From: Bacteroidia bacterium
Lineage (GTDB): Bacteria; Bacteroidota; Bacteroidia; UKL13-3
Assembly (NCBI GenBank): GCA_018058135.1
Contig: JAGPCK010000011.1
Coordinates: 6 to 64,005 of the forward strand
Length of the DNA: 64,000 nucleotides
Direction: 5' to 3'
Shown piece after piece: positions 1-64,000 of this stretch (the first letter of the stretch is position 1; each line of letters starts with the position of its first letter). Below the pieces are notes generated by a model. It was not told where the DNA came from, made no database searches, and worked only from the letters and a program-made list of their open reading frames with translations. Position numbers and translations under genes: made by a program.

Positions 1-15
1 TTATAAGCCATTTTA

Positions 16-537
16 ATGACAACCTTCGAGACAAAGGGACATAGAGAAATTGACGTAAGTTATCAAGGCATAAACTTGACAGAGTTTGCTTTTGTGGCTG
101 ACAACCAAATTGACAATGACCAAATCGTTGACAACTTCATTCGGACAAAACATTTCAGTTATGACAGCCTGCGTGACTGTATAAAAAAAGAACCTAATAA
201 AAGTTATTTAAGACAAGCATTTAATATTGACAAGATAAAAATAAATCACTTCAAGAAATTTAGCAAAGAAGAAACTATAAAGTTCCTAGTTGACTTTTTA
301 AATGAACCAGACTGGGGAGGCGACAGGGATGAATTTGCAACAATGCTTGACAATTATTTTGAAATTCACAATCAGTTTGACAACAATGACTTTTATGTAA
401 TTTCCAAGGACTGGTTTGACAAAGACGATGAAAGAGTAATAGAACCAGAAAGATGGTGTTACACATATTACTTTCTAATTATTTCGGTTGACAAAAATCT
501 AAATTTATTAACCTTGACAGAGTGGAAGTATGACTAA
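16..537 (+). CDS. Hypothetical protein, 173 aa, AT-rich, in a cassette-like unit
   Basis: Open ORF with no recognised motif. Composition differs from the next gene (spot counts: 11/60 GC at 181-240 vs 34/60 at 661-720). Confidence 0.75.
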   Translation: MTTFETKGHREIDVSYQGINLTEFAFVADNQIDNDQIVDNFIRTKHFSYDSLRDCIKKEPNKSYLRQAFNIDKIKINHFKKFSKEETIKFLVDFLNEPDWGGDRDEFATMLDNYFEIHNQFDNNDFYVISKDWFDKDDERVIEPERWCYTYYFLIISVDKNLNLLTLTEWKYD

Positions 538-562
538 TAAACAATATGACGAAGAGAAAAAC

Positions 563-596
563 GGCTTATAACAGCACATTTGCAATAGGCGGGGTT
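563..596 (+). repeat. Left part of an attC-like cassette-associated element, apparently truncated
   Basis: GGCTTATAA(C) at 563-572 is the exact reverse complement of TTATAAGCC at 1-9. It lies just after the ORF stop. No matching right arm follows position 596. Confidence 0.5.
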
Positions 597-1230
597 GCGC
601 TACCTGCACAAAGCACCTGCGGTAAAAAATGATCATGCGCCTTTGTTAATTCTGTTGCACGGCTTTGGCAGCAATGAGCAGGATTTATTCGGGTTGGCAC
701 CGCATCTGCCTGCCGGATACAGAATACTCTCGGTACAGGCGCCCGTGGCATTGGGTCAGGGCGCGTATGCCTGGTACAAGCTCGATATGTCAACAGGTAA
801 AACGGTGTACGATAAAAAAGAAGCCGAGCAGGCGCGTTTGCAGTTGCTGCGTTTTATAGATTCAGCCAAAGTAAAGTATGCGGCAACACAAGTGCATTTA
901 CTGGGGTTTAGTCAGGGTGCAATTATGAGTTACAGCGTGGCACTTACTCAACCCCAAAAGGTAAATTCTATCACAGCCCTGAGCGGCAGAATATTGGAAG
1001 AGGTTGCTGTACAAGTAAAACCTTCACCCAAACTGATGCAATTGCAGGTGTTTATCGGGCACGGCAAAAACGATCAGGTACTGCCACTGCACTACGGTCA
1101 GGAGGCAAAAGCAGTTTGCACCCGCGCACAAGTGAAACTCACGTATCAGGAGTACAGCATGGCACATGAAATCAACCAACAGGAGCTGGCGGACATAGTG
1201 AAGTGGCTGAATGTTCAACTGCGCAAGTAA
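595..1230 (+). CDS. Phospholipase/carboxylesterase-family alpha/beta hydrolase
   Basis: LLHGFGSNE, nucleophile elbow GFSQG, HGKNDQV and HEI give a Ser-Asp-His triad. TTG start; the 5' end is uncertain. Confidence 0.9.
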   Translation: MRYLHKAPAVKNDHAPLLILLHGFGSNEQDLFGLAPHLPAGYRILSVQAPVALGQGAYAWYKLDMSTGKTVYDKKEAEQARLQLLRFIDSAKVKYAATQVHLLGFSQGAIMSYSVALTQPQKVNSITALSGRILEEVAVQVKPSPKLMQLQVFIGHGKNDQVLPLHYGQEAKAVCTRAQVKLTYQEYSMAHEINQQELADIVKWLNVQLRK

Positions 1231-1240
1231 TGACGACTCT

Positions 1241-2305
1241 TTATTTTACAAACTCCTCATCAGTCAATGTTTTTAAAAATGCCACCAGTGCTTTCTTTTC
1301 ATTGTCGGAAAGTTGCAAGTTGCTGATGTTTTCGCGTTTGTTCATGATGGGGTCAATGTAAGGCGAGTTCTTTACGCCCGAGTTATAAAATTCCACCACC
1401 TGTTCCAATGTGGCATAACGGCCATCGTGCATGTAAGGCGCAGTGCGGGCAACGTTGCGTAAAGTAGGTGTAAGAAATTTCCCTAAATCCTTGTCTGAAT
1501 TGGTTACCAGTGTACGTCCTTTATCAAAGCCGTTAAATACATTGCTCAATCCGTTGTTGTGAAAACTGTTGTCGGAAAACAAAGGGTCGCTGTGGCAATG
1601 GAAACAATCGCCCCGCTCACTAAAAAAAATGAGCATGCCGGCATATTCTTCTTCCGTAAGGGAAGTTTTTTGTGCGCGGTAACGGTCAAACTTAGAATCA
1701 GCACTCACCAGTGTGCGCATGTACTGTGAGATGGCATAACAGATTTTAATTTTCAGTTCGTGGTAGGTAAGGTTATTGAGGTTAGTTATACCGAAGGCCT
1801 TTCGGAACATTTTCGGGTATTCCGGATGTGCGTTAAGTCTTTGGTAAAGGTCGGCTGCGTTGGTGTTAAAAAATTCTGCTTCAAAATCGCCCATGCATAA
1901 AGTGTCGAGCACTTCTACTGATCCCGTCCAGTTGTAGTAGGTTTTAAATGCCAGGTTTACATGAGGCGGCACACTGAAACGAAAACCGTTGGCTGCATTA
2001 AAAGTGGGTGCTGAGTACGACAATGATTTCATGTGGCAGGAGGAGCAACTTAACCCGTTGGACGACAGAATAGGGTCGGAGTACAGGCGTTTGCCCAAGT
2101 CAATCCCTTCCACCGTTAGCGGGTTTTGTCGTGATAAGTTGGGCTGCGGAAATCCGTCAGGCACCTTTAGGTAATACGGTGTGGAAGCTGTTACCACAGG
2201 CGGCACGTAAGGTTCATCGGTGTCTGTATTTCTACAGGATATTACTGAGGTAATCAGCAGCAGTACCCATACAAGTTTACCTTGTCTCGAAAACATCTTT
2301 TCCAT
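1241..2305 (-). CDS. Di-heme cytochrome c peroxidase family lipoprotein (MauG/MbnH-like)
   Basis: Two CxxCH motifs (CSSCH, CFHCH), TPTLRNV and TAPYMHDG, lipobox VISC, and adjacency to an MbnP-like gene. Confidence 0.85.
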   Translation of the reverse strand: MEKMFSRQGKLVWVLLLITSVISCRNTDTDEPYVPPVVTASTPYYLKVPDGFPQPNLSRQNPLTVEGIDLGKRLYSDPILSSNGLSCSSCHMKSLSYSAPTFNAANGFRFSVPPHVNLAFKTYYNWTGSVEVLDTLCMGDFEAEFFNTNAADLYQRLNAHPEYPKMFRKAFGITNLNNLTYHELKIKICYAISQYMRTLVSADSKFDRYRAQKTSLTEEEYAGMLIFFSERGDCFHCHSDPLFSDNSFHNNGLSNVFNGFDKGRTLVTNSDKDLGKFLTPTLRNVARTAPYMHDGRYATLEQVVEFYNSGVKNSPYIDPIMNKRENISNLQLSDNEKKALVAFLKTLTDEEFVK

Positions 2306-3038
2306 TGTTACGTATTAGTTGCATAAGTTCAGGTATGCCCATGGTATAGTTTCCATCGGTAATAAAATTATAATTATAGGGCTGAGTGTACCATGCATTG
2401 ATATTCATGGCCAGTGTAAGTCGGCTTGTTTTATTTTGTTCAACAGTAAGCAGAATGTTCAATGGCTGATGACGTACCAAAGCCGCGTTAGTGCCCAAGT
2501 GCATGGCATAACCTTTGGGTGCACCGTTGGTATTCAGGTATTGTCCTTCCAGTTTAAGGAAGTGGTACCCGCCACCCATTACATCGGGCCAGCTCATGTT
2601 TATGTTGTCCAACGTATTGGGCAAACTGTACGATTGGTTGGTAAGTGAATCTAACCCGATTAAAAACTGAATGGAAGTATATGTGCCGACAGGAATATGC
2701 GGTAAGGTAATTTTTTCGTCACCACGTGTCGCATCTATGTAATGAAATCCTTTAGTGAAAACTGTTTTTCCTGTGGCTGTTTTTAATACGGCATTGGAAA
2801 GGTAGTACTGCAGCCGACTTACACTGTAGTAGTTTCCGGCCGCATTCTGATAAATCAGCGAGTCGAAAAGGAGTGCCTCTCCATCCACTTCATGTGTGAT
2901 GTTCAGTTGCACATTTCCGGTGCTTAAAAAATCGGTTTCCTCTTTGTCGTTTTTGCACGAGTAAAAGAAAAACTGATTGACCAAAAGTAAGGCCAGTTGT
3001 GCCATAAGTACCAACGGGGTTTTTATTCCGGAATTCAT
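2277..3038 (-). CDS. MbnP-family putative copper-binding lipoprotein
   Basis: Lipobox FYSC; SRLQYYLSN, FLIGLD and GYHFLKLEG are MbnP-type segments; overlaps the MbnH-like gene. Confidence 0.75.
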   Translation of the reverse strand: MNSGIKTPLVLMAQLALLLVNQFFFYSCKNDKEETDFLSTGNVQLNITHEVDGEALLFDSLIYQNAAGNYYSVSRLQYYLSNAVLKTATGKTVFTKGFHYIDATRGDEKITLPHIPVGTYTSIQFLIGLDSLTNQSYSLPNTLDNINMSWPDVMGGGYHFLKLEGQYLNTNGAPKGYAMHLGTNAALVRHQPLNILLTVEQNKTSRLTLAMNINAWYTQPYNYNFITDGNYTMGIPELMQLIRNNGKDVFETR

Positions 3039-3072
3039 AACTCAAAGTTCCTTTGTTATATGGGCATATTCG

Positions 3073-3086
3073 TTGACTTTGGTCAA
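3073..3086. promoter_or_regulatory. FNR-type operator TTGAC-N4-GTCAA (site 1)
   Basis: TTGACTTTGGTCAA has perfect 5-bp arms and lies in the divergent mbnP/nadA gap. Confidence 0.75.
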
Positions 3087-3137
3087 GGTTTTTGTGGTTC
3101 ATACATCGGGATATTGCAGCGTTTAAAATGATATGAC

Positions 3138-4103
3138 ATGCCGCAAGCAGATGTGAAGATGAAGTACAACCGCATTCAGCAGTTGAAAAAAGAAAAAGAT
3201 GTAACCTTACTGGCCCACTACTATATGCCTGCCGAGTTGCAATGTAAAACCACACAAGGGGGCATTGCTGATTATGTGGGTGATTCACTCGGTTTAAGTG
3301 TAGAAGCACAAAACACCCCCGCCCGCAATATTTTATTTTGTGGTGTACGTTTTATGGCCGAAACAGCTTTGGTTATTAACCCCGGTAAAAATGTTTTTAT
3401 GCCCGATGTATCCGCAGGCTGTTCACTGGCTTCCAGTATCTCTGCTCAGGATGTACGTGATTTAAAAAAGCAATATCCCGGAGTGCCGGTAATGGGCTAC
3501 ATCAATACGTATGCAGAAACGAAAACCGAACTGGACATTTGCTGTACTTCCAGAAATGCAGTAGCCATTGCTTCATCGCTGGAGGGCGACCGGCTTATTT
3601 TTGTTCCCGATTTGTACATGGGGCAAAATTTGAAACGCGTAATTGAAAAACAATGCGGCAAAGAACTTATTCTTTGGAAAGGTACCTGTGAAGTGCATGA
3701 GCAGTTTAACAACGCTATGGTAGAAGTGGAAGATGGTGATACAGAAATTCTGATGCACTGGGAGGTGCCGGGTGATACCGTGAACACGCAGCTGTCGAAA
3801 CGCAAAGGCATAGTAGGCAGCACGGGAGATATTCTGCAGTATGTTCAACAAAGTAAGGCCACCAAATTTCTGCTTGCTTCAGAATGTGATTTAGGAGTGG
3901 CACTGAAAGAAATGAATGCCGGTAAGGAATTTATTACCCCCTGCATTAAGTGTGCATACATGAAACAAAATACACTGGAAAAAGTACTGCAGGCACTGGA
4001 AGCAATAGGTACAACAGAAGAAGCTAACTACCGCATTACGCTGGATGAGGAGGTATTGCAGAAAGCGCGTAAGCCCGTGTTGCGGATGTTAAATTATAAC
4101 TAA
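3138..4103 (+). CDS. nadA: Quinolinate synthase A
   Basis: LLAHYY, GDSLGLS, FCGVRFMAE, and three [4Fe-4S] Cys (AGCSLA, GTCEVH, CAYMK). Alternative start at ATG 3159. Confidence 0.95.
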   Translation: MPQADVKMKYNRIQQLKKEKDVTLLAHYYMPAELQCKTTQGGIADYVGDSLGLSVEAQNTPARNILFCGVRFMAETALVINPGKNVFMPDVSAGCSLASSISAQDVRDLKKQYPGVPVMGYINTYAETKTELDICCTSRNAVAIASSLEGDRLIFVPDLYMGQNLKRVIEKQCGKELILWKGTCEVHEQFNNAMVEVEDGDTEILMHWEVPGDTVNTQLSKRKGIVGSTGDILQYVQQSKATKFLLASECDLGVALKEMNAGKEFITPCIKCAYMKQNTLEKVLQALEAIGTTEEANYRITLDEEVLQKARKPVLRMLNYN

Positions 4104-4109
4104 GCAAGA

Positions 4110-5639
4110 TTGAAATATTCGAAACGCATCATTTGTGCAGGCAACGGATTGGCTGCATTAAATCTGGCCCTGCACCTGGCCGATGATACCGAGTTACTCA
4201 TTCTGGCTGCTGCTGATTTTTCAGCAAGTAACAGTTACCTGGCCAAAGGAGGTATTGCCATTCCGCTGCAGGAGGAAGATTCCGAACGCCATATACAAGA
4301 TACGTTAATAGCAGGTGATGGCTTGTGTGATGAAGCTGTAGTAAGGGAACTGATTCACGAAGCTCCGGCTGTGGTAAACATGCTCCGGCATTTCGGTTTA
4401 AATTTTGATTCGAGCCTTTCCCGTGAAGGCGGACACAGTTGTGCACGTATTCACCATGTAGCCGATGAAACCGGACGGCACGTAGTAAAAGCATTGTATC
4501 AATACGTAGTACGTAAAAAGAACGTTAAAATTCTCACCGCTCATCACCTGTTGAGTTTGTACATGGATAAAGGTGTTTGTGCAGGTGCCGTTGCCGGAGA
4601 CTCCGTTACACAAAAAGTAAAGTTGATTACAGCCGATGCCGTAGTGCTGGCTACTGGTGGTTGCGGTAATCTGTATCACTACCACACCAATGCCCCTTTT
4701 GCCAACGGAGAGGGTTATGCCATGGCTGAGCGGGCAGGTGCGCGTTTGGCTGATATGGAGTTTGTACAGTTTCATCCCACGCGTTTGTATGACCCGTTGT
4801 TGCAACATCACTTATTGATTACGGAAGCTTTTCGCGGGGCAGGTGCGGTATTGCGCGACCACACCATGCGCGATCTGATGGCAGGTGTACACCCGTTGGG
4901 TAGTCTGGCTCCTCGCGATGTGGTGAGCCGGAGTATGCACACCTGCATGAAGGAATCGGGACATGATTTTCTGTGGCTCGATTTTTCCAAAGTGGATATG
5001 GAACTAATGCAAAGTGATTTTCCCGCATTGTTTAGTATGTGTACACAAAAGGGATTTATGAAAAATAAACGCATACCGGTAACACCTGCTGCGCATTACA
5101 TGTGCGGAGGAGTTGTGACCGATACGTTCGGGGCTACCACCGTTCCGGGATTATATGCAGTTGGTGAAGTGGCCCGCACCGGTTTGCATGGAGCCAACCG
5201 CTTAGCCAGTAATTCCCTGATGGAGCTGTTGGTTATATCCAAACGACTGGCTGAGCGCCTGAATGAAACAGGTACGGTAAACAAACACAAAACGGTTGAA
5301 CTGCCAACCACAGCTGAGCACCCTCATGCGGTTTATGCTGACCCTGTTTTACGTAAAGTGAAACGCATTATGTGGGACTATTTTGGTATAGTCAGAAATG
5401 CAGTATCCATGCAACACGGTTTAGAGGAATTGTATCAACTGGAAGCCTGTTTGCCACCATTGTCGCACACGGCAGATATTACACTGCAACAAACCCATCA
5501 TGCCGTTCATGCAGCTACGTTGATTGCCCGCAGTGCAGTGGTGCGTAAAGAAAGCAAAGGATGTCATTGCCGGGAAGATTTTTCAGTAACGCACGGCACT
5601 TCAGTAAAAGAACAGGAGAATCTGATAGATATCAGTTAA
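4110..5639 (+). CDS. nadB: L-aspartate oxidase
   Basis: EGGHS, QFHPT, LAPRDVV, HYMCGG and GLHGANRLASNSL motifs; 6 bp downstream of nadA. Confidence 0.93.
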   Translation: MKYSKRIICAGNGLAALNLALHLADDTELLILAAADFSASNSYLAKGGIAIPLQEEDSERHIQDTLIAGDGLCDEAVVRELIHEAPAVVNMLRHFGLNFDSSLSREGGHSCARIHHVADETGRHVVKALYQYVVRKKNVKILTAHHLLSLYMDKGVCAGAVAGDSVTQKVKLITADAVVLATGGCGNLYHYHTNAPFANGEGYAMAERAGARLADMEFVQFHPTRLYDPLLQHHLLITEAFRGAGAVLRDHTMRDLMAGVHPLGSLAPRDVVSRSMHTCMKESGHDFLWLDFSKVDMELMQSDFPALFSMCTQKGFMKNKRIPVTPAAHYMCGGVVTDTFGATTVPGLYAVGEVARTGLHGANRLASNSLMELLVISKRLAERLNETGTVNKHKTVELPTTAEHPHAVYADPVLRKVKRIMWDYFGIVRNAVSMQHGLEELYQLEACLPPLSHTADITLQQTHHAVHAATLIARSAVVRKESKGCHCREDFSVTHGTSVKEQENLIDIS

Positions 5640-5644
5640 GGTGT

Positions 5645-6058
5645 TCAGCGATTCTCCCATTCCGCATAACAGGACTCTGTTTCGTAAAGACGAAGGCGCA
5701 TAAGAGCAATGTGCTGAGGTAAAAGCGGTTTTATTTTTTCTACCATGTAGCTCAGTAAATACTCGGCAGTTGGCTCACCATCAATCCAACAGATTTTGTT
5801 CACCAGGTTTTTGGTAGCAGAGAGATTGATGGTATTGCGTTTAAGCAGCAAGGAGTGGTCAAAGTCTTTGAGAATGCTGCTCTCTACAATTTTTTTCAAA
5901 TCCTTAAAATCGAAAAGAATATTGTTTTCATTAAAATTGGTGCCGGTTACGGTGACGTGTAGTTTGTAGCCGTGGCCATGTATTTCCCTGCATGAGCCGT
6001 TGTAGCCTGAAATAGCATGAGCCGCTTCAAACTGAAATATTTTTGTAACGCTAATCAT
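5645..6058 (-). CDS. queD: 6-carboxytetrahydropterin synthase (QueD/PTPS family)
   Basis: FEAAH, CxxxHGH, DFxDLK, DH, PTAE and LYET motifs. Confidence 0.9.
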   Translation of the reverse strand: MISVTKIFQFEAAHAISGYNGSCREIHGHGYKLHVTVTGTNFNENNILFDFKDLKKIVESSILKDFDHSLLLKRNTINLSATKNLVNKICWIDGEPTAEYLLSYMVEKIKPLLPQHIALMRLRLYETESCYAEWENR

Positions 6059-7232
6059 CGGAATATTGTCTACGTTTCATTTCTTTTTTGAGCATGTCGA
6101 GTTCGCGGTTCATTTGTCCGTTTACGGAGGTGTTTTCTTCAGCCCTGCGCATCAGGTAAGGGATGGCTTTTTCTACCTCGCCATAGGGCAAATATTTGGA
6201 AGCATGGTACCCATGAGCCGCCAGATTAAACGTGATGTGGTCGCTCATACCGTACAACTGTGAGAATTGCAATTTCTCCATCGGGTTGGTAACGTTGTAA
6301 CTCTTCAGGCAGTCAATGGCATATTGAACGCTTTCTTCATTGTGAGAAGCAATACAGGTAACCACCACATCATGATTTTGAAGACAAATTTCCGTGGCGG
6401 TGTTAAATGATTTATCTGTATCCGATTTTTTTTCAAACACCGGATTGGGTAAGCCAACCTCCGCAGCATGTCGGGTTTCTTTTTCCAGATAAGCTCCACG
6501 TACCAGTTTAATGCCGCATAAATACTTGTATTGTCGTGCCCGTGCAATGGCTGCTTGTAAATACGCTACTCTGTCGGTGCGGTACATTTGCAGGGTGTTG
6601 AATACAATTACCTTTTCGTGGTTAAATTGTTTCATCATTTGTTCGGTTAAGGAATCAATCACCTCCTGCATCCAGGTTTCTTCCGCATCAATGTACACCA
6701 TAATATTTTTTTCAGCAGCAGCACGGCAAATATCTTCAACGTGTTTTCTAAAACGGTTGTATCGGTTTTGTTGTGTCCCGCTCAGTTGATTGTGGGTGTG
6801 ATTAATTTGTGTGAGAAAATCAGGGTCTTCCAATCCTGTAAGTTTTACACTGATAAAATCTGCTTTTGTTCCGTTGACCTCAGCGTTGATGTTTGCAATT
6901 ATTTTTTCAGCATTGCGGCTGAAAGCTTCTTCACTTTTTTCGCCTTCCGATACATAGTCTAAAACAGCCATTACATTGTAATCGTGCAGGTGACGTATGG
7001 TTTGAAATGCTTCGGCTTCATTTTCTCCCGAGCAAAAAACCTTAAATACAGTAGAGCGGATAATTCCTTTGAAAGGCAGGTTGTATTGAAGAATCAGTTT
7101 GGCTGCATACGAGAGTATTTTTACCAACCAGGGGTAATGAAGCAAGGTAAACACCAGTTGGGTGAAACGTATTTCTTTATCCGTTTTGTGGGCATAAGCG
7201 GTTTTAAGTTCATTAAATGATAGCGTACTCAT
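6051..7232 (-). CDS. Monofunctional proline dehydrogenase
   Basis: IDAEE, NTLQMYR, KLVRGAY, ASHN, QLYGM and YLMRRAEEN motifs. Confidence 0.92.
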   Translation of the reverse strand: MSTLSFNELKTAYAHKTDKEIRFTQLVFTLLHYPWLVKILSYAAKLILQYNLPFKGIIRSTVFKVFCSGENEAEAFQTIRHLHDYNVMAVLDYVSEGEKSEEAFSRNAEKIIANINAEVNGTKADFISVKLTGLEDPDFLTQINHTHNQLSGTQQNRYNRFRKHVEDICRAAAEKNIMVYIDAEETWMQEVIDSLTEQMMKQFNHEKVIVFNTLQMYRTDRVAYLQAAIARARQYKYLCGIKLVRGAYLEKETRHAAEVGLPNPVFEKKSDTDKSFNTATEICLQNHDVVVTCIASHNEESVQYAIDCLKSYNVTNPMEKLQFSQLYGMSDHITFNLAAHGYHASKYLPYGEVEKAIPYLMRRAEENTSVNGQMNRELDMLKKEMKRRQYSDD

Positions 7233-7233
7233 G

Positions 7234-8634
7234 TTATGCGAATTTTATCTCAGTGGATGTTTTTTCTTTTTTACGTGTTACCTGTTTGCGTTGTTTAATG
7301 TTGCAGGTAACGTAATTGCGCAGCAGCACAATAGCTAGTATGCCTAAGGTGATCATCAGTACAACACCTGAATACACAAAAAGCAGGAACCAGTTACTCA
7401 GTCCGCTCATCATAGTGCTGAAGGAAGTGGTAGTATTCCCCATTTGCCACAGTCCTTTTTCTATACCGGCTGCGTTAAGGGAGAACCAGAAAATAAACAA
7501 AGCTACTTGTGTGCCCCAAAAAGAAATGTTCAGCCATTTTTTATTTGCTTCAGCGGGATAGCAACCGGTGTTTAGGAATTCAAAACAAGCGGCCAGCAAT
7601 ATCATGGTGTTGATGCCGATGGTTGTTCCCATAGCATGAGCAACGGTAACGTGAGTACCGTGTGTATACAGATTAAGAGCAGGTACGGACATGATAATGG
7701 CCTGTCCCATGTTGATGAATACCCACAGTTCAGAAGCCATTAAAAAACGATACGGGAAGTAGTGGTAGTGCTTTTGCATGCTACTTATACTTTGTTTCCA
7801 GGTGTAAATGATGCGAGCAAAGAATATCCATTCCGTCATACTTACGGCATAACCTACATAACGTACATATGCATCGGTAGGAAGGGTGTAAACGTGGTGC
7901 CCCCAGTTAAACATGAGGTTAAACAATCCCAGAAAATACATGGCAAAAGAGAGTTTGCTGTAAGCCATTTTTTTATCCCCGCTTATTTTTTCCATCAGGA
8001 ATATAGCAGTGCCGTAAAGCAGTTGGTTCCATGAACCTACCAGCGAACCATTGGCTTTCCATTGAATGGTCATGTCGGTTACAAAGTGTTCGCGGAAGTA
8101 AGGAAATAACCAGAGATAGTTTTCGATAAAGGTGAAAAGGAAAAATACCAAACCGGTCATCCACATCCATAAGTATACGGGCCATTGCCGGATGGTTTTT
8201 GCCACTTTGATAAAGTTGATTATAAACATCAGCCAGGATATAGCAATAGGCAACGCAGGCCAAGGATTAAACTCCCAGTATTCTCTGCCGCCAAAATTGC
8301 TGTGCAGGTAATTGTAAAAAATCCAAACGATGGCAATTATCCATAAGGCCAGTTGTACTACAGCGATTCTGGCTGAAAGCAGGTGTCCGTATTTATGCCA
8401 CAACCCGCTGTACACGCAACCTGTTGCACCCAGTATAATCCAGAACAAAACGGAGGAAACGTGCATGGGGCGCAGCGCAGAAAAACCCACAGCAGAGTTC
8501 TTCCACAAGTCGGGATAGAGGTAACTGTGTGCTGCGGTTACACCTAAGCCTAATCCCAGCAATAGCATCAGCAGTGCCAACGCCAAAAATGTTTTAGCTA
8601 CAGGTTGAATAGTGTTAGTCATTTTGTTGTTCAA
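7234..8634 (-). CDS. Heme-copper oxidoreductase large subunit, NorB-like with non-canonical ligands (nNOR-like)
   Basis: About 12 hydrophobic segments; RPMH (H58), GREY, WGHH (H246/H247) and HGTHVTVAH (H333). The canonical HLWVEG aligns with NGSLVG and the canonical HxH with HAM. Confidence 0.8.
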   Translation of the reverse strand: MNNKMTNTIQPVAKTFLALALLMLLLGLGLGVTAAHSYLYPDLWKNSAVGFSALRPMHVSSVLFWIILGATGCVYSGLWHKYGHLLSARIAVVQLALWIIAIVWIFYNYLHSNFGGREYWEFNPWPALPIAISWLMFIINFIKVAKTIRQWPVYLWMWMTGLVFFLFTFIENYLWLFPYFREHFVTDMTIQWKANGSLVGSWNQLLYGTAIFLMEKISGDKKMAYSKLSFAMYFLGLFNLMFNWGHHVYTLPTDAYVRYVGYAVSMTEWIFFARIIYTWKQSISSMQKHYHYFPYRFLMASELWVFINMGQAIIMSVPALNLYTHGTHVTVAHAMGTTIGINTMILLAACFEFLNTGCYPAEANKKWLNISFWGTQVALFIFWFSLNAAGIEKGLWQMGNTTTSFSTMMSGLSNWFLLFVYSGVVLMITLGILAIVLLRNYVTCNIKQRKQVTRKKEKTSTEIKFA

Positions 8635-9034
8635 TCATTCCGTTCCACAATGTTTTGTAGGATGTGGGTCGTCCGTTTCCGGTAGCATCTGCTGCCCTTA
8701 GAAATGCCAGCAGCCGGGTAAGTTCTTCATCGGTTAAATCGAACACGGGCATTTGTTTGTTACCGCTTTTGAGTAAGGCATGAATGTAAGTGCTGTCTTT
8801 ACCGGGTGACGACATCAGGTTAGTTAAATCGGGTCCCAGATAGCCACCTAATCCATAGAGCTGGTGGCAACTCTGGCAGTTGTATTTTTGCCATACCAAA
8901 CGGCCTTCTCCGGCTTGTGAATTTGCAAGTTGCAATTCAGTTGTATGGCGTAACGGAGCAGTATAAATAGAGAAAGAATAGGCCAGAAAAAGCACACACA
9001 AAACAACAAAAATATGTCGCGGATGAATTTTCAT
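8615..9034 (-). CDS. NorC-like membrane-anchored monoheme cytochrome c
   Basis: N-terminal TM helix; GRLVWQKYNCQSCHQLYGLGGYLGPDLT matches the NorC pattern; Met in KQMP; overlaps the NorB-like gene. Confidence 0.85.
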   Translation of the reverse strand: MKIHPRHIFVVLCVLFLAYSFSIYTAPLRHTTELQLANSQAGEGRLVWQKYNCQSCHQLYGLGGYLGPDLTNLMSSPGKDSTYIHALLKSGNKQMPVFDLTDEELTRLLAFLRAADATGNGRPTSYKTLWNGMIEQQND

Positions 9035-10416
9035 AATTGCTCGAAACGTGCCTGAAAGAATCTTAAATATTTAGGTTCGTAGACCATTTTTAAGCCTTTG
9101 ATTTTGTCTCTGCGCTCCAACACAGCAGCAGCTGATTCGGCAATTACATCCATGTGTGCCTGTGTATATACCCTGCGCGGAATGGTGAAACGTACCAACT
9201 CCAGTTTAGGATAATAATTTTCTCCGTTGGCTTTTCTTCCGGCTGAAACAATGCCACGTTCCATGGTGCGCACACCTGAGTCAATATAAATTTCAGCAGC
9301 CAGTGTTTGTGCAGGAAACTGGTCTTGGGTAAGGTGAGGCAAAAATGCTTTTGCGTCTACAAATATGCCATGTCCGCCAATTGGCTTCACAATAGGGATA
9401 CCGTATTCTTCCATTCGATGCCCCAGGTATTCTACCTGACCTACACGTGCCTTCTGGTGATGGTCGTCAACACTTTCACCAATGCCCACTGCAATAGCTT
9501 CCATGTCTCTTCCTGCCAATCCGCCATAAGTATGCAAGCCTTCATATACTACTACCATATTGCGTGCTTCTTCATACACGTCCCATTCATTGGTGGCCAT
9601 AAATCCGCCAATGTTTACCAGGGCATCTTTTTTGGCACTCATGGTAGCACCGTCAGTGAGTGAACAAATTTCCTTCACAATCTCTTTCACTGATTTTGTG
9701 CTGTAACCTTTTTCGCGCTGTTGAATGAAGTACGCATTTTCAGCTACACGGGTCATGTCGTGTATAATACGTATACCGTGTTTTTTGGTATAGGCTCTCA
9801 GCTCTTTCAGATTTTTGATGCTGATAGGCTGTCCGCCTGCCATGTTTACATTGGTGGCAATGCTCACATACGGAATTTTTTCAGCTCCGTATTTTTTTGC
9901 CAGAGCTTCGAGTTTATTCAGGTCAACGTTACCTTTAAAAGGATGTTCGTTGAGCGGGTCATGTGCCTCATCAATGATAATATCGTGGAATTTTCCTCCG
10001 GCCAATTCCTGGTGCAGACGGGTAGTAGTGAAATACATGTTTCCCGGAACGATGTCTCCTTTTTTGATGAGAATCTTTGACAGAATGTTTTCAGCACCAC
10101 GACCCTGGTGTGTGGGGATGATGTATTTGTAACCGTAATACTTCTGAATAGCGGCCTCCATTTTATAGTAGCTGCTGCTGCCCGCATAGGCTTCGTCACC
10201 TAACATAAAGGCACTCCATTGGCGGTCACTCATGGCATTGGTTCCGCTATCGGTTAGCAGATCAATGTATACATCTTCTGAACGAAGTAAAAAGGTGTTG
10301 TATCCTGCTTCTTTCAGGGCCTTTACCCGTTGGGTACGTGTGGTCATTTTGAGCAGTTCAATCATTTTCATTCTGTAGGGCTCGGCCCATGAACGTTTGA
10401 TCAGTTGTTTTTTCAT
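9031..10416 (-). CDS. tpl: Tyrosine phenol-lyase
   Basis: DLLTDSGT and PLP Lys motif MSAKKD, with TPL-type specificity motifs GNMYFTTT and LRFF. Confidence 0.9.
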   Translation of the reverse strand: MKKQLIKRSWAEPYRMKMIELLKMTTRTQRVKALKEAGYNTFLLRSEDVYIDLLTDSGTNAMSDRQWSAFMLGDEAYAGSSSYYKMEAAIQKYYGYKYIIPTHQGRGAENILSKILIKKGDIVPGNMYFTTTRLHQELAGGKFHDIIIDEAHDPLNEHPFKGNVDLNKLEALAKKYGAEKIPYVSIATNVNMAGGQPISIKNLKELRAYTKKHGIRIIHDMTRVAENAYFIQQREKGYSTKSVKEIVKEICSLTDGATMSAKKDALVNIGGFMATNEWDVYEEARNMVVVYEGLHTYGGLAGRDMEAIAVGIGESVDDHHQKARVGQVEYLGHRMEEYGIPIVKPIGGHGIFVDAKAFLPHLTQDQFPAQTLAAEIYIDSGVRTMERGIVSAGRKANGENYYPKLELVRFTIPRRVYTQAHMDVIAESAAAVLERRDKIKGLKMVYEPKYLRFFQARFEQL

Positions 10417-10433
10417 TTTTAGTGGGATTAATT

Positions 10434-10886
10434 TTACTCCTCAACAGTTTTAGCAGCCAGTTGAATATTTATTTTTAAAGAAGTGGTTGATTTAATAGAG
10501 TTGGAAATGAGGCAGGCTTTTTCGGCTTTCACCAGTATACGTTCTGCCTTTTCTCTGTCTTCTTCATTGCTCACCGTGAGGGTAGGTTCCAACTCTACGT
10601 GTGTCATGGCGTATCTGCCATCGGCTTTGGTCAGTATGCCTCTCGATTTACATTCAAAATCGATGTACTCAAATTTAGAAAACTCGGCAACAGCCAAAAA
10701 AGTTGTCATGAAACAGCTATTCACTGCTGCGGTAAACAAGTGTTCAGGCGACCATATTCCGTGCATGCCTCCGTTGAATTCAGGTGGTGTAGCAACAGTA
10801 ATGTGTTCATTTATTCCAGGAGCTTTCATGGTTCCTTTTTTTAGTTCCAGCCAGTTGATGCTTACTTCATATTCGTGTGATTCCAT
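10434..10886 (-). CDS. OsmC/Ohr-family protein
   Basis: SPEHLF..AVNSCF and AEKACLISNS supply the two conserved Cys. Confidence 0.9.
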   Translation of the reverse strand: MESHEYEVSINWLELKKGTMKAPGINEHITVATPPEFNGGMHGIWSPEHLFTAAVNSCFMTTFLAVAEFSKFEYIDFECKSRGILTKADGRYAMTHVELEPTLTVSNEEDREKAERILVKAEKACLISNSIKSTTSLKINIQLAAKTVEE

Positions 10887-10897
10887 GTGTAGGTAAA

Positions 10898-12283
10898 TTA
10901 TATTTTTTCAAATTTGGCAGTGAAGTGTCTTAAGAAAGGTGGTTCATAGGTTATGCGGTAACCGTGCTGTTGTTGGCACATGTCTAGAATGTCGTCAAAT
11001 ACATCCAGTACATAATCAATGTGGCTTTGTGTGTATACTCTTCTGGGAATAGCTAAACGTACCAGTTCATTTTTGGCCGGCACCAGTTTACCGTCTTTAT
11101 CGTAATGCCCGAACATTACACTGCCCACTTCCACACAGCGGATGCCGCCTTTGATGTACAGGTCGCACACCAAAGCCTGTCCCGGATATTCTTCCACAGA
11201 TATGGCCGGGTACAATTTTTTAGCATCAATGTAAACGGCATGTCCGCCAATGGGCCACACTACCGGAATACCTTTGGCTTTGAGGTGTTCACCCAGATAA
11301 GCGGTGCTTCGAATGCGGTAGTGCAGGTAATCGGCATCAAACACTTCTTTTAGTCCGATGGCAAGCGCTTCCATGTCTCTGCCCGATAAACCACCGTAGG
11401 TAGAAAAGCCTTCAGAGATAATGAGTAGGTTGGTACATTTGCGGGCCATCTCTTCATCGCGCAGGGTAAGCAATCCACCCATGTTTACGAGTCCGTCTTT
11501 TTTTGCGCTCATCACAAAAGCATCACCCAAACGCAACATTTCTTTGGCAATTTCTTCGTAGGTTTTGTTTTCATAGCCTTGCTCACGGTGTTGTACAAAG
11601 TAACTGTTCTCTGCAATACGACAGCCGTCTATCACCAGGAGCAATCCGTGTTCGTTACATATTTTGCGCAGGCCTTTTACATTGGCCATGCTCACCGGTT
11701 GGCCACCTGAGGAGTTGTTGGTAACGGTAATAATTACTGCGGCAATTTTTTCTTTACCGTACTCTTTGATGAGTTCCTGTAGTTTATCTAAGTCGATGTT
11801 TCCTTTAAAAGGTAAATCAGCCTGCGGGTCCAGTGCTTCTTCAGGCAGAATATCAATGGCTGTTGCTCCTGTAAATTCTATGTTGGCTCGTGTAGTATCA
11901 AAGTGTGTATTGCTGATGAATATTTTATCGGGTCCGCCCAATAGGCCATACAAGATGCGCTCTGCTGCACGGCCCTGGTGGGTGGGTAAAATGTAAGGCA
12001 TGCCGGTAAGTTCTTTTACCACACTTTCCAAGTGCACCCAACTTCTGGCACCGGCATAACTTTCATCTCCCATCATAATGCCACTCCATTGTTTGTCACT
12101 CATGGCACCGGTTCCGCTATCCGTGAGCAGGTCAATAAATACATCATCAGAGCGTAAAAGAAACGGATTGTTTCCTGCTTTTTCCAGAGCAGTTTTGCGG
12201 TATTCTTCTGTAGTAATTTTGAGCGGCTCCACCATTTTTATTTTAAACGGCTCCGCCAGCGTACGTAATCTGTTATTCTCCAT
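10898..12283 (-). CDS. tnaA: Tryptophanase (tryptophan indole-lyase)
   Basis: DLLTDSGT and MSAKKD, with tryptophanase-type motifs SNTHFDTT and LRHFT. Confidence 0.88.
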   Translation of the reverse strand: MENNRLRTLAEPFKIKMVEPLKITTEEYRKTALEKAGNNPFLLRSDDVFIDLLTDSGTGAMSDKQWSGIMMGDESYAGARSWVHLESVVKELTGMPYILPTHQGRAAERILYGLLGGPDKIFISNTHFDTTRANIEFTGATAIDILPEEALDPQADLPFKGNIDLDKLQELIKEYGKEKIAAVIITVTNNSSGGQPVSMANVKGLRKICNEHGLLLVIDGCRIAENSYFVQHREQGYENKTYEEIAKEMLRLGDAFVMSAKKDGLVNMGGLLTLRDEEMARKCTNLLIISEGFSTYGGLSGRDMEALAIGLKEVFDADYLHYRIRSTAYLGEHLKAKGIPVVWPIGGHAVYIDAKKLYPAISVEEYPGQALVCDLYIKGGIRCVEVGSVMFGHYDKDGKLVPAKNELVRLAIPRRVYTQSHIDYVLDVFDDILDMCQQQHGYRITYEPPFLRHFTAKFEKI

Positions 12284-13151
12284 TCGTTGTATAGTTGATT
12301 GTATTCAAATAATTTTTAAGTGATTCTTCCCACTGCGGCATCAGGTTAACACCTCTGCGTTTAAGAAGTGAATTTTCTAATACGGAATATTTGGGACGGG
12401 CAATTTTTGCAGGGAAATCCAATGAGTTGGCACTGTGTAATTTTACATCAGTATTGCTGTTGCGGAAAATGGCATCAGCAAATTCATACCAACTGCATTG
12501 TCCTTCAGAGGTCATGTGTGTAATTCCCTGCACATCGCTCGACAATAAGCGGGTTAACTGATTAGCCACATCAGCTGTAGCCGTGGGGGAAACAAATTCA
12601 TCATTTACCACCCGTACTTCCCCTTTTTCACGTGCGAGTTTCAGCATCAACTGAATGAAGTTTAGTCCGTTTTTTGCCCTGCACGGATGTGTGCCGTATA
12701 AAGCAGATACCCGGGCAATCATGTAATCACCTCCTTCTGCTTCAATCTTTTTTTCACCCATCAGTTTTGATAGACCGTAAACGTTTAACGGAGTGGCATT
12801 ATCTGATTCAGCATACGGTTTGTTTTGTTTACCGTCAAAAACATAATCGGTGCTGATGTGAATGAATCGTGCACTTCTGTACCGACACATGCGTGCCATA
12901 AACCCTGGTGCATCAGTATTGATTCGTTTGGCCATGGCCATATCCTTTTCGCAGGCATCTACATTGTGGAATGCTGCGGTATTAATAACTACCTGAGGTT
13001 GCACGCGCATAATCTGATTTTTTACTTCCATCAGATTGCCGATATCCAAGTCTTCGTGAGTTAAGCCGATTACGTCCTGACCGGCATTGGCCATGGAGGC
13101 TACAATATCAGCACCCAGTTGGCCATTTGCTCCTGTTACTAATATTTTCAT
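12273..13151 (-). CDS. rmlD: dTDP-4-dehydrorhamnose reductase
   Basis: GANGQLG, HISTDYVFDG, YGLSK (YxxxK) and RPKYSVL motifs. Confidence 0.92.
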   Translation of the reverse strand: MKILVTGANGQLGADIVASMANAGQDVIGLTHEDLDIGNLMEVKNQIMRVQPQVVINTAAFHNVDACEKDMAMAKRINTDAPGFMARMCRYRSARFIHISTDYVFDGKQNKPYAESDNATPLNVYGLSKLMGEKKIEAEGGDYMIARVSALYGTHPCRAKNGLNFIQLMLKLAREKGEVRVVNDEFVSPTATADVANQLTRLLSSDVQGITHMTSEGQCSWYEFADAIFRNSNTDVKLHSANSLDFPAKIARPKYSVLENSLLKRRGVNLMPQWEESLKNYLNTINYTTNGE

Positions 13152-14137
13152 GCGGTGAGAGTAAGGGAGTCAGACAACATTATTTTTTGGAATACATTGA
13201 TGTTGTAGTATTTTTCATCATCAAAGTTGCGGAATAAATCCACATGCTCATGTAGGTCACTGAGAATATCCAAATCATTTTGTAGAGGATTAAAGTTTAA
13301 GAGTTGTTTTGCTTTATCTGTACTTACCTTGTAGTTGCGGTAATCTTGTTTTTCCAGGTTTTTCACTGATATGTCGATGCCATATTTTTCTTTGATGAAG
13401 CTTACTACAGACAAAGCCAGCTCTCCGATGGTAGCGTTGAAGGAGCTGATGTTGAAAATGTGTCCACCGTTCAGCATGGCTTCAATGCCGTTGTGGTAAG
13501 CCACACACAAATCATTTAATCCCAAAACAGGCCGCCATATTTTATTGTTGCTGAGTGTGATTTCTCCTTTTTGAAGGGCGTTTTTGAACATGGTATTCAT
13601 GGCCAGATCTAACCGCATTCTGGGGCTGTATCCGCTCACAGTTCCTTGTCGGAAGCAGAGGACGGAAAAATTTTCATCGGCTATAGCCAGCAATGTTTGT
13701 TCACCCTGTAGTTTAGATACACCATAAGGATAGTTGCTCACTGCAATATCCTGTTCAGTAAATGTTCTGTTGTGTGTGTAGCCGTATACAGAGCAGGAAC
13801 TGGCAAACAGCATACGTTTTACTTCGGCATCTTTGGCAATGTAACCGATGTAGGCTGGCAGAGCAGTATTGTAAATGAAATTGGCTTTCGGGGAAAACTC
13901 CGCCATCGGGTCATTGGATAAGCCGGCCAGAAAAATGATGGCATCATAAGGAGCTACATCCTCCGGTTGCAGGTTAAAAATATCCATTTGCTTCACCGGA
14001 ATATCATCGGGCAAACTGTTGCCGAACCAGCACAGGTCAACCACATCAATATCGTATCCTGCTCTTTTAAGGTAAGGACATAATACACTGCCGATATATC
14101 CGCAGCCGCCCAGTACCAATATTTTTTTCTTGCTCAT
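13148..14137 (-). CDS. NAD-dependent nucleotide-sugar epimerase/dehydratase (extended SDR)
   Basis: GGCGYIG, ASSCSVYG and YGVSK motifs. Confidence 0.88.
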   Translation of the reverse strand: MSKKKILVLGGCGYIGSVLCPYLKRAGYDIDVVDLCWFGNSLPDDIPVKQMDIFNLQPEDVAPYDAIIFLAGLSNDPMAEFSPKANFIYNTALPAYIGYIAKDAEVKRMLFASSCSVYGYTHNRTFTEQDIAVSNYPYGVSKLQGEQTLLAIADENFSVLCFRQGTVSGYSPRMRLDLAMNTMFKNALQKGEITLSNNKIWRPVLGLNDLCVAYHNGIEAMLNGGHIFNISSFNATIGELALSVVSFIKEKYGIDISVKNLEKQDYRNYKVSTDKAKQLLNFNPLQNDLDILSDLHEHVDLFRNFDDEKYYNINVFQKIMLSDSLTLTA

Positions 14138-14145
14138 GGTGTTGT

Positions 14146-14709
14146 TTATTTAATCAAATTTGATGCAGGTGTGTTTAACCATTGGGCCAATGTTAGAGCG
14201 GTTGAATCTTTTGCCGAGAGCACAGGTGTAATGTCGGGCCACTCAATGCCCACCTCCGGATCGTTCCATAAAATACCTGATTCAGCTTTGTTGCTGTATA
14301 TGCCGGTACACTTGTACTGTATTTCGGCAAAGTCGCTGGTTACACAAAACCCACGTGCAAATCCGGCAGGCGCCCAAACCATTTTTTTATTTTTAGCTGA
14401 TACGTATTCTCCGTACCACTGCCCCAATGATGGAGAGTTTTTGCGAATGTCAACAGCAACCAGAAAAGCTTCTCCCACTGTAACGCGCATCAGTTTGCCC
14501 ATAGGAGGTTCCCATTGAAAATGTAACCCACGCACCACACCATACGAGGAGCGGGAGTGATTGTCCTGCACAAATTCATCTGTTATGCCCAATGTTTGGA
14601 ATTGATCTTTACGGTATACTTCAGTGAAGAAGCCTCGATCGTCTTCGAATACTTCAGGTTGTAACACCATCAGTCCGTTTAATGCTTCGTTAATCAGTTG
14701 AATATTCAT
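14146..14709 (-). CDS. rmlC: dTDP-4-dehydrorhamnose 3,5-epimerase
   Basis: FEDDRGFF, QDNHSRS, RGLHFQ and VDIR motifs. Confidence 0.93.
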   Translation of the reverse strand: MNIQLINEALNGLMVLQPEVFEDDRGFFTEVYRKDQFQTLGITDEFVQDNHSRSSYGVVRGLHFQWEPPMGKLMRVTVGEAFLVAVDIRKNSPSLGQWYGEYVSAKNKKMVWAPAGFARGFCVTSDFAEIQYKCTGIYSNKAESGILWNDPEVGIEWPDITPVLSAKDSTALTLAQWLNTPASNLIK

Positions 14710-15751
14710 AAGGAGTATAGTTTTTTAATTGAGTGCAGGTCTTTCTTTTTTTGCCGAAGTATTCCCACACGATGCTGCCATTGTACAGAAAACGTTTTAC
14801 TTCGTTATCAGTAACCGTACGCATACGTTGCACCGATTTTCTTTTACGTAGAATAAGAAGAGGATTTAACAGTAACCACGCATGGGCCTTCAGTATTCCG
14901 CCAACGGTCGTGAAGTCGCGCTGGAGCAGTGATTGTGCGATAACAATATAATCGAGCAGAAAGTGAACCGGTACATATCGCAATACGTTTTTGCATTCGT
15001 AGTTCTTGAGCATAATGTATAAGGAGTTGCGGTGGTTCCAGTATACCTTCCTGAAACTTTTTGTTTGAATGGTGGCACCTCCTATGTGATGAATAACAGA
15101 AAGCGGTTGTACCACCGTTTTGAAACCACACATTCTCATGCGCCAACACAGGTCTATTTCATCCATGTGGTGAACGATGGTTTCGTCCAGTGTGTCGGTT
15201 ACCTCCAATGCTTCTTTGCGAATGAACATGGCTGCCCCGCTGGTCCAGAAGATTTCGCTTACATCATCGTATTGTCCGTTGTCCTCTTCTATGGTGTTGA
15301 ACAACCTGCCACGTAGAAAGGGGTAGCCGAAAACATCCATCATGCCACCTGATGCACCGGCATATTCAAATTTTTTGTTATCAAAGTAGGAAACAATTTT
15401 GGGTTGAATGGCCGCAATTTTTTCATCCGACTCGGCCAGTTGTACCAGGTGTTCTATCCACTGCGGATGTACGGTTACATCATTGTTGAGGCAGATAAAG
15501 TATTTTCCTTTGCCTGCGGAGAAACCTAAATTGTAGGCTGCACAATATCCGTTATTCAGTTTGTTCTGAATAATATTGATTTGCGGGTAGTGTTGTTTGA
15601 GCCAGCTTACGTCATCATCTGTTGATGCGTTGTCGAGTACGTGTATCTTTTTGTTGGGATAGCTGCAGTTGATAACAGAATCAAGGCATTCTTTCAGGAA
15701 TTTTTTGCCATTGTAATTCAGTATCACCACATCTGTTTCCGGGTACTCCAT
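14690..15751 (-). CDS. Glycosyltransferase family 2 (WbbL-like, possible rhamnosyltransferase)
   Basis: VILNYNG, DNAS, CLNND, SGAAMFIR and EIDLCWR motifs. Confidence 0.88.
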   Translation of the reverse strand: MEYPETDVVILNYNGKKFLKECLDSVINCSYPNKKIHVLDNASTDDDVSWLKQHYPQINIIQNKLNNGYCAAYNLGFSAGKGKYFICLNNDVTVHPQWIEHLVQLAESDEKIAAIQPKIVSYFDNKKFEYAGASGGMMDVFGYPFLRGRLFNTIEEDNGQYDDVSEIFWTSGAAMFIRKEALEVTDTLDETIVHHMDEIDLCWRMRMCGFKTVVQPLSVIHHIGGATIQTKSFRKVYWNHRNSLYIMLKNYECKNVLRYVPVHFLLDYIVIAQSLLQRDFTTVGGILKAHAWLLLNPLLILRKRKSVQRMRTVTDNEVKRFLYNGSIVWEYFGKKRKTCTQLKNYTPYEYSTD

Positions 15752-15801
15752 AACGCTCGTTTTTGATTCTTCGAAATACGGGCGGGAGCAACGTTGAAAA
15801 G

Positions 15802-15815
15802 TTGACCTTAGTCAA
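15802..15815. promoter_or_regulatory. FNR-type operator TTGAC-N4-GTCAA (site 2), upstream of the 11-gene operon
   Basis: TTGACCTTAGTCAA lies 50 bp upstream of the GT2 start. A variant, ATGATATTGGTCAC, follows at 15824-15837. Confidence 0.75.
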
Positions 15816-15836
15816 CATACTACATGATATTGGTCA

Positions 15837-16544
15837 CTAATCTTCAGTAGAAGACAGTTCGAGCAACTTGTTTTTGTTAAGAATGCGAATTTGTTTTTTA
15901 ATGAGTTGGATGAGTCCTTCTTCATCCCACTGATGTAGTGTGCGCACAGTGGTTTCCACCGCTATGCCGGTTATTCCGGCAATTTCTTCGCGGGTAAGGT
16001 GTATATTAATATAGCCTTCTTCTGTTTTGCCAAAGGATTGTTCCAGCAGAAGTAAGGTTTCAGCCAATCGCTCTTTGCTTGATTTTTGTAACAGGTTAAG
16101 TGCCCTGGTTTCAGCGTCACTGGTGTCGGCTGCAATCTTTGACATGATGTCGAGCGTAAAGTTTACGTTATGGGTAATAAACTCCAGAATTTTTTCTTTG
16201 GGAATAAAACAGATGATACTGTCTTCCATAGTTTCAGCAGTGGCAATGTAACGCCCGTTGCCCAATAAACCCCTGTAGCCTATCAGATCAGCTGATTTGG
16301 CTAAACGCACAATTTGTGTGCTTCCGTCATTCAGTGTTTTGTATAGTTTTACTTTCCCATCGTGTACACAATGCAATCCTTTTACTATATCGCCTTCGTG
16401 AAAGAGAATGTGCTTTTTCTTTACCTGAAAAGTGGTTTTGTGCTGATTGAGTGACTCCAGTTCATTCATGCGCAGGTTGCAAAAAGCTGAGGTGGCTTTG
16501 TGCTGGCAGCTGATGCAATCAATGGTATGGACTGTTTTTTTCAC
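15837..16544 (-). CDS. fnr: FNR-type Crp/Fnr regulator with N-terminal Cys cluster
   Basis: CISCQHKATSAFC plus an internal Cys (DSIICFIP), cNMP-binding fold and HTH (LTREEIA..ETTVR). Probable GTG start at 16544; the ORF track extends to 16667. Confidence 0.85.
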   Translation of the reverse strand: MKKTVHTIDCISCQHKATSAFCNLRMNELESLNQHKTTFQVKKKHILFHEGDIVKGLHCVHDGKVKLYKTLNDGSTQIVRLAKSADLIGYRGLLGNGRYIATAETMEDSIICFIPKEKILEFITHNVNFTLDIMSKIAADTSDAETRALNLLQKSSKERLAETLLLLEQSFGKTEEGYINIHLTREEIAGITGIAVETTVRTLHQWDEEGLIQLIKKQIRILNKNKLLELSSTED

Positions 16545-16653
16545 CGGAGTTACTTTGGTGCAAATATGTATAAATAAAGCCAAATATCTTTTTTCATTTT
16601 TATGATGCGGGTGATAAGCTGCATGGTGCCGGGAAATTTTTTGACAAAAAACA

Positions 16654-16667
16654 TTGACGCAGGTCAA
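16654..16667. promoter_or_regulatory. FNR-type operator TTGAC-N4-GTCAA (site 3)
   Basis: TTGACGCAGGTCAA lies in the divergent gap between fnr and the ~604-aa gene. Confidence 0.75.
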
Positions 16668-16737
16668 TTTTTTTGCAGGATAAATGGCGGTTTATTGACG
16701 GGTTTTAGTTTGAAGTATACTCTTGTCATTTAAAAAT

Positions 16738-18552
16738 ATGCACCACACTTTTCATATCCCTGTTTTGGGTTTAGCTTACTCCGTTGATACGCCTGTTAAA
16801 GTGGCCCGTTTCGGAATTTCATCTGTAGTTTCAGTTATTCAGCATGAGTTACTGGAGCAGATGCGCAAATTTCACAGCAGTCAATACAACCTTCCTTATA
16901 TGGAGATTACCGCCAAAGAGATTGATTTCAGAGCAAAGCGGGTAAAAGCCTATTTGAATATGTTGCAGGAGATTGTGAGCTTGCAACTCAATAAACTTAG
17001 AGCTGAAGCGTTTGAGGCCGATACGGATATTACCAACTACTTTAAAATGTTACCGGAGAAAAGTACCCTGAAAAAAATGTACTGCGACATGACTACTGCT
17101 GTGGGGGAGATGAAAGAAAACTTGTGTGAGAAGCTGAGGCAACAAATTACTGCCGGTAGTATTGATGTGAACATCATGACCAAAGTTGATAACCTGAATT
17201 ACGCTGCTGACGGGGAAACACTGCTGGCTCCTGAGTACTCGGATGCGTTATCTGCCTTACGTGGTTTTGCACAAAGTAATCTGGAGAGTTCGGTAGTTTT
17301 TTCAGCCGGTCTAAACCCCAAGCTTTACAGTTATATTGATACCTTTCCTGATTTTTTTCCTGATGAAAACGGACACCTGAAAAAGAAAATTATTCTTAAG
17401 GTGAGTGACTACCGCTCTGCATTAATTCAGGGTAAATTTCTGGCTAAAAAAGGAGTATGGATTTCTGAGTTCCGTATTGAATCAGGACTTAATTGCGGAG
17501 GACACGCTTTCGCCACTGATGGCTATTTACTTGGCCCCATTTTGCAGGAGTTTAAAGATAAACGGGAAGAGCTAAATGCAGAGTTGAAACAAACCGTAAA
17601 TGCTGCCTTAGCTGCAAAAAATCAGCCCTTGTTGCCATCAGCAATTCATGCACGTGTTACTGTTCAAGGTGGTATAGGCACAGGAGCTGAGGACGAATTT
17701 TTACGAGATTTTTACGGGGTAGATGCTACCGGATGGGGTAGTCCGTTCTTATTGGTGCCTGAAGCTACCAATGTAGATAATGATACGCTTCAGGGTTTAG
17801 CCACTGCACAACCTGATGATTATTACCTGAGCCATGCCTCTCCGTTGGGAGTACCATTTAACAATTTCAGAAAAAGCTCAGCGCAAAAATTACGTAATGA
17901 ACGCATGGAAAAAGGTCGTCCGGGTAGCCCGTGTTATAAAAAGCACCTCACCTTTAATAAAGAGTTTACAGCAGCACCTATATGTGAGGCATCACGGCAG
18001 TATCAGCACCTCAAGTTGCAGCAGCTGGTCGGTGAGGGGTTAACACCTGAAGCATTTAAAAAGCGAGTAGAGGAGATAACAGAAAAAGATTGCCTGTGTG
18101 AAGGACTTTCAGCAACCGCATTGCTCAAGAATAATATACCTGTGCCCCGTAACCTTACCGCAGTAACTATTTGCCCGGGCCCTAATCTGGCTTTCTTTTC
18201 CGGTGTGTTTACACTGGCTGATATGGTGGGGCATATTTACGGAAGAAAAAATTTGCTCAATCAGGTTTATCGCCCTCACATGTTTGTTAATGAACTGAAG
18301 ATATACATCAACTACCTGCAAACGGAAATTCAAAAAAGTTTACCGGAGCCTTCAGAGAAGCAGAAAAAATACTTCAAAAGTTTTTATGATAACCTGCAGC
18401 AGGGTATAGCATATTACCGCAGCATCATAACTCAGGCGGCACAGGATACGAAAGAAACATACCACACTTGGGTAAAAGATGTGGGTGAAGCCGAAGCCTC
18501 ACTGTTGCTCATCTTTGCAACCAGTGAAGGTGATACCTCTGTTTTGGTGTAG
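16738..18552 (+). CDS. Hypothetical protein, possibly a nitronate-monooxygenase/FabK-like FMN enzyme with extra Cys
   Basis: Long ORF (ATG 16738; track TTG 16723) containing ESGLNCGGH, VQGGIG, GWGSPFL, CLCEGL and ICPGPN. Confidence 0.6.
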   Translation: MHHTFHIPVLGLAYSVDTPVKVARFGISSVVSVIQHELLEQMRKFHSSQYNLPYMEITAKEIDFRAKRVKAYLNMLQEIVSLQLNKLRAEAFEADTDITNYFKMLPEKSTLKKMYCDMTTAVGEMKENLCEKLRQQITAGSIDVNIMTKVDNLNYAADGETLLAPEYSDALSALRGFAQSNLESSVVFSAGLNPKLYSYIDTFPDFFPDENGHLKKKIILKVSDYRSALIQGKFLAKKGVWISEFRIESGLNCGGHAFATDGYLLGPILQEFKDKREELNAELKQTVNAALAAKNQPLLPSAIHARVTVQGGIGTGAEDEFLRDFYGVDATGWGSPFLLVPEATNVDNDTLQGLATAQPDDYYLSHASPLGVPFNNFRKSSAQKLRNERMEKGRPGSPCYKKHLTFNKEFTAAPICEASRQYQHLKLQQLVGEGLTPEAFKKRVEEITEKDCLCEGLSATALLKNNIPVPRNLTAVTICPGPNLAFFSGVFTLADMVGHIYGRKNLLNQVYRPHMFVNELKIYINYLQTEIQKSLPEPSEKQKKYFKSFYDNLQQGIAYYRSIITQAAQDTKETYHTWVKDVGEAEASLLLIFATSEGDTSVLV

Positions 18553-18644
18553 TCTTACACTACTTATCGCCCGCCTATATCGGGTGCTTTCATGGTTTTT
18601 TATCAGATTTAAAACTAACTAAAATCATGTTTTAAATGGCCTCC

Positions 18645-18662
18645 TTATGATTGCAGTCATAA
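18645..18662. promoter_or_regulatory. Second-type Crp/Fnr-like operator TTATGAT-N4-GTCATAA upstream of the nos cluster
   Basis: TTATGATTGCAGTCATAA has perfect 6-bp arms; a near-identical site occurs at 26291. Confidence 0.6.
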
Positions 18663-18709
18663 AAACGAGGCTACTTCGCACCGCACATTTGTGTATTAAT
18701 TTTAACCAC

Positions 18710-19204
18710 ATGAAAAAAGTTATTGCACTACTATCAATTGTTGCTGTTGTTACTGCCTGCGGAGGCGGAGAATCAGCCACTAACACTACCACAGCCACAG
18801 AACAACCGGCAGCAGAAGCCACCGAAAGTTCATCATCAGAAAACCCATCGTATGATCCCAAACGCGGTGAAGGAAAATTCACAGCCGAGAATGTACAGGT
18901 TGGAGATAAAGTGGATGAAACTATGGCCACATCAGGCGAACAGATTGCCGGTGTAAAGTGTACTTCATGCCACAAGTTAACCGATGAAAAACTGGTAGGA
19001 CCGGGTTGGAAAGGTGTTACCGAAAGAAGACGCCCTGAGTGGATTATGAACTTTATTACCAACCCCGATCCTATGATTGACAAAGACCCTGAAGTGCAGG
19101 CGCAGTTAGAACTTTGTTTGGTTAGAATGCCCAATCAGAGTCTTTCTGATGACGATGCCCGCCATATTGTAGAATTCATGAGAAAAAATGATGGTATCAA
19201 ATAA
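18710..19204 (+). CDS. Monoheme cytochrome c lipoprotein of the clade II nos cluster
   Basis: Lipobox VTAC, CTSCH, VGPGW, distal Met (VRMPNQ); start at ATG 18710. Confidence 0.9.
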   Translation: MKKVIALLSIVAVVTACGGGESATNTTTATEQPAAEATESSSSENPSYDPKRGEGKFTAENVQVGDKVDETMATSGEQIAGVKCTSCHKLTDEKLVGPGWKGVTERRRPEWIMNFITNPDPMIDKDPEVQAQLELCLVRMPNQSLSDDDARHIVEFMRKNDGIK

Positions 19205-19224
19205 ACCATTAAATACTTAACACT

Positions 19225-21213
19225 ATGTACAAAAATAAAATAACCTTATGGACCGTGGTTGGAGTTACCGCAGTTCTTTATTTAGGTTCATGTAAACCTA
19301 AAAACACCAGTAATGCCGTAAGCGGAGATGCAGCATCTAAAGCATATGTTGCTCCCGGTAAGTATGATCAGTTCTATAATTTCGTGAGTGGTGGATTCAG
19401 CGGTCAAATGGCCGTTTACGGATTGCCCAGCGGAAGATTACTCCGGGTTATTCCGGTATTCTCTGTTGACCCTGAAAAAGCATGGGGTTACAGCGAAGAA
19501 ACTAAACCTATGCTGAACACATCACACGGATTTGTACCGTGGGACGATTTGCACCACCCGACATTATCACAAACTGACGGTCAAACAGATGGTCGCTGGG
19601 CTTTCGGTAATGCCAACAACACCCCGCGTGTAGCACGTATTGACCTAAAAACTTTCAGAACAGCTGAAATTATTGAATTGCCTAACAGTGGTGGTAATCA
19701 CTCATCGCCTTACCTTACTGAAAATACCGAGTACGTTGTAGCCGGTACACGTTTCAGTGTTCCACCGGATAATGCAAATGGTGATGTACCTATCAACTCT
19801 TACAAAGAAAACTTTAAAGGACACATCAGCTTTATCAGCATTGGTAAAGAAGGACAGATGGATATTGCCTTCCAGATTCAATGCCCAGGTGTAAACTTCG
19901 ACTTAAGTCGTGCAGGAAAAGGTAAATCACACGGTTGGTTCTTCTTCTCTTGTTACAATACTGAACAAGCTAATTCTTTGCTGGAAGTAAACGCTTCACA
20001 AAAAGATAAAGACTTCATTATGGCAGTGAATTGGAAAAAAGCAGAAGAGTACCTGAAAGCCGGAAAAGGTAAAAAAGTACCTGCTAAATATGCCCATAAC
20101 TATTACGATGAAAAAACACATACAGCTAAATCAGAAATCAGAACTGAGGTAACTATACTTGACTCCAAAGAACTGGCAGATATTTGCTACATGATTCCTT
20201 GCCCTAAATCACCACACGGTTGTGATGTTGATCCTTCAGGTGAGTACATTGTAGGTAGCGGTAAACTGGCAGCATTGATTCCTGTGTTCAGCTACACTAA
20301 AATTTTAGATGCCATTGCCGGTAAAAAGTTTGACGGAGATTACCAGGGCATTCCTGTGATTAAGTACGAAGCAGCTTTACACGGTGAAGTGAAAAAACCG
20401 GGTCTTGGTCCGTTGCACACCGAATTTGATGCGAACGGAAATGCCTACACTTCATTCTTTGTATCTTCAGAAGTAGTAAAATGGAACGTGAAAGACCTTA
20501 AAGTATTGGATCGTGTGCCTACTTATTATTCAGTTGGTCACTTATGTGTGCCCGGTGGCGATACCAAAAAACCTTATGGCAAATACCTGATTGCCTACAA
20601 CAAAATTACCAAAGACCGTTACCTGCCTACCGGACCTGAATTGTCGCAGAGTGCGCAGTTGTACGATATCAGCGGAGATAAAATGCAACTTATTCTTGAC
20701 TTCCCTACCATTGGTGAGCCTCACTATGCACAAGCTCTTCCGGCCGATTTGATTTCGAAAAACTCACTTAAAATATTCAAGATTGGCGAAAACATGCACC
20801 CTTATGTAACCAAAGGAGAAAAAGATGCTAAGGTGGTAAGAGAAGGTAACAAAGTACATGTGTACATGACCTCCATCCGCTCACACTTTGCACCTGATAA
20901 CATTGAAGGAGTGAGAATGGGAGATGAAGTATACTTCCACGTAACTAATCTGGAACAGGATTGGGACGTACCCCACGGTTTTGCTGTGAAAGGTGCCAAC
21001 AATTCAGAACTGTTGATTATGCCGGGCGAAACTTCCACCCTCAAATGGGTACCGGACAGAGTAGGAATTTTCCCGATGTATTGTACCGATTTCTGTAGTG
21101 CATTGCACCAGGAAATGCAGGGATACATTCGCGTGTCTCCGGCAGGCAGTAATGTGCCGCTTAAATGGAGCTTAGGTGAAAAAGCCCCGGCTACAGCTGA
21201 GGCAGGTAAATAA
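19225..21213 (+). CDS. nosZ: Clade II (Sec-type) nitrous oxide reductase
   Basis: Seven CuZ His (DLHH, GNHS, PHG, GPLH, GHL, EPHY), CuA site PHGF...CTDFCSALHQEM, lipobox LGSC and no Tat RR motif. Confidence 0.97.
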   Translation: MYKNKITLWTVVGVTAVLYLGSCKPKNTSNAVSGDAASKAYVAPGKYDQFYNFVSGGFSGQMAVYGLPSGRLLRVIPVFSVDPEKAWGYSEETKPMLNTSHGFVPWDDLHHPTLSQTDGQTDGRWAFGNANNTPRVARIDLKTFRTAEIIELPNSGGNHSSPYLTENTEYVVAGTRFSVPPDNANGDVPINSYKENFKGHISFISIGKEGQMDIAFQIQCPGVNFDLSRAGKGKSHGWFFFSCYNTEQANSLLEVNASQKDKDFIMAVNWKKAEEYLKAGKGKKVPAKYAHNYYDEKTHTAKSEIRTEVTILDSKELADICYMIPCPKSPHGCDVDPSGEYIVGSGKLAALIPVFSYTKILDAIAGKKFDGDYQGIPVIKYEAALHGEVKKPGLGPLHTEFDANGNAYTSFFVSSEVVKWNVKDLKVLDRVPTYYSVGHLCVPGGDTKKPYGKYLIAYNKITKDRYLPTGPELSQSAQLYDISGDKMQLILDFPTIGEPHYAQALPADLISKNSLKIFKIGENMHPYVTKGEKDAKVVREGNKVHVYMTSIRSHFAPDNIEGVRMGDEVYFHVTNLEQDWDVPHGFAVKGANNSELLIMPGETSTLKWVPDRVGIFPMYCTDFCSALHQEMQGYIRVSPAGSNVPLKWSLGEKAPATAEAGK

Positions 21214-21226
21214 TTAAAATACATAG

Positions 21227-21266
21227 AAAGGGATGCGGATGTGAGATGCATCCGTGTCCCTTTTTT
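21227..21266 (+). terminator. Hairpin plus U-tract between nosZ and the accessory nos genes
   Basis: GGGATGCGGATG / CATCCGTGTCCC (two G-U pairs) followed by TTTTTT. Confidence 0.6.
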
Positions 21267-21279
21267 AATGAATTAAAAC

Positions 21280-22299
21280 ATGAGTAGTACTAAAAATAGT
21301 TTGAGCATAATGTCCAGATTGCTGCTGTTATTGGCTGCAGTTGCATTAGTCGGTTCGTTGTTCGTACCTATCTGGCGTATTGAGTTGGATGCTCCGCAAT
21401 ATCCCGAAGGATTGGCTTTGCAAATTTTTGCAGATAAACTGGGTGGTGATGTGGACATCATCAACGGACTAAACCACTACATAGGCATGCAAACTTTACA
21501 TGCAGAAAACTTTATTGAGTTTACCATTCTTAAATACATTATCGGTTTTTATGCCCTGTGCTCTTTGCTTGCAGCCGCTATGGGGAATAAAAAATTTGCT
21601 TACAGTTTATTCTGGGCCTTTGTGTCTTTCGGGGTGATAGCTATGGTAGATTTCTGGAGATGGGAATACAACTACGGACACAACCTTGACCCCAATGCAG
21701 CCATCATTGTACCGGGAATGTCATACCAGCCTCCGTTAATAGGATTTAAACAGTTGCTCAATTTCGGAGCTTTTTCTGTACCTGATAAGGGTGGGTATCT
21801 TTTTATTCTGTCAGGTATTTTTATGTTGGTAGTGGTTTTGAAAGAATCAGCTTTTTTGAGCAGGTTCAAGAAACAACCTAAAATGGCATTGACGGTAAGT
21901 ATGCTTTTGCTTTTAGCTGCATGCGGTAAAAAAGGCCCGGTGCCTGTTAAGTTAAATGTCGATAATTGCGCGTCTTGTAAAATGACTATTGCCGACATTC
22001 GTTTTGCCACAGAACTGATTACCGATAAAGGACGGATATATAAATTTGACGATATCTCCTGCATGATGCGTTACCAAAAGGAAAACACATCAAAGTTACC
22101 TAACCCGGTTTTCTACGTTACCGACTACCTCAATACCACTAACTTTTTGTTATTGGATCAGGCCATTTTGATTTCAGGTGATGAGGTAGGCAGTCCCATG
22201 GGTGGCAATGTAGCAGCCTTTTCAGATATGCCCCAAGCCACAGCACATGCAGAGAAATGGAAGGCCGTGGTGATCAATGCCGGTGCGCTGAAACAATAA
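21280..22299 (+). CDS. nosL: NosB-like membrane domain fused to NosL copper chaperone
   Basis: N-terminal PIW..APQYPEGL..INGLNHYIGM membrane domain; C-terminal CASCKMTI, FDDISC and SPMGG; single reading frame. Confidence 0.8.
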   Translation: MSSTKNSLSIMSRLLLLLAAVALVGSLFVPIWRIELDAPQYPEGLALQIFADKLGGDVDIINGLNHYIGMQTLHAENFIEFTILKYIIGFYALCSLLAAAMGNKKFAYSLFWAFVSFGVIAMVDFWRWEYNYGHNLDPNAAIIVPGMSYQPPLIGFKQLLNFGAFSVPDKGGYLFILSGIFMLVVVLKESAFLSRFKKQPKMALTVSMLLLLAACGKKGPVPVKLNVDNCASCKMTIADIRFATELITDKGRIYKFDDISCMMRYQKENTSKLPNPVFYVTDYLNTTNFLLLDQAILISGDEVGSPMGGNVAAFSDMPQATAHAEKWKAVVINAGALKQ

Positions 22300-22303
22300 T
22301 ACC

Positions 22304-23539
22304 ATGAATAAAATAATTTTCGTCTTTGCCCTCTTTCTGGTAACTGTGCATGCATTTGCCGTTACCATTCATGTAGGAAAAGGTCATGTTGTGTCCTCTG
22401 TTAAGCAGGGTATCAAAAAGGCCATGGACGGAGATACTGTGCTTGTTCATCCCGGTACTTATAAAGAAGGAAATATTGTAGTAGATAAACGCATTTGCCT
22501 GAAAGGGATAAATTACCCTGTGCTTGACGGACAGTTGAAGTACGAGGTTATCTCGGTAAAGGCAAAAGGAGCGGTAATTACAGGATTGAAGGTTTGCAAC
22601 TCAGGCTACGCTTCTCTCGATGACCCGGGCGGAATAAAAGTGTACGACAGTGAGAACGTAACCATCAGTAACAATATTCTGGATAATAATTTTTTTGGCG
22701 TATACATACAATACGGTAAAAACTGCACCATCAAAGACAATAAAATAACCGCCTACGGAAAAGAAGAACAACAAATAGGCAACGGCATTCATTGCTGGAA
22801 AAGTGAGGGGCTGCGTATTTCAGGCAACACCATCTCAGGCCACCGGGATGGTATTTATTTTGAATTTGTATCACATTCGGTCATCTGGCGCAACACTTCT
22901 TTTAATAATATCCGCTACGGATTGCATTTTATGTTTTCCAACGATGATGCCTACATCAGCAATGTATTCACGAATAACGGTGCAGGCGTGGCAGTGATGT
23001 TTACCCGCAACGTAAAGATGTACGACAACACCTTTAATGAAAACTGGGGAGATGCCTCTTACGGTTTATTGCTGAAAGAAATCTCTGACAGCTACATTTA
23101 CAGAAATCGTTTTGTCGGGAATACCTCTGCCATTTACATGGAGGGCACCAACAGAATAATTATTGAAAATAATATTTTTAAAGACAACGGCTGGGGCATG
23201 AAAGTTCAGGCCAGCTGTATGGATAATGTTATACGTAAGAATAATTTTCAGGGCAATACGTTTGACGTAAGCACTAACGGTTCGCTGGTGATGAATGTTT
23301 TTGAAAACAATTACTGGGATAAATACGAGGGTTATGATTTAAACAAGGACAACACAGGTGATGTGCCCTACCGTCCGTTAAGTTTATTCTCTGTTATCGT
23401 AGAGACCAACCCGCCTGCCATGTTGCTGTACCGCAGTTTTATTATCTCTTTACTTGATCGTTCAGAGAAAATAATTCCTACACTTACGCCTGAAAATTTT
23501 ATTGACAATACACCACTAATGCACGCACTCGATTTATGA
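22304..23539 (+). CDS. nosD: Nitrous oxide reductase maturation protein (beta-helix)
   Basis: GNGIH, RDGIY, RYGLHFMFS and NYWDKY motifs. Confidence 0.93.
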   Translation: MNKIIFVFALFLVTVHAFAVTIHVGKGHVVSSVKQGIKKAMDGDTVLVHPGTYKEGNIVVDKRICLKGINYPVLDGQLKYEVISVKAKGAVITGLKVCNSGYASLDDPGGIKVYDSENVTISNNILDNNFFGVYIQYGKNCTIKDNKITAYGKEEQQIGNGIHCWKSEGLRISGNTISGHRDGIYFEFVSHSVIWRNTSFNNIRYGLHFMFSNDDAYISNVFTNNGAGVAVMFTRNVKMYDNTFNENWGDASYGLLLKEISDSYIYRNRFVGNTSAIYMEGTNRIIIENNIFKDNGWGMKVQASCMDNVIRKNNFQGNTFDVSTNGSLVMNVFENNYWDKYEGYDLNKDNTGDVPYRPLSLFSVIVETNPPAMLLYRSFIISLLDRSEKIIPTLTPENFIDNTPLMHALDL

Positions 23540-24249
23540 TTTGGATAAATAACATATCAAAACGTTTTGGCAAACTTCAGGTGCTGGATGATGTTACACT
23601 TACCTGCAACAAGGGAGAGTGCATTGCTCTGATAGGGCCGAACGGTTGTGGTAAAACCACTTTAATTAAAACCATACTGGGTATGGTGGTGGCTGATAAA
23701 GGTGATATTCTGTTTAATGCAAAATCAATAGCCAAAGATGTAGCTTACCGGAACCAGATAGGTTACATGCCGCAAATTGGTCGGTATCCTGATAACATGA
23801 CCATCGGTAAGGTGATTGACATGATAAAAGACATTCGCCACTCTGATGCAGCCCTGGATGAAGATTTATACAACGCTTTTGAACTGCACAAACTGGCAGA
23901 TAAAAAAATGAGCACACTATCCGGTGGTACTACACAAAAGGTGAGTGCCACGCTGGCTTTTCTTTTTAATCCGGATGTGCTTATTCTCGATGAGCCCACC
24001 GCAGGGTTAGATCCACTGGCTTCAGAAATACTGAAGGAGAAAATTATTTCAGAGAAAAACAAAGGCAAACTGATTCTGATTACCTCACACTTACTCAGTG
24101 AACTGGAAGATTTGGTTACACAAATTATCTTCATGCAAGACGGACGGGTGAAATTTCATGAAAGTCAGCACGCCCTTAAAGAACAAACAGGAGAGGCCAC
24201 CATTGCTAAAGCTGTTACTCATTTACTAAAAGCCGGTACGTATGAATAG
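23536..24249 (+). CDS. nosF: ABC transporter ATPase of the nos cluster
   Basis: GPNGCGKT, LSGG and LDEPT motifs; lies between nosD and nosY. Confidence 0.9.
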   Translation: MIWINNISKRFGKLQVLDDVTLTCNKGECIALIGPNGCGKTTLIKTILGMVVADKGDILFNAKSIAKDVAYRNQIGYMPQIGRYPDNMTIGKVIDMIKDIRHSDAALDEDLYNAFELHKLADKKMSTLSGGTTQKVSATLAFLFNPDVLILDEPTAGLDPLASEILKEKIISEKNKGKLILITSHLLSELEDLVTQIIFMQDGRVKFHESQHALKEQTGEATIAKAVTHLLKAGTYE

Positions 24250-25009
24250 GATTATTAAATTCGTTTTCTTCGACATTATACGAAACAAGATTATTCTCGG
24301 CTACACCTTGTTGCTGGGCATATTGTCCTGGGGTGTTTTCGGAATTGAAGACAACATTACTAAAGGATTGCTTACTATATTGAACGTTATATTGCTTACG
24401 GTACCGTTGGTGAGCATTATTTTCTCTACCATTTATATTTACAACAGCGCTGAGTTTATTGAGTTACTCATCAGCCAGCCGGTAAAACGGAAGCGGATAT
24501 GGTTGAGTCTTTTTAACGGGCTGAGTATTTCGCTTATTCTTGCATTTTTAGCAGGAGCGGGAATACCCATTCTCTTGTATGCACCCTTGCGTATTGGTGT
24601 TATGATTACCCTCTCAGGGTGTTTGATAACAGCCGTATTTACAGCAATTGCATTTTTAAGTTCCGTATCTACCCGTGATAAAGCACGTGGAATAGGGGTC
24701 TCTATTTTATTGTGGCTTTATTTCGCACTGCTGTTTGACGGACTGGTACTTTTTATTCTTTTTCAATTAGCAGATTACCCCATTGAGCAAGCCATGATTG
24801 GAGTTTCCATGCTTAGTCCGGTTGACCTAGCCCGTATACTTATACTGCTGCAAATGGATGTTTCGGCTATGTTGGGTTACACCGGAGCAGTATTCAAAGA
24901 GTTCTTCGGATCAGGTATTGGCGTTGTGCTGGCCTCCGTATTTCTGGTACTCTGGATTGCCATACCATTTTCACTTTCCCTGCGTAAGTTCAGCAGAAAG
25001 GATTTGTAG
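24242..25009 (+). CDS. nosY: ABC transporter permease of the nos cluster
   Basis: About six TM segments; ELLISQP and SPVDLAR motifs; overlaps nosF. Confidence 0.88.
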   Translation: MNRIIKFVFFDIIRNKIILGYTLLLGILSWGVFGIEDNITKGLLTILNVILLTVPLVSIIFSTIYIYNSAEFIELLISQPVKRKRIWLSLFNGLSISLILAFLAGAGIPILLYAPLRIGVMITLSGCLITAVFTAIAFLSSVSTRDKARGIGVSILLWLYFALLFDGLVLFILFQLADYPIEQAMIGVSMLSPVDLARILILLQMDVSAMLGYTGAVFKEFFGSGIGVVLASVFLVLWIAIPFSLSLRKFSRKDL

Positions 25010-25037
25010 TCGTTTTATGTTTTAAGCAACCTCTGCC

Positions 25038-25409
25038 ATGAAAACAGATATTGAGAATAGAAATGATATAGAACTTCTTATTACTACCTTTTATGAAAAG
25101 GTAAAGAAGGACGAATCATTGGCTTATTATTTTACGGATGTGGTAAAAGTGAACTGGGAAAAACACTTGCCCGTGATGTATGATTTTTGGGAGAACGTAC
25201 TTTTCTACTCCGGTACCTACACCGGTAATCCCATGATGATACACACTAAAATTCATCAGAGGAGTCCGTTTAAAAAGGAGCATTTTCAACAGTGGCTGCA
25301 CCACTTTAATCAAAGTGTGGATGAGTTGTATGAAGGAGAACATGCCGAGCAGATTAAACTGCGTGCCAACAACATTGCCACAGTAATGCAGATTAAAATT
25401 CTGGACTGA
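25038..25409 (+). CDS. Group III truncated hemoglobin
   Basis: FYEKV, WEKHLP.MYDFW, YTGNPM..H and HFQQWL motifs. Confidence 0.9.
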   Translation: MKTDIENRNDIELLITTFYEKVKKDESLAYYFTDVVKVNWEKHLPVMYDFWENVLFYSGTYTGNPMMIHTKIHQRSPFKKEHFQQWLHHFNQSVDELYEGEHAEQIKLRANNIATVMQIKILD

Positions 25410-25680
25410 TATCACCTTACCTTTTTCGTTTTCTTACCTCAGCTTATCCAGCGCTCCGGTTTAAAGTTGTGCTCTTAGGTCAAAAAATAAATGATTAGCT
25501 GTCCGTTTTCCATTTATTATAGTGTCATATTATTATCGTACACATGTGGAGTTTACTATCTGTGTGCGTAAGAGAGTAGATTTGATAGCTTTATTCCCCT
25601 TTAAAAAAGAAAGCTGCACCAACTTGCGCTGGCACAGCTTCTTTATAATGAAAAAAGTGCTATCGTATTTGCTAATACAT

Positions 25681-26238
25681 TTATTGAGGTAACAATACCT
25701 CGTCAATCACATGGATAATGCCGTTGCTGGCAGGGATAGAAGCGACAATGTGTGCTTTTCCGTTTATGAGGGGTTTGCCATCCTGCATGGTAATGGTAAT
25801 GTTGCCTCCGTTAACCTGTCCCAGTGTTCGGCCATCGGTTAAATCTTCCGCTTTAATTACACCTACATATACATGGTATTGCAGTATGTCGGTAAGGGCA
25901 TCTCTTTTATCCGCTTGCAATAAACCTTCCACAGTACCTGCGGGTAATTTATCAAAGGCAGCATTAACGGGAGCAAATACAGTGAATGGTCCGGCATTGC
26001 TCAGTACATCTACCAGTTCAGCAGTTTGAACGGCTGTTACCAGTGTACTGTGATCTTTACTGCCTACTGCAATTTGCACCACATTTTTTTCTGAAACATC
26101 GTCCTGTACACCTGATTGGCCTACGTTGGCTACTTCGGCTGTGGCTTCCGATGCACTTGCTTCAGGTGCGGGGGAACTGCTGCAACTGCCTAAAAAAAGC
26201 AGCGTACAGAGGTAAATGGTTGGGTTGAACGTTTTCAT
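25681..26238 (-). CDS. Fasciclin (FAS1) domain lipoprotein
   Basis: GPFTVFAPVNAAF, ILQYHV and NGIIHVID motifs; lipobox LGSC; start at ATG 26238. Confidence 0.9.
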   Translation of the reverse strand: MKTFNPTIYLCTLLFLGSCSSSPAPEASASEATAEVANVGQSGVQDDVSEKNVVQIAVGSKDHSTLVTAVQTAELVDVLSNAGPFTVFAPVNAAFDKLPAGTVEGLLQADKRDALTDILQYHVYVGVIKAEDLTDGRTLGQVNGGNITITMQDGKPLINGKAHIVASIPASNGIIHVIDEVLLPQ

Positions 26239-26290
26239 TTTATTTATATAATTTAACAAAACAAAGTTGAGGAAATCACACAGCTGGTTT

Positions 26291-26308
26291 TTATGACCTC
26301 AGTCATAA
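26291..26308. promoter_or_regulatory. Second-type operator TTATGAC-N4-GTCATAA upstream of the fasciclin gene
   Basis: TTATGACCTCAGTCATAA has perfect 7-bp arms. Confidence 0.65.
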
Positions 26309-26343
26309 TCACCCCCTGTTTTTGCATGATTTATATTAGGAAT

Positions 26344-27561
26344 TTAACTGACTTTTCTCCACTGCGAGCTTAGTAAAAGCAGTATTGACGCACCTATAAG
26401 CACTGCTATGTAAAAAAGCAGTTCATTCACATAAGGAATCATAACGTAGCTGATTCCTGCAATTCCCTGTATGCCCAATATAAGTTCATTCAGAAAAACT
26501 CCTGCACTGATGGAAATAATGGCTGTAGTGGTAAGGATATTTTTTTTGATGTAGTTGAACGTGTAAAGATAGCCGATAAGGAACATTGTTAGTATAGCCA
26601 GTAATACCAGGTGCAGGTAAGCCATCACAATGGGGCGGAATCCGAAGGCCATTTTACTCATGGCCGGAAAGGTAGAGCCGGCCTGTAACATAAATTTTAT
26701 AGTAAGTGCAGTACCTACAAACAAAAACAGGTAGCGCGACAACAACGAAAGTTGCGTTTTTATCTTATTGCTGTTATCGCGCATAGCACGGATAACCAGC
26801 AGCCAGGCTATAAGTTGCGCAATGGAAGCAGCCACGATAAACGGATACAACCACACGGGCAGGTGGGCCCACAATACGGATAAGAAGTAAGCGGGGAGGC
26901 AAGAAATACTGAAGAGAAGAAATACCTTTTTCTCTTGTGGGAAAGCAAAATTTAACGCGCTCACCTGAGCTGTAAAAAGTCCCATCACGGCAAAAAAGAA
27001 CCAGCCGTTGTATTGAAAATGCAGGTAAAAATAGACCGATGCCAGGTATTGGTGTTGCGGAATGTGTTTACTTACCATCATGTAAATTAAGGCTAAGGTA
27101 CCCAACGAAGAGAGCAGGTTAAACACGAGTGCAGTAGTGAACCATTTTTTTGCAGGATGCTGTTTTACCTGTTTTAAACTTTTAAAATAGCTGATGGCAA
27201 ACCAGGCGTTTAATATGAGGTGAAGAAACGAGAACGTAATGGAGATAACTCCATATCCCTGTAAGAAAAAACCGGTGAGCATTCCATAGCTGCACAGCAC
27301 ATGCGCACGCAACAAAAAAACATATTTGCTTACTTTTAACTGTGTGGCGTACTGTTGCAGGTAGTGAACCATAAACACCATTAAGGTCTGACTTATCCAG
27401 CCGGTAAAGGCAAAATGGGAATGTGCGTGCTGAATGTTTTTCTGATTAAAGAGCGGAAATTCGAAGCCTATTTTGTAACGCATCAATATCCCCATTAAGG
27501 CTACGAGCAGTAAATTTATAAGCGATAGTCTTACCCAAAAAGCGGTTTTAAATTCCTTCAT
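26344..27561 (-). CDS. Polytopic membrane protein with intramembrane His motifs (function unknown)
   Basis: About 12 TM segments; HAHSHF, YLHFQYNGW and YLHL; start overlaps the Crp/Fnr stop. Confidence 0.7.
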   Translation of the reverse strand: MKEFKTAFWVRLSLINLLLVALMGILMRYKIGFEFPLFNQKNIQHAHSHFAFTGWISQTLMVFMVHYLQQYATQLKVSKYVFLLRAHVLCSYGMLTGFFLQGYGVISITFSFLHLILNAWFAISYFKSLKQVKQHPAKKWFTTALVFNLLSSLGTLALIYMMVSKHIPQHQYLASVYFYLHFQYNGWFFFAVMGLFTAQVSALNFAFPQEKKVFLLFSISCLPAYFLSVLWAHLPVWLYPFIVAASIAQLIAWLLVIRAMRDNSNKIKTQLSLLSRYLFLFVGTALTIKFMLQAGSTFPAMSKMAFGFRPIVMAYLHLVLLAILTMFLIGYLYTFNYIKKNILTTTAIISISAGVFLNELILGIQGIAGISYVMIPYVNELLFYIAVLIGASILLLLSSQWRKVS

Positions 27562-28154
27562 TAAAAGTAGAGTTTGTGGTTGATGATTTCTACTTTTTTC
27601 TCCTTTTTCATTCTGGAGAGTGTACGTATAACCGTTTCAACCCTTAAGCCGGTGAGGTTGGCTAACTCCTGCCGGGTGTGTGGTATCATTATTTTTTCAC
27701 CTTTTTTGCTGTGTTCTTTTTTTATCTGTTTTAAAAAACTCAACAACCTCGACTCCGGACTATTGTTTATCACCTCCCGGGCGGTGAGGGCTTTGTTGTA
27801 GAGCCGTTGCGACAACAGCAGTATCATTTTTTTTTGCATTTCAGGATATGCATCCAACATGCGCATAAAGTTTTCGCGCGATAGTTTTATGATAACAGAT
27901 TCTTTTTGTGTGATGGCACTGGCAGGGTAGGGTACATCAATAAACAAGGCAGGTTCGCCAAAACTTTGCCCTTCATTAAAAATGCCCTGAATAAATTCTT
28001 TTCCATCGTTATTGATGTTTACCATTTTTACTTTACCCTCCAATATCTGGTGATAAAAATGGCTACGCTCATCTTCAGAGAAAATACATTCTCCCTTGCC
28101 GTATATTTTGGCTACTGCGCCCCAGGTAAACAATATGTCCTGATCAATGTGCAT
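27561..28154 (-). CDS. Crp/Fnr-family regulator without N-terminal Cys cluster (DNR-like)
   Basis: cNMP fold (FGEPALF) and HTH (HTRQELANLTGLRVETVIR). Confidence 0.9.
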   Translation of the reverse strand: MHIDQDILFTWGAVAKIYGKGECIFSEDERSHFYHQILEGKVKMVNINNDGKEFIQGIFNEGQSFGEPALFIDVPYPASAITQKESVIIKLSRENFMRMLDAYPEMQKKMILLLSQRLYNKALTAREVINNSPESRLLSFLKQIKKEHSKKGEKIMIPHTRQELANLTGLRVETVIRTLSRMKKEKKVEIINHKLYF

Positions 28155-28351
28155 TCAGATGTTTTTATTTTTTAGCTTGCAAACCGAGTTTCTTATGTAC
28201 TTGTCATGAAAAAGTAATTTTTTCTGTTTCGTGCGCGGCATTTTTTTTCTGTTTTTGCTGCTAACAAATTCCGCTTCTGCTTTCTGTTGTTGAGTTTATT
28301 CACACGCTTTAGTTGTTTTGGCAATGAATAATCCGCAGGGCAAAAATAATC

Positions 28352-28379
28352 ATTATTCGGACAAAAATATCCGAATAAT
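28352..28379. promoter_or_regulatory. Probable Rrf2 autoregulatory operator
   Basis: ATTATTCGGA-N8-TCCGAATAAT is a perfect 10-bp inverted repeat just upstream of the -7 element TATATTTG (28390-28397). Confidence 0.65.
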
Positions 28380-28415
28380 AAAATTGACCTATATTTGTGC
28401 CCGAATAAGTAACCA

Positions 28416-28850
28416 ATGTTTTCAAAAGCTTGTGAATATGCCATCAGGGCAACCATATACATAGCCTTGCAATCGCAAGAGAGCAGGCGTGTAACGTTAA
28501 AAGACATTGCCAAGGAAATTGATTCCCCCGAGGCATTCACCGCTAAAATAATGCAGCAACTGGTTAAGCAGGGCATAGTTGATTCTTTGAAAGGTCCTAC
28601 AGGCGGCTTTGTAATGGAGCCACACAACCTGTTTACTACCAAACTGAGTGAAGTGGTATATGCCATTGATGGCGACAGTGTTTTTAAAGGTTGCGGATTA
28701 GGATTAAAAATGTGCAATGAGAAAAAACCTTGTCCGGTACATGAAAAATTCATCTCCATACGGCAAGAACTTAAGCACATGCTGGAGACTACCACCATTG
28801 AAGAACTAGCTCTGGGACTTAAGCAAGGCATGACATTTTTGAAGAGATAA
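28416..28850 (+). CDS. Rrf2-family regulator with three C-terminal Cys
   Basis: FSKACEYAIRA, S.KGPTGG and CGLGLKMCNEKKPCPVH motifs. Confidence 0.92.
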   Translation: MFSKACEYAIRATIYIALQSQESRRVTLKDIAKEIDSPEAFTAKIMQQLVKQGIVDSLKGPTGGFVMEPHNLFTTKLSEVVYAIDGDSVFKGCGLGLKMCNEKKPCPVHEKFISIRQELKHMLETTTIEELALGLKQGMTFLKR

Positions 28851-28867
28851 AAAAAATTACACTAAAA

Positions 28868-28884
28868 AAGGACAATATTGTCTT
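28868..28884. promoter_or_regulatory. Probable Rrf2 operator upstream of ric
   Basis: GACAATATTGTC is a perfect palindrome sharing the GGACAA core with the site at 28352. Confidence 0.55.
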
Positions 28885-28903
28885 AAATTAAAATTTACAT
28901 CAT

Positions 28904-29635
28904 ATGAACACATTAGTTTTAAAAAAAGTAGGGGAGTTGGTTGCGGAAGACTACCGCACAGCCGCTGTATTTCAATCTAACGGAATTGACTTTTGCTGCA
29001 AGGGAAACAGAACCATTGCCGAGGCTTGTGCAACGGCTCAGAAAGACGAAGCACAACTGCTTGTGCAACTGGAATCGGTATTGAATGCTCCGGGCAATAC
29101 GGCTATGGACTATGCCTCATGGCCGGCTGATTTGCTGGTGGATTACATTGAGAAGAAACACCACCGCTACGTAGTAGAACGCACTCCGGTGCTGCTGCAA
29201 TATCTCGATAAGTTGTGCAAGGTACACGGCAAAACCCACCCCGAACTGTTTGACGTTTTTCAGCAGTTTACAGCCTCTGCCAGCGAGTTGGCAGCTCACA
29301 TGAAAAAAGAAGAACTGGTATTATTTCCTTACCTGCGCAAAATTGCCGAGGCAATAAACAAAGGTGAAAACATTGAAAAGCCTCATTTTGGTACAGTTGA
29401 AAATCCCGTAGCCATGATGATGCAGGAACATGAAGTGGAAGGTGAGCGCTTCAGAACAATGGCCGTGCTTACGGATGATTACACCCCTCCGGCTGATGCC
29501 TGCAATACCTATAGAGTAACTTATGCATTACTCAAAGAATTTGAAGAAGACCTGCACCTGCACATTCACTTGGAGAACAATATTCTATTCCCTTGGGGCA
29601 TTGAGCAGGAAAAATTATTGGCTACCGCATCATGA
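28904..29635 (+). CDS. ric: Iron-sulfur cluster repair di-iron protein (Ric/YtfE/ScdA)
   Basis: GIDFCCKG, HH, HMKKEE..LFP, EH and HIHLENNILF motifs. Confidence 0.93.
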   Translation: MNTLVLKKVGELVAEDYRTAAVFQSNGIDFCCKGNRTIAEACATAQKDEAQLLVQLESVLNAPGNTAMDYASWPADLLVDYIEKKHHRYVVERTPVLLQYLDKLCKVHGKTHPELFDVFQQFTASASELAAHMKKEELVLFPYLRKIAEAINKGENIEKPHFGTVENPVAMMMQEHEVEGERFRTMAVLTDDYTPPADACNTYRVTYALLKEFEEDLHLHIHLENNILFPWGIEQEKLLATAS

Positions 29636-30081
29636 AAAAGCAGTTTATTTATTTGCTCCTGCTATCGGCAGTTTTTATTTTCTCTTGCGGCAACCCGCAA
29701 ACAAAACAGGAAACAACTCCGCAGGTTACCAAGGAACAAGTGCCTTCAGAGCATAACATAGAGTTGAATGAGGGTAACAAGTGGAAGGTGGATGTGCAAA
29801 TGATGGTTTACCTGCGTGCCATGGAAAAAGCCGTTGAGGCTTACACCGGTGATAGTGCAGACAGCTTTGATACCCTGGCCATATTTTTACAGGAGCAAAC
29901 CAATGAGCTTACTTCCAACTGCACCATGGAAGGAAAACCGCACGATGAGTTACATAAGTGGCTGTTGCCTTATATGGAACTGGTAGCCTCTATGCAGGGG
30001 GCAAAAGAGGAAACCCAGCGCAAGGAAATTCTCCTTGAACTCAAGGCTTCTTTTACTGAACTGAATACTTATTTTGAATGA
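29632..30081 (+). CDS. Hypothetical lipoprotein (paralog of 32416..32877)
   Basis: Lipobox FSC; CTMEGKPHDELHKWLLPY. Confidence 0.8.
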   Translation: MKKQFIYLLLLSAVFIFSCGNPQTKQETTPQVTKEQVPSEHNIELNEGNKWKVDVQMMVYLRAMEKAVEAYTGDSADSFDTLAIFLQEQTNELTSNCTMEGKPHDELHKWLLPYMELVASMQGAKEETQRKEILLELKASFTELNTYFE

Positions 30082-30557
30082 GCAACATTACACCCATTAA
30101 ACGCAACATTGCCTTGCAGCCATTAAGCCGTGAACATTACCACGGCTTAATGCTGTGCCTTAAAATTCGTAAAGGCATTGCCCGCCACGTGGAGGAATCA
30201 AGAATGAAACGTTATGCCGACTGGTTTTATGCCACTCACCTCATTCCTCATTTTCAAGCAGAGGAGCAGCATATATTTCCTGTTTTGGGCAACGGACATA
30301 AGCTGGTGGAAAAAGCCCTGTTTGAGCACCGCAGGATTAACCGCTTGTTTGTAAAAGAAAAAAACCTGCTCAAATCAGTGAGCCTTATTGAAGAAGAACT
30401 GGAGCGGCACATTCGCTTTGAAGAACGCATTTTGTTCAATGAGCTGGAGCGCACCGCCACAGCAGAACAACTGGTGATGGTAGACAAGTTGCATCAGGAA
30501 CACCACTTTGAAGAAAATACCGAAGACGAGTTTTGGAAGAAACTGCCGGGGGAATGA
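30078..30557 (+). CDS. Hemerythrin-domain protein
   Basis: SREHYHG, HFQAEE..FP, EH and HIRFEER.LF motifs. Confidence 0.85.
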   Translation: MSNITPIKRNIALQPLSREHYHGLMLCLKIRKGIARHVEESRMKRYADWFYATHLIPHFQAEEQHIFPVLGNGHKLVEKALFEHRRINRLFVKEKNLLKSVSLIEEELERHIRFEERILFNELERTATAEQLVMVDKLHQEHHFEENTEDEFWKKLPGE

Positions 30558-30971
30558 GTAAGATTAACAGTGTTGAGTTTTTTTGAAGGACTACGCAAGA
30601 CAAAGGAGAAATAAGTAATATTATCGAATCCCAACAGTATTTAAAACATATGCATCAATCACTCATAACTTTATACTTTTGAGTATAATACTAAGTGGTA
30701 TAAAATAAGGTGAGACTCACCGTTCTTGTAGTCTAACAGAGATTAAGCATTCATCTATCTACCTTACAAATCAACGAGGATTTCTTTTTTTCTGAGTTTG
30801 TAACGCTCGCTACGTTGAGTCTCATGTTTAAGTGTATTGTGGAATGTTTACCATATCTTTTCAAGCTAGCTATAAGACAAAAATGGTGTTGTAATAGCTT
30901 AATTCTGATACCGGTGCTCATCATATTTATAGATTATCAAAAAAAAATTGTAGCTCTGAATATAATTCAAT

Positions 30972-30998
30972 TACCTTTGTGAGCGAACATTTACTTAC
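30972..30998 (+). promoter_or_regulatory. Bacteroidota -7 promoter element followed by a putative TetR operator
   Basis: TACCTTTG at 30972-30979, then the imperfect palindrome GTGAGCGAACATTTACTTAC at 30979-30998. Confidence 0.5.
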
Positions 30999-31015
30999 AT
31001 TTAAATGCAAGCAAA

Positions 31016-31426
31016 ATGAACGGCAAAAACAACATAGCAATTGGCTTCCTTACAATGGGGCTTTTTATGGCTTACGGCTTTCTATTAATTTACCTCCGCG
31101 ACTTTGCTCCCGACAAAGAAGAATGGGCAAATTCATATAGTACTGGAAAGCACTTTGAAAGCAGACTGGCTCACGTTCACGGAAACTTGTTCGCTTTTCT
31201 TAACATCTTAATTGGTTATCTTCTACTTCATTTCAGAAACAAACTCCAGAACGTTAAAGCAATTTCTTGGTTAGCATTTACAGGCCTATTAATGCCAATA
31301 GGTATATTAACAGAAGTGTATTTTGGCTTGCCTCCTGCTTTGGTATTAATCGGAGCAATAGCTATGACTGTTTCTGTAATTTGGTTAGGAATTGCTTTTT
31401 TTAAAATGAAAACTATAATCGAATAA
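31016..31426 (+). CDS. Small 4-TM hypothetical membrane protein
   Basis: Four hydrophobic segments and AHVHGNL. Confidence 0.75.
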   Translation: MNGKNNIAIGFLTMGLFMAYGFLLIYLRDFAPDKEEWANSYSTGKHFESRLAHVHGNLFAFLNILIGYLLLHFRNKLQNVKAISWLAFTGLLMPIGILTEVYFGLPPALVLIGAIAMTVSVIWLGIAFFKMKTIIE

Positions 31427-31436
31427 AAAATAACAA

Positions 31437-32033
31437 ATGACAGCAACAATTTCAGACAGACAACTTGAAGTTATCGAAGCGGCAGGAAAAATACTTACCG
31501 CATCAGGTGTTAGTGGTTTAACGATTAAGAATCTTGCTAAAGAAATGAAGTTTTCTGAAAGTGCTATTTACAGGCATTTTGCAAGCAAGGAAGAAATAAT
31601 TATTGCCTTACTCGAATATCTTGCTACGAGTATGGATGATCGCTATACTAATGCAATTTCCAGTGAGCAACCACCGGAAGAAAAATTCACAACGTTGTTT
31701 CAAAATCAATTTTCATTCTTTAAAAAGAACCCTCATTTTGTAGCTGCGGTATTTTCTGACGGGCTGATGGAAGAAAGTCAACGCATCAACGAAACTATAT
31801 TGAAAATAATGGGTGTGAAAATGAAGCACTTGATGCCTATTATTCTAGAAGGACAGCAGAAGAAAGTATTTACAAATTCAATAACATCCGATGAATTAAT
31901 GCATATCATAATGGGAACTTTCAGGTTGCAAATGTATAAATGGAGAGTTGCTAACTTTCAATTTGATATAACCAGAAACGGGGATAATATGATTCAATCG
32001 GTTTTAACTCTTATAAAAACCAAATCGAAATGA
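31437..32033 (+). CDS. TetR/AcrR-family regulator
   Basis: N-terminal HTH (LTIKNLAKEM..SESAIYRHF.SKEEI). Confidence 0.92.
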   Translation: MTATISDRQLEVIEAAGKILTASGVSGLTIKNLAKEMKFSESAIYRHFASKEEIIIALLEYLATSMDDRYTNAISSEQPPEEKFTTLFQNQFSFFKKNPHFVAAVFSDGLMEESQRINETILKIMGVKMKHLMPIILEGQQKKVFTNSITSDELMHIIMGTFRLQMYKWRVANFQFDITRNGDNMIQSVLTLIKTKSK

Positions 32034-32419
32034 AAAAAATAATTCCCTACTTATTAGCAGCAATCTTAACTGGATTTGGTTTGCTTACATTGTTTCTTAG
32101 CTCCTCCGTAATATTTGATTTGTTTGGTATTAGAGTCAAAGAGGGCAATTATGTTCTATTTGTTGTTTGGTCAAATTTTATTAGTAGCATCCTTTATCTT
32201 TTTGCGGCCTATGGTTTTGTTAAAGTCAAAAATTGGACTACTATACTCTTAGGAATTTCAACACTCATATTAATAGCCGCTTTTATTGGTCTTAAAATTT
32301 ACGCAAGTTCAGGCGGTATTTATGAAACAAAAACTGTTGGTGCAATGATTTTTAGAATTTCTGTAACCCTTGTATTTACAATTATTGCATATTTCACAAT
32401 ATCAAAAAAGAAAATATGA
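32030..32419 (+). CDS. Hypothetical 4-TM membrane protein
   Basis: Hydrophobic ORF coupled to both neighbours by ATGA overlaps. Confidence 0.75.
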   Translation: MKKIIPYLLAAILTGFGLLTLFLSSSVIFDLFGIRVKEGNYVLFVVWSNFISSILYLFAAYGFVKVKNWTTILLGISTLILIAAFIGLKIYASSGGIYETKTVGAMIFRISVTLVFTIIAYFTISKKKI

Positions 32420-32877
32420 AAACGTTAGCAATTTCAATTACAGCAATCAGTTTATTCCTTTTCGGTTGTGGCGATACATCTAAAGAAAAATCAAAAGAGC
32501 AAACCGAAACCGTTACTCATCAAGAACATCAGCACAACGCTGAAATACAAACCATTGAACTTAACAATGGAGAAAAATGGAACGTTGATGCCAATATGAT
32601 AACTCATATTCGTAATATGGAAAACGATGTTATTTCCTTTGCTAATGTTGATCAAAAAGATTACAAATCACTATCTGAAAAGTTACAATCCAACATTGAT
32701 TTGCTTACCTCTAACTGTACAATGGAAGGCAAAGCACACGATGAACTGCATAAGTGGTTATTGCCCTACATTGATATGGTAAAAGAACTTTCAGAAGTTA
32801 AAGACGAAACCGAAGCCGCAAAACAATTTCAAAAAATAGAAAATTCATTCATAACATTTAATCAATACTTCCAATGA
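32416..32877 (+). CDS. Hypothetical lipoprotein (paralog of 29632..30081)
   Basis: Lipobox FGC; CTMEGKAHDELHKWLLPY. Confidence 0.8.
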   Translation: MKTLAISITAISLFLFGCGDTSKEKSKEQTETVTHQEHQHNAEIQTIELNNGEKWNVDANMITHIRNMENDVISFANVDQKDYKSLSEKLQSNIDLLTSNCTMEGKAHDELHKWLLPYIDMVKELSEVKDETEAAKQFQKIENSFITFNQYFQ

Positions 32878-33161
32878 ACATAAAAGACTTACACACACAA
32901 GAAAAACCTGTTTCAGCAACTTCTCTTTTTAAAAGTGAACATGGCAATGCAACGGCAATAAAAATTTTGAAAAGTGAAAAATTAAAAGAACATATCACCA
33001 AAACTCCTGCACTTTTAATTTGTATGGAAGGAGAAGTGATTTTTGAAAACGAAAAAGACATTAAAGAAACACTAATGTCAGGTGATTATGTAAACATTGA
33101 ACCAATGGTAAAGCATTGGGTTGAAGGAACAATTGAAAGTCAATTAATACTCATCAAGTAA
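32874..33161 (+). CDS. Small cupin-domain protein
   Basis: LKEH, ALLICMEG and VKHWV give a cupin-like pattern. Confidence 0.7.
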   Translation: MNIKDLHTQEKPVSATSLFKSEHGNATAIKILKSEKLKEHITKTPALLICMEGEVIFENEKDIKETLMSGDYVNIEPMVKHWVEGTIESQLILIK

Positions 33162-33174
33162 AAAAATTTGACAA

Positions 33175-34509
33175 ATGAAGTTAGTAAACATTCACAAACA
33201 AACATTGTTGCTGCTATTCTTTTTAATAGTAGTTAATGCCGTTCAGGCCCAAGTCTGGACGCTTCAACAGTGTATTGATACAGCACAGGTTCATAATAGA
33301 AACCTGCAAATAGGCAGAAATAACATTGCTATCGGGGAACAAAAGGCAAAAGAAGCAAAAGCCAATTTAATTCCGAAAGTAACAGCCAATGCTGATTACA
33401 AATATTTTACTAATCTGCCTTACCAGTTAATGCCTTTGTCCACCTTTAATCCAACAGCACCTGAAGGGCAGTTTAAAGAAGCACAGTTTGGCGTTCCTCA
33501 CAACATCAATGCAAACCTGCAATTATCAATGCCTTTGTATAATCCGCAAATTTACGGAGCTATTCAAACTACTAAGATAGCCTCGGAATTGACGGAATTG
33601 CAATACCAAAAAACAGAAGAGCAAATCTATTTTGAAATTTCCAATCTGTATTACAATGCTCAAATTTTGCATCATCAAATAGCTTTTATAGATAGCAACC
33701 TTATAAATGCAGAAAGGTTATTAAAAAACATTCAACTGCTCAACGAACTACTACTTGCCAAAGGGACAGATGTAAGCAAGGCAAAATTGCAAGTATCACA
33801 ATTAACCACTCAAAAGGAAAAATTAAGCAGTAAATACGAACAAGTTTTAAATGCGTTGAAATTTGCAATGGGCATTTCCATGGAACAAAATCTACAAATT
33901 GAAGCGAACATACAATATCAAAACGCCAATGAATATAACCCTTCATCAACTTTAGATATTCGTATAATAAAAACGCAAAACCGCTTATTGTCGAGTGAAA
34001 TAAACACACTAAACAAATCAAGGTTTTTACCTTCGCTTAATCTTATCGGAACTTATGGTACAACAGGTTTTGGATATAATGGACAGCGAAATTCTTTTTT
34101 AGATTTTTATCCCATTGGCTTTGCAGGTATTCAATTTTCCTATCCTTTATTTAACGGAATAGTTACGCAACGAAAATTAAATCAAAAAAGGTATGAACTT
34201 CAAAATAATGAACTTCAATTTGAGCTGAACACCGAACAAAATAATATGCAGGTTGAAAATGCAAAACTGCTAAAAATGGTTGCTAAAAAATCAGTAGAAT
34301 CAACAACAGAACAAATTGAACTTGCAAAAACTATTTACGAGCAAACTATTCTTCAACAAAAACAAGGAACAGCAAGCCTGACAGATGTTTTGCTTGCAGA
34401 CAACGCATTACGTGAAGCACAACAAACATACCTCAATGCGGTAATAGATTATCTAAAAGCAGACTTGGAACTTAAAAAACTAACCGGAAATATTTTAACA
34501 ACTAAATAA
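33175..34509 (+). CDS. TolC-family outer membrane efflux protein
   Basis: Signal peptide, LIPKV, FLPSLNL, YPLFNG and GTASLTDVL; precedes MFP and RND genes. Confidence 0.9.
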   Translation: MKLVNIHKQTLLLLFFLIVVNAVQAQVWTLQQCIDTAQVHNRNLQIGRNNIAIGEQKAKEAKANLIPKVTANADYKYFTNLPYQLMPLSTFNPTAPEGQFKEAQFGVPHNINANLQLSMPLYNPQIYGAIQTTKIASELTELQYQKTEEQIYFEISNLYYNAQILHHQIAFIDSNLINAERLLKNIQLLNELLLAKGTDVSKAKLQVSQLTTQKEKLSSKYEQVLNALKFAMGISMEQNLQIEANIQYQNANEYNPSSTLDIRIIKTQNRLLSSEINTLNKSRFLPSLNLIGTYGTTGFGYNGQRNSFLDFYPIGFAGIQFSYPLFNGIVTQRKLNQKRYELQNNELQFELNTEQNNMQVENAKLLKMVAKKSVESTTEQIELAKTIYEQTILQQKQGTASLTDVLLADNALREAQQTYLNAVIDYLKADLELKKLTGNILTTK

Positions 34510-34522
34510 TTGTTACAATGAA

Positions 34523-34593
34523 ATCACCATGTTGCCGAAACACAAACATCCAATTAATAAACATGGTGATACCATCCCGAAATAAATTCGGGA
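34523..34593. repeat. Two adjacent inverted repeats in the tolC-MFP gap
   Basis: ATCACCATGTT/AACATGGTGAT (34523-34570) and TCCCGAA-N5-TTCGGGA (34575-34593). Confidence 0.55.
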
Positions 34594-34628
34594 CAAGTAA
34601 TGAGAACTAAAAAACAAATTATACAGAT

Positions 34629-35699
34629 ATGAATACAAAAACATCAATCTTAAAAAAGGTACTATACATTACTATACCATTGGTATTGATTGCCGTAGTG
34701 GTAATTAAGTTAAAAAACAACAAAGAAATTACACAGAGTAAAGTTTATCAATACGATAAAGAACAAGCTATTAATGTTCAGGCTGACACTCTACAAATTG
34801 AAAATGTGAATGCTGAATTTTCTTATTCAGGAACATTTGAACCTAACAAGGAGACGAAAATAAGTGCCGAAATACAGGGAAAGATAAATGAAATTTTAGT
34901 TGATGTTGGAAGTATTGTAAAAAAAGGACAATCATTAGTGCTGTTGGATAATTCATTGTTGAAACTGCAACTGCAAACTATTGAAGTGCAAATAGAAGGC
35001 TTGGAAGCCGATGTAAACCGCTATACCATTTTAGCTAAAGCGGATGCCATACAAGGTGTTCAGTTAGAGAAAGCGGTGTTAGGTTTAAAATCTGCAAAAG
35101 TACAAAGAGCCACTTTACTTGAACAAATAGACAAAACAACTATTAAAGTTCCTTTTAACGGTATAGTTACAGCAAAACTAAGTGAAGAAGGAGCATTCGC
35201 GGCACCCGGTATTCCATTACTTCAAATAACAGACATTACAAATTTAAAATTCACTGTAAATGTTCCCGAAAAGGAATTAAGTAAATTCAAATTAAATCAA
35301 AGCTATTCTCTTATAGTAGATGCTTATTCTGATATTTCGTTAACAGGAAAAGCTATAATGATAGGAAGTAAAGCAAATATGGGTAGTAGTTTTCCTGTTC
35401 AGTTTACGCTAAATAATACGTCAGATTTGAAAATAAAATCAGGGATGTTTGGTAAAGTGAATTTGAAAAATCCCACCCAAGAAATGGGGATTATTATTCC
35501 TGCATCTGCAATTGTAGGCTCCGCTAATCAACCACAAATTTATTTAATTAAAAACGGTAGATCTGTTCTGCAGAACATCACTATTTCAAAAAAGATACAG
35601 AATAAAGTAGTTGTGTCAAGTGGTTTGAAAGAAGGCGATGTAATTGTAACCAATGGCTTTATCAATCTTTTTGACGGTGCAAATGTAATTGTTAAATAA
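34629..35699 (+). CDS. RND efflux membrane-fusion (periplasmic adaptor) subunit
   Basis: N-terminal TM; GKINEI.VDVG, I.VPFNGIV and GMFG motifs. Confidence 0.9.
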   Translation: MNTKTSILKKVLYITIPLVLIAVVVIKLKNNKEITQSKVYQYDKEQAINVQADTLQIENVNAEFSYSGTFEPNKETKISAEIQGKINEILVDVGSIVKKGQSLVLLDNSLLKLQLQTIEVQIEGLEADVNRYTILAKADAIQGVQLEKAVLGLKSAKVQRATLLEQIDKTTIKVPFNGIVTAKLSEEGAFAAPGIPLLQITDITNLKFTVNVPEKELSKFKLNQSYSLIVDAYSDISLTGKAIMIGSKANMGSSFPVQFTLNNTSDLKIKSGMFGKVNLKNPTQEMGIIIPASAIVGSANQPQIYLIKNGRSVLQNITISKKIQNKVVVSSGLKEGDVIVTNGFINLFDGANVIVK

Positions 35700-35711
35700 A
35701 ATCAGCGAAAA

Positions 35712-38700
35712 ATGAATATTACAGAAATATCAATCAAACGCCCTTCGCTGATAATAGTTCTCTTCAGCGTATTCACTTTATTAGGTTTTATAGGGTATAA
35801 AAATTTGAGTTACGAATTAATGCCCGACTTTAATCAGCCGGTAGTTGTAATTAAAACTGTTTATCCGGGTGCTGAACCCAATGAAGTAGAAACATCGGTT
35901 TCACGAAAAATAGAAGATGCCTTATCCAACTTGGAAGGTGTAGATTACTTGGTAACAAAATCATTACCCAACGCATCTATCATCATAGCCAATCTGAAAT
36001 ACGGAACTGATTTGGATAAAGCAATGCAAGACGCTCAACGCTATATTGACAATATACGAAAAGATTTACCGCAAGATATTTTAAGTCCTGTGATGAGTAA
36101 AGTTTCGCCAAATGATTTGCCTATAATGTCAATCAGCGCAACAAGTAATTTGTCGGCCACCGAATTTTATCAAAAAATGAAAGATGATTATCTGCCACAA
36201 ATTCAACAAATAAAAGGCGTTGCAGAGATTACTATTTTAGGAGGAGAAGAAAGAGAAATACAAGTAAAAATAAATCAGAACAAACTGAAACATTACAAAA
36301 TTTCAATGGTTCAGGTTGTCGAAGCAATTAATCGTTCGGGCTTAGATTTACCTGCCGGAAGAGTGCAAACCGAAAAAGAAAACAATTCAGTTCGTTTAAC
36401 GGGAAAATTCACATCATTAGACAACATTAAAAATGTTCAAGTGGCGATGCCTGTTTTAGGAAGTCCGGTTTATGTAAAAGATGTAGCAGATGTTATTGAT
36501 GGTATAAAAGAAACAACTTCGATAAGTCGTTACAATGGCAAAAACGGAATTGGCTTAATGTTGAAAAAACAAGGTGATGCAAACGCTGTTGATGTTTCAA
36601 AATTAGTTCGCGAAAAATTCAAATCCATTGAGCAACAAAATATAGGTTCAGGTGTGAAATTTATTATTGCAGACGACAGCACCGACAACACTATTGCAGC
36701 AGTTAATTCCGTTATTTTTGATTTAATATTAGCCGTAATATTGGTTTCAATCGTGATGCTTTTATTCCTAAGAAGTTTCAGAAACTCATTGATTGTAATA
36801 GTTGCCATACCTACTTCTTTAGTTACAGCATTTGCCGTTATGTGGTTCTTAGGTTATACGCTCAATTTAATGACCTTACTCGCAATGTCTTTAATCATCG
36901 GCATTTTGGTGGATGACGCGGTGGTAGTATTAGAAAATATTCAAAAACATTTAGATATAGGAAAAGATAAACGCACAGCTGCAATGGATGGACGAATGGA
37001 AATAGGGTTTGCGGCATTATCTATCACATTGGTTGACGTAGTGGTATTTTTACCAATTCTTTTTTTACAAGTGTTTGTTGCCGATATGCTCAAACAGTTT
37101 TCAGTTGTTGTAGTAACTTCTACTCTTACAAGTTTATTAGTTGGATTTACGCTTACACCATGGCTGGCTTCACGTATTGGGAAAAAAGAAGATTTAAAAC
37201 CAACTACTTTTTTCAATCGCTTTTTGCTTTGGTTTGAGCATCAATTAGAAATATTTACCAATTGGTATGGCAAACAATTAGAATGGGTTTTGAGCCACAA
37301 ACTAATTTTTACAGGTATTGTTCTTTTACTTTTCGTTATGACTTTAGGCATTATGAAACAAGGTATTATTGGTAAAGAACTAATATCAACCGGTGATCAG
37401 GGAAAATTCAGAATGGCTTTAGAGTTTGATAAATCAACTTCCATTCATCAAAATAATTTAATTGCTCAAAAAATTGAAACATACATCATCCAACAACCTG
37501 AAGTTGCAACAGTTTTCAGCAACATTGGCGGACCAAGCACAGGCATTGGAAGTTTGGGTGTAGGTTCAGCAAATAAAACGGAATTTACCATTCAATTAAA
37601 GTCAAAAAAAGAACTCAAAAATGTGCCGACAGAAACATTTATGAAAAAACTCCGAGAGGAATTAAAAACCAAATTTCCGAGTATCAATTATTCAATGGCA
37701 GCACTGGGTTTAATACCTCGTTCTGCACCTATTGAAATTACATTAAGCGGAAGCAATTTGGATTTGGTAATGAAAACAGGAAATGATTTAAAAGCAATTA
37801 TTGAAAAAATTCCCGGTGCGGATAATGTTCGCTTATCCGTTGAAGCAGGTAGTCCCGAATACAAAATTATTCCCGACAAAGATAAAATGCAGCGACTGGG
37901 TTTAACAACTGCTTACGTTGGATTGAACCTTAGAACAGCGTTTACAGGAAATGATGATGCAACGCTTACAGAGAACGGAATAGAATATTCTGTTCGAATT
38001 TGGCTAGATGAATTTAGCAGACGAAATTTTGAAGATGTGCAACGCCTTTCGTTAATTAATCCAATGGGACTACCAGTAGAAGTTTCGCAATTTGCAATAG
38101 TTGAACAAGACAATTCCCCTTCCTTATTAGAACGAAAAGACCGACAACCAGCAGTTACACTTACTGCTGACGCTTTGGGTAGACCTTCAGGAACTGTAGC
38201 AGATGATGTAGTAGCTTATCTAAAAAAGAATCCATTACCTAAAGGAATACAAATGACTTGGGGTAGCGACATCAAAAGACAGAATGATAGTTTTGGAGCA
38301 TTAGGTTCAGTATTGCTGATTTCGTTTTTACTAATTTACTTGATTATGGTAGCACTCTATGACAATTTTGTTTATCCATTTGTAGTTTTATTTTCTATTC
38401 CAGTAGCAGCAATTGGGGCGTTTTTTGCATTGAATTTGTCGTTAAGTAATTTGAGTTTGTTCGCCTTACTTGGTTTAATTATGCTAATGGGGTTAGTGGT
38501 GAAAAACGCTATTCTAATAGTGGATTTTACTAATCAATTAAAAGCTGAAGGCAAACACTTCAAAGAAGCTTTAATCATTGCAGGAAAAGGTCGTATGCGA
38601 CCAATTCTAATGACAACGCTTTCAATGGTTGTTGGTATGCTTCCAATTGCAATGGCAACAGGAACAGCGGCAGAATGGAAAAATGGCCTTGCTTGGGTAA

Positions 38701-38807
38701 TCATTGGTGGACTTCTTTCCTCATTAATTTTGACCGTGTTTTTAGTTCCGATGATCTATTATTTAGTTGATACAGCTAAAGAAAAAATATATCATAAAAA
38801 TGATTGA
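35712..38807 (+). CDS. RND efflux permease (AcrB/AcrD/AcrF family)
   Basis: 1031 aa; GILVDDAVVVLENI, VKNAILIVDF and RPILMTT motifs. Confidence 0.95.
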   Translation: MNITEISIKRPSLIIVLFSVFTLLGFIGYKNLSYELMPDFNQPVVVIKTVYPGAEPNEVETSVSRKIEDALSNLEGVDYLVTKSLPNASIIIANLKYGTDLDKAMQDAQRYIDNIRKDLPQDILSPVMSKVSPNDLPIMSISATSNLSATEFYQKMKDDYLPQIQQIKGVAEITILGGEEREIQVKINQNKLKHYKISMVQVVEAINRSGLDLPAGRVQTEKENNSVRLTGKFTSLDNIKNVQVAMPVLGSPVYVKDVADVIDGIKETTSISRYNGKNGIGLMLKKQGDANAVDVSKLVREKFKSIEQQNIGSGVKFIIADDSTDNTIAAVNSVIFDLILAVILVSIVMLLFLRSFRNSLIVIVAIPTSLVTAFAVMWFLGYTLNLMTLLAMSLIIGILVDDAVVVLENIQKHLDIGKDKRTAAMDGRMEIGFAALSITLVDVVVFLPILFLQVFVADMLKQFSVVVVTSTLTSLLVGFTLTPWLASRIGKKEDLKPTTFFNRFLLWFEHQLEIFTNWYGKQLEWVLSHKLIFTGIVLLLFVMTLGIMKQGIIGKELISTGDQGKFRMALEFDKSTSIHQNNLIAQKIETYIIQQPEVATVFSNIGGPSTGIGSLGVGSANKTEFTIQLKSKKELKNVPTETFMKKLREELKTKFPSINYSMAALGLIPRSAPIEITLSGSNLDLVMKTGNDLKAIIEKIPGADNVRLSVEAGSPEYKIIPDKDKMQRLGLTTAYVGLNLRTAFTGNDDATLTENGIEYSVRIWLDEFSRRNFEDVQRLSLINPMGLPVEVSQFAIVEQDNSPSLLERKDRQPAVTLTADALGRPSGTVADDVVAYLKKNPLPKGIQMTWGSDIKRQNDSFGALGSVLLISFLLIYLIMVALYDNFVYPFVVLFSIPVAAIGAFFALNLSLSNLSLFALLGLIMLMGLVVKNAILIVDFTNQLKAEGKHFKEALIIAGKGRMRPILMTTLSMVVGMLPIAMATGTAAEWKNGLAWVIIGGLLSSLILTVFLVPMIYYLVDTAKEKIYHKND

Positions 38808-38836
38808 AATGAAAATAGCAATCACAGCACCAGAGA

Positions 38837-38928
38837 GAGGATATTCATCTTCCCTTCTTCCATGTATCTTTCCCGGAAGCAAATTTTTTTGCGCAAAATA
38901 TTTATCCTGCTAAGGCAAACTAAAACTA
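38837..38928. repeat. Modular dispersed repeat, copy 1 (modules A+B)
   Basis: GAGGATATTCATC...GAAGCAAATTTTT-TTGCGCAAAATATTTATCCTGCTAAGGCAAACTAAAACTA; similar sequence at 50759 and 51727. Confidence 0.8.
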
Positions 38929-39187
38929 GGAAGTCTTGAGGCAGGCCAATAAAGGTTAGCTATATCACCAACCGTTTGCCTGAATAAATGCACCATAGGA
39001 GAGCATTCGAGAGGGCAAAGCGGAGGAGGCTTTCTGGATAAATGAAGCAGGTTGAAAATTGTTTGCTGACAATTTCATATTTTTGTTTGGAGATGAAAAA
39101 AATGCAGCAGAAAGAATCAATACTGGGAGATATCTTTTTGTAGCTATTCCTTGTCTCCCGTTCCGTAAATATTTTACTCTGAAAAAG

Positions 39188-42100
39188 ATGAAAAAACATT
39201 ATTTGTTTTGCTTAGTATTAACATGTGTGGTTGGGTTTTCCTTTGCACAAAAAAGTAACTACATTAGCAATGTTCCTGGTGCTAATGGTCCCGTGAATGC
39301 AATTACTTCACATGGCGATACCGTATTTGTAGGAGGAGATTTTACAACACTTTTTTCAAGGCTCGATTCTGTTAACAGGGCTAAATACAGCGCACTTATT
39401 GACTCCACTACAGGTTTAGCAAATGCTGCATACCCCAAACCCAATAGCACGGTGTATACCGCAATTCCTGACGGGCATAACGGATATTATATCGGTGGAG
39501 CTTTTACAAAAGTGGGCAATGCTTTCAGGAGTCGTGTTGCACACATTGATTCAACCGGAAATGTAACAGGGAAGTTTAGTAAGGCAGGCATTATAGGGGG
39601 GGCGGTAAGGTCACTGGCACTTAAAGGCGACACCTTGTTTGTGGGAGGCTATTTTACTGGTGCGGGTAAAGTGGTGAACGGGGCAGCTTTTGCAGTAGAT
39701 GCTGCTTATGCTACATATCCGTTGCCTGAGATTGATCGGGGGACGGTGTATTGTGCGTTAAGTGACGATAAAGGTGGATGGTATATAGGCGGCACTTTTT
39801 CAATGGTGGGTGATTCCAGTCGTTGGGGTCTTGCACATATTGACTCAGCAGGCAATGTGACCGCATGGGATCCACATGTGTTTGGACCGGTATATACCAT
39901 TTACAAACAAGGGGATGTTATATATTTGGGAGGTTCTTTTACACAAGTAGGTGGTTTTCCCAGAAACAATCTGGCAGCGGTTTCTGCAACTAGCGGTGAT
40001 ATTCTTAATTGGGTAAACAATTGCAATGGTACCGTGAATGCAATTTCAGGCGACAACTCACAGTTGATTATAGCAGGGGGGTTTAGCACAATAGGAGGGC
40101 TTGCAAGGCAAAGGCTTGCCGCTATTGACATGAGCGGAAGTATAACCGGGCTTATGTTTTCCATGAATGGTTCGGTATTATGCACTAAAGTAAAAAACGG
40201 AATCCTTTACCTGGGTGGAAGCTTTACCAATATCGGTGGTCAGTCAAGAAGCCGGCTTGCCGCCATCAACCTGTCTTCCGGAACCATAACCGGATGGAAC
40301 CCTTCTGCCAATGACATAGTGAGAGCAATTGATTGTGTCGATACCATTCTTTATGTAGGAGGAGATTTTACCACAGTAAGTAATGAGTCAAGAGGCCGAC
40401 TGTGCGCAATCAGTATGTTAAACGCATCGGTTACGAGCTGGAACCCCGGAGCTGATGCGCCCGTATATGCGCTGAGCGTGATGGACAGTATGGTATATGC
40501 AGGCGGAGATTTTACCATCATTGGTGGTCAAAGTATACAAAGCGCGGTAGCTATCAACCTCACTACAGGCATAGTGTCTTCCTTTAATCCCAGATTGATT
40601 TATACCACCTATGCACTTGCATCATCGGGCAGTCGAATGCTGATTGGAGGTGCGTTTTACTCCGGTGGAGGGCAAGCACGAGGAGGATTGGTAGCACTAA
40701 GTATCTCCGGTGACAGCTTGCTCACTTGGAATTCAGGTATAGCTAAACAACACACTGTGCATGCTTTATGCATTACAGATTCAATTCTTTTAATCGGAGG
40801 TGCATTTCATGTCAATTCAAGAACAAACCTGGCAGCAATACAAAAAAATACACTTGCTAGTTTGCCTTGGGGTCCTGTGCCCAATGGTCCAGTTTATGCC
40901 TTGGCGGCCCGTAACGACAGTATTTTTGTGGGAGGCGCTTTTAGTTTAATTAGCTCATCAGGCTTGACTGGGTTGGCTTGTTTTAAATGGCCGAGTTCTT
41001 CAGCGAGCAGCTGGAATGCCAATATCACTGATGGAAGGGTGCATGCTTTATGTCTTACAGCCGATAAAATTTATATAGGTGGAGATATTGCCACCATCAA
41101 TTCGCAAACGAGAAACAACCTGGGTGCAATTAATCTTTCTTCAGCTTCACTGAGTAGTTGGAATCCAGATGCCAATGGAGTTGTGAATGCACTTAGTGTT
41201 TATGGAGGGGCTGTGTATGCAGGCGGAAATTTTACTAAAATAGGCGGGCAGTTGAGAAACCGTATAGCTAAAATTGATCTTTCAACTGCTGCAATTTCTT
41301 CCTGGGACGCAGTGGCCAGTCACACCATAAACGTTATACATGCCGGTAACAATGGAGTATATGCGGGTGGAGATTTTGCTTCTATGGGTGGTAAGAACAG
41401 GTATTACATCGCTGCATTTTCTGAATCAACGGGAAATATTCTCGATTGGGCACCACAGGCCAATGACCAAGTACATTGTTTTAAATATACCGGAGCCACG
41501 TTGTATGCCGGAGGGAATTTTACTACTATGAGCGGCCAAACCCGCAACAGAGTTGCTTCGTTTAATGTAACCACAGGAGCAATGAAAAGTTTTAATCCCG
41601 GTGCCGATGCAGTGGTTCGTACTATTGATGTGTGGGACAATAAGGTATACATGGGCGGGGATTTCAATAATGCAGGTGGACAAGGCCGTACAAGACTAGT
41701 GGAGGTTGATTCTGCCACGGGAAATGCTACTGCTCTCAATATTTCGTTTAACGGAACAGTTTATGCCCTTGCAGCTTCGGCCAATATGCTTTTTGCAGGA
41801 GGTAATTTTACTTTTGTTGCAGGTCAAACAAGAAGTTTTTTTGTGGCCATAGATCGGGGCAATTCTTCACTATCATCTTCTTTTGCTAATATATTGAATG
41901 GTCAAGTTAGATCAATGTTCGTTAAAGATAGTGTACTCTTTTTAGGTGGAATGTTTTCCAATATTAATGGTCCGGTGAGAATAGGTGTTGGTGCGGTACA
42001 TATGACCACAGGTGCTTTAACTGCATGGAATCCCAATTCTACTTTAGGGAGTAATCCCGGTACGTGGGCTGTTACATCAATAACTCCTTATGCCGATAGG

Positions 42101-45100
42101 CTGTTTTATAGTAACCTTACTTCAGTTTACCCATATTCCATTTCAGAAGTTGATTTTTTTACCGGATATCATTTTCCCTGGATTGCCAAAACAGTTTCCT
42201 CCAAGGATATTTATGCATTACATGCCAACAAGAAGGTGTTGTATGCCGGAGGAGCTTTTGTTAATATTACGGGAGTTAATGTTTCCAGGTCAGATCCGGC
42301 TTATTTTATTGGTCACGATATTGATACCAACCTGAGGATTGTCGGAAGCGTGGTGCAGAGTATTTGCCAGAATCATGAACTTTCTGTACCTTTTTTTAAA
42401 AATAGCAATACTACAAATACATTTGTTATTCAATTAAGCGATTCCTCTGGAAGTTTTGCCAATCCTTTGAACATAGGCAGCACCACTGGAGCACGTTACG
42501 GATTTATTACCGGACGCGTTCCGAGAAACATTCCGGCAGGTGTCAATTACCGTATTCGTTTAGCGGGTTTAAATCCTGCAATCTACTCTGCCCCGTCTCC
42601 AAACAACATTATTATTAAAGTTAATGCTTACACAGGGTTCAGTATTTCCGATACAGATCAGTGTTTGAGCGGTAATGTTTTTTCATTGAATGATACCTCA
42701 GTACTTGCCTCAGGATACAGCATGTTAAGGCTGTGGAGATTTGGTGATGGTACTGAAGGATTAATAAAGACTCCTGCAAAAGTATATGCAACCAACGATA
42801 CATTTACGGTGATATTGTCGCAATTGGTTAATAACGGTTGCAGAGATTCTTTTTCAAGGCAAGTGGTGGTTTTCCCTGAACCCGTTCCGGGTTACACCAT
42901 CAATGATTCAACGCAATGTTTCAGGGATAATAATTTTGTTTTTGCTGATACATCCCGTATTGCATCAGGAAACATTGCATCACGTACTTGGAATTTTGGT
43001 GCAGGAACAAATGATACATCGGACGCAATAAGTTATAATAAAAACTATACCGCTGATGGGAACTTTATGGTTAAACTAAAGGTTACAAGCAACAAAGGTT
43101 GTATTGATTCGATTATAAAACCGGTAACTGTATATCTTCATCCTCGTGCAGGGTTTATTGTAAGTAGTGTATCCAACTGTAGTGGTGATAGCTTTTTTCT
43201 AAGCGACACCTCACAAATTTCATCAGGAACATTAAGTCGTACATGGAATTTTGGTGCCGGGCCCAATGATACGTTAAGCTTGAGCAGTGTATCCAAGTCA
43301 TATACTGTTGCGGGTTTATACACCGTTCAGTTGGTTGCAAAAAGCAATTTCGATTGTACAGATACAGCCACTACAACTTTGGTTGTAAATCCGGTACCGG
43401 TCGCCAGAATGGTAGTGAATAACCCTGCTCAATGTTACAGCGGAAATACATTTTTGTTTACAGACTCATCAGCCATTACATACGGCAATCTCACTGTGCT
43501 GTGGAATTTTGGTGAGGGCATCAACGATACCTCTTCACAAAGTATTTTCTCGAAAAATTATTCAACCCCCGGAATTTATATTGCCAAGCTGGTGGTGAGA
43601 AGCGGTGCCAATTGCGTTGATTCAGCTATAACAAATGTTACAGTTCATCCATCGCCTCTGGCAAGTTTTTTTGTGAATGACACTACCCAGTGTTTAAATA
43701 CAAATAGTTTTGCTTTTACTGATTCCTCCTCAATTTCATCCGGCAATCTGATGCGGGTATGGAACTTTGGCTCAGGAAGCGGTGATACTTCTTTGCTGAG
43801 TAATCCTGTAAAATCATATACACTGCCGGGAGCATATCTCATCCGTCTCATTTCAATATCCGACTCCGGCTGTACTGACACTGTGTTGAAAGGTGTAGTG
43901 GTTTATCATGCCCCGAATGCAGGTTTCAGAATAACTACGTCCTCAGCACAATGTTGGAGTACAAACAGTTTCACAGTTCAGGATACTTCAGTTATTGTAC
44001 AGGGTACACTAAACACGAAATGGAATTTTGGCTCCTCTGTTAGCGATACTTCTTCACAAACTCAGGCACAAAAAACGTATACTGTTCATGGCAATTACCC
44101 GATTACACTTATTGCTGAAAGCAATTTAGGATGCAAGGATACCGCAGTGAAAATGGTTGAGGTTTATCCGCAGGCCAATATTCAGTTTACGGTTAATGAT
44201 TCTCAGCAGTGTTTAAAGGGGAATAAATTTGTTTTTTCAAATCAGAGTTCTGTAGCATCAGGCACTTTTAGTTCGTATTGGACATTCGGAGATTCTGCTG
44301 CTTCAAGTTCACCTAATGTACAACATAGTTATAACAATACAGGTTCTTACAATGTATGGCTCAGAACTATCACCAATAATGGTTGTGTAGATTCGCTGTA
44401 CAGGCAAGTAAGTCTGTTCGGTCATCCGGCTGCATCGTTTACCTGCGCTGATACGCAGCAATGTTTAAACGGAAATGTGTTTGCATTTACAAATACAAGT
44501 GTGTCATCGGTAAGTTACCTTTGGAACTTTGGTAATTCAGCTACCACAGTTCAGATGAGTCCTCAATATACCTACGCCAATTCAGGAGTATTTGATGTGC
44601 GTCTTATTTCATACGACAGCAATGGTTGCACCGATACAACGGGTCGCAAAATTTATGTAGAGGCACCTCCCGCACCTCCCCAACTTACTGTTACCCCTGA
44701 TTCGGTTGTATGTGCAGGCACAGTGGTTACACTTAGGTGCGCCTCTACCTTTAACAAAGAATGGTTCAAAGATAGTACCCCATTGAGTATATTCACCGAT
44801 TCGCTGGTTTTGCAAAGCAGTACGGGATATTATCATGTAGAGGTGAGAAATGCCGCGAATTGTGCAAGTGGGTCTGTGCCTATATACATTCTTTTTAAAT
44901 CAGTACCAGTGAAGCCAAATGTTACTGCATCGGGAAGTTTATTTACATCTAATGCACCATACGGCAACCAATGGTACAATACAGCCGGAATATTATCCGG
45001 TGATACCGGAGTTACTTACACAGCGAGTGCAGCAAACGTTTACTACTCAATAGTTACTGTTAACGGCTGCTCTTCCGATTCTTCCAACAACATTACGTAT

Positions 45101-45376
45101 CCTGCAACAGGGGTTGTGCGTCCTGAGCAAAGTATGCAGGTATTGGTTTATCCTAATCCAAACAACGGAGATTTTACGCTGGCGTGCAATAGTTGCCCTT
45201 CATCGGGTTCTTACAACATACTGCTAACGGATTATTGCGGAAAACAGTTACTCAGAGAAAGTGTTGCTGATCTGTCATCTGTTCGTATACGTAACAGCGG
45301 ACTGGCAGCAGGTTTATATTTGTTGAGTGTAACAGGCGCAGAGGGAACAGCACGAATTCCTGTTTTTATAAGGTAG
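39188..45376 (+). CDS. Giant T9SS-secreted repeat protein: about 21 GGxF/WxP repeats, 8 PKD-like domains, CTD
   Basis: Signal peptide from ATG 39188; repeated [YF]xGGxF and WxP motifs; eight WxFG motifs; CTD (YPNPNNG..GLYLL). Confidence 0.85.
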   Translation: MKKHYLFCLVLTCVVGFSFAQKSNYISNVPGANGPVNAITSHGDTVFVGGDFTTLFSRLDSVNRAKYSALIDSTTGLANAAYPKPNSTVYTAIPDGHNGYYIGGAFTKVGNAFRSRVAHIDSTGNVTGKFSKAGIIGGAVRSLALKGDTLFVGGYFTGAGKVVNGAAFAVDAAYATYPLPEIDRGTVYCALSDDKGGWYIGGTFSMVGDSSRWGLAHIDSAGNVTAWDPHVFGPVYTIYKQGDVIYLGGSFTQVGGFPRNNLAAVSATSGDILNWVNNCNGTVNAISGDNSQLIIAGGFSTIGGLARQRLAAIDMSGSITGLMFSMNGSVLCTKVKNGILYLGGSFTNIGGQSRSRLAAINLSSGTITGWNPSANDIVRAIDCVDTILYVGGDFTTVSNESRGRLCAISMLNASVTSWNPGADAPVYALSVMDSMVYAGGDFTIIGGQSIQSAVAINLTTGIVSSFNPRLIYTTYALASSGSRMLIGGAFYSGGGQARGGLVALSISGDSLLTWNSGIAKQHTVHALCITDSILLIGGAFHVNSRTNLAAIQKNTLASLPWGPVPNGPVYALAARNDSIFVGGAFSLISSSGLTGLACFKWPSSSASSWNANITDGRVHALCLTADKIYIGGDIATINSQTRNNLGAINLSSASLSSWNPDANGVVNALSVYGGAVYAGGNFTKIGGQLRNRIAKIDLSTAAISSWDAVASHTINVIHAGNNGVYAGGDFASMGGKNRYYIAAFSESTGNILDWAPQANDQVHCFKYTGATLYAGGNFTTMSGQTRNRVASFNVTTGAMKSFNPGADAVVRTIDVWDNKVYMGGDFNNAGGQGRTRLVEVDSATGNATALNISFNGTVYALAASANMLFAGGNFTFVAGQTRSFFVAIDRGNSSLSSSFANILNGQVRSMFVKDSVLFLGGMFSNINGPVRIGVGAVHMTTGALTAWNPNSTLGSNPGTWAVTSITPYADRLFYSNLTSVYPYSISEVDFFTGYHFPWIAKTVSSKDIYALHANKKVLYAGGAFVNITGVNVSRSDPAYFIGHDIDTNLRIVGSVVQSICQNHELSVPFFKNSNTTNTFVIQLSDSSGSFANPLNIGSTTGARYGFITGRVPRNIPAGVNYRIRLAGLNPAIYSAPSPNNIIIKVNAYTGFSISDTDQCLSGNVFSLNDTSVLASGYSMLRLWRFGDGTEGLIKTPAKVYATNDTFTVILSQLVNNGCRDSFSRQVVVFPEPVPGYTINDSTQCFRDNNFVFADTSRIASGNIASRTWNFGAGTNDTSDAISYNKNYTADGNFMVKLKVTSNKGCIDSIIKPVTVYLHPRAGFIVSSVSNCSGDSFFLSDTSQISSGTLSRTWNFGAGPNDTLSLSSVSKSYTVAGLYTVQLVAKSNFDCTDTATTTLVVNPVPVARMVVNNPAQCYSGNTFLFTDSSAITYGNLTVLWNFGEGINDTSSQSIFSKNYSTPGIYIAKLVVRSGANCVDSAITNVTVHPSPLASFFVNDTTQCLNTNSFAFTDSSSISSGNLMRVWNFGSGSGDTSLLSNPVKSYTLPGAYLIRLISISDSGCTDTVLKGVVVYHAPNAGFRITTSSAQCWSTNSFTVQDTSVIVQGTLNTKWNFGSSVSDTSSQTQAQKTYTVHGNYPITLIAESNLGCKDTAVKMVEVYPQANIQFTVNDSQQCLKGNKFVFSNQSSVASGTFSSYWTFGDSAASSSPNVQHSYNNTGSYNVWLRTITNNGCVDSLYRQVSLFGHPAASFTCADTQQCLNGNVFAFTNTSVSSVSYLWNFGNSATTVQMSPQYTYANSGVFDVRLISYDSNGCTDTTGRKIYVEAPPAPPQLTVTPDSVVCAGTVVTLRCASTFNKEWFKDSTPLSIFTDSLVLQSSTGYYHVEVRNAANCASGSVPIYILFKSVPVKPNVTASGSLFTSNAPYGNQWYNTAGILSGDTGVTYTASAANVYYSIVTVNGCSSDSSNNITYPATGVVRPEQSMQVLVYPNPNNGDFTLACNSCPSSGSYNILLTDYCGKQLLRESVADLSSVRIRNSGLAAGLYLLSVTGAEGTARIPVFIR
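44162..45376 (+). repeat. Direct repeat of 49433..50647 (3' ends of the two giant genes)
   Basis: Constant offset of 5271 bp; no differences seen by eye over 44162-45249, about a dozen in the last ~125 bp. Confidence 0.9.
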
Positions 45377-45529
45377 ACAAGGAATGCATATGTTACAACT
45401 CTGCATCAAAAGTGAGTTGGTGGGCGAGTTAGCTAGCATGGCTTCTTTAAAATTTTAAAATCTCTGTTCCTTTAAGTTTTCTTGTTCATTTTATATGTTA
45501 TATTGCCATATCAAAAGCAAAATTAAACC

Positions 45530-48500
45530 ATGAGTCTGATGAAAATTTCTGTTTATACTGTAAAAGGAATCCTCCTTCTTTTAAGTTTCATAATACATAC
45601 CCGTGTTGATGCACAGGTATCTTATAACTATATGCCACAAACGGACGGAACTGTTCGTGCTTTGGCTCACAAAGGCGATACTGTATTTGTAGGTGGCAGC
45701 TTCAATTGCATTTACAGTAAAGATAGTAGTATTACGAATTATGCTGCAAGGTTTGGTTTTAATAATAATAATATCGTGTTGGGTAAACCCAACCCTGACA
45801 ATGCGGTACTATCTTCTATCTCTTACGGACAAAACGGTTTTATTGCAGGTGGGAATTTTACTACGTATGGGGATTCAGTTCGTTACGGAATTGCTCATCT
45901 TGATTCATCCGGAAAAGTAAGTGGATTGTTGTCTCAGGCGGGGGTTAATGGTCCCATACATTCAATGGCTTTGCAAGGCGACACACTATTTGTTGGAGGT
46001 AGTTTTTCCAGGGCAGCTGTTCCAATCGCTTCAGGCGGAGCAGAGATTAGTACCAATGGGTTGGTGAAAAACTTCCCTTACATCAACGGGGATGTATATT
46101 CTGTTGCTTCTGATGGAAATGGGGGGTGGTACATTGGCGGGGAATTTTCACAAATCGGATCGGTACAACGGTATTGTCTTGCCCATGTGGATAGCAACAG
46201 GAATGTTACTTCGTGGAACCCTAACGTAAATTCAATTGTAAAGCAAATTATTGTTACGTCCAATAGCGTTTACATAGGTGGTGGATTTACAAGGGTGGGG
46301 ACGCAAACACGTATAGCGTTGGCATGTGTCAGCCGGCAAACGGGTCAGGCGAATTCGTGGCAACCCTCTGTGGTAGATACAACTTTTAGTGTTGTGGATG
46401 TGCGATCAATGGTGCTTCATAACGGAATCTTATACATTGCAGGCGGGTTTAACAAAATCAACGGGGTGCCAAGAAGATGTATAGCCGCTATCAGTCCTGT
46501 TTCGTCAACCGGTGTTTTCCCTTTTAACCCTTCTCCTAATCAGGTGGTATATGCAATTTGCATTGATAACGGGACACTCTACATGGGAGGGGCCTTTACT
46601 TCCATAGGAGCTGTAACAAGAAACAGGTTGGCATCAATTGATCTCAGCAACAATAGCCTTACTTCTTGGAATCCAAATATGAGTGGAAACGTTCATGCTA
46701 TATACGCTTTTAACAACCGGATATATGCAGGAGGATTATTTACTTCTCCACGAATCAGACTTGCTGAATTTTTAGCTACAGGATCAATGACCCCTTGGAA
46801 TCCTGCACCCAATGCAGATGTTACTTCTTTATTTGTGAATGCAAACGGGGTACATGCTGGCGGGAAATTTAATTACATCGGAGGGAGTAAGCGGAACAAA
46901 CTTGCCCTGCTTGATTTTACAACGGGTAGTGCTGTTTCATCGTGGGATCCAGAACCGAATGGCGACATTTATGTTGTAAATGGCGATAGTAACAAAATTT
47001 TTGTTGGCGGAAATTTCAACACCATTGGCGGGACAAAAAGAAAAAACCTGTGTGCATTTAGTTTAACCAACGGACTTTTGCCAATAATTTCTACAGGGGT
47101 TGACAGTACAGTGTATGCCTTGACTTTATCAGGAGGGGTATTGTATGCTGGCGGTTTTTTTTCAAATGCAGAAGGGCAGGTAAGAAATCGTTTAGCTGCA
47201 TTTAATACTACTAGTGGAGCACTTACATCATTTAGTCCGGTGGTTACAGGTACAGCTTATATTTATGCACTTGCTTCACAAAACAATATACTGTATGTGG
47301 GAGGCTATTTCACATTGATAGGTGGGCAAAGCAGATCTAATCTTGCTTCAATTAATTTGAGCACCGGCACTGTTATGCCACTTAATATAAATTTTAATAA
47401 TATAATTGTTTCGCTTTCTGTATACGGGAATACACTATATGCAGGCGGTAACTTTACCATAGTGGGGGCGCAATCCAGAAATTATGCGGCTGCAATTAAT
47501 CTGAGTACATCAACAGTGAAGTCGTGGAATCCATTGTTGAATGGCATGGTAAAGACATTGGCTTGCCGTGAGGGTGTTGTTTATTTGGGTGGGCATTTCA
47601 CCAAAGCAGGTACTTTGAAAAGAGACTATATTGCTTCAGTTGATACTGGAACAGCGGTGTGTACCCCATGGACACCTGATTTTAGTGCTGTTGTCAATAC
47701 TATTACACCTTCGCAAGACTATCTGTATGTAGGCTCTTACAGTTTGGTCATTAATGGAATTAAAAGGAGTCGTTTGGCTGCTTTCCTAGCTTCTACCGGA
47801 GAAATTTTGCCATGGAACCCCGGAGCAAATAACACTGTAAATGTGTTGAAGGTAGATAATAATATAGTATATGCAGGAGGTAAGTTTGATACTGTTTCAA
47901 CCTTCCCTCGTCAACGTATAGTTGCTATTGATTATTTATCTGGAGTACCAACTGCATGGGTTCCGCAAGGCTATTCAGTTGAAACGGCAGCAGTTGCCAC
48001 AAAAGACAGTCTTGTATATTTAGGAGGTTCTTTTACATTAGCCGCCTATCATAAAACAACAGGTACACAGCTATGGGCGGTTTCAGGTAACGGTGCAAAA
48101 ACCATAGAGGTAAGTAACAATACAGCATTTGTGGGAGGGGGGTTTAATTCACTAAACGGTATTTCAAGGTCACACATAGGGGCAGTAAATGCTACCACAG
48201 GAGCTGTAACTGGATGGAACCCCGGAGGGGGAAATACAGATGCAGTGTCAATGAAAGTGTGGGAGAATAAAGTTTATGTAGGCGGGTTCTCGAATTACAT
48301 GGGCGGGCAAGCCAGAAGTCGCCTGGCTTCATTAGATACTTCAACAGGCTTAGCAACATCATGGGATCCTAATTCTAACGGTTCGGTGTACCAGATTTTC
48401 ATAGATACAGGTGTTTGTTATGCCTTAGGGAAATTTGAAAAAGTGGGTAATAAAGGGCGTATGAATGTTGCTGCAATAGATTTAAATACCGGAGAAGCCA

Positions 48501-50647
48501 CACCATGGATGGCTGATGTATATTCTTTTGCCTTTGCTATTGATATTGTGGGTGACAAGGTGTTTATCGGTGGGGTATTTGATAAATCCATGGGATTTGG
48601 TAGTCCAAACTACCTGACCTGTTTTAGTAAATATTTTCTTGCTACAGACCTTGGGGGGCAAAGTTCTTTTTGTCAGGGGGCGCAATATCGATTACCCGTT
48701 TTAATGGGTGATTCTGCAAAAGCAGGAAATATTATCTCAGTTCAGTTAAGCAGGAAAGAAGATAATTTTAGTAATCCCATTATTATTGGTAGTCTAAACG
48801 CAAGAAAGACGGATACCATCGCAATAACGATTCCCGATACATTAAATACACAACATAACTATAGGCTCAGGGTGGTTTGCAGTAATCCTAATATTGCCTC
48901 AAAAGACAATGGAGAAGATATTTCCATTTTCGCGAGTCCAAAGGCTGCGTTTTCTGTAAATCAATACCAGCAATGTCTCGCTGGAAATATTTTTGTATTT
49001 AACGATACAAGCGCAACAGTATCAGGTAGCTTAACAAGCGAATGGAGTTTTGGTGACAATACTTCTTCATCAAATGTGCAGGTTCAGAAAACATATGCAG
49101 TTGCAGATTCGTTTTGGGTGAAACTTGTTTCACGGGGCAATGGAGGTTGTTCTGATTCGATTTCAAAAAAGGTAACAGTTTTCCCAGATGCCAGCATTCT
49201 TTCAATAAGTGTAAATGACAGTGAACAGTGTCGGGGTGGAAATATTTTTACATTCAATGATAGTTGTTTTGTGCAATCAGGTACTTTTAGCAGAATGTGG
49301 CTGTTCAGTGATAACACATCAACCCTGTTGCCCGATCCACAAAAATCCTTTACTAGTTCCGGTACTTTTGATGTACAACTTGTGGCTACAACGGATAAAG
49401 GGTGCAAAGATTCTGCTGTTATGTCAGTGGTAGTTTATCCGCAGGCCAATATTCAGTTTACGGTTAATGATTCTCAGCAGTGTTTAAAGGGGAATAAATT
49501 TGTTTTTTCAAATCAGAGTTCTGTAGCATCAGGCACTTTTAGTTCGTATTGGACATTCGGAGATTCTGCTGCTTCAAGTTCACCTAATGTACAACATAGT
49601 TATAACAATACAGGTTCTTACAATGTATGGCTCAGAACTATCACCAATAATGGTTGTGTAGATTCGCTGTACAGGCAAGTAAGTCTGTTCGGTCATCCGG
49701 CTGCATCGTTTACCTGCGCTGATACGCAGCAATGTTTAAACGGAAATGTGTTTGCATTTACAAATACAAGTGTGTCATCGGTAAGTTACCTTTGGAACTT
49801 TGGTAATTCAGCTACCACAGTTCAGATGAGTCCTCAATATACCTACGCCAATTCAGGAGTATTTGATGTGCGTCTTATTTCATACGACAGCAATGGTTGC
49901 ACCGATACAACGGGTCGCAAAATTTATGTAGAGGCACCTCCCGCACCTCCCCAACTTACTGTTACCCCTGATTCGGTTGTATGTGCAGGCACAGTGGTTA
50001 CACTTAGGTGCGCCTCTACCTTTAACAAAGAATGGTTCAAAGATAGTACCCCATTGAGTATATTCACCGATTCGCTGGTTTTGCAAAGCAGTACGGGATA
50101 TTATCATGTAGAGGTGAGAAATGCCGCGAATTGTGCAAGTGGGTCTGTGCCTATATACATTCTTTTTAAATCAGTACCAGTGAAGCCAAATGTTACTGCA
50201 TCGGGAAGTTTATTTACATCTAATGCACCATACGGCAACCAATGGTACAATACAGCCGGAATATTATCCGGTGATACCGGAGTTACTTACACAGCGAGTG
50301 CAGCAAACGTTTACTACTCAATAGTTACTGTTAACGGCTGCTCTTCCGATTCTTCCAACAACATTACGTATCCTGCAACAGGGGTTGTGCGTCCTGAGCA
50401 AAGTATGCAGGTATTGGTTTATCCTAATCCAAACAACGGAGATTTTACGCTGGCGTGCAATAGTTGCCCTTCATCGGGTTCTTACAACATACTGCTAACG
50501 GATTATTGCGGAAAACAGTTGCTCAAAGAAAGTGTTGCTGATTTGTCATCTGTTCGCATACGTACCAACGGATTGGCAGCAGGTTTATATCTGTTGAGTG
50601 TAACAAGCGCAGAGGGAACAGCACGAATACCTGTATTTATAAGGTAG
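45530..50647 (+). CDS. Paralogous giant T9SS-secreted repeat protein: about 21 GGxF repeats, 4 PKD-like domains, CTD
   Basis: Same architecture as the upstream gene; WSFGD, WLFSD, WTFGD and WNFGN modules. Confidence 0.85.
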   Translation: MSLMKISVYTVKGILLLLSFIIHTRVDAQVSYNYMPQTDGTVRALAHKGDTVFVGGSFNCIYSKDSSITNYAARFGFNNNNIVLGKPNPDNAVLSSISYGQNGFIAGGNFTTYGDSVRYGIAHLDSSGKVSGLLSQAGVNGPIHSMALQGDTLFVGGSFSRAAVPIASGGAEISTNGLVKNFPYINGDVYSVASDGNGGWYIGGEFSQIGSVQRYCLAHVDSNRNVTSWNPNVNSIVKQIIVTSNSVYIGGGFTRVGTQTRIALACVSRQTGQANSWQPSVVDTTFSVVDVRSMVLHNGILYIAGGFNKINGVPRRCIAAISPVSSTGVFPFNPSPNQVVYAICIDNGTLYMGGAFTSIGAVTRNRLASIDLSNNSLTSWNPNMSGNVHAIYAFNNRIYAGGLFTSPRIRLAEFLATGSMTPWNPAPNADVTSLFVNANGVHAGGKFNYIGGSKRNKLALLDFTTGSAVSSWDPEPNGDIYVVNGDSNKIFVGGNFNTIGGTKRKNLCAFSLTNGLLPIISTGVDSTVYALTLSGGVLYAGGFFSNAEGQVRNRLAAFNTTSGALTSFSPVVTGTAYIYALASQNNILYVGGYFTLIGGQSRSNLASINLSTGTVMPLNINFNNIIVSLSVYGNTLYAGGNFTIVGAQSRNYAAAINLSTSTVKSWNPLLNGMVKTLACREGVVYLGGHFTKAGTLKRDYIASVDTGTAVCTPWTPDFSAVVNTITPSQDYLYVGSYSLVINGIKRSRLAAFLASTGEILPWNPGANNTVNVLKVDNNIVYAGGKFDTVSTFPRQRIVAIDYLSGVPTAWVPQGYSVETAAVATKDSLVYLGGSFTLAAYHKTTGTQLWAVSGNGAKTIEVSNNTAFVGGGFNSLNGISRSHIGAVNATTGAVTGWNPGGGNTDAVSMKVWENKVYVGGFSNYMGGQARSRLASLDTSTGLATSWDPNSNGSVYQIFIDTGVCYALGKFEKVGNKGRMNVAAIDLNTGEATPWMADVYSFAFAIDIVGDKVFIGGVFDKSMGFGSPNYLTCFSKYFLATDLGGQSSFCQGAQYRLPVLMGDSAKAGNIISVQLSRKEDNFSNPIIIGSLNARKTDTIAITIPDTLNTQHNYRLRVVCSNPNIASKDNGEDISIFASPKAAFSVNQYQQCLAGNIFVFNDTSATVSGSLTSEWSFGDNTSSSNVQVQKTYAVADSFWVKLVSRGNGGCSDSISKKVTVFPDASILSISVNDSEQCRGGNIFTFNDSCFVQSGTFSRMWLFSDNTSTLLPDPQKSFTSSGTFDVQLVATTDKGCKDSAVMSVVVYPQANIQFTVNDSQQCLKGNKFVFSNQSSVASGTFSSYWTFGDSAASSSPNVQHSYNNTGSYNVWLRTITNNGCVDSLYRQVSLFGHPAASFTCADTQQCLNGNVFAFTNTSVSSVSYLWNFGNSATTVQMSPQYTYANSGVFDVRLISYDSNGCTDTTGRKIYVEAPPAPPQLTVTPDSVVCAGTVVTLRCASTFNKEWFKDSTPLSIFTDSLVLQSSTGYYHVEVRNAANCASGSVPIYILFKSVPVKPNVTASGSLFTSNAPYGNQWYNTAGILSGDTGVTYTASAANVYYSIVTVNGCSSDSSNNITYPATGVVRPEQSMQVLVYPNPNNGDFTLACNSCPSSGSYNILLTDYCGKQLLKESVADLSSVRIRTNGLAAGLYLLSVTSAEGTARIPVFIR
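49433..50647 (+). repeat. Direct repeat of 44162..45376
   Basis: See the partner copy. Confidence 0.9.
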
Positions 50648-50758
50648 ATAAGGAGAGTATATGTGTTATGACCATGTTCAAAAGTTGATGTAATGCAGTA
50701 TTGCAATAACTTAGAGATATTCATCAAACAAGGTGAATCAAAATGCAAAATCGTAAGG

Positions 50759-50925
50759 GAGGATGTTCATCCTCCTCCCTTCTTTCATGTGTCTTTCCAA
50801 GAAGCAATTTTTTTTGCGCATGATATTTATCCTGCTAAGACGAACTTTTTTCTGTAAGTTAAAAAATAGTTTACCTATTGGTTGGTAGGGGATGCCAGCC
50901 AATAGGACAAACATCCTCTTGCATC
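50759..50925. repeat. Modular dispersed repeat, copy 2 (modules A+B+C)
   Basis: A+B match 38837-38921; C (50840-50925) matches 51641-51726. Confidence 0.8.
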
Positions 50926-50998
50926 CTCGTTGCACTTGTCAGCCTCGGGTAGAAAAAAGGATGAGTTGGGAACTTCATGCCTATACAGTCAATGATGG

Positions 50999-51577
50999 TT
51001 ATTTAAATGTCAGAATCACTTTTTTCCGTTGCAATTCTCTTTTCGAAGCGCCATAACCTTCAGTCGAAAAAAATACGAGGTACAAAGGTTTGGCAAACTT
51101 TTTTGCTTTGATGGTTTCCTGGGTTTCAATGTTGAAAAAGTTGCTCACGGTAAATGTAGTAATCGTTTCAGCATTTGTTAAGATCACTTTTTTGTCTATG
51201 CGATGTGGCGTATTGTTAAGTGAATCATAAGCCCAGTAATGCAGCGATTCGGAATGAACGGACAGTCTTTTATTTGGGTTGTAATTTAATTCAGCCATTA
51301 CTTTGGTATCTATCTCGTCCCAATCCAGAAAACGGGTGTCCTTTGGGGTGTCAAAGTAAAGTCCGCCAAAAGAGGCGCTGGTATATATGCCTTCAAGGTG
51401 CCTCCATTGCATCTTAATCACAAAGGCTTTTTTCTTCAGGTTTATTTCTTTTGGTTCATCATATCTTACTTCGGTACGCTGTTTTCCTTGCACAATAAAG
51501 ATGCTAAAAGAGGGGTCGTTGCTTTCGCGGGCTGACACAAACAAAAGAATAATGCCGAAAAGAATGATCTGTTTCAT
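50999..51577 (-). CDS. Hypothetical exported protein
   Basis: 192-aa ORF with a signal-peptide-like N-terminus; no recognised motif. Confidence 0.7.
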   Translation of the reverse strand: MKQIILFGIILLFVSARESNDPSFSIFIVQGKQRTEVRYDEPKEINLKKKAFVIKMQWRHLEGIYTSASFGGLYFDTPKDTRFLDWDEIDTKVMAELNYNPNKRLSVHSESLHYWAYDSLNNTPHRIDKKVILTNAETITTFTVSNFFNIETQETIKAKKFAKPLYLVFFSTEGYGASKRELQRKKVILTFK

Positions 51578-51640
51578 AAAACAAATTTAGAAGTATGAGT
51601 AATATTTCAACCTGCAAAAGGGTATATTTCTTTGTATAAC

Positions 51641-51766
51641 ACGAACTATTTTATCTGCAAGTTAAAAAATAGTTGACATATTGATTGGCAGGGGATGCCA
51701 ACCAAGGACAAACACCCTCTTGCATCTTGCGCAGGATATTTATCTTGCTAACACAAACTAAAACTA
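51641..51766. repeat. Modular dispersed repeat, copy 3 (modules C+B)
   Basis: 86-bp module C, then TTGCGCAGGATATTTATCTTGCTAACACAAACTAAAACTA. Confidence 0.8.
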
Positions 51767-51790
51767 AAGGTTACCTTTAGGCATAAAATA

Positions 51791-51819
51791 AAAAAGCACA
51801 CCCAATCAGGTGTGCTTTT
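51791..51819. terminator. Intrinsic terminator downstream of tRNA-Arg
   Basis: AAAAGCACACC-N6-GGTGTGCTTTT. Confidence 0.75.
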
Positions 51820-51825
51820 ATGTAG

Positions 51826-51897
51826 TGGCCTCGTCAGGAATCGAACCTGAATCTGGAGCTTCGGAAACTCTTATACTATCCGTTGTACTACGAGGCC
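51826..51897 (-). tRNA. tRNA-Arg (anticodon CCG); CCA not encoded
   Basis: Acceptor stem GGCCTCG/CGAGGCC, D arm GTAC..GTAT, anticodon loop TTCCGAA, T arm TCAGG-TTCGATT-CCTGA. A -7 promoter element TATCTTTG lies at 51908-51915 (minus strand). Confidence 0.92.
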
Positions 51898-51928
51898 AAA
51901 AGAGGTGCAAAGATAGTACTTTTCAAAT

Positions 51929-52498
51929 TTACCAAGGGCGTGGAATCTGCAGGATATCTCCGGGTTGCATATCGTTCAGCCACAAAGTATTGATGCGTAC
52001 CCGCACCAAGCGTACTGTAGGGAACCCCACAGCGGAGGTCATTCTGCGTATCTGCCTGTTTTTACCTTCTTTGAGCACAATGGAGAGCCAGGTGTAAGGT
52101 TTTTTCTGGTGTTTAATCATGTGCGGTAAGCGGTGGGGAATGGGCAGGGGTTCCTGCAATATTTTTACGGTGCAGGGTTGTGTGGTGTAAGGCACCCCCT
52201 CCACACTAATGTGTATCCCTTGTTCCAGTGCCAGTCGCTGTTCTTCACTTACCACACCTACCACCTGTACCCAGTACTCTTTCTCCATGCTTTTATCATG
52301 GAGTGTGAGGTGGTGAAAACTTTTATCGTCAGTAAGTAGCAATAAGCCCTCGCTGTCTTCATCTAAGCGGCCAAGCGGTTGTACCCCTTCAGCAAACAGG
52401 TGTACATCGCGCAGTGTTTTTTTCTTTTTCACATCACTGAAATGCTGGCTGATAATACCGATGGGTTTATACAACAGGTAATAACGAAACTCACTCAT
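51929..52498 (-). CDS. RNA pseudouridine synthase (RsuA/RluE-like)
   Basis: YKPIG, GRLDEDSEGLLLLTDD and EGKNRQIRRM; probable start at ATG 52498 (track 52519). Confidence 0.9.
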   Translation of the reverse strand: MSEFRYYLLYKPIGIISQHFSDVKKKKTLRDVHLFAEGVQPLGRLDEDSEGLLLLTDDKSFHHLTLHDKSMEKEYWVQVVGVVSEEQRLALEQGIHISVEGVPYTTQPCTVKILQEPLPIPHRLPHMIKHQKKPYTWLSIVLKEGKNRQIRRMTSAVGFPTVRLVRVRINTLWLNDMQPGDILQIPRPW

Positions 52499-52667
52499 CG
52501 GCACAACATTTTCCATCATGTGTTTCTTTTATCCAGGCTTCGTCTGTTGGTTGTTCGTCAGGTTTATCGGGTGCGGTTTCTTTTGCGGGCGTACACCAGT
52601 CGCAGGGTTCACCGTTGGCGGTAAAGCCGGTTCCTTCACATTGTGGGCACACATATCCGCAGGTCAT
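52491..52667 (-). CDS. Small Cys-rich protein, 58 aa, missing from the ORF track
   Basis: MTCGYVCPQCEGTGFTANGEPCDWCTPAKETAPDKPDEQPTDEAWIKETHDGKCCADE. Its ATG directly follows the miaA TAA and its stop overlaps the next ATG (ATGAGTGA). Confidence 0.75.
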   Translation of the reverse strand: MTCGYVCPQCEGTGFTANGEPCDWCTPAKETAPDKPDEQPTDEAWIKETHDGKCCADE

Positions 52668-53642
52668 TTATTTAAGTTGAGAGTGCAAAGATAGTTCATG
52701 TAACAGCATCTGCAATTGTTCGCTTACGGGTAAGTTGGCATCCATCCAATGAATGTGCAAACCCTCACGCTCCAATTTGCGCCACCAGGTCATTTGCCTG
52801 CGCGAATATTGTTGTATGGCAATAGTCAACAGTTCTTGCAATTGTGTATAGGAATATTTGCCCTGTAAAAACTCGGTTACAAATTTATACTCCAGTCCGT
52901 AGCGGATGAGTTGAGCGGCTTCAATACCTGAGGCCAGCAAACTTTCGGTTTCTTCTATCAAGCCGTTTTGTAAACGAAAGCGCAGGCGCTCAGTAATATT
53001 TTTTTTGCGGTGTTCGGCAGTCAACGCCATACCAAAACACAACGGTAGAACTTTGGGGTAATTGTTTTGAGGCAAAGAGTGGTGAAGTAACCAGGAGCAT
53101 ATTTCAATGGCGCGAATTAATCTTTTGGCTGTTGATGTATCTGCCAACCGTGTGTAAGCAGTAGCAGGAAGTTGCCGGAAAATATGTAGTAACTCTTCTT
53201 TACTTTTTGGCTCCAGTTCACTGCGCAAAATTTCGTTAACGGGCACGGAGGTAAATTGATGCTCGTGCAACAATGCATGAAAATAAAGAGCCGTACCACC
53301 GCAAAGCACGGGCAACTTGTGTTGTTCAGTAAGTTGTTTAAATACGGTATTAAAATCATGGGTAAACTGATGCAGGTGATACGTGGTGCCGGGTTCGGCA
53401 ATGTCAATCAGGTGCACGGGTAGTTGTTTTCCGTTTACGGTATATTCCTGCAAATCCTTTCCTGTTCCAATGTTCATGCCTCTGTAAACCTGACGAGAGT
53501 CGAGGCTGATAACGTCTGTGTGCAGGGCAAAAGCAGCGGCTGCAGCCAATCGGGTTTTACCCGAGGCTGTAGGACCGATAATAGTAATGCAGTTAATTGC
53601 TTCCAAATATCTCTGAACTTGAGGTCTTGTTTTACAGCGCAA
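52668..53642 (-). CDS. miaA: tRNA dimethylallyltransferase
   Basis: GPTASGKT, DSRQVYRGM.IGTGKD, CGGTALY and YSRRQMTW motifs; exact start uncertain. Confidence 0.9.
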   Translation of the reverse strand: MRCKTRPQVQRYLEAINCITIIGPTASGKTRLAAAAAFALHTDVISLDSRQVYRGMNIGTGKDLQEYTVNGKQLPVHLIDIAEPGTTYHLHQFTHDFNTVFKQLTEQHKLPVLCGGTALYFHALLHEHQFTSVPVNEILRSELEPKSKEELLHIFRQLPATAYTRLADTSTAKRLIRAIEICSWLLHHSLPQNNYPKVLPLCFGMALTAEHRKKNITERLRFRLQNGLIEETESLLASGIEAAQLIRYGLEYKFVTEFLQGKYSYTQLQELLTIAIQQYSRRQMTWWRKLEREGLHIHWMDANLPVSEQLQMLLHELSLHSQLK

Positions 53643-53706
53643 ATATGTAATTTTACCATCACAACCTAATCAATATCGGAAGAAAACAAGAGTTCGCTAT
53701 CATGTA

Positions 53707-54030
53707 GTGGCATTATATATGCTAAGAGTGGACATGCTTCGAAATCCAAGATTGCCGATTCTTTACCAATTCTATAAAACGACTTGTCAGGTCAATTTTT
53801 GTCTGTCCGCATGTATGGCAATACTTGCTTTCAATTCCTTCATTGATATGTTTCTGCTCTGTTGGGGAACAGGTGGCTCATTGCTCAGTTTCTTGTATAA
53901 AGAATTACTGCATCAAAACACTTATGTGTTTTATCAAAATCTGAGTGCATCAAAACTCCAACTGTGGTTATTTACGATAGCCGTCAATTTATCTATCGTT
54001 GTAATTATTTATTCCCTCTTCTGTTTATGA
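53707..54030 (+). CDS. Small hypothetical membrane protein
   Basis: About three hydrophobic segments; ATGA overlap with the ABC ATPase. Confidence 0.6.
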   Translation: MALYMLRVDMLRNPRLPILYQFYKTTCQVNFCLSACMAILAFNSFIDMFLLCWGTGGSLLSFLYKELLHQNTYVFYQNLSASKLQLWLFTIAVNLSIVVIIYSLFCL

Positions 54031-54656
54031 TTAACTGCATTGAAATAGACAGTGTACAAAAAACAATCGGAGGTAAAAAAGTTCTTGCTGATATTTATCT
54101 TAAGATTAACTCGGGAGAAATAATTTCTCTTACAGGAAACAACGGAACTGGCAAATCTACTTTGCTCAAAATTATCTTCGGAACCATGCCCGCTGATCAA
54201 AAATTCATCCGCATTAACGGTAGGCCTTGCAATAAACCTTATACTTTACCACACACAATAACTTACCTCCCTCAACATCCTTTTATCCCTTCACAATTGC
54301 GTTTACATAAGGCTGTATCTATGTTTATTGGAGAACAACTAACGTATGCCTTCTTACAAGACCCTTTTTTACAACCGCTGACAAACACCAAAATAGTTGA
54401 TTTGTCTGGCGGAGAATTAAGGTATTTGGAAACGAAGCTGATATTAAATAAGCCCTCTTTGTTTACGTTATTAGATGAGCCATTCAATAAGTTGTCACCT
54501 ATACTGGTTGAGCAACTCAAAAATGATATAAATAACGCAGCTCATCACAAAGGCATTCTGATTACAAACCATCAGCAGAAACACATCAGCGACATATCAA
54601 ATAGACACTATATACTGCATGATGCTACGTTAAAAGAAGTTCATGGAACCTCCTAA
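54027..54656 (+). CDS. ABC-type ATP-binding protein
   Basis: GNNGTGKST, LSGGE and LLDEP motifs; probable start at ATG 54027. Confidence 0.85.
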   Translation: MINCIEIDSVQKTIGGKKVLADIYLKINSGEIISLTGNNGTGKSTLLKIIFGTMPADQKFIRINGRPCNKPYTLPHTITYLPQHPFIPSQLRLHKAVSMFIGEQLTYAFLQDPFLQPLTNTKIVDLSGGELRYLETKLILNKPSLFTLLDEPFNKLSPILVEQLKNDINNAAHHKGILITNHQQKHISDISNRHYILHDATLKEVHGTS

Positions 54657-54663
54657 TTTGCAG

Positions 54664-57240
54664 CTACCCTACCTTAATCTTCAATAACCTGTTGCTGTAT
54701 TCCTCGGCCACGCGAAGCTTTTCTTTTACAATCAGGTACTGTGCCTCTCCCTCTTTTAGTTTTTGCAAATCAGCTTTGTGTTGCTGAATTTCTTTTTCCA
54801 TGCGCTCCTGCAATTGGTATATGTTCCCTGATAATACCATCGGCATTAGTCCTTTGCTATCACCTTGTGCTGCATTTTCTAAGAAACGAACACCTTGCTC
54901 CAACGCATCTCCCTGCTGACGTAATAAATAAAAACTATAATAGAAAAATGAGTTGATATCATTCTTGGCATATACTTCTTCAAAAAAAAGTTGTTCGTTT
55001 TCCTTACTGTGTTTTGATAAAATCTCTGCCACTACCGGACGCATGTACGGACTCCGAACAGGCTTATTCAGTCGCGCAATCAGTGTTGCCGTATCGGGTG
55101 ATAACTCAGCCAACACATACAATGCAGCACTTGCAGCGGAGTACGCTGAATCATTGGTACCTGCCAGCAACAACGTTTTCATATCAGGATGAATAATTTT
55201 CTTAAGTGTGTAAAATGCTGTGGCACGTACACCTGCATAAGGATCTCCTACAGCCATCTCTGTAAGTTGACTGCGGTATTTCTGAATGGTAGCTGCTTTG
55301 GTTTGCCCCAGTACATCGAGTGCCTCAAGGCGTAGGTGCCAGCTGTGGTCTTTGATTGCTGCAGCCAGAGATATGCGTTGCAAAGAATCATTGGTCCACT
55401 CAGGGTGCAGTTGCTGAAAAGCCTGCAAACGAATAAGCGCTGAAGTATGCAAGCGGTAAACATTCCACCATTCCTGCTGCGTGCGAACATCATTGCGCGA
55501 ACACAGCAATACCCGCTCCGGATCTGCCAGCACATAATCAGGAACAGTATCCAGCTTAAAGCGATAAACGGCCCTTTCTCCTTTCAGCCATACACGTCCG
55601 CGGGTTACTTTACCTTTCAAACAAAAATCTACATCCACGGGCATACGAAAAAAATTCGCATCTTCGGTTCCGGTTTTTTGCAGCACCGTCAATTTCACTT
55701 CTTTGGTTTCAGGCAGCCAGGTATAAAACGTTTCCAAATCCGGATGCCCTTTACCGTAGAACCACTGATTAAAAAACCAGTTCAAATCTTCGCCTGTTAC
55801 TTCTTCAAAGCATAAACGCAGCTGGTGCATTTCGGCAGTTGAAAATTTATGACGGGTAAGATAAAGCTGCAAGGCTATAAAAAAAGCCTCATCGCCCACA
55901 TAGTTTCGCAGCATGTTCAATATCAAACCACCCTTCTGATAGCTGTGGTTATCGAACATATCGTTAGGGTCTTTGTGGTAAAAACGAATCATCCGCTTTT
56001 TCTCTCTCATGCTCTCGCCCATGAATTGTTGGTAATCGAGCAACTGATGAAAATCGGCCTCGTCTTTCCCGTATTTGTGTTCAATCCACAAGTATTCTCC
56101 GTAAGTCGCAAATGATTCGTTCAAAGGTAAATTGGCCCATGATTCAGCAGTAACCAAATCGCCAAACCAATGATGGAACAACTCATGGGCAATCACATCC
56201 TCGTGGGGGTCATCAATATGTTCGCGGGCATCGTGTTGCAGAAATTCTCCGTGAACCACAGCGCCAGTATTCTCCATGGCTCCGCTCACAAAATCGCGCA
56301 CCACCACTTGTGCAAATTTTTTCCAGGGATAATTTACGCCCAACTTCTTTGAATAAAACTCCAGCATCTCCCGCGTGTTGCCAAAAATAAGTCGGGCATA
56401 GGGTTGGTATTGTTGTTCCAGGTAATAACTTACCTCCACACTATCGCGCCACAATTCTTTGGTTACAGTAAACGGCCCCACCGCTACCATAGCAAGGTAA
56501 GGTGAGTGGGGTAAATCCTGCTTCCAGCAATCGGTACGGGTGCCGTCTTTGTTAAAATTGGAATACATCAACTCCCCATTGGAAAGTGTAACGTCTTTTT
56601 CATTTACGGTGAGGTAAACTTCTTGCGTCATTTTTTCGTTTGGTGAGTCAATGGTGGGGAACCAACAAGAGGCATACTCCGTTTCTCCCTGTGTCCATAT
56701 TTGACGGGGCTTGTCTTTTTCCTTCCCGTCAGCATTAATAAAGTATAACCCTTTCGAATCCGTAATAGCAGCTGAGCCTTTAGCTCCGTTTCGCTCAGGA
56801 AATGCTGTGTAAGCTATGCGCAGTGTAAAAGTTTCGTTATTCCGATAAATTCTGTCTAACTGAATGGTAATTTTTTTGCTGTTGTAACTGTACGCTAAAG
56901 AATCTCTTCTACCGTCAGCACGTAGTAGTTTTATTTCTTTGAGTTCAAAATTTTTAGCATCCAACTCAAGTACATCAGCGGGATAGAAATATGGCCTGAA
57001 ACTAAGGGTGGCCATACCGTTTACCTCCTTCTTTTCATAATTGAAACTCAACTCCAGTTTGGTGTGCAATAAATCATGTACCCTTTTGGCTGATGGTTGG
57101 TATTCTTTTCCCTCGGAGGTAACCTCTTCAGCGGCTTCCTCTACTATTACGGGAGCTGCTGCAGGTTTTGTTTGCTTTGGTGTGTGGCAGGCAGAAAGCA
57201 GCAAAAACGTATAAATAATGAAAAGTGTTCCGTATCTCAT
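54664..57240 (-). CDS. M1-family aminopeptidase lipoprotein with C-terminal HEAT-like repeats
   Basis: GAMEN, HELFHHWFGD-x-NE (HExxH-x18-E) and YQKG; lipobox LSAC; probable start at 57240. Confidence 0.92.
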   Translation of the reverse strand: MRYGTLFIIYTFLLLSACHTPKQTKPAAAPVIVEEAAEEVTSEGKEYQPSAKRVHDLLHTKLELSFNYEKKEVNGMATLSFRPYFYPADVLELDAKNFELKEIKLLRADGRRDSLAYSYNSKKITIQLDRIYRNNETFTLRIAYTAFPERNGAKGSAAITDSKGLYFINADGKEKDKPRQIWTQGETEYASCWFPTIDSPNEKMTQEVYLTVNEKDVTLSNGELMYSNFNKDGTRTDCWKQDLPHSPYLAMVAVGPFTVTKELWRDSVEVSYYLEQQYQPYARLIFGNTREMLEFYSKKLGVNYPWKKFAQVVVRDFVSGAMENTGAVVHGEFLQHDAREHIDDPHEDVIAHELFHHWFGDLVTAESWANLPLNESFATYGEYLWIEHKYGKDEADFHQLLDYQQFMGESMREKKRMIRFYHKDPNDMFDNHSYQKGGLILNMLRNYVGDEAFFIALQLYLTRHKFSTAEMHQLRLCFEEVTGEDLNWFFNQWFYGKGHPDLETFYTWLPETKEVKLTVLQKTGTEDANFFRMPVDVDFCLKGKVTRGRVWLKGERAVYRFKLDTVPDYVLADPERVLLCSRNDVRTQQEWWNVYRLHTSALIRLQAFQQLHPEWTNDSLQRISLAAAIKDHSWHLRLEALDVLGQTKAATIQKYRSQLTEMAVGDPYAGVRATAFYTLKKIIHPDMKTLLLAGTNDSAYSAASAALYVLAELSPDTATLIARLNKPVRSPYMRPVVAEILSKHSKENEQLFFEEVYAKNDINSFFYYSFYLLRQQGDALEQGVRFLENAAQGDSKGLMPMVLSGNIYQLQERMEKEIQQHKADLQKLKEGEAQYLIVKEKLRVAEEYSNRLLKIKVG

Positions 57241-57302
57241 GTTTTGGTTGTTAATTTGAAACCGCACACAAAGAAGGAACAAATCGTTTAAGATTACAAG
57301 TT

Positions 57303-57800
57303 ATGTACAAGGCGCTCGTCAACGGAAAAGAATATTCCATCGAAAAAAAAGAAGATCAGTGGTTCATCAACAATGAGGCCGCCAATATAGAAGTGGCTTT
57401 GCTTCCTGATGGTACCCGACATGTGTTGTTTAACCATGGCTCGTACCACGTAGAGTTGTTGGGCAGCGATGAAACAACTAAACTGCACACTTTAAAAATA
57501 AACGGTAAAAAAATAGAGGTAAGTGTAAAAGATCATTTCGACCAATTGCTGGCTCAACTGGGTATGGATAATCTGAGTGCAGCCAAGATGAATGATATTA
57601 AAGCCCCGATGCCAGGCATGGTTTTAAGTGTGCTGGTAAAAGCCGGACAAACCATCGAAAAGGGTGAACCTTTGCTGGTGCTCGAAGCCATGAAAATGGA
57701 AAACATACTCAAATCACCCGGCTCAGGCGTTATCAAAAAAGTGGCTGTTGCCGCTCAGGATAAAGTAGAAAAAAATCAGGTACTCATTTCTCTGGAGTGA
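57303..57800 (+). CDS. Biotin carboxyl carrier protein subunit
   Basis: APMPG and biotinylation motif EAMKM. Confidence 0.92.
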
Positions 57801-58117
57801 TGTATGTGCGAATACTTCTTTTGTGGTTGCTGCTGGGAACAGGCCTTTGTTCCTTTGCACAAAACAATGACTCCTTAGCTAACGGCAAACACCGGTACTA
57901 TTTCTCCAATGGACAACTGAAACTCGAAAACAGGTTCAAAAACAAACTGGCCAGCGGTACCTGGAAATACTACAACGAGAAAGGACAATTAATCAAGCAG
58001 GAAAAATACCGCAAGGGCCATTTAAAATGGACCTTTCATTACAATGAACGGGGCCGCCTCATTCGCATCATTGATAAAAAAGGGAAAGAAACTAAAAAAA
58101 GCGACTGCGGATGTTAA
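57797..58117 (+). CDS. Small exported MORN-variant repeat protein
   Basis: Signal peptide; [19 protein letters not shown] and YNERGRL repeats. Confidence 0.7.
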
Positions 58118-58218
58118 GCGCACCTGCTGTGGTTTGGCGAGGGCACCAACCACTTACAGAACCTTAAGCTCAGCGAAACTAAATCAGTGCAATCAGTGGC
58201 TGCAAAAAAACTAAAGCA

Positions 58219-60507
58219 TTATTCTTTCGACTGCGCATCCACCACGGCAATAGTAATCATGTTGATGATTTCTCTTACTGTGCTGCCCAGTTGAAGTATG
58301 TGCACCGACTTGCGCAAACCCAGCAGTACCGGCCCGATTGCTTCAGCGTTGCCTAATTCCTGCAACAACTTATACGCAATATTACCTGCGGAAAGTTTAG
58401 GGAAAATAAACGTATTGGCCGGCTCACCACATAAAGCACTGAACGGGAAATTTTCCTGCAGCAGTTTTTTATTCAACGCAAAATTAGCCTGCATGTCTCC
58501 ATCCACAATCATATCTGGATATCGTTGGCGCAGCATGTGCACAGCATTTTGAACTTTAGTTGGTGTTTCTCCTTTCACACTTCCAAAATTGGAATAAGAC
58601 AACATGGCAATGCGTGGCTTTATATTAAACTTCTGTACCTCTTTTGCCGTCAACGCGGTTATTTCTACCAGATCTTCTGTTGAGGGGTCTACGTTAATCG
58701 TAGTGTCGGCAAAGAATAAGGTGCCTTTTTTGGTAAGCATAATGTACATACCGGCTACTTTAGTGGCTCCGTCTTCCTTACCAAACACGTGCAGGGCCGG
58801 ACGAATGGTGTTGGCATAACTGCGGGTTAATCCTGATATCAAAGCATCACCCTCACCGCACTCTACCATCATGCTTCCAAAATAATTGCGTTCCCGCATT
58901 AGCTTTTTGGCATCGTATAAAGTCATGCCTTTACGCTGACGTTTTTTCCATAACAACTCAGCAAATGCATTTCGTTTTTCTTCCAGCTCCTGTGTAAGCG
59001 GATCTATAATGAGTGTTTCTCCCAGGTCAAGATTATTCTCTGCGAGTATCTGTTCAATCTTTTTACGACTACCTAAAAGAATAGGTTCACACAATCCTTC
59101 ATCACGCGAAATTTGTGCTGCCTTTAATATTTTGTAATTATCTGCCTCAGCAAATACCACTCGTTTAGGATTTGATTTTGCCTTTTGTGTGATGGCTGTA
59201 ATAAACTTATTCTCGTGCCCCAGACGGCTGCGCAATTCTTGTTCGTAAGCATCCCAGTCGGTAATGGGGTGTTTGGCTACACCACTATCCATAGCCGCTT
59301 TTGCAACTGCAGGTGCAACCGTATAAATTAAACGCGGGTCAATGGGTTTGGGAATAATATATGTTTTGCCAAACGTTACATTTTTTTCGTTGTAAGCCAG
59401 ATTCACAATTTCAGGAACGGGTTCATGCGCTAAAGCAGCAATAGCACGCACAGCAGCCAGTTTCATTTCTTCATTAATAGTGGTGGCACGAACATCCAAA
59501 GCTCCTCTGAAAATATACGGAAAGCCCAGTACGTTGTTCACCTGATTGGGATAATCACTTCGGCCGGTAGCCATCACAATATCTTCCCGTGCAGCTATAG
59601 CTTCATTGTACTCAATCTCCGGATCAGGATTGGCCATTGCAAATACAACAGGATCTTTAGCCATAGAACGCAACATATCGGCATTGAGCACATTGCCTTT
59701 AGAGAGCCCTACAAACACATCAGCATCTTTCATAGCCTCTTCCAATGTGTTAATGTTGCGGGTAGTGGCAAATTCCTTTTTAGTAATATCCAAATTAGGG
59801 CTATCGGTTCTGATAACGCCTTTACTATCGAGCATCACAATGTTTTCCTTCTTCACTCCCAGGCTCACAAACAAACGGGTACACGATATGGCAGAAGCAC
59901 CCGCACCGTTCACAACCAGTTTTATTTTATCAATTTTCTTTTTAACTACTATCAGTGCATTTAACAAAGCCGCACCACTAATAATAGCTGTGCCGTGCTG
60001 GTCGTCATGCATCACCGGAATATTTAATTCCTCTTTCAACCTGCGTTCAATTTCAAAACACTCCGGTGCTTTAATATCTTCCAGATTTACTCCGCCAAAT
60101 GTGGGCTCAAGTATTTTTACCGTGCGTACAAATTCATCCACATCTTTGGTGTTCAACTCCAGATCAAACACATCAATATCCGCAAATATTTTAAACAGGA
60201 TTCCTTTACCTTCCATCACGGGTTTTGATGCTTCCGGTCCTATATCTCCCAAACCCAGCACTGCTGTTCCGTTGGAAATTACAGCCACCAGATTACCCTT
60301 AATGGTGTACTTGTATACGTCTTCCACGTTTGCGGCAATTTCCAAACAAGGCTCTGCCACACCCGGTGAATAGGCCAAACTTAAATCGCGCTTGGTGTTT
60401 GTGGGTTTGGTAGAGACTACTTCTATTTTCCCCGGACGGCCTTTAGTGTGATAAGCCAGTGCATCTTTCTTTAAATTCTCTGCTGAACTATTTTGGTTGT
60501 TGCTCAT
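58219..60507 (-). CDS. maeB: NADP-dependent malic enzyme with PTA-like C-terminal domain
   Basis: AYSPGVA, GKGILFK, NLEDI, HDDQHGT, GAGASA and GRSDYPNQVNN motifs; 762 aa. Confidence 0.96.
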   Translation of the reverse strand: MSNNQNSSAENLKKDALAYHTKGRPGKIEVVSTKPTNTKRDLSLAYSPGVAEPCLEIAANVEDVYKYTIKGNLVAVISNGTAVLGLGDIGPEASKPVMEGKGILFKIFADIDVFDLELNTKDVDEFVRTVKILEPTFGGVNLEDIKAPECFEIERRLKEELNIPVMHDDQHGTAIISGAALLNALIVVKKKIDKIKLVVNGAGASAISCTRLFVSLGVKKENIVMLDSKGVIRTDSPNLDITKKEFATTRNINTLEEAMKDADVFVGLSKGNVLNADMLRSMAKDPVVFAMANPDPEIEYNEAIAAREDIVMATGRSDYPNQVNNVLGFPYIFRGALDVRATTINEEMKLAAVRAIAALAHEPVPEIVNLAYNEKNVTFGKTYIIPKPIDPRLIYTVAPAVAKAAMDSGVAKHPITDWDAYEQELRSRLGHENKFITAITQKAKSNPKRVVFAEADNYKILKAAQISRDEGLCEPILLGSRKKIEQILAENNLDLGETLIIDPLTQELEEKRNAFAELLWKKRQRKGMTLYDAKKLMRERNYFGSMMVECGEGDALISGLTRSYANTIRPALHVFGKEDGATKVAGMYIMLTKKGTLFFADTTINVDPSTEDLVEITALTAKEVQKFNIKPRIAMLSYSNFGSVKGETPTKVQNAVHMLRQRYPDMIVDGDMQANFALNKKLLQENFPFSALCGEPANTFIFPKLSAGNIAYKLLQELGNAEAIGPVLLGLRKSVHILQLGSTVREIINMITIAVVDAQSKE

Positions 60508-60516
60508 TTGGCAATA

Positions 60517-61224
60517 TTAGAAATTAGGCGATAAAGCATATTTAGTATAAAATTCATTGATATAGGCTACACATTCATCGGCTGTATCAACTACTTTAAA
60601 GAGATCAAGGTCTTTGGCATTAATATTATTTTCCTGCTCCAGCATTACTTTTTTAATCCAGTCAATCAACCCTCCCCAGAATTCACTTCCAACCAATACA
60701 ATGGGAAATTTGGCAATCTTTTGTGTTTGTATAAGTGTGAGCGCCTCGAACAGTTCATCCATGGTACCAAAGCCACCGGGCAACACCACAAATCCTTGCG
60801 CATATTTTACAAACATTACTTTACGAACAAAAAAGTAATCGAAGTGAATGAGTTTATCGTAATCAATGTAAGGGTTATGACTTTGTTCAAAAGGTAAATC
60901 TATATTAAGACCAACGGATTTGCCATTGTTGTCTTTGGCTCCTTTGTTTCCGGCCTCCATAATACCCGGGCCTCCACCGGTAATCACACCAAAACCATTT
61001 TCTGAAAGTTTAGCGGCAATCTCTTCAGCCAGTTTAAAGTATTTGTTATCAGGTTTGGTTCTTGCTGAACCGAATATGGAAACACAAGGACCTATTTTCG
61101 ACAGTTTTTCAAAACCGCTCACAAACTCCGACATGATTTTAAATATGGCCCAGGAGTCGGAGATTTTAATTTCGGGCCAACGTTTGTTTTCAAAAGCCCT
61201 GCGGATACGTTCGTCTTCGTTCAT
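60517..61224 (-). CDS. LOG-family (TIGR00730-type) protein
   Basis: FGSAR, TGGGPGIMEA and PGGFGTMDE motifs. Confidence 0.92.
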   Translation of the reverse strand: MNEDERIRRAFENKRWPEIKISDSWAIFKIMSEFVSGFEKLSKIGPCVSIFGSARTKPDNKYFKLAEEIAAKLSENGFGVITGGGPGIMEAGNKGAKDNNGKSVGLNIDLPFEQSHNPYIDYDKLIHFDYFFVRKVMFVKYAQGFVVLPGGFGTMDELFEALTLIQTQKIAKFPIVLVGSEFWGGLIDWIKKVMLEQENNINAKDLDLFKVVDTADECVAYINEFYTKYALSPNF

Positions 61225-61380
61225 GTTTACGCGTTTTAAAAAGCATACAAATTAAATGTTTTTTTCTGAAGCGAGAGCGGTAAAAACAAAGCCCTTTACT
61301 ATCAAAGTTTTACCCCCATTTTTATTTGGTAGAATAAACCAATGCCTTTACCTTTAATCTATATTTCAAATATTTTAGCC

Positions 61381-61851
61381 ATGAAAAAAATAATGCTTTT
61401 TCTTACCCTGATATGCAGCATAGTGCTGGTTCAGGCTCAACAACCCAAACCCGGAAAACCTCATGCCCATCACCCCAAAGGTAATCCGATGGAAAAAATT
61501 GACAAGCGCATTGCACAAATGACCAAGCAGTACAACCTCAATGAAGCTCAACAAAAGCAGGTGCGCGAACTGATGGTGAGCAGCGGAGAAAAAATGAAGG
61601 CCGTACGTGAAAAATACAAAGGAGACCGCAAGGCTGCTGCACCTGAAATGAAAATGTTACGTCAGGAGTACCACACAAAATTAAAAACCATATTAACTCC
61701 GGAACAATATGCCAAATGGAAAGCAGACGCCAAGGCACGCCATGAAAAAATGAAAATGAAAAGAGAACAAAAAATGCAAGACAAGGCTCCTGCACCATCA
61801 CCCGTAAAAGAAGGCGATGACGATGATGATTTGAATATTCTTGAAGACTAA
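61381..61851 (+). CDS. Hypothetical periplasmic helical protein (Spy/CpxP-like LTxxQ repeats)
   Basis: Signal peptide; LNEAQ and LTPEQ motifs; Lys/Met-rich. Confidence 0.75.
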   Translation: MKKIMLFLTLICSIVLVQAQQPKPGKPHAHHPKGNPMEKIDKRIAQMTKQYNLNEAQQKQVRELMVSSGEKMKAVREKYKGDRKAAAPEMKMLRQEYHTKLKTILTPEQYAKWKADAKARHEKMKMKREQKMQDKAPAPSPVKEGDDDDDLNILED

Positions 61852-61866
61852 CTTTTTCAGGTAACA

Positions 61867-61904
61867 ATAAAAAAGCAGCACAAAAAATTGTGCTGCTTTT
61901 TTAT
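61867..61904. terminator. Bidirectional intrinsic terminator
   Basis: ATAAAAAAGCAGCACAA-N4-TTGTGCTGCTTTTTTAT between convergent ORFs. Confidence 0.85.
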
Positions 61905-62104
61905 TGCGGGTGATTATAGCTTCTGAAAATAAATGTGAGAATGTACCTGTCATTTGCAATATGATTCTGAACAATGTTTTCGATGTACATTCCGTCATCA
62001 AATAAATAATCCAATTCAGGGTAGAGTTTAACAAACGATTTATCCTGTGCTGTTGCTCCGGCAGGGATATCTGCAAAAACAGTTACTACTTTTTGTGCAT
62101 TCAT
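61901..62104 (-). CDS. Small hypothetical protein, 67 aa
   Basis: ATG-started ORF fills the gap and ends at the bidirectional terminator. Confidence 0.55.
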   Translation of the reverse strand: MNAQKVVTVFADIPAGATAQDKSFVKLYPELDYLFDDGMYIENIVQNHIANDRYILTFIFRSYNHPQ

Positions 62105-62262
62105 ATTTTTAATATTGAGTGATAAAGGTAACCCTGTTTACTGCGCTATGATTCCACACCTGTGAAAACTACAACATCTGTCTTTAGATGTGTAACACTA
62201 CCTGCAAATTTCCTGACCACCTTTGCTGAGTGAAAACTAATTCACCGCTTAAGCGAAAATTA

Positions 62263-63507
62263 ATGAACCCATTCAGCCGATATTTTTTATTAACCTTTTC
62301 CACTGTGTTGTGGTCTGCTTGTCTTTTTGCACAATCGCCACCATTAGGCAGCACTATAAATTTTATACTCTTCTCCTCAAGTGGTGCGGTGTCAAACGCG
62401 GGAAACACTGTTTTAACGGGAGATGTGGGAACTAACAGCGGTACACCAACAGGCTTTGATACATCTTTAGTAAACGGAACGGTTCACTTAAGTCCCAACG
62501 CTGCAACCGCTCAATGTGCCACAGATTTGGGTTTGTTATTTGCCTACCTTGACAGTCTGCCGCACGATAGTCAACTGGCTAACCCCGCAACTTTTGGCAA
62601 CAGCATGGTACTTACTGCGCGCGTGTATTACCTGAATGCTGCAACCGTGATGACCGATACTTTATTCCTGGATGCACAAAACAACTCCACTGCTGTATTT
62701 GTCATCAAAGTGAACGGTGCTCTAACAACAAGTAAACACGCACATGTTGTTTTGCGTAATGGTGCGCAAGCCAAAAACGTGTATTGGAAAATAGAAGGTG
62801 CAGCCACCATCATGGACTCCTCCTATTTTAAAGGAACACTGGTATGCCATACAGGAGCCATTTCCATCAAAAACGGAACACACTTAGATGGCCGTGCCCT
62901 CACTACCAGTGGTGCGGTTGATGTAACGTCTAACATGTCCAACATACCATTACCGGTAACGTTACTTCAATTTTCTGCCTCTGCATCAAACGGTCAAGTG
63001 TACCTTAGTTGGGTAACTGCAACAGAAAACAACAACCATTTTTTCAGCGTTCAAAATTCAGATGATGGAATGTTGTTTAACGATATTGCCATTATAAATG
63101 GAGCAGGAAACAGTCTTGAGCCTGTTTATTATTCAACAGTTGATTATTCGCCACTTAATGGCCTTTCTTACTACCGCCTGAAACAAACAGATTTTAACGG
63201 CAGCTTTAAATATCTGAAAACAATACCTGTACAAATACGGACTTCAAATTTTGCAAGCATCAGTTTATTCCCTAACCCCGCAAGCAACAATGTAACAACA
63301 TTGATTGTTGAAGGAGAGAAGGGCCACTCTGTTCTTGTTGAGTTAACTGATATAACAGGCAAAATACATTACTCTGCAAACTCACTTATAGAAAGCGACA
63401 AGCATATATTAACTATCCCATTGAACAAACTGAAGACAAAAGGAACATATCTGGTATGCGTTTCGGGCAACACCAACCGTTACTTCAAAAGACTAATAGT
63501 TCAGTAA
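62263..63507 (+). CDS. DUF3494 (ice-binding-type) protein with T9SS C-terminal domain
   Basis: GAVSNAG..LTGDVG, LDAQ..AVFVIK, NGAQAKNVYW and GRALT motifs; CTD (FPNPA..GTYLV); probable start at ATG 62263. Confidence 0.85.
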   Translation: MNPFSRYFLLTFSTVLWSACLFAQSPPLGSTINFILFSSSGAVSNAGNTVLTGDVGTNSGTPTGFDTSLVNGTVHLSPNAATAQCATDLGLLFAYLDSLPHDSQLANPATFGNSMVLTARVYYLNAATVMTDTLFLDAQNNSTAVFVIKVNGALTTSKHAHVVLRNGAQAKNVYWKIEGAATIMDSSYFKGTLVCHTGAISIKNGTHLDGRALTTSGAVDVTSNMSNIPLPVTLLQFSASASNGQVYLSWVTATENNNHFFSVQNSDDGMLFNDIAIINGAGNSLEPVYYSTVDYSPLNGLSYYRLKQTDFNGSFKYLKTIPVQIRTSNFASISLFPNPASNNVTTLIVEGEKGHSVLVELTDITGKIHYSANSLIESDKHILTIPLNKLKTKGTYLVCVSGNTNRYFKRLIVQ

Positions 63508-63720
63508 TTCATGTATTAGGTTTGTTAGACTGGCGGGGTGCTTTTCTTAGGAAGGGTGCCCTGCTTTTTATATGATACTACCTCAACAAAAAATCTATAC
63601 CCGTCATATTTAACCGTGAATTATGTAATTCCTATTCAGATGGATGTAACGATTAAAAATGCCTCCCATCAGACCTTTGTGGGGTAAAATATTTTTACAC
63701 TAATTAACTATATACAGTAC

Positions 63721-64000
63721 ATGAAAATCAAGAAAATTTTAACAACGCTTGTCATTGCATCCGTTGTATTAATCGCAGCTTGCAAAAAAGACAATTTTGA
63801 AGAAATTGTCGGAGTATGCCCGCTCGTAGTTGCCACCAGCCCGGTAGCTAATGCTACGGCTGTCTCTACAGGGAAAGTTGTAACCGTAACCTTTAACGAG
63901 AGAATGGACCCCGCAACAATTAACAAGGCCACCTTTACACTTAAAGGTGCAACACGCGTAGAAGGAACCGTAACTTATGACGATCTTACCAAGACCATGA
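63721..64000 (+). CDS. Ig-like-domain lipoprotein, 5' part only (runs off the window)
   Basis: MKIKKILTTLVIASVVLIAAC lipobox, then VVATSP...VTVTFNERMDPATI, open to position 64000. Confidence 0.75.
   Translation, partial: MKIKKILTTLVIASVVLIAACKKDNFEEIVGVCPLVVATSPVANATAVSTGKVVTVTFNERMDPATINKATFTLKGATRVEGTVTYDDLTKTM

Follow-up and report, generated by a model that had tools for sequence, protein, structure and literature searches.

In the stretch of Bacteroidia DNA analysed here (the window, 64,000 nt in length), a 58-codon frame located between miaA and a gene coding for an RluE-like pseudouridine synthase is almost certainly a real protein-coding gene. Its product belongs to an undescribed family confined to uncultured freshwater Bacteroidota, and the evolutionary support for this family, as judged from sequence comparison, is unusually clean. 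We propose, tentatively and with slightly less than even confidence, that the gene codes for a genuine acidic metal-binding microprotein, whose N-terminal Cys knuckle is a non-catalytic module that works with the protein encoded beside it or fused to it, in this case the RluE-like synthase. The family is absent from the Pfam and NCBIfam models; the bacterial zinc-knuckle microprotein as a kind is already known. With metal binding predicted, the microprotein adds a well-defined family to the small set of such proteins.

Genomic setting and coding evidence

The genes follow each other in the order miaA, small gene, rluE-like gene and tRNA-Arg gene (Table 1), with a stop/start abutment on the upstream side of the small gene and an overlap on its downstream side. 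At the TAAATG junction, the microprotein ATG (52667-52665) comes directly after TAA (52670-52668), the stop codon of miaA. The ATG of the synthase gene (52519-52517) sits within the microprotein codons H50-D51, and the conserved synthase N-terminus MKENV is the +1 reading of the microprotein HEGKCC. The frame, its abutting start and its overlapping stop were thus found as the earlier note had described them; the frame is on the minus strand, and the overlap measures 29 nt. The downstream synthase belongs to the RsuA/RluB/E/F subfamily, does not contain an S4 domain and carries the catalytic GRLD motif; with a score of 105 against a cut-off of 284 for the RluE equivalog model, it is closest to RluE without being an equivalog. 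The tRNA-Arg(CCG) gene is probably the last gene of the operon. An RNA-modification operon thus seems to end in a tRNA gene, with a strong terminator behind it; this order of genes recurs in four congeneric genomes (L026, L028, L029 and L030) and is not seen in other genera. A 58-aa ORF on the opposite strand (52518-52694, plus strand) was rejected as a mirror ORF, the antisense frames containing stops in most orthologs.

Table 1. Features of the small gene, its product and the surrounding operon in the window
Feature	Positions	Strand	Description and evidence
Terminator-like hairpin	51792..51819	-	12-bp stem followed by a T run; closes the operon
tRNA-Arg(CCG)	51825..51897	-	ARAGORN; 31 nt past the synthase gene
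RluE-like pseudouridine synthase	51929..52519	-	PF00849 E=1e-19; TIGR00093 133.6 vs cut-off 109.3
Dual-coding overlap, 29 nt	52491..52519	-	Microprotein end / RluE-like gene start
Microprotein gene	52491..52667	-	58 codons plus TGA stop (52491-52493); ORF, orthologs, purifying selection, open frame
C-terminal motif, residues 42-58	52494..52544	-	DEAWIKETHDGKCCADE; alignment A2; AF2 helix 42-51
Acidic Pro-rich variable linker, residues 26-41	52545..52592	-	No conserved columns in A2, variable length; AF2 pLDDT ~60
N-terminal knuckle, residues 1-25	52593..52667	-	M-T-CGYVCPQCEGTG-x7-CDWC; alignments A1 and A2; intact in fused forms
miaA (tRNA dimethylallyltransferase)	52668..53642	-	PF01715 E=1e-47; TIGR00174 154.9 vs cut-off 148.65

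The earlier note had named a lack of homologs with conserved cysteines as part of the result that would speak against the gene. Such homologs were found in most genomes of the order, which consists of a single family. When 40 relatives were searched, each of the 24 that belong to the same taxonomic family gave a match, and an order-wide profile search gave one in 101 of 119 genomes, with a single match in 100 and two matches in one; among the high-quality genomes of the order, 73 of 80 carry the microprotein. In every ortholog, an ATG stands one to three codons ahead of an invariant CGY. The selection analysis that the note had also suggested points to purifying selection: over a 23-codon core in 20 orthologs, mean pS was 0.73, which is near saturation, and pN 0.20, and variability was 0.38 at the third codon position against 0.13 at positions 1 and 2. 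In a six-frame check, the microprotein frame alone was open in 20/20 orthologs, the other five being interrupted in most of them.

A wider HMM search of 1.84 billion representatives returned 106 matches at E<1e-3 (matched representatives clustered at 50% identity), most of them 36-93 aa long and carrying the motif right at their N-terminus. Among 185,579 species genomes scanned for the pattern, 108 proved to be carriers, all of which are metagenome-assembled genomes, with titles that are mostly Bacteroidia, Bacteroidetes/Bacteroidota, Chitinophaga/Chitinophagaceae, Cytophagales/Cytophagaceae or Sporocytophaga. Several records with a Bacteroidota-type locus bear the titles of other phyla, namely L028, L053, L079 and L082 (Bifidobacteri-), L063 (Spirochaetia), L084 (Vulcanococcus) and L093 (Methylacidiphilales), and these are probably mislabelled or contaminated bins. 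The microprotein was present in none of 146 sampled genomes from 61 other families of the class. The gene had been called 'uncalled', which is wrong because the exact protein is already held in NCBI nr, where a 95% relative, MFA7381344.1, is listed as 'hypothetical protein'.

It is highly improbable that the frame does not code for a protein at all and is a chance ORF, a reflection of conservation of the synthase start or of an RNA element, or the precursor of a RiPP or a leader peptide. The gene is short, 29 nt of it overlap another gene, and no Shine-Dalgarno sequence is evident 5' of its ATG in 20 loci, all of which could be read in that sense; the absence of a Shine-Dalgarno sequence is usual for Bacteroidota. 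Against this stand the selection at the codon level, the fact that only the microprotein frame is open, its retention where the neighbours differ and as a domain in fusion proteins, and the absence of modifying enzymes nearby. As the C-terminal motif is kept where the downstream or neighbouring genes are unrelated, it does not owe its conservation to the synthase start that overlaps it, and the idea that the conservation of HEGKCC merely reflects that start was ruled out. The constraint on the dual-coding stretch seems to come from the microprotein frame.

The cysteine knuckle and its predicted metal sites

The microprotein (58 aa; kept as P0001) reads MTCGYVCPQCEGTGF...CDWC...THDGKCCADE, and an example of a peptide within it is TAPDKPDEQPTDEAWIK. 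Its seven Cys and one His residues, C3, C7, C10, C22, C25, H50, C54 and C55, are spaced as C3-x3-C7-x2-C10, C22-x2-C25 and H50-x-G-x-C54-C55, so that the pattern CxxxCxxC...CxxC with a terminal HxGxCC and an acidic linker, as previously noted, is exact in the translation. Conservation was assessed in two alignments, one of 20 orthologs (A1) and one of 46 full-length forms (A2), the latter including metagenome-assembled Cytophagales genomes in which the neighbouring genes are unrelated. Residues C3, G4, Y5, C7, P8, C10, E11, G12, G14, C22 and C25 are invariant in A1; in A2, the invariant knuckle residues are C3, G4, Y5, C7, P8, C10, G12, C22 and C25, with E11 nearly so. In the tail, W45, H50 and C55 are invariant in A2 and the second Cys is found at position 53 or 54. 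The tail motif W45-x4-H50-x(2,3)-C-(x)-C55 is kept in 36 of the 81 species loci examined, Cytophagales included. The signature of the family can be written as M-x(1,3)-CGY-x-CP-x-CEG-x-G-x7-C-x-[WY]-C, often followed by W-x4-H-x(2,3)-C-(x)-C.

Given these residues, the microprotein probably binds a metal through the knuckle. From the eight conserved ligands one may infer two tetrahedral sites, in which C7, C10, C22 and C25 would hold one Zn, and C3, H50, C54 and C55 would form a second site, which would staple the C-terminal helix onto the knuckle. Since C3 is invariant also in forms without the C-terminal H/CC motif, such a second site cannot be its only role. For the predicted site, computation cannot decide between Zn and Fe; in Haloferax micro-proteins, comparable Cys motifs may carry no metal at all or hold Co or Ni, and AF2 cannot decide occupancy (PMC11241148). 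The AF2 model of the microprotein has a pLDDT of 75, with the helix at residues 42-51 as its sole predicted element; neither Foldseek (E<=0.001) nor VIA-align (Z>=2) matched it to a known structure, and a search of the ESM Atlas gave leads below 0.9 only. The pI of the microprotein is ~4.3, the median among the full-length forms is also 4.3, with 36/36 at or below 4.8, and the mean net charge of the knuckle is -2.9. This acidity makes a protein-binding or a metal/redox module more likely than an RNA binder.

Relation to known families

Scans of the microprotein and its 46 relatives against Pfam, NCBIfam and PHROGs did not reveal any family at threshold. By profile comparison, the N-terminal 25 residues are distantly related to a single hairpin of the cysteine-rich domain of DnaJ, to which they are connected via intermediates. 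The A1 profile matches the multi-repeat proteins P0025, P0066, P0092, P0099 and P0101 with E-values from 3e-13 to 4e-5, and four of these five pass the DnaJ_CXXCXGXG model PF00684 (41.9-71.8 bits against 32.7), P0099 lying just under it with 31.8 bits; the link to the DnaJ hairpin is therefore a transitive one. The microprotein contains an exact CxxCxGxG half, C7-P-Q-C10-E-G-T-G14, with a CxxC 11 residues further on; C7, C10 and G12 of these columns are invariant in both alignments and G14 in A1 only. Unlike DnaJ_CXXCXGXG domains, it has a single hairpin, the second half of which is without xGxG, it has no J-domain, and an invariant Cys-Gly-Tyr precedes the motif. Membership in PF00684 implies passing the gathering threshold and four repeats in two Zn centres, whereas the microprotein has one full motif plus a CxxC; it does not match the model at E<=1, and 3 of the 46 family members do so, with a best E of 0.012. 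The suggestion of the earlier note that the N-terminal part resembles a DnaJ zinc finger or a rubredoxin can be kept for its DnaJ half, through the profile links to proteins that pass PF00684. Its rubredoxin half found no counterpart: no rubredoxin family emerged from the Pfam and NCBIfam scans, and rubrerythrin appeared with E=1.3 in the comparison with PDB sequences only. A profile search of PDB sequences otherwise returned matches at the level of the Cys pattern only, namely the MSL2 RING (E=0.003), nanos (0.02), anti-TRAP (3lcz, 0.28) and DnaJ (2.4).

CXXCXGXG motifs bind Zn in DnaJ, in anti-TRAP and in cysimiditides (10.1101/2024.10.02.616296). Anti-TRAP (RtpA; PF15777, NF058604; PDB 2bx9, 3lcz) is similar to the microprotein in being a stand-alone protein of ~55 aa with a single CxxCxGxG zinc hairpin, and it acts by binding another protein, TRAP, with its rtpA operon under T-box control. 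The microprotein differs from it in its W..VHEGxCC tail, its taxon and its operon, which is of the miaA/rluE-like type. One might thus imagine a stand-alone regulator, a small Zn protein that inhibits an unlinked target and for which the operon context is incidental. Size, hairpin and the weak anti-TRAP matches (NF058604, E=0.017; PDB 3lcz) would fit such a regulator, as would the observation that the neighbours vary across orders while the gene is near-universal and single-copy within the order. We regard it as unlikely, since the NF058604 match, which covers residues 7-26 only, reaches 15.2 bits and stays far under the cut-off of 65, and stable fusions to three different partners favour an action in cis or locally. 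The Pfam Anti-TRAP model matches 2 of the 46 family members, with a best E of 0.088.

Two further kinds of small Cys-rich protein invite comparison. The C(P)XCG zinc-finger micro-proteins of Haloferax volcanii (HVO_2753, HVO_0758) and Brz are likewise shorter than 70 aa, with paired Cys knuckles and a partner that is mostly unknown (PMC11241148; see also PMC10716476 and PMC2253796); they are, however, archaeal and have no detectable sequence relation to the microprotein, which has CPxCEG and CxWC motifs, a fifth N-terminal Cys and the H/CC tail. The precursors of cysimiditides, which are RiPPs, are also small and combine two CXXCXGXG motifs with a Zn(Cys)4 centre like that of DnaJ and anti-TRAP (10.1101/2024.10.02.616296); in contrast to the microprotein gene, which has no such enzyme near it, they are always found beside a PIMT-type methyltransferase, and they are actinobacterial. 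A RiPP reading was rejected, there being no matching domain or neighbouring modifying enzyme. Likewise rejected was a radical SAM reading of CxxxCxxC: the C3-x3-C7-x2-C10 spacing is present in a protein of 58 aa without a Radical_SAM match.

Neighbours, natural fusions and candidate partners

Directly upstream of the small gene lies miaA in 29 of 81 species loci and in about 8 of 16 genera of the order, with gaps of -3 to 44 nt in most and of 154 nt at most. The miaA gene adjoins the small gene in none of the Cytophagales members examined, where the upstream gene codes for a class IV aminotransferase, a YpdA-like disulfide oxidoreductase, an FNR/2Fe-2S reductase or an ABC1 kinase, with a gap of 0-3 nt. 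The small gene is tightly packed behind some gene in most loci, and the identity of that gene varies. The RluE-like synthase gene lies downstream in 15 loci; it overlaps the small gene by 25-37 nt in 14 of these, spanning at least two genera, and by 7 nt in the fifteenth. Other loci have, in this downstream position, a gene for a small membrane protein or for a protein sorted by the T9SS. In genus g6, the small gene was found in none of seven genomes, while miaA was kept in 3/3 and the rluE-like gene in 4/4 of the g6 genomes checked. In one genus, the small gene follows a gene for an RluA-type pseudouridine synthase (PF00849, E=5e-30) in place of miaA (L099 and L016), so that it adjoins a pseudouridine synthase gene for a second time, independently of the first. 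In L010 and L065, miaA and the small gene are separated by a short insertion of two ORFs (96 and 123 aa), which, judged from sequence alone, resemble a pair of the nucleotidyltransferase/HEPN type.

The adjacency to miaA amounts to synteny inside a single order. The coupling between two RNA-modification genes put forward in the earlier note is tight in the window, and its MiaA side does not extend beyond this order-specific synteny. That the microprotein works with MiaA, like the Zn-finger of eukaryotic Mod5/TRIT1, would be in keeping with the small gaps and the TAAATG junction; yet no fusion between MiaA and the knuckle was found among the HMM matches and longer relatives, even though the genes abut, the Cytophagales members examined do not have miaA beside the small gene, the latter persists away from miaA in ~8 genera, g6 retains miaA without it, and an acidity of this degree is unlike that of a tRNA-binding finger. 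A role as a MiaA accessory is, in our view, quite improbable.

The knuckle is also found as the N-terminal domain of larger proteins, in 39 clusters at 90% identity. The partner is a protein of the ArsC family (PF03960) in 29 clusters, a PseudoU_synth_2 domain in nine and a membrane protein in one, and in all fusions it replaces the H/CC tail. Two of the synthase fusions are named '23S rRNA pseudouridine2457 synthase' by JGI. Ten aligned synthase fusions are 55-96% identical to the first one; their linker is variable, and they keep all invariant knuckle residues except Pro8, which is Ala in one of them. In a tree of the synthase domain, the fusions are interleaved with the separate forms; two changes or more are required on the ML tree, although the fusions may have arisen only once.

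How might the knuckle act? In the proposed model, the products of miaA, the small gene and the rluE-like gene would be made by coupled translation, the knuckle would be a non-catalytic binding or regulatory module for the protein encoded beside or fused to it, and its partner in the window would be the RluE-like synthase and not MiaA. In favour of the synthase are the conserved overlap of its start with the end of the small gene and the fusions, which recur and have long been maintained. Counted against it are the more frequent ArsC fusions, the membrane-protein fusion, the unrelated neighbours in Cytophagales and the g6 genomes that keep the rluE-like gene without the small gene. An AF2 model of a natural knuckle-RluE fusion (based on a 10-sequence alignment) has a low pLDDT for knuckle and linker; it does not predict docking, nor does it speak against it. 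We consider the RluE-like synthase a possible, if doubtful, functional partner. For the link to RNA modification suggested in the earlier note, the RluE-like fusions are the only direct hint, and the greater number of ArsC fusions as well as g6, with miaA and the rluE-like gene on their own, speak against it.

The dominant ArsC fusions, together with the redox-enzyme neighbours, suggest a thiol/redox or metal-handling function as the main rival. In this case, the Cys-rich module would act as a switch (thiol/disulfide or zinc-redox) or, like rubredoxin, as an electron carrier with an Fe(Cys)4 centre; it would serve thiol-dependent enzymes, with no specific tie to RNA modification. The catalytic Cys of ArsC, the commonest fusion partner, needs a thiol partner; copies in Cytophagales start 2-3 nt past a gene for a YpdA-like pyridine-nucleotide disulfide oxidoreductase or an FNR/2Fe-2S reductase; and C3, which stays invariant in forms that lack the C-terminal ligands, might serve as a free and reactive thiol. 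The adjacent CC pair, which we take to be reminiscent of desulforedoxin, was also counted in its favour. On the other hand, Pfam and NCBIfam scans gave no rubredoxin, thioredoxin or glutaredoxin matches, the RluE-like and membrane-protein fusions are without redox logic, and the contexts are heterogeneous. Overall, we find such a function rather unlikely. One might also speculate, as an improbable but more novel reading, that the CGY-knuckle serves as a portable switch at the N-terminus, which senses metal or redox state and, stand-alone or fused, tunes the activity or stability of unrelated housekeeping enzymes, namely an rRNA pseudouridine synthase, an ArsC-type thiol reductase and a membrane protein; if true, this would mean zinc- or thiol-dependent control of RNA modification in a freshwater lineage of Bacteroidota.

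Returning to the model of a module for the adjacent or fused protein, the 'Rosetta-stone' fusions name concrete candidate partners, the RluE-like synthase and the ArsC-family protein. Should the link to the synthase hold, this enzyme would be rare among pseudouridine synthases in having a metal-binding accessory module of its own; should it fail, the gene is still a good target for annotation, public homologs going under 'hypothetical protein' or, wrongly, under 'DnaJ-class chaperone' or 'arsenate reductase'.

Some of the fused and neighbouring proteins deserve a separate mention. The fusions to ArsC-family proteins (YfgD-like, HNxRCxKSR) form a large clade (L082, L068, L052 and others; P0047, P0056, P0127-P0162), in which an internal Met marks the former arsC start and the public name is plain 'arsenate reductase'. 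In P0077 (1015 aa), the knuckle is joined to a signal-peptide-bearing protein of ~1,000 aa, which by eye is glycoside hydrolase-like; this join is probably a read-through or start-site artefact. Finally, several genera have a membrane protein of ~110 aa, which belongs to no Pfam family and carries the motif LHVxxWLIKDxxWM, either fused to the microprotein or encoded right behind the small gene (L091, L103, L022, P0072 and P0163; by a separate gene in L075, L080 and L084).
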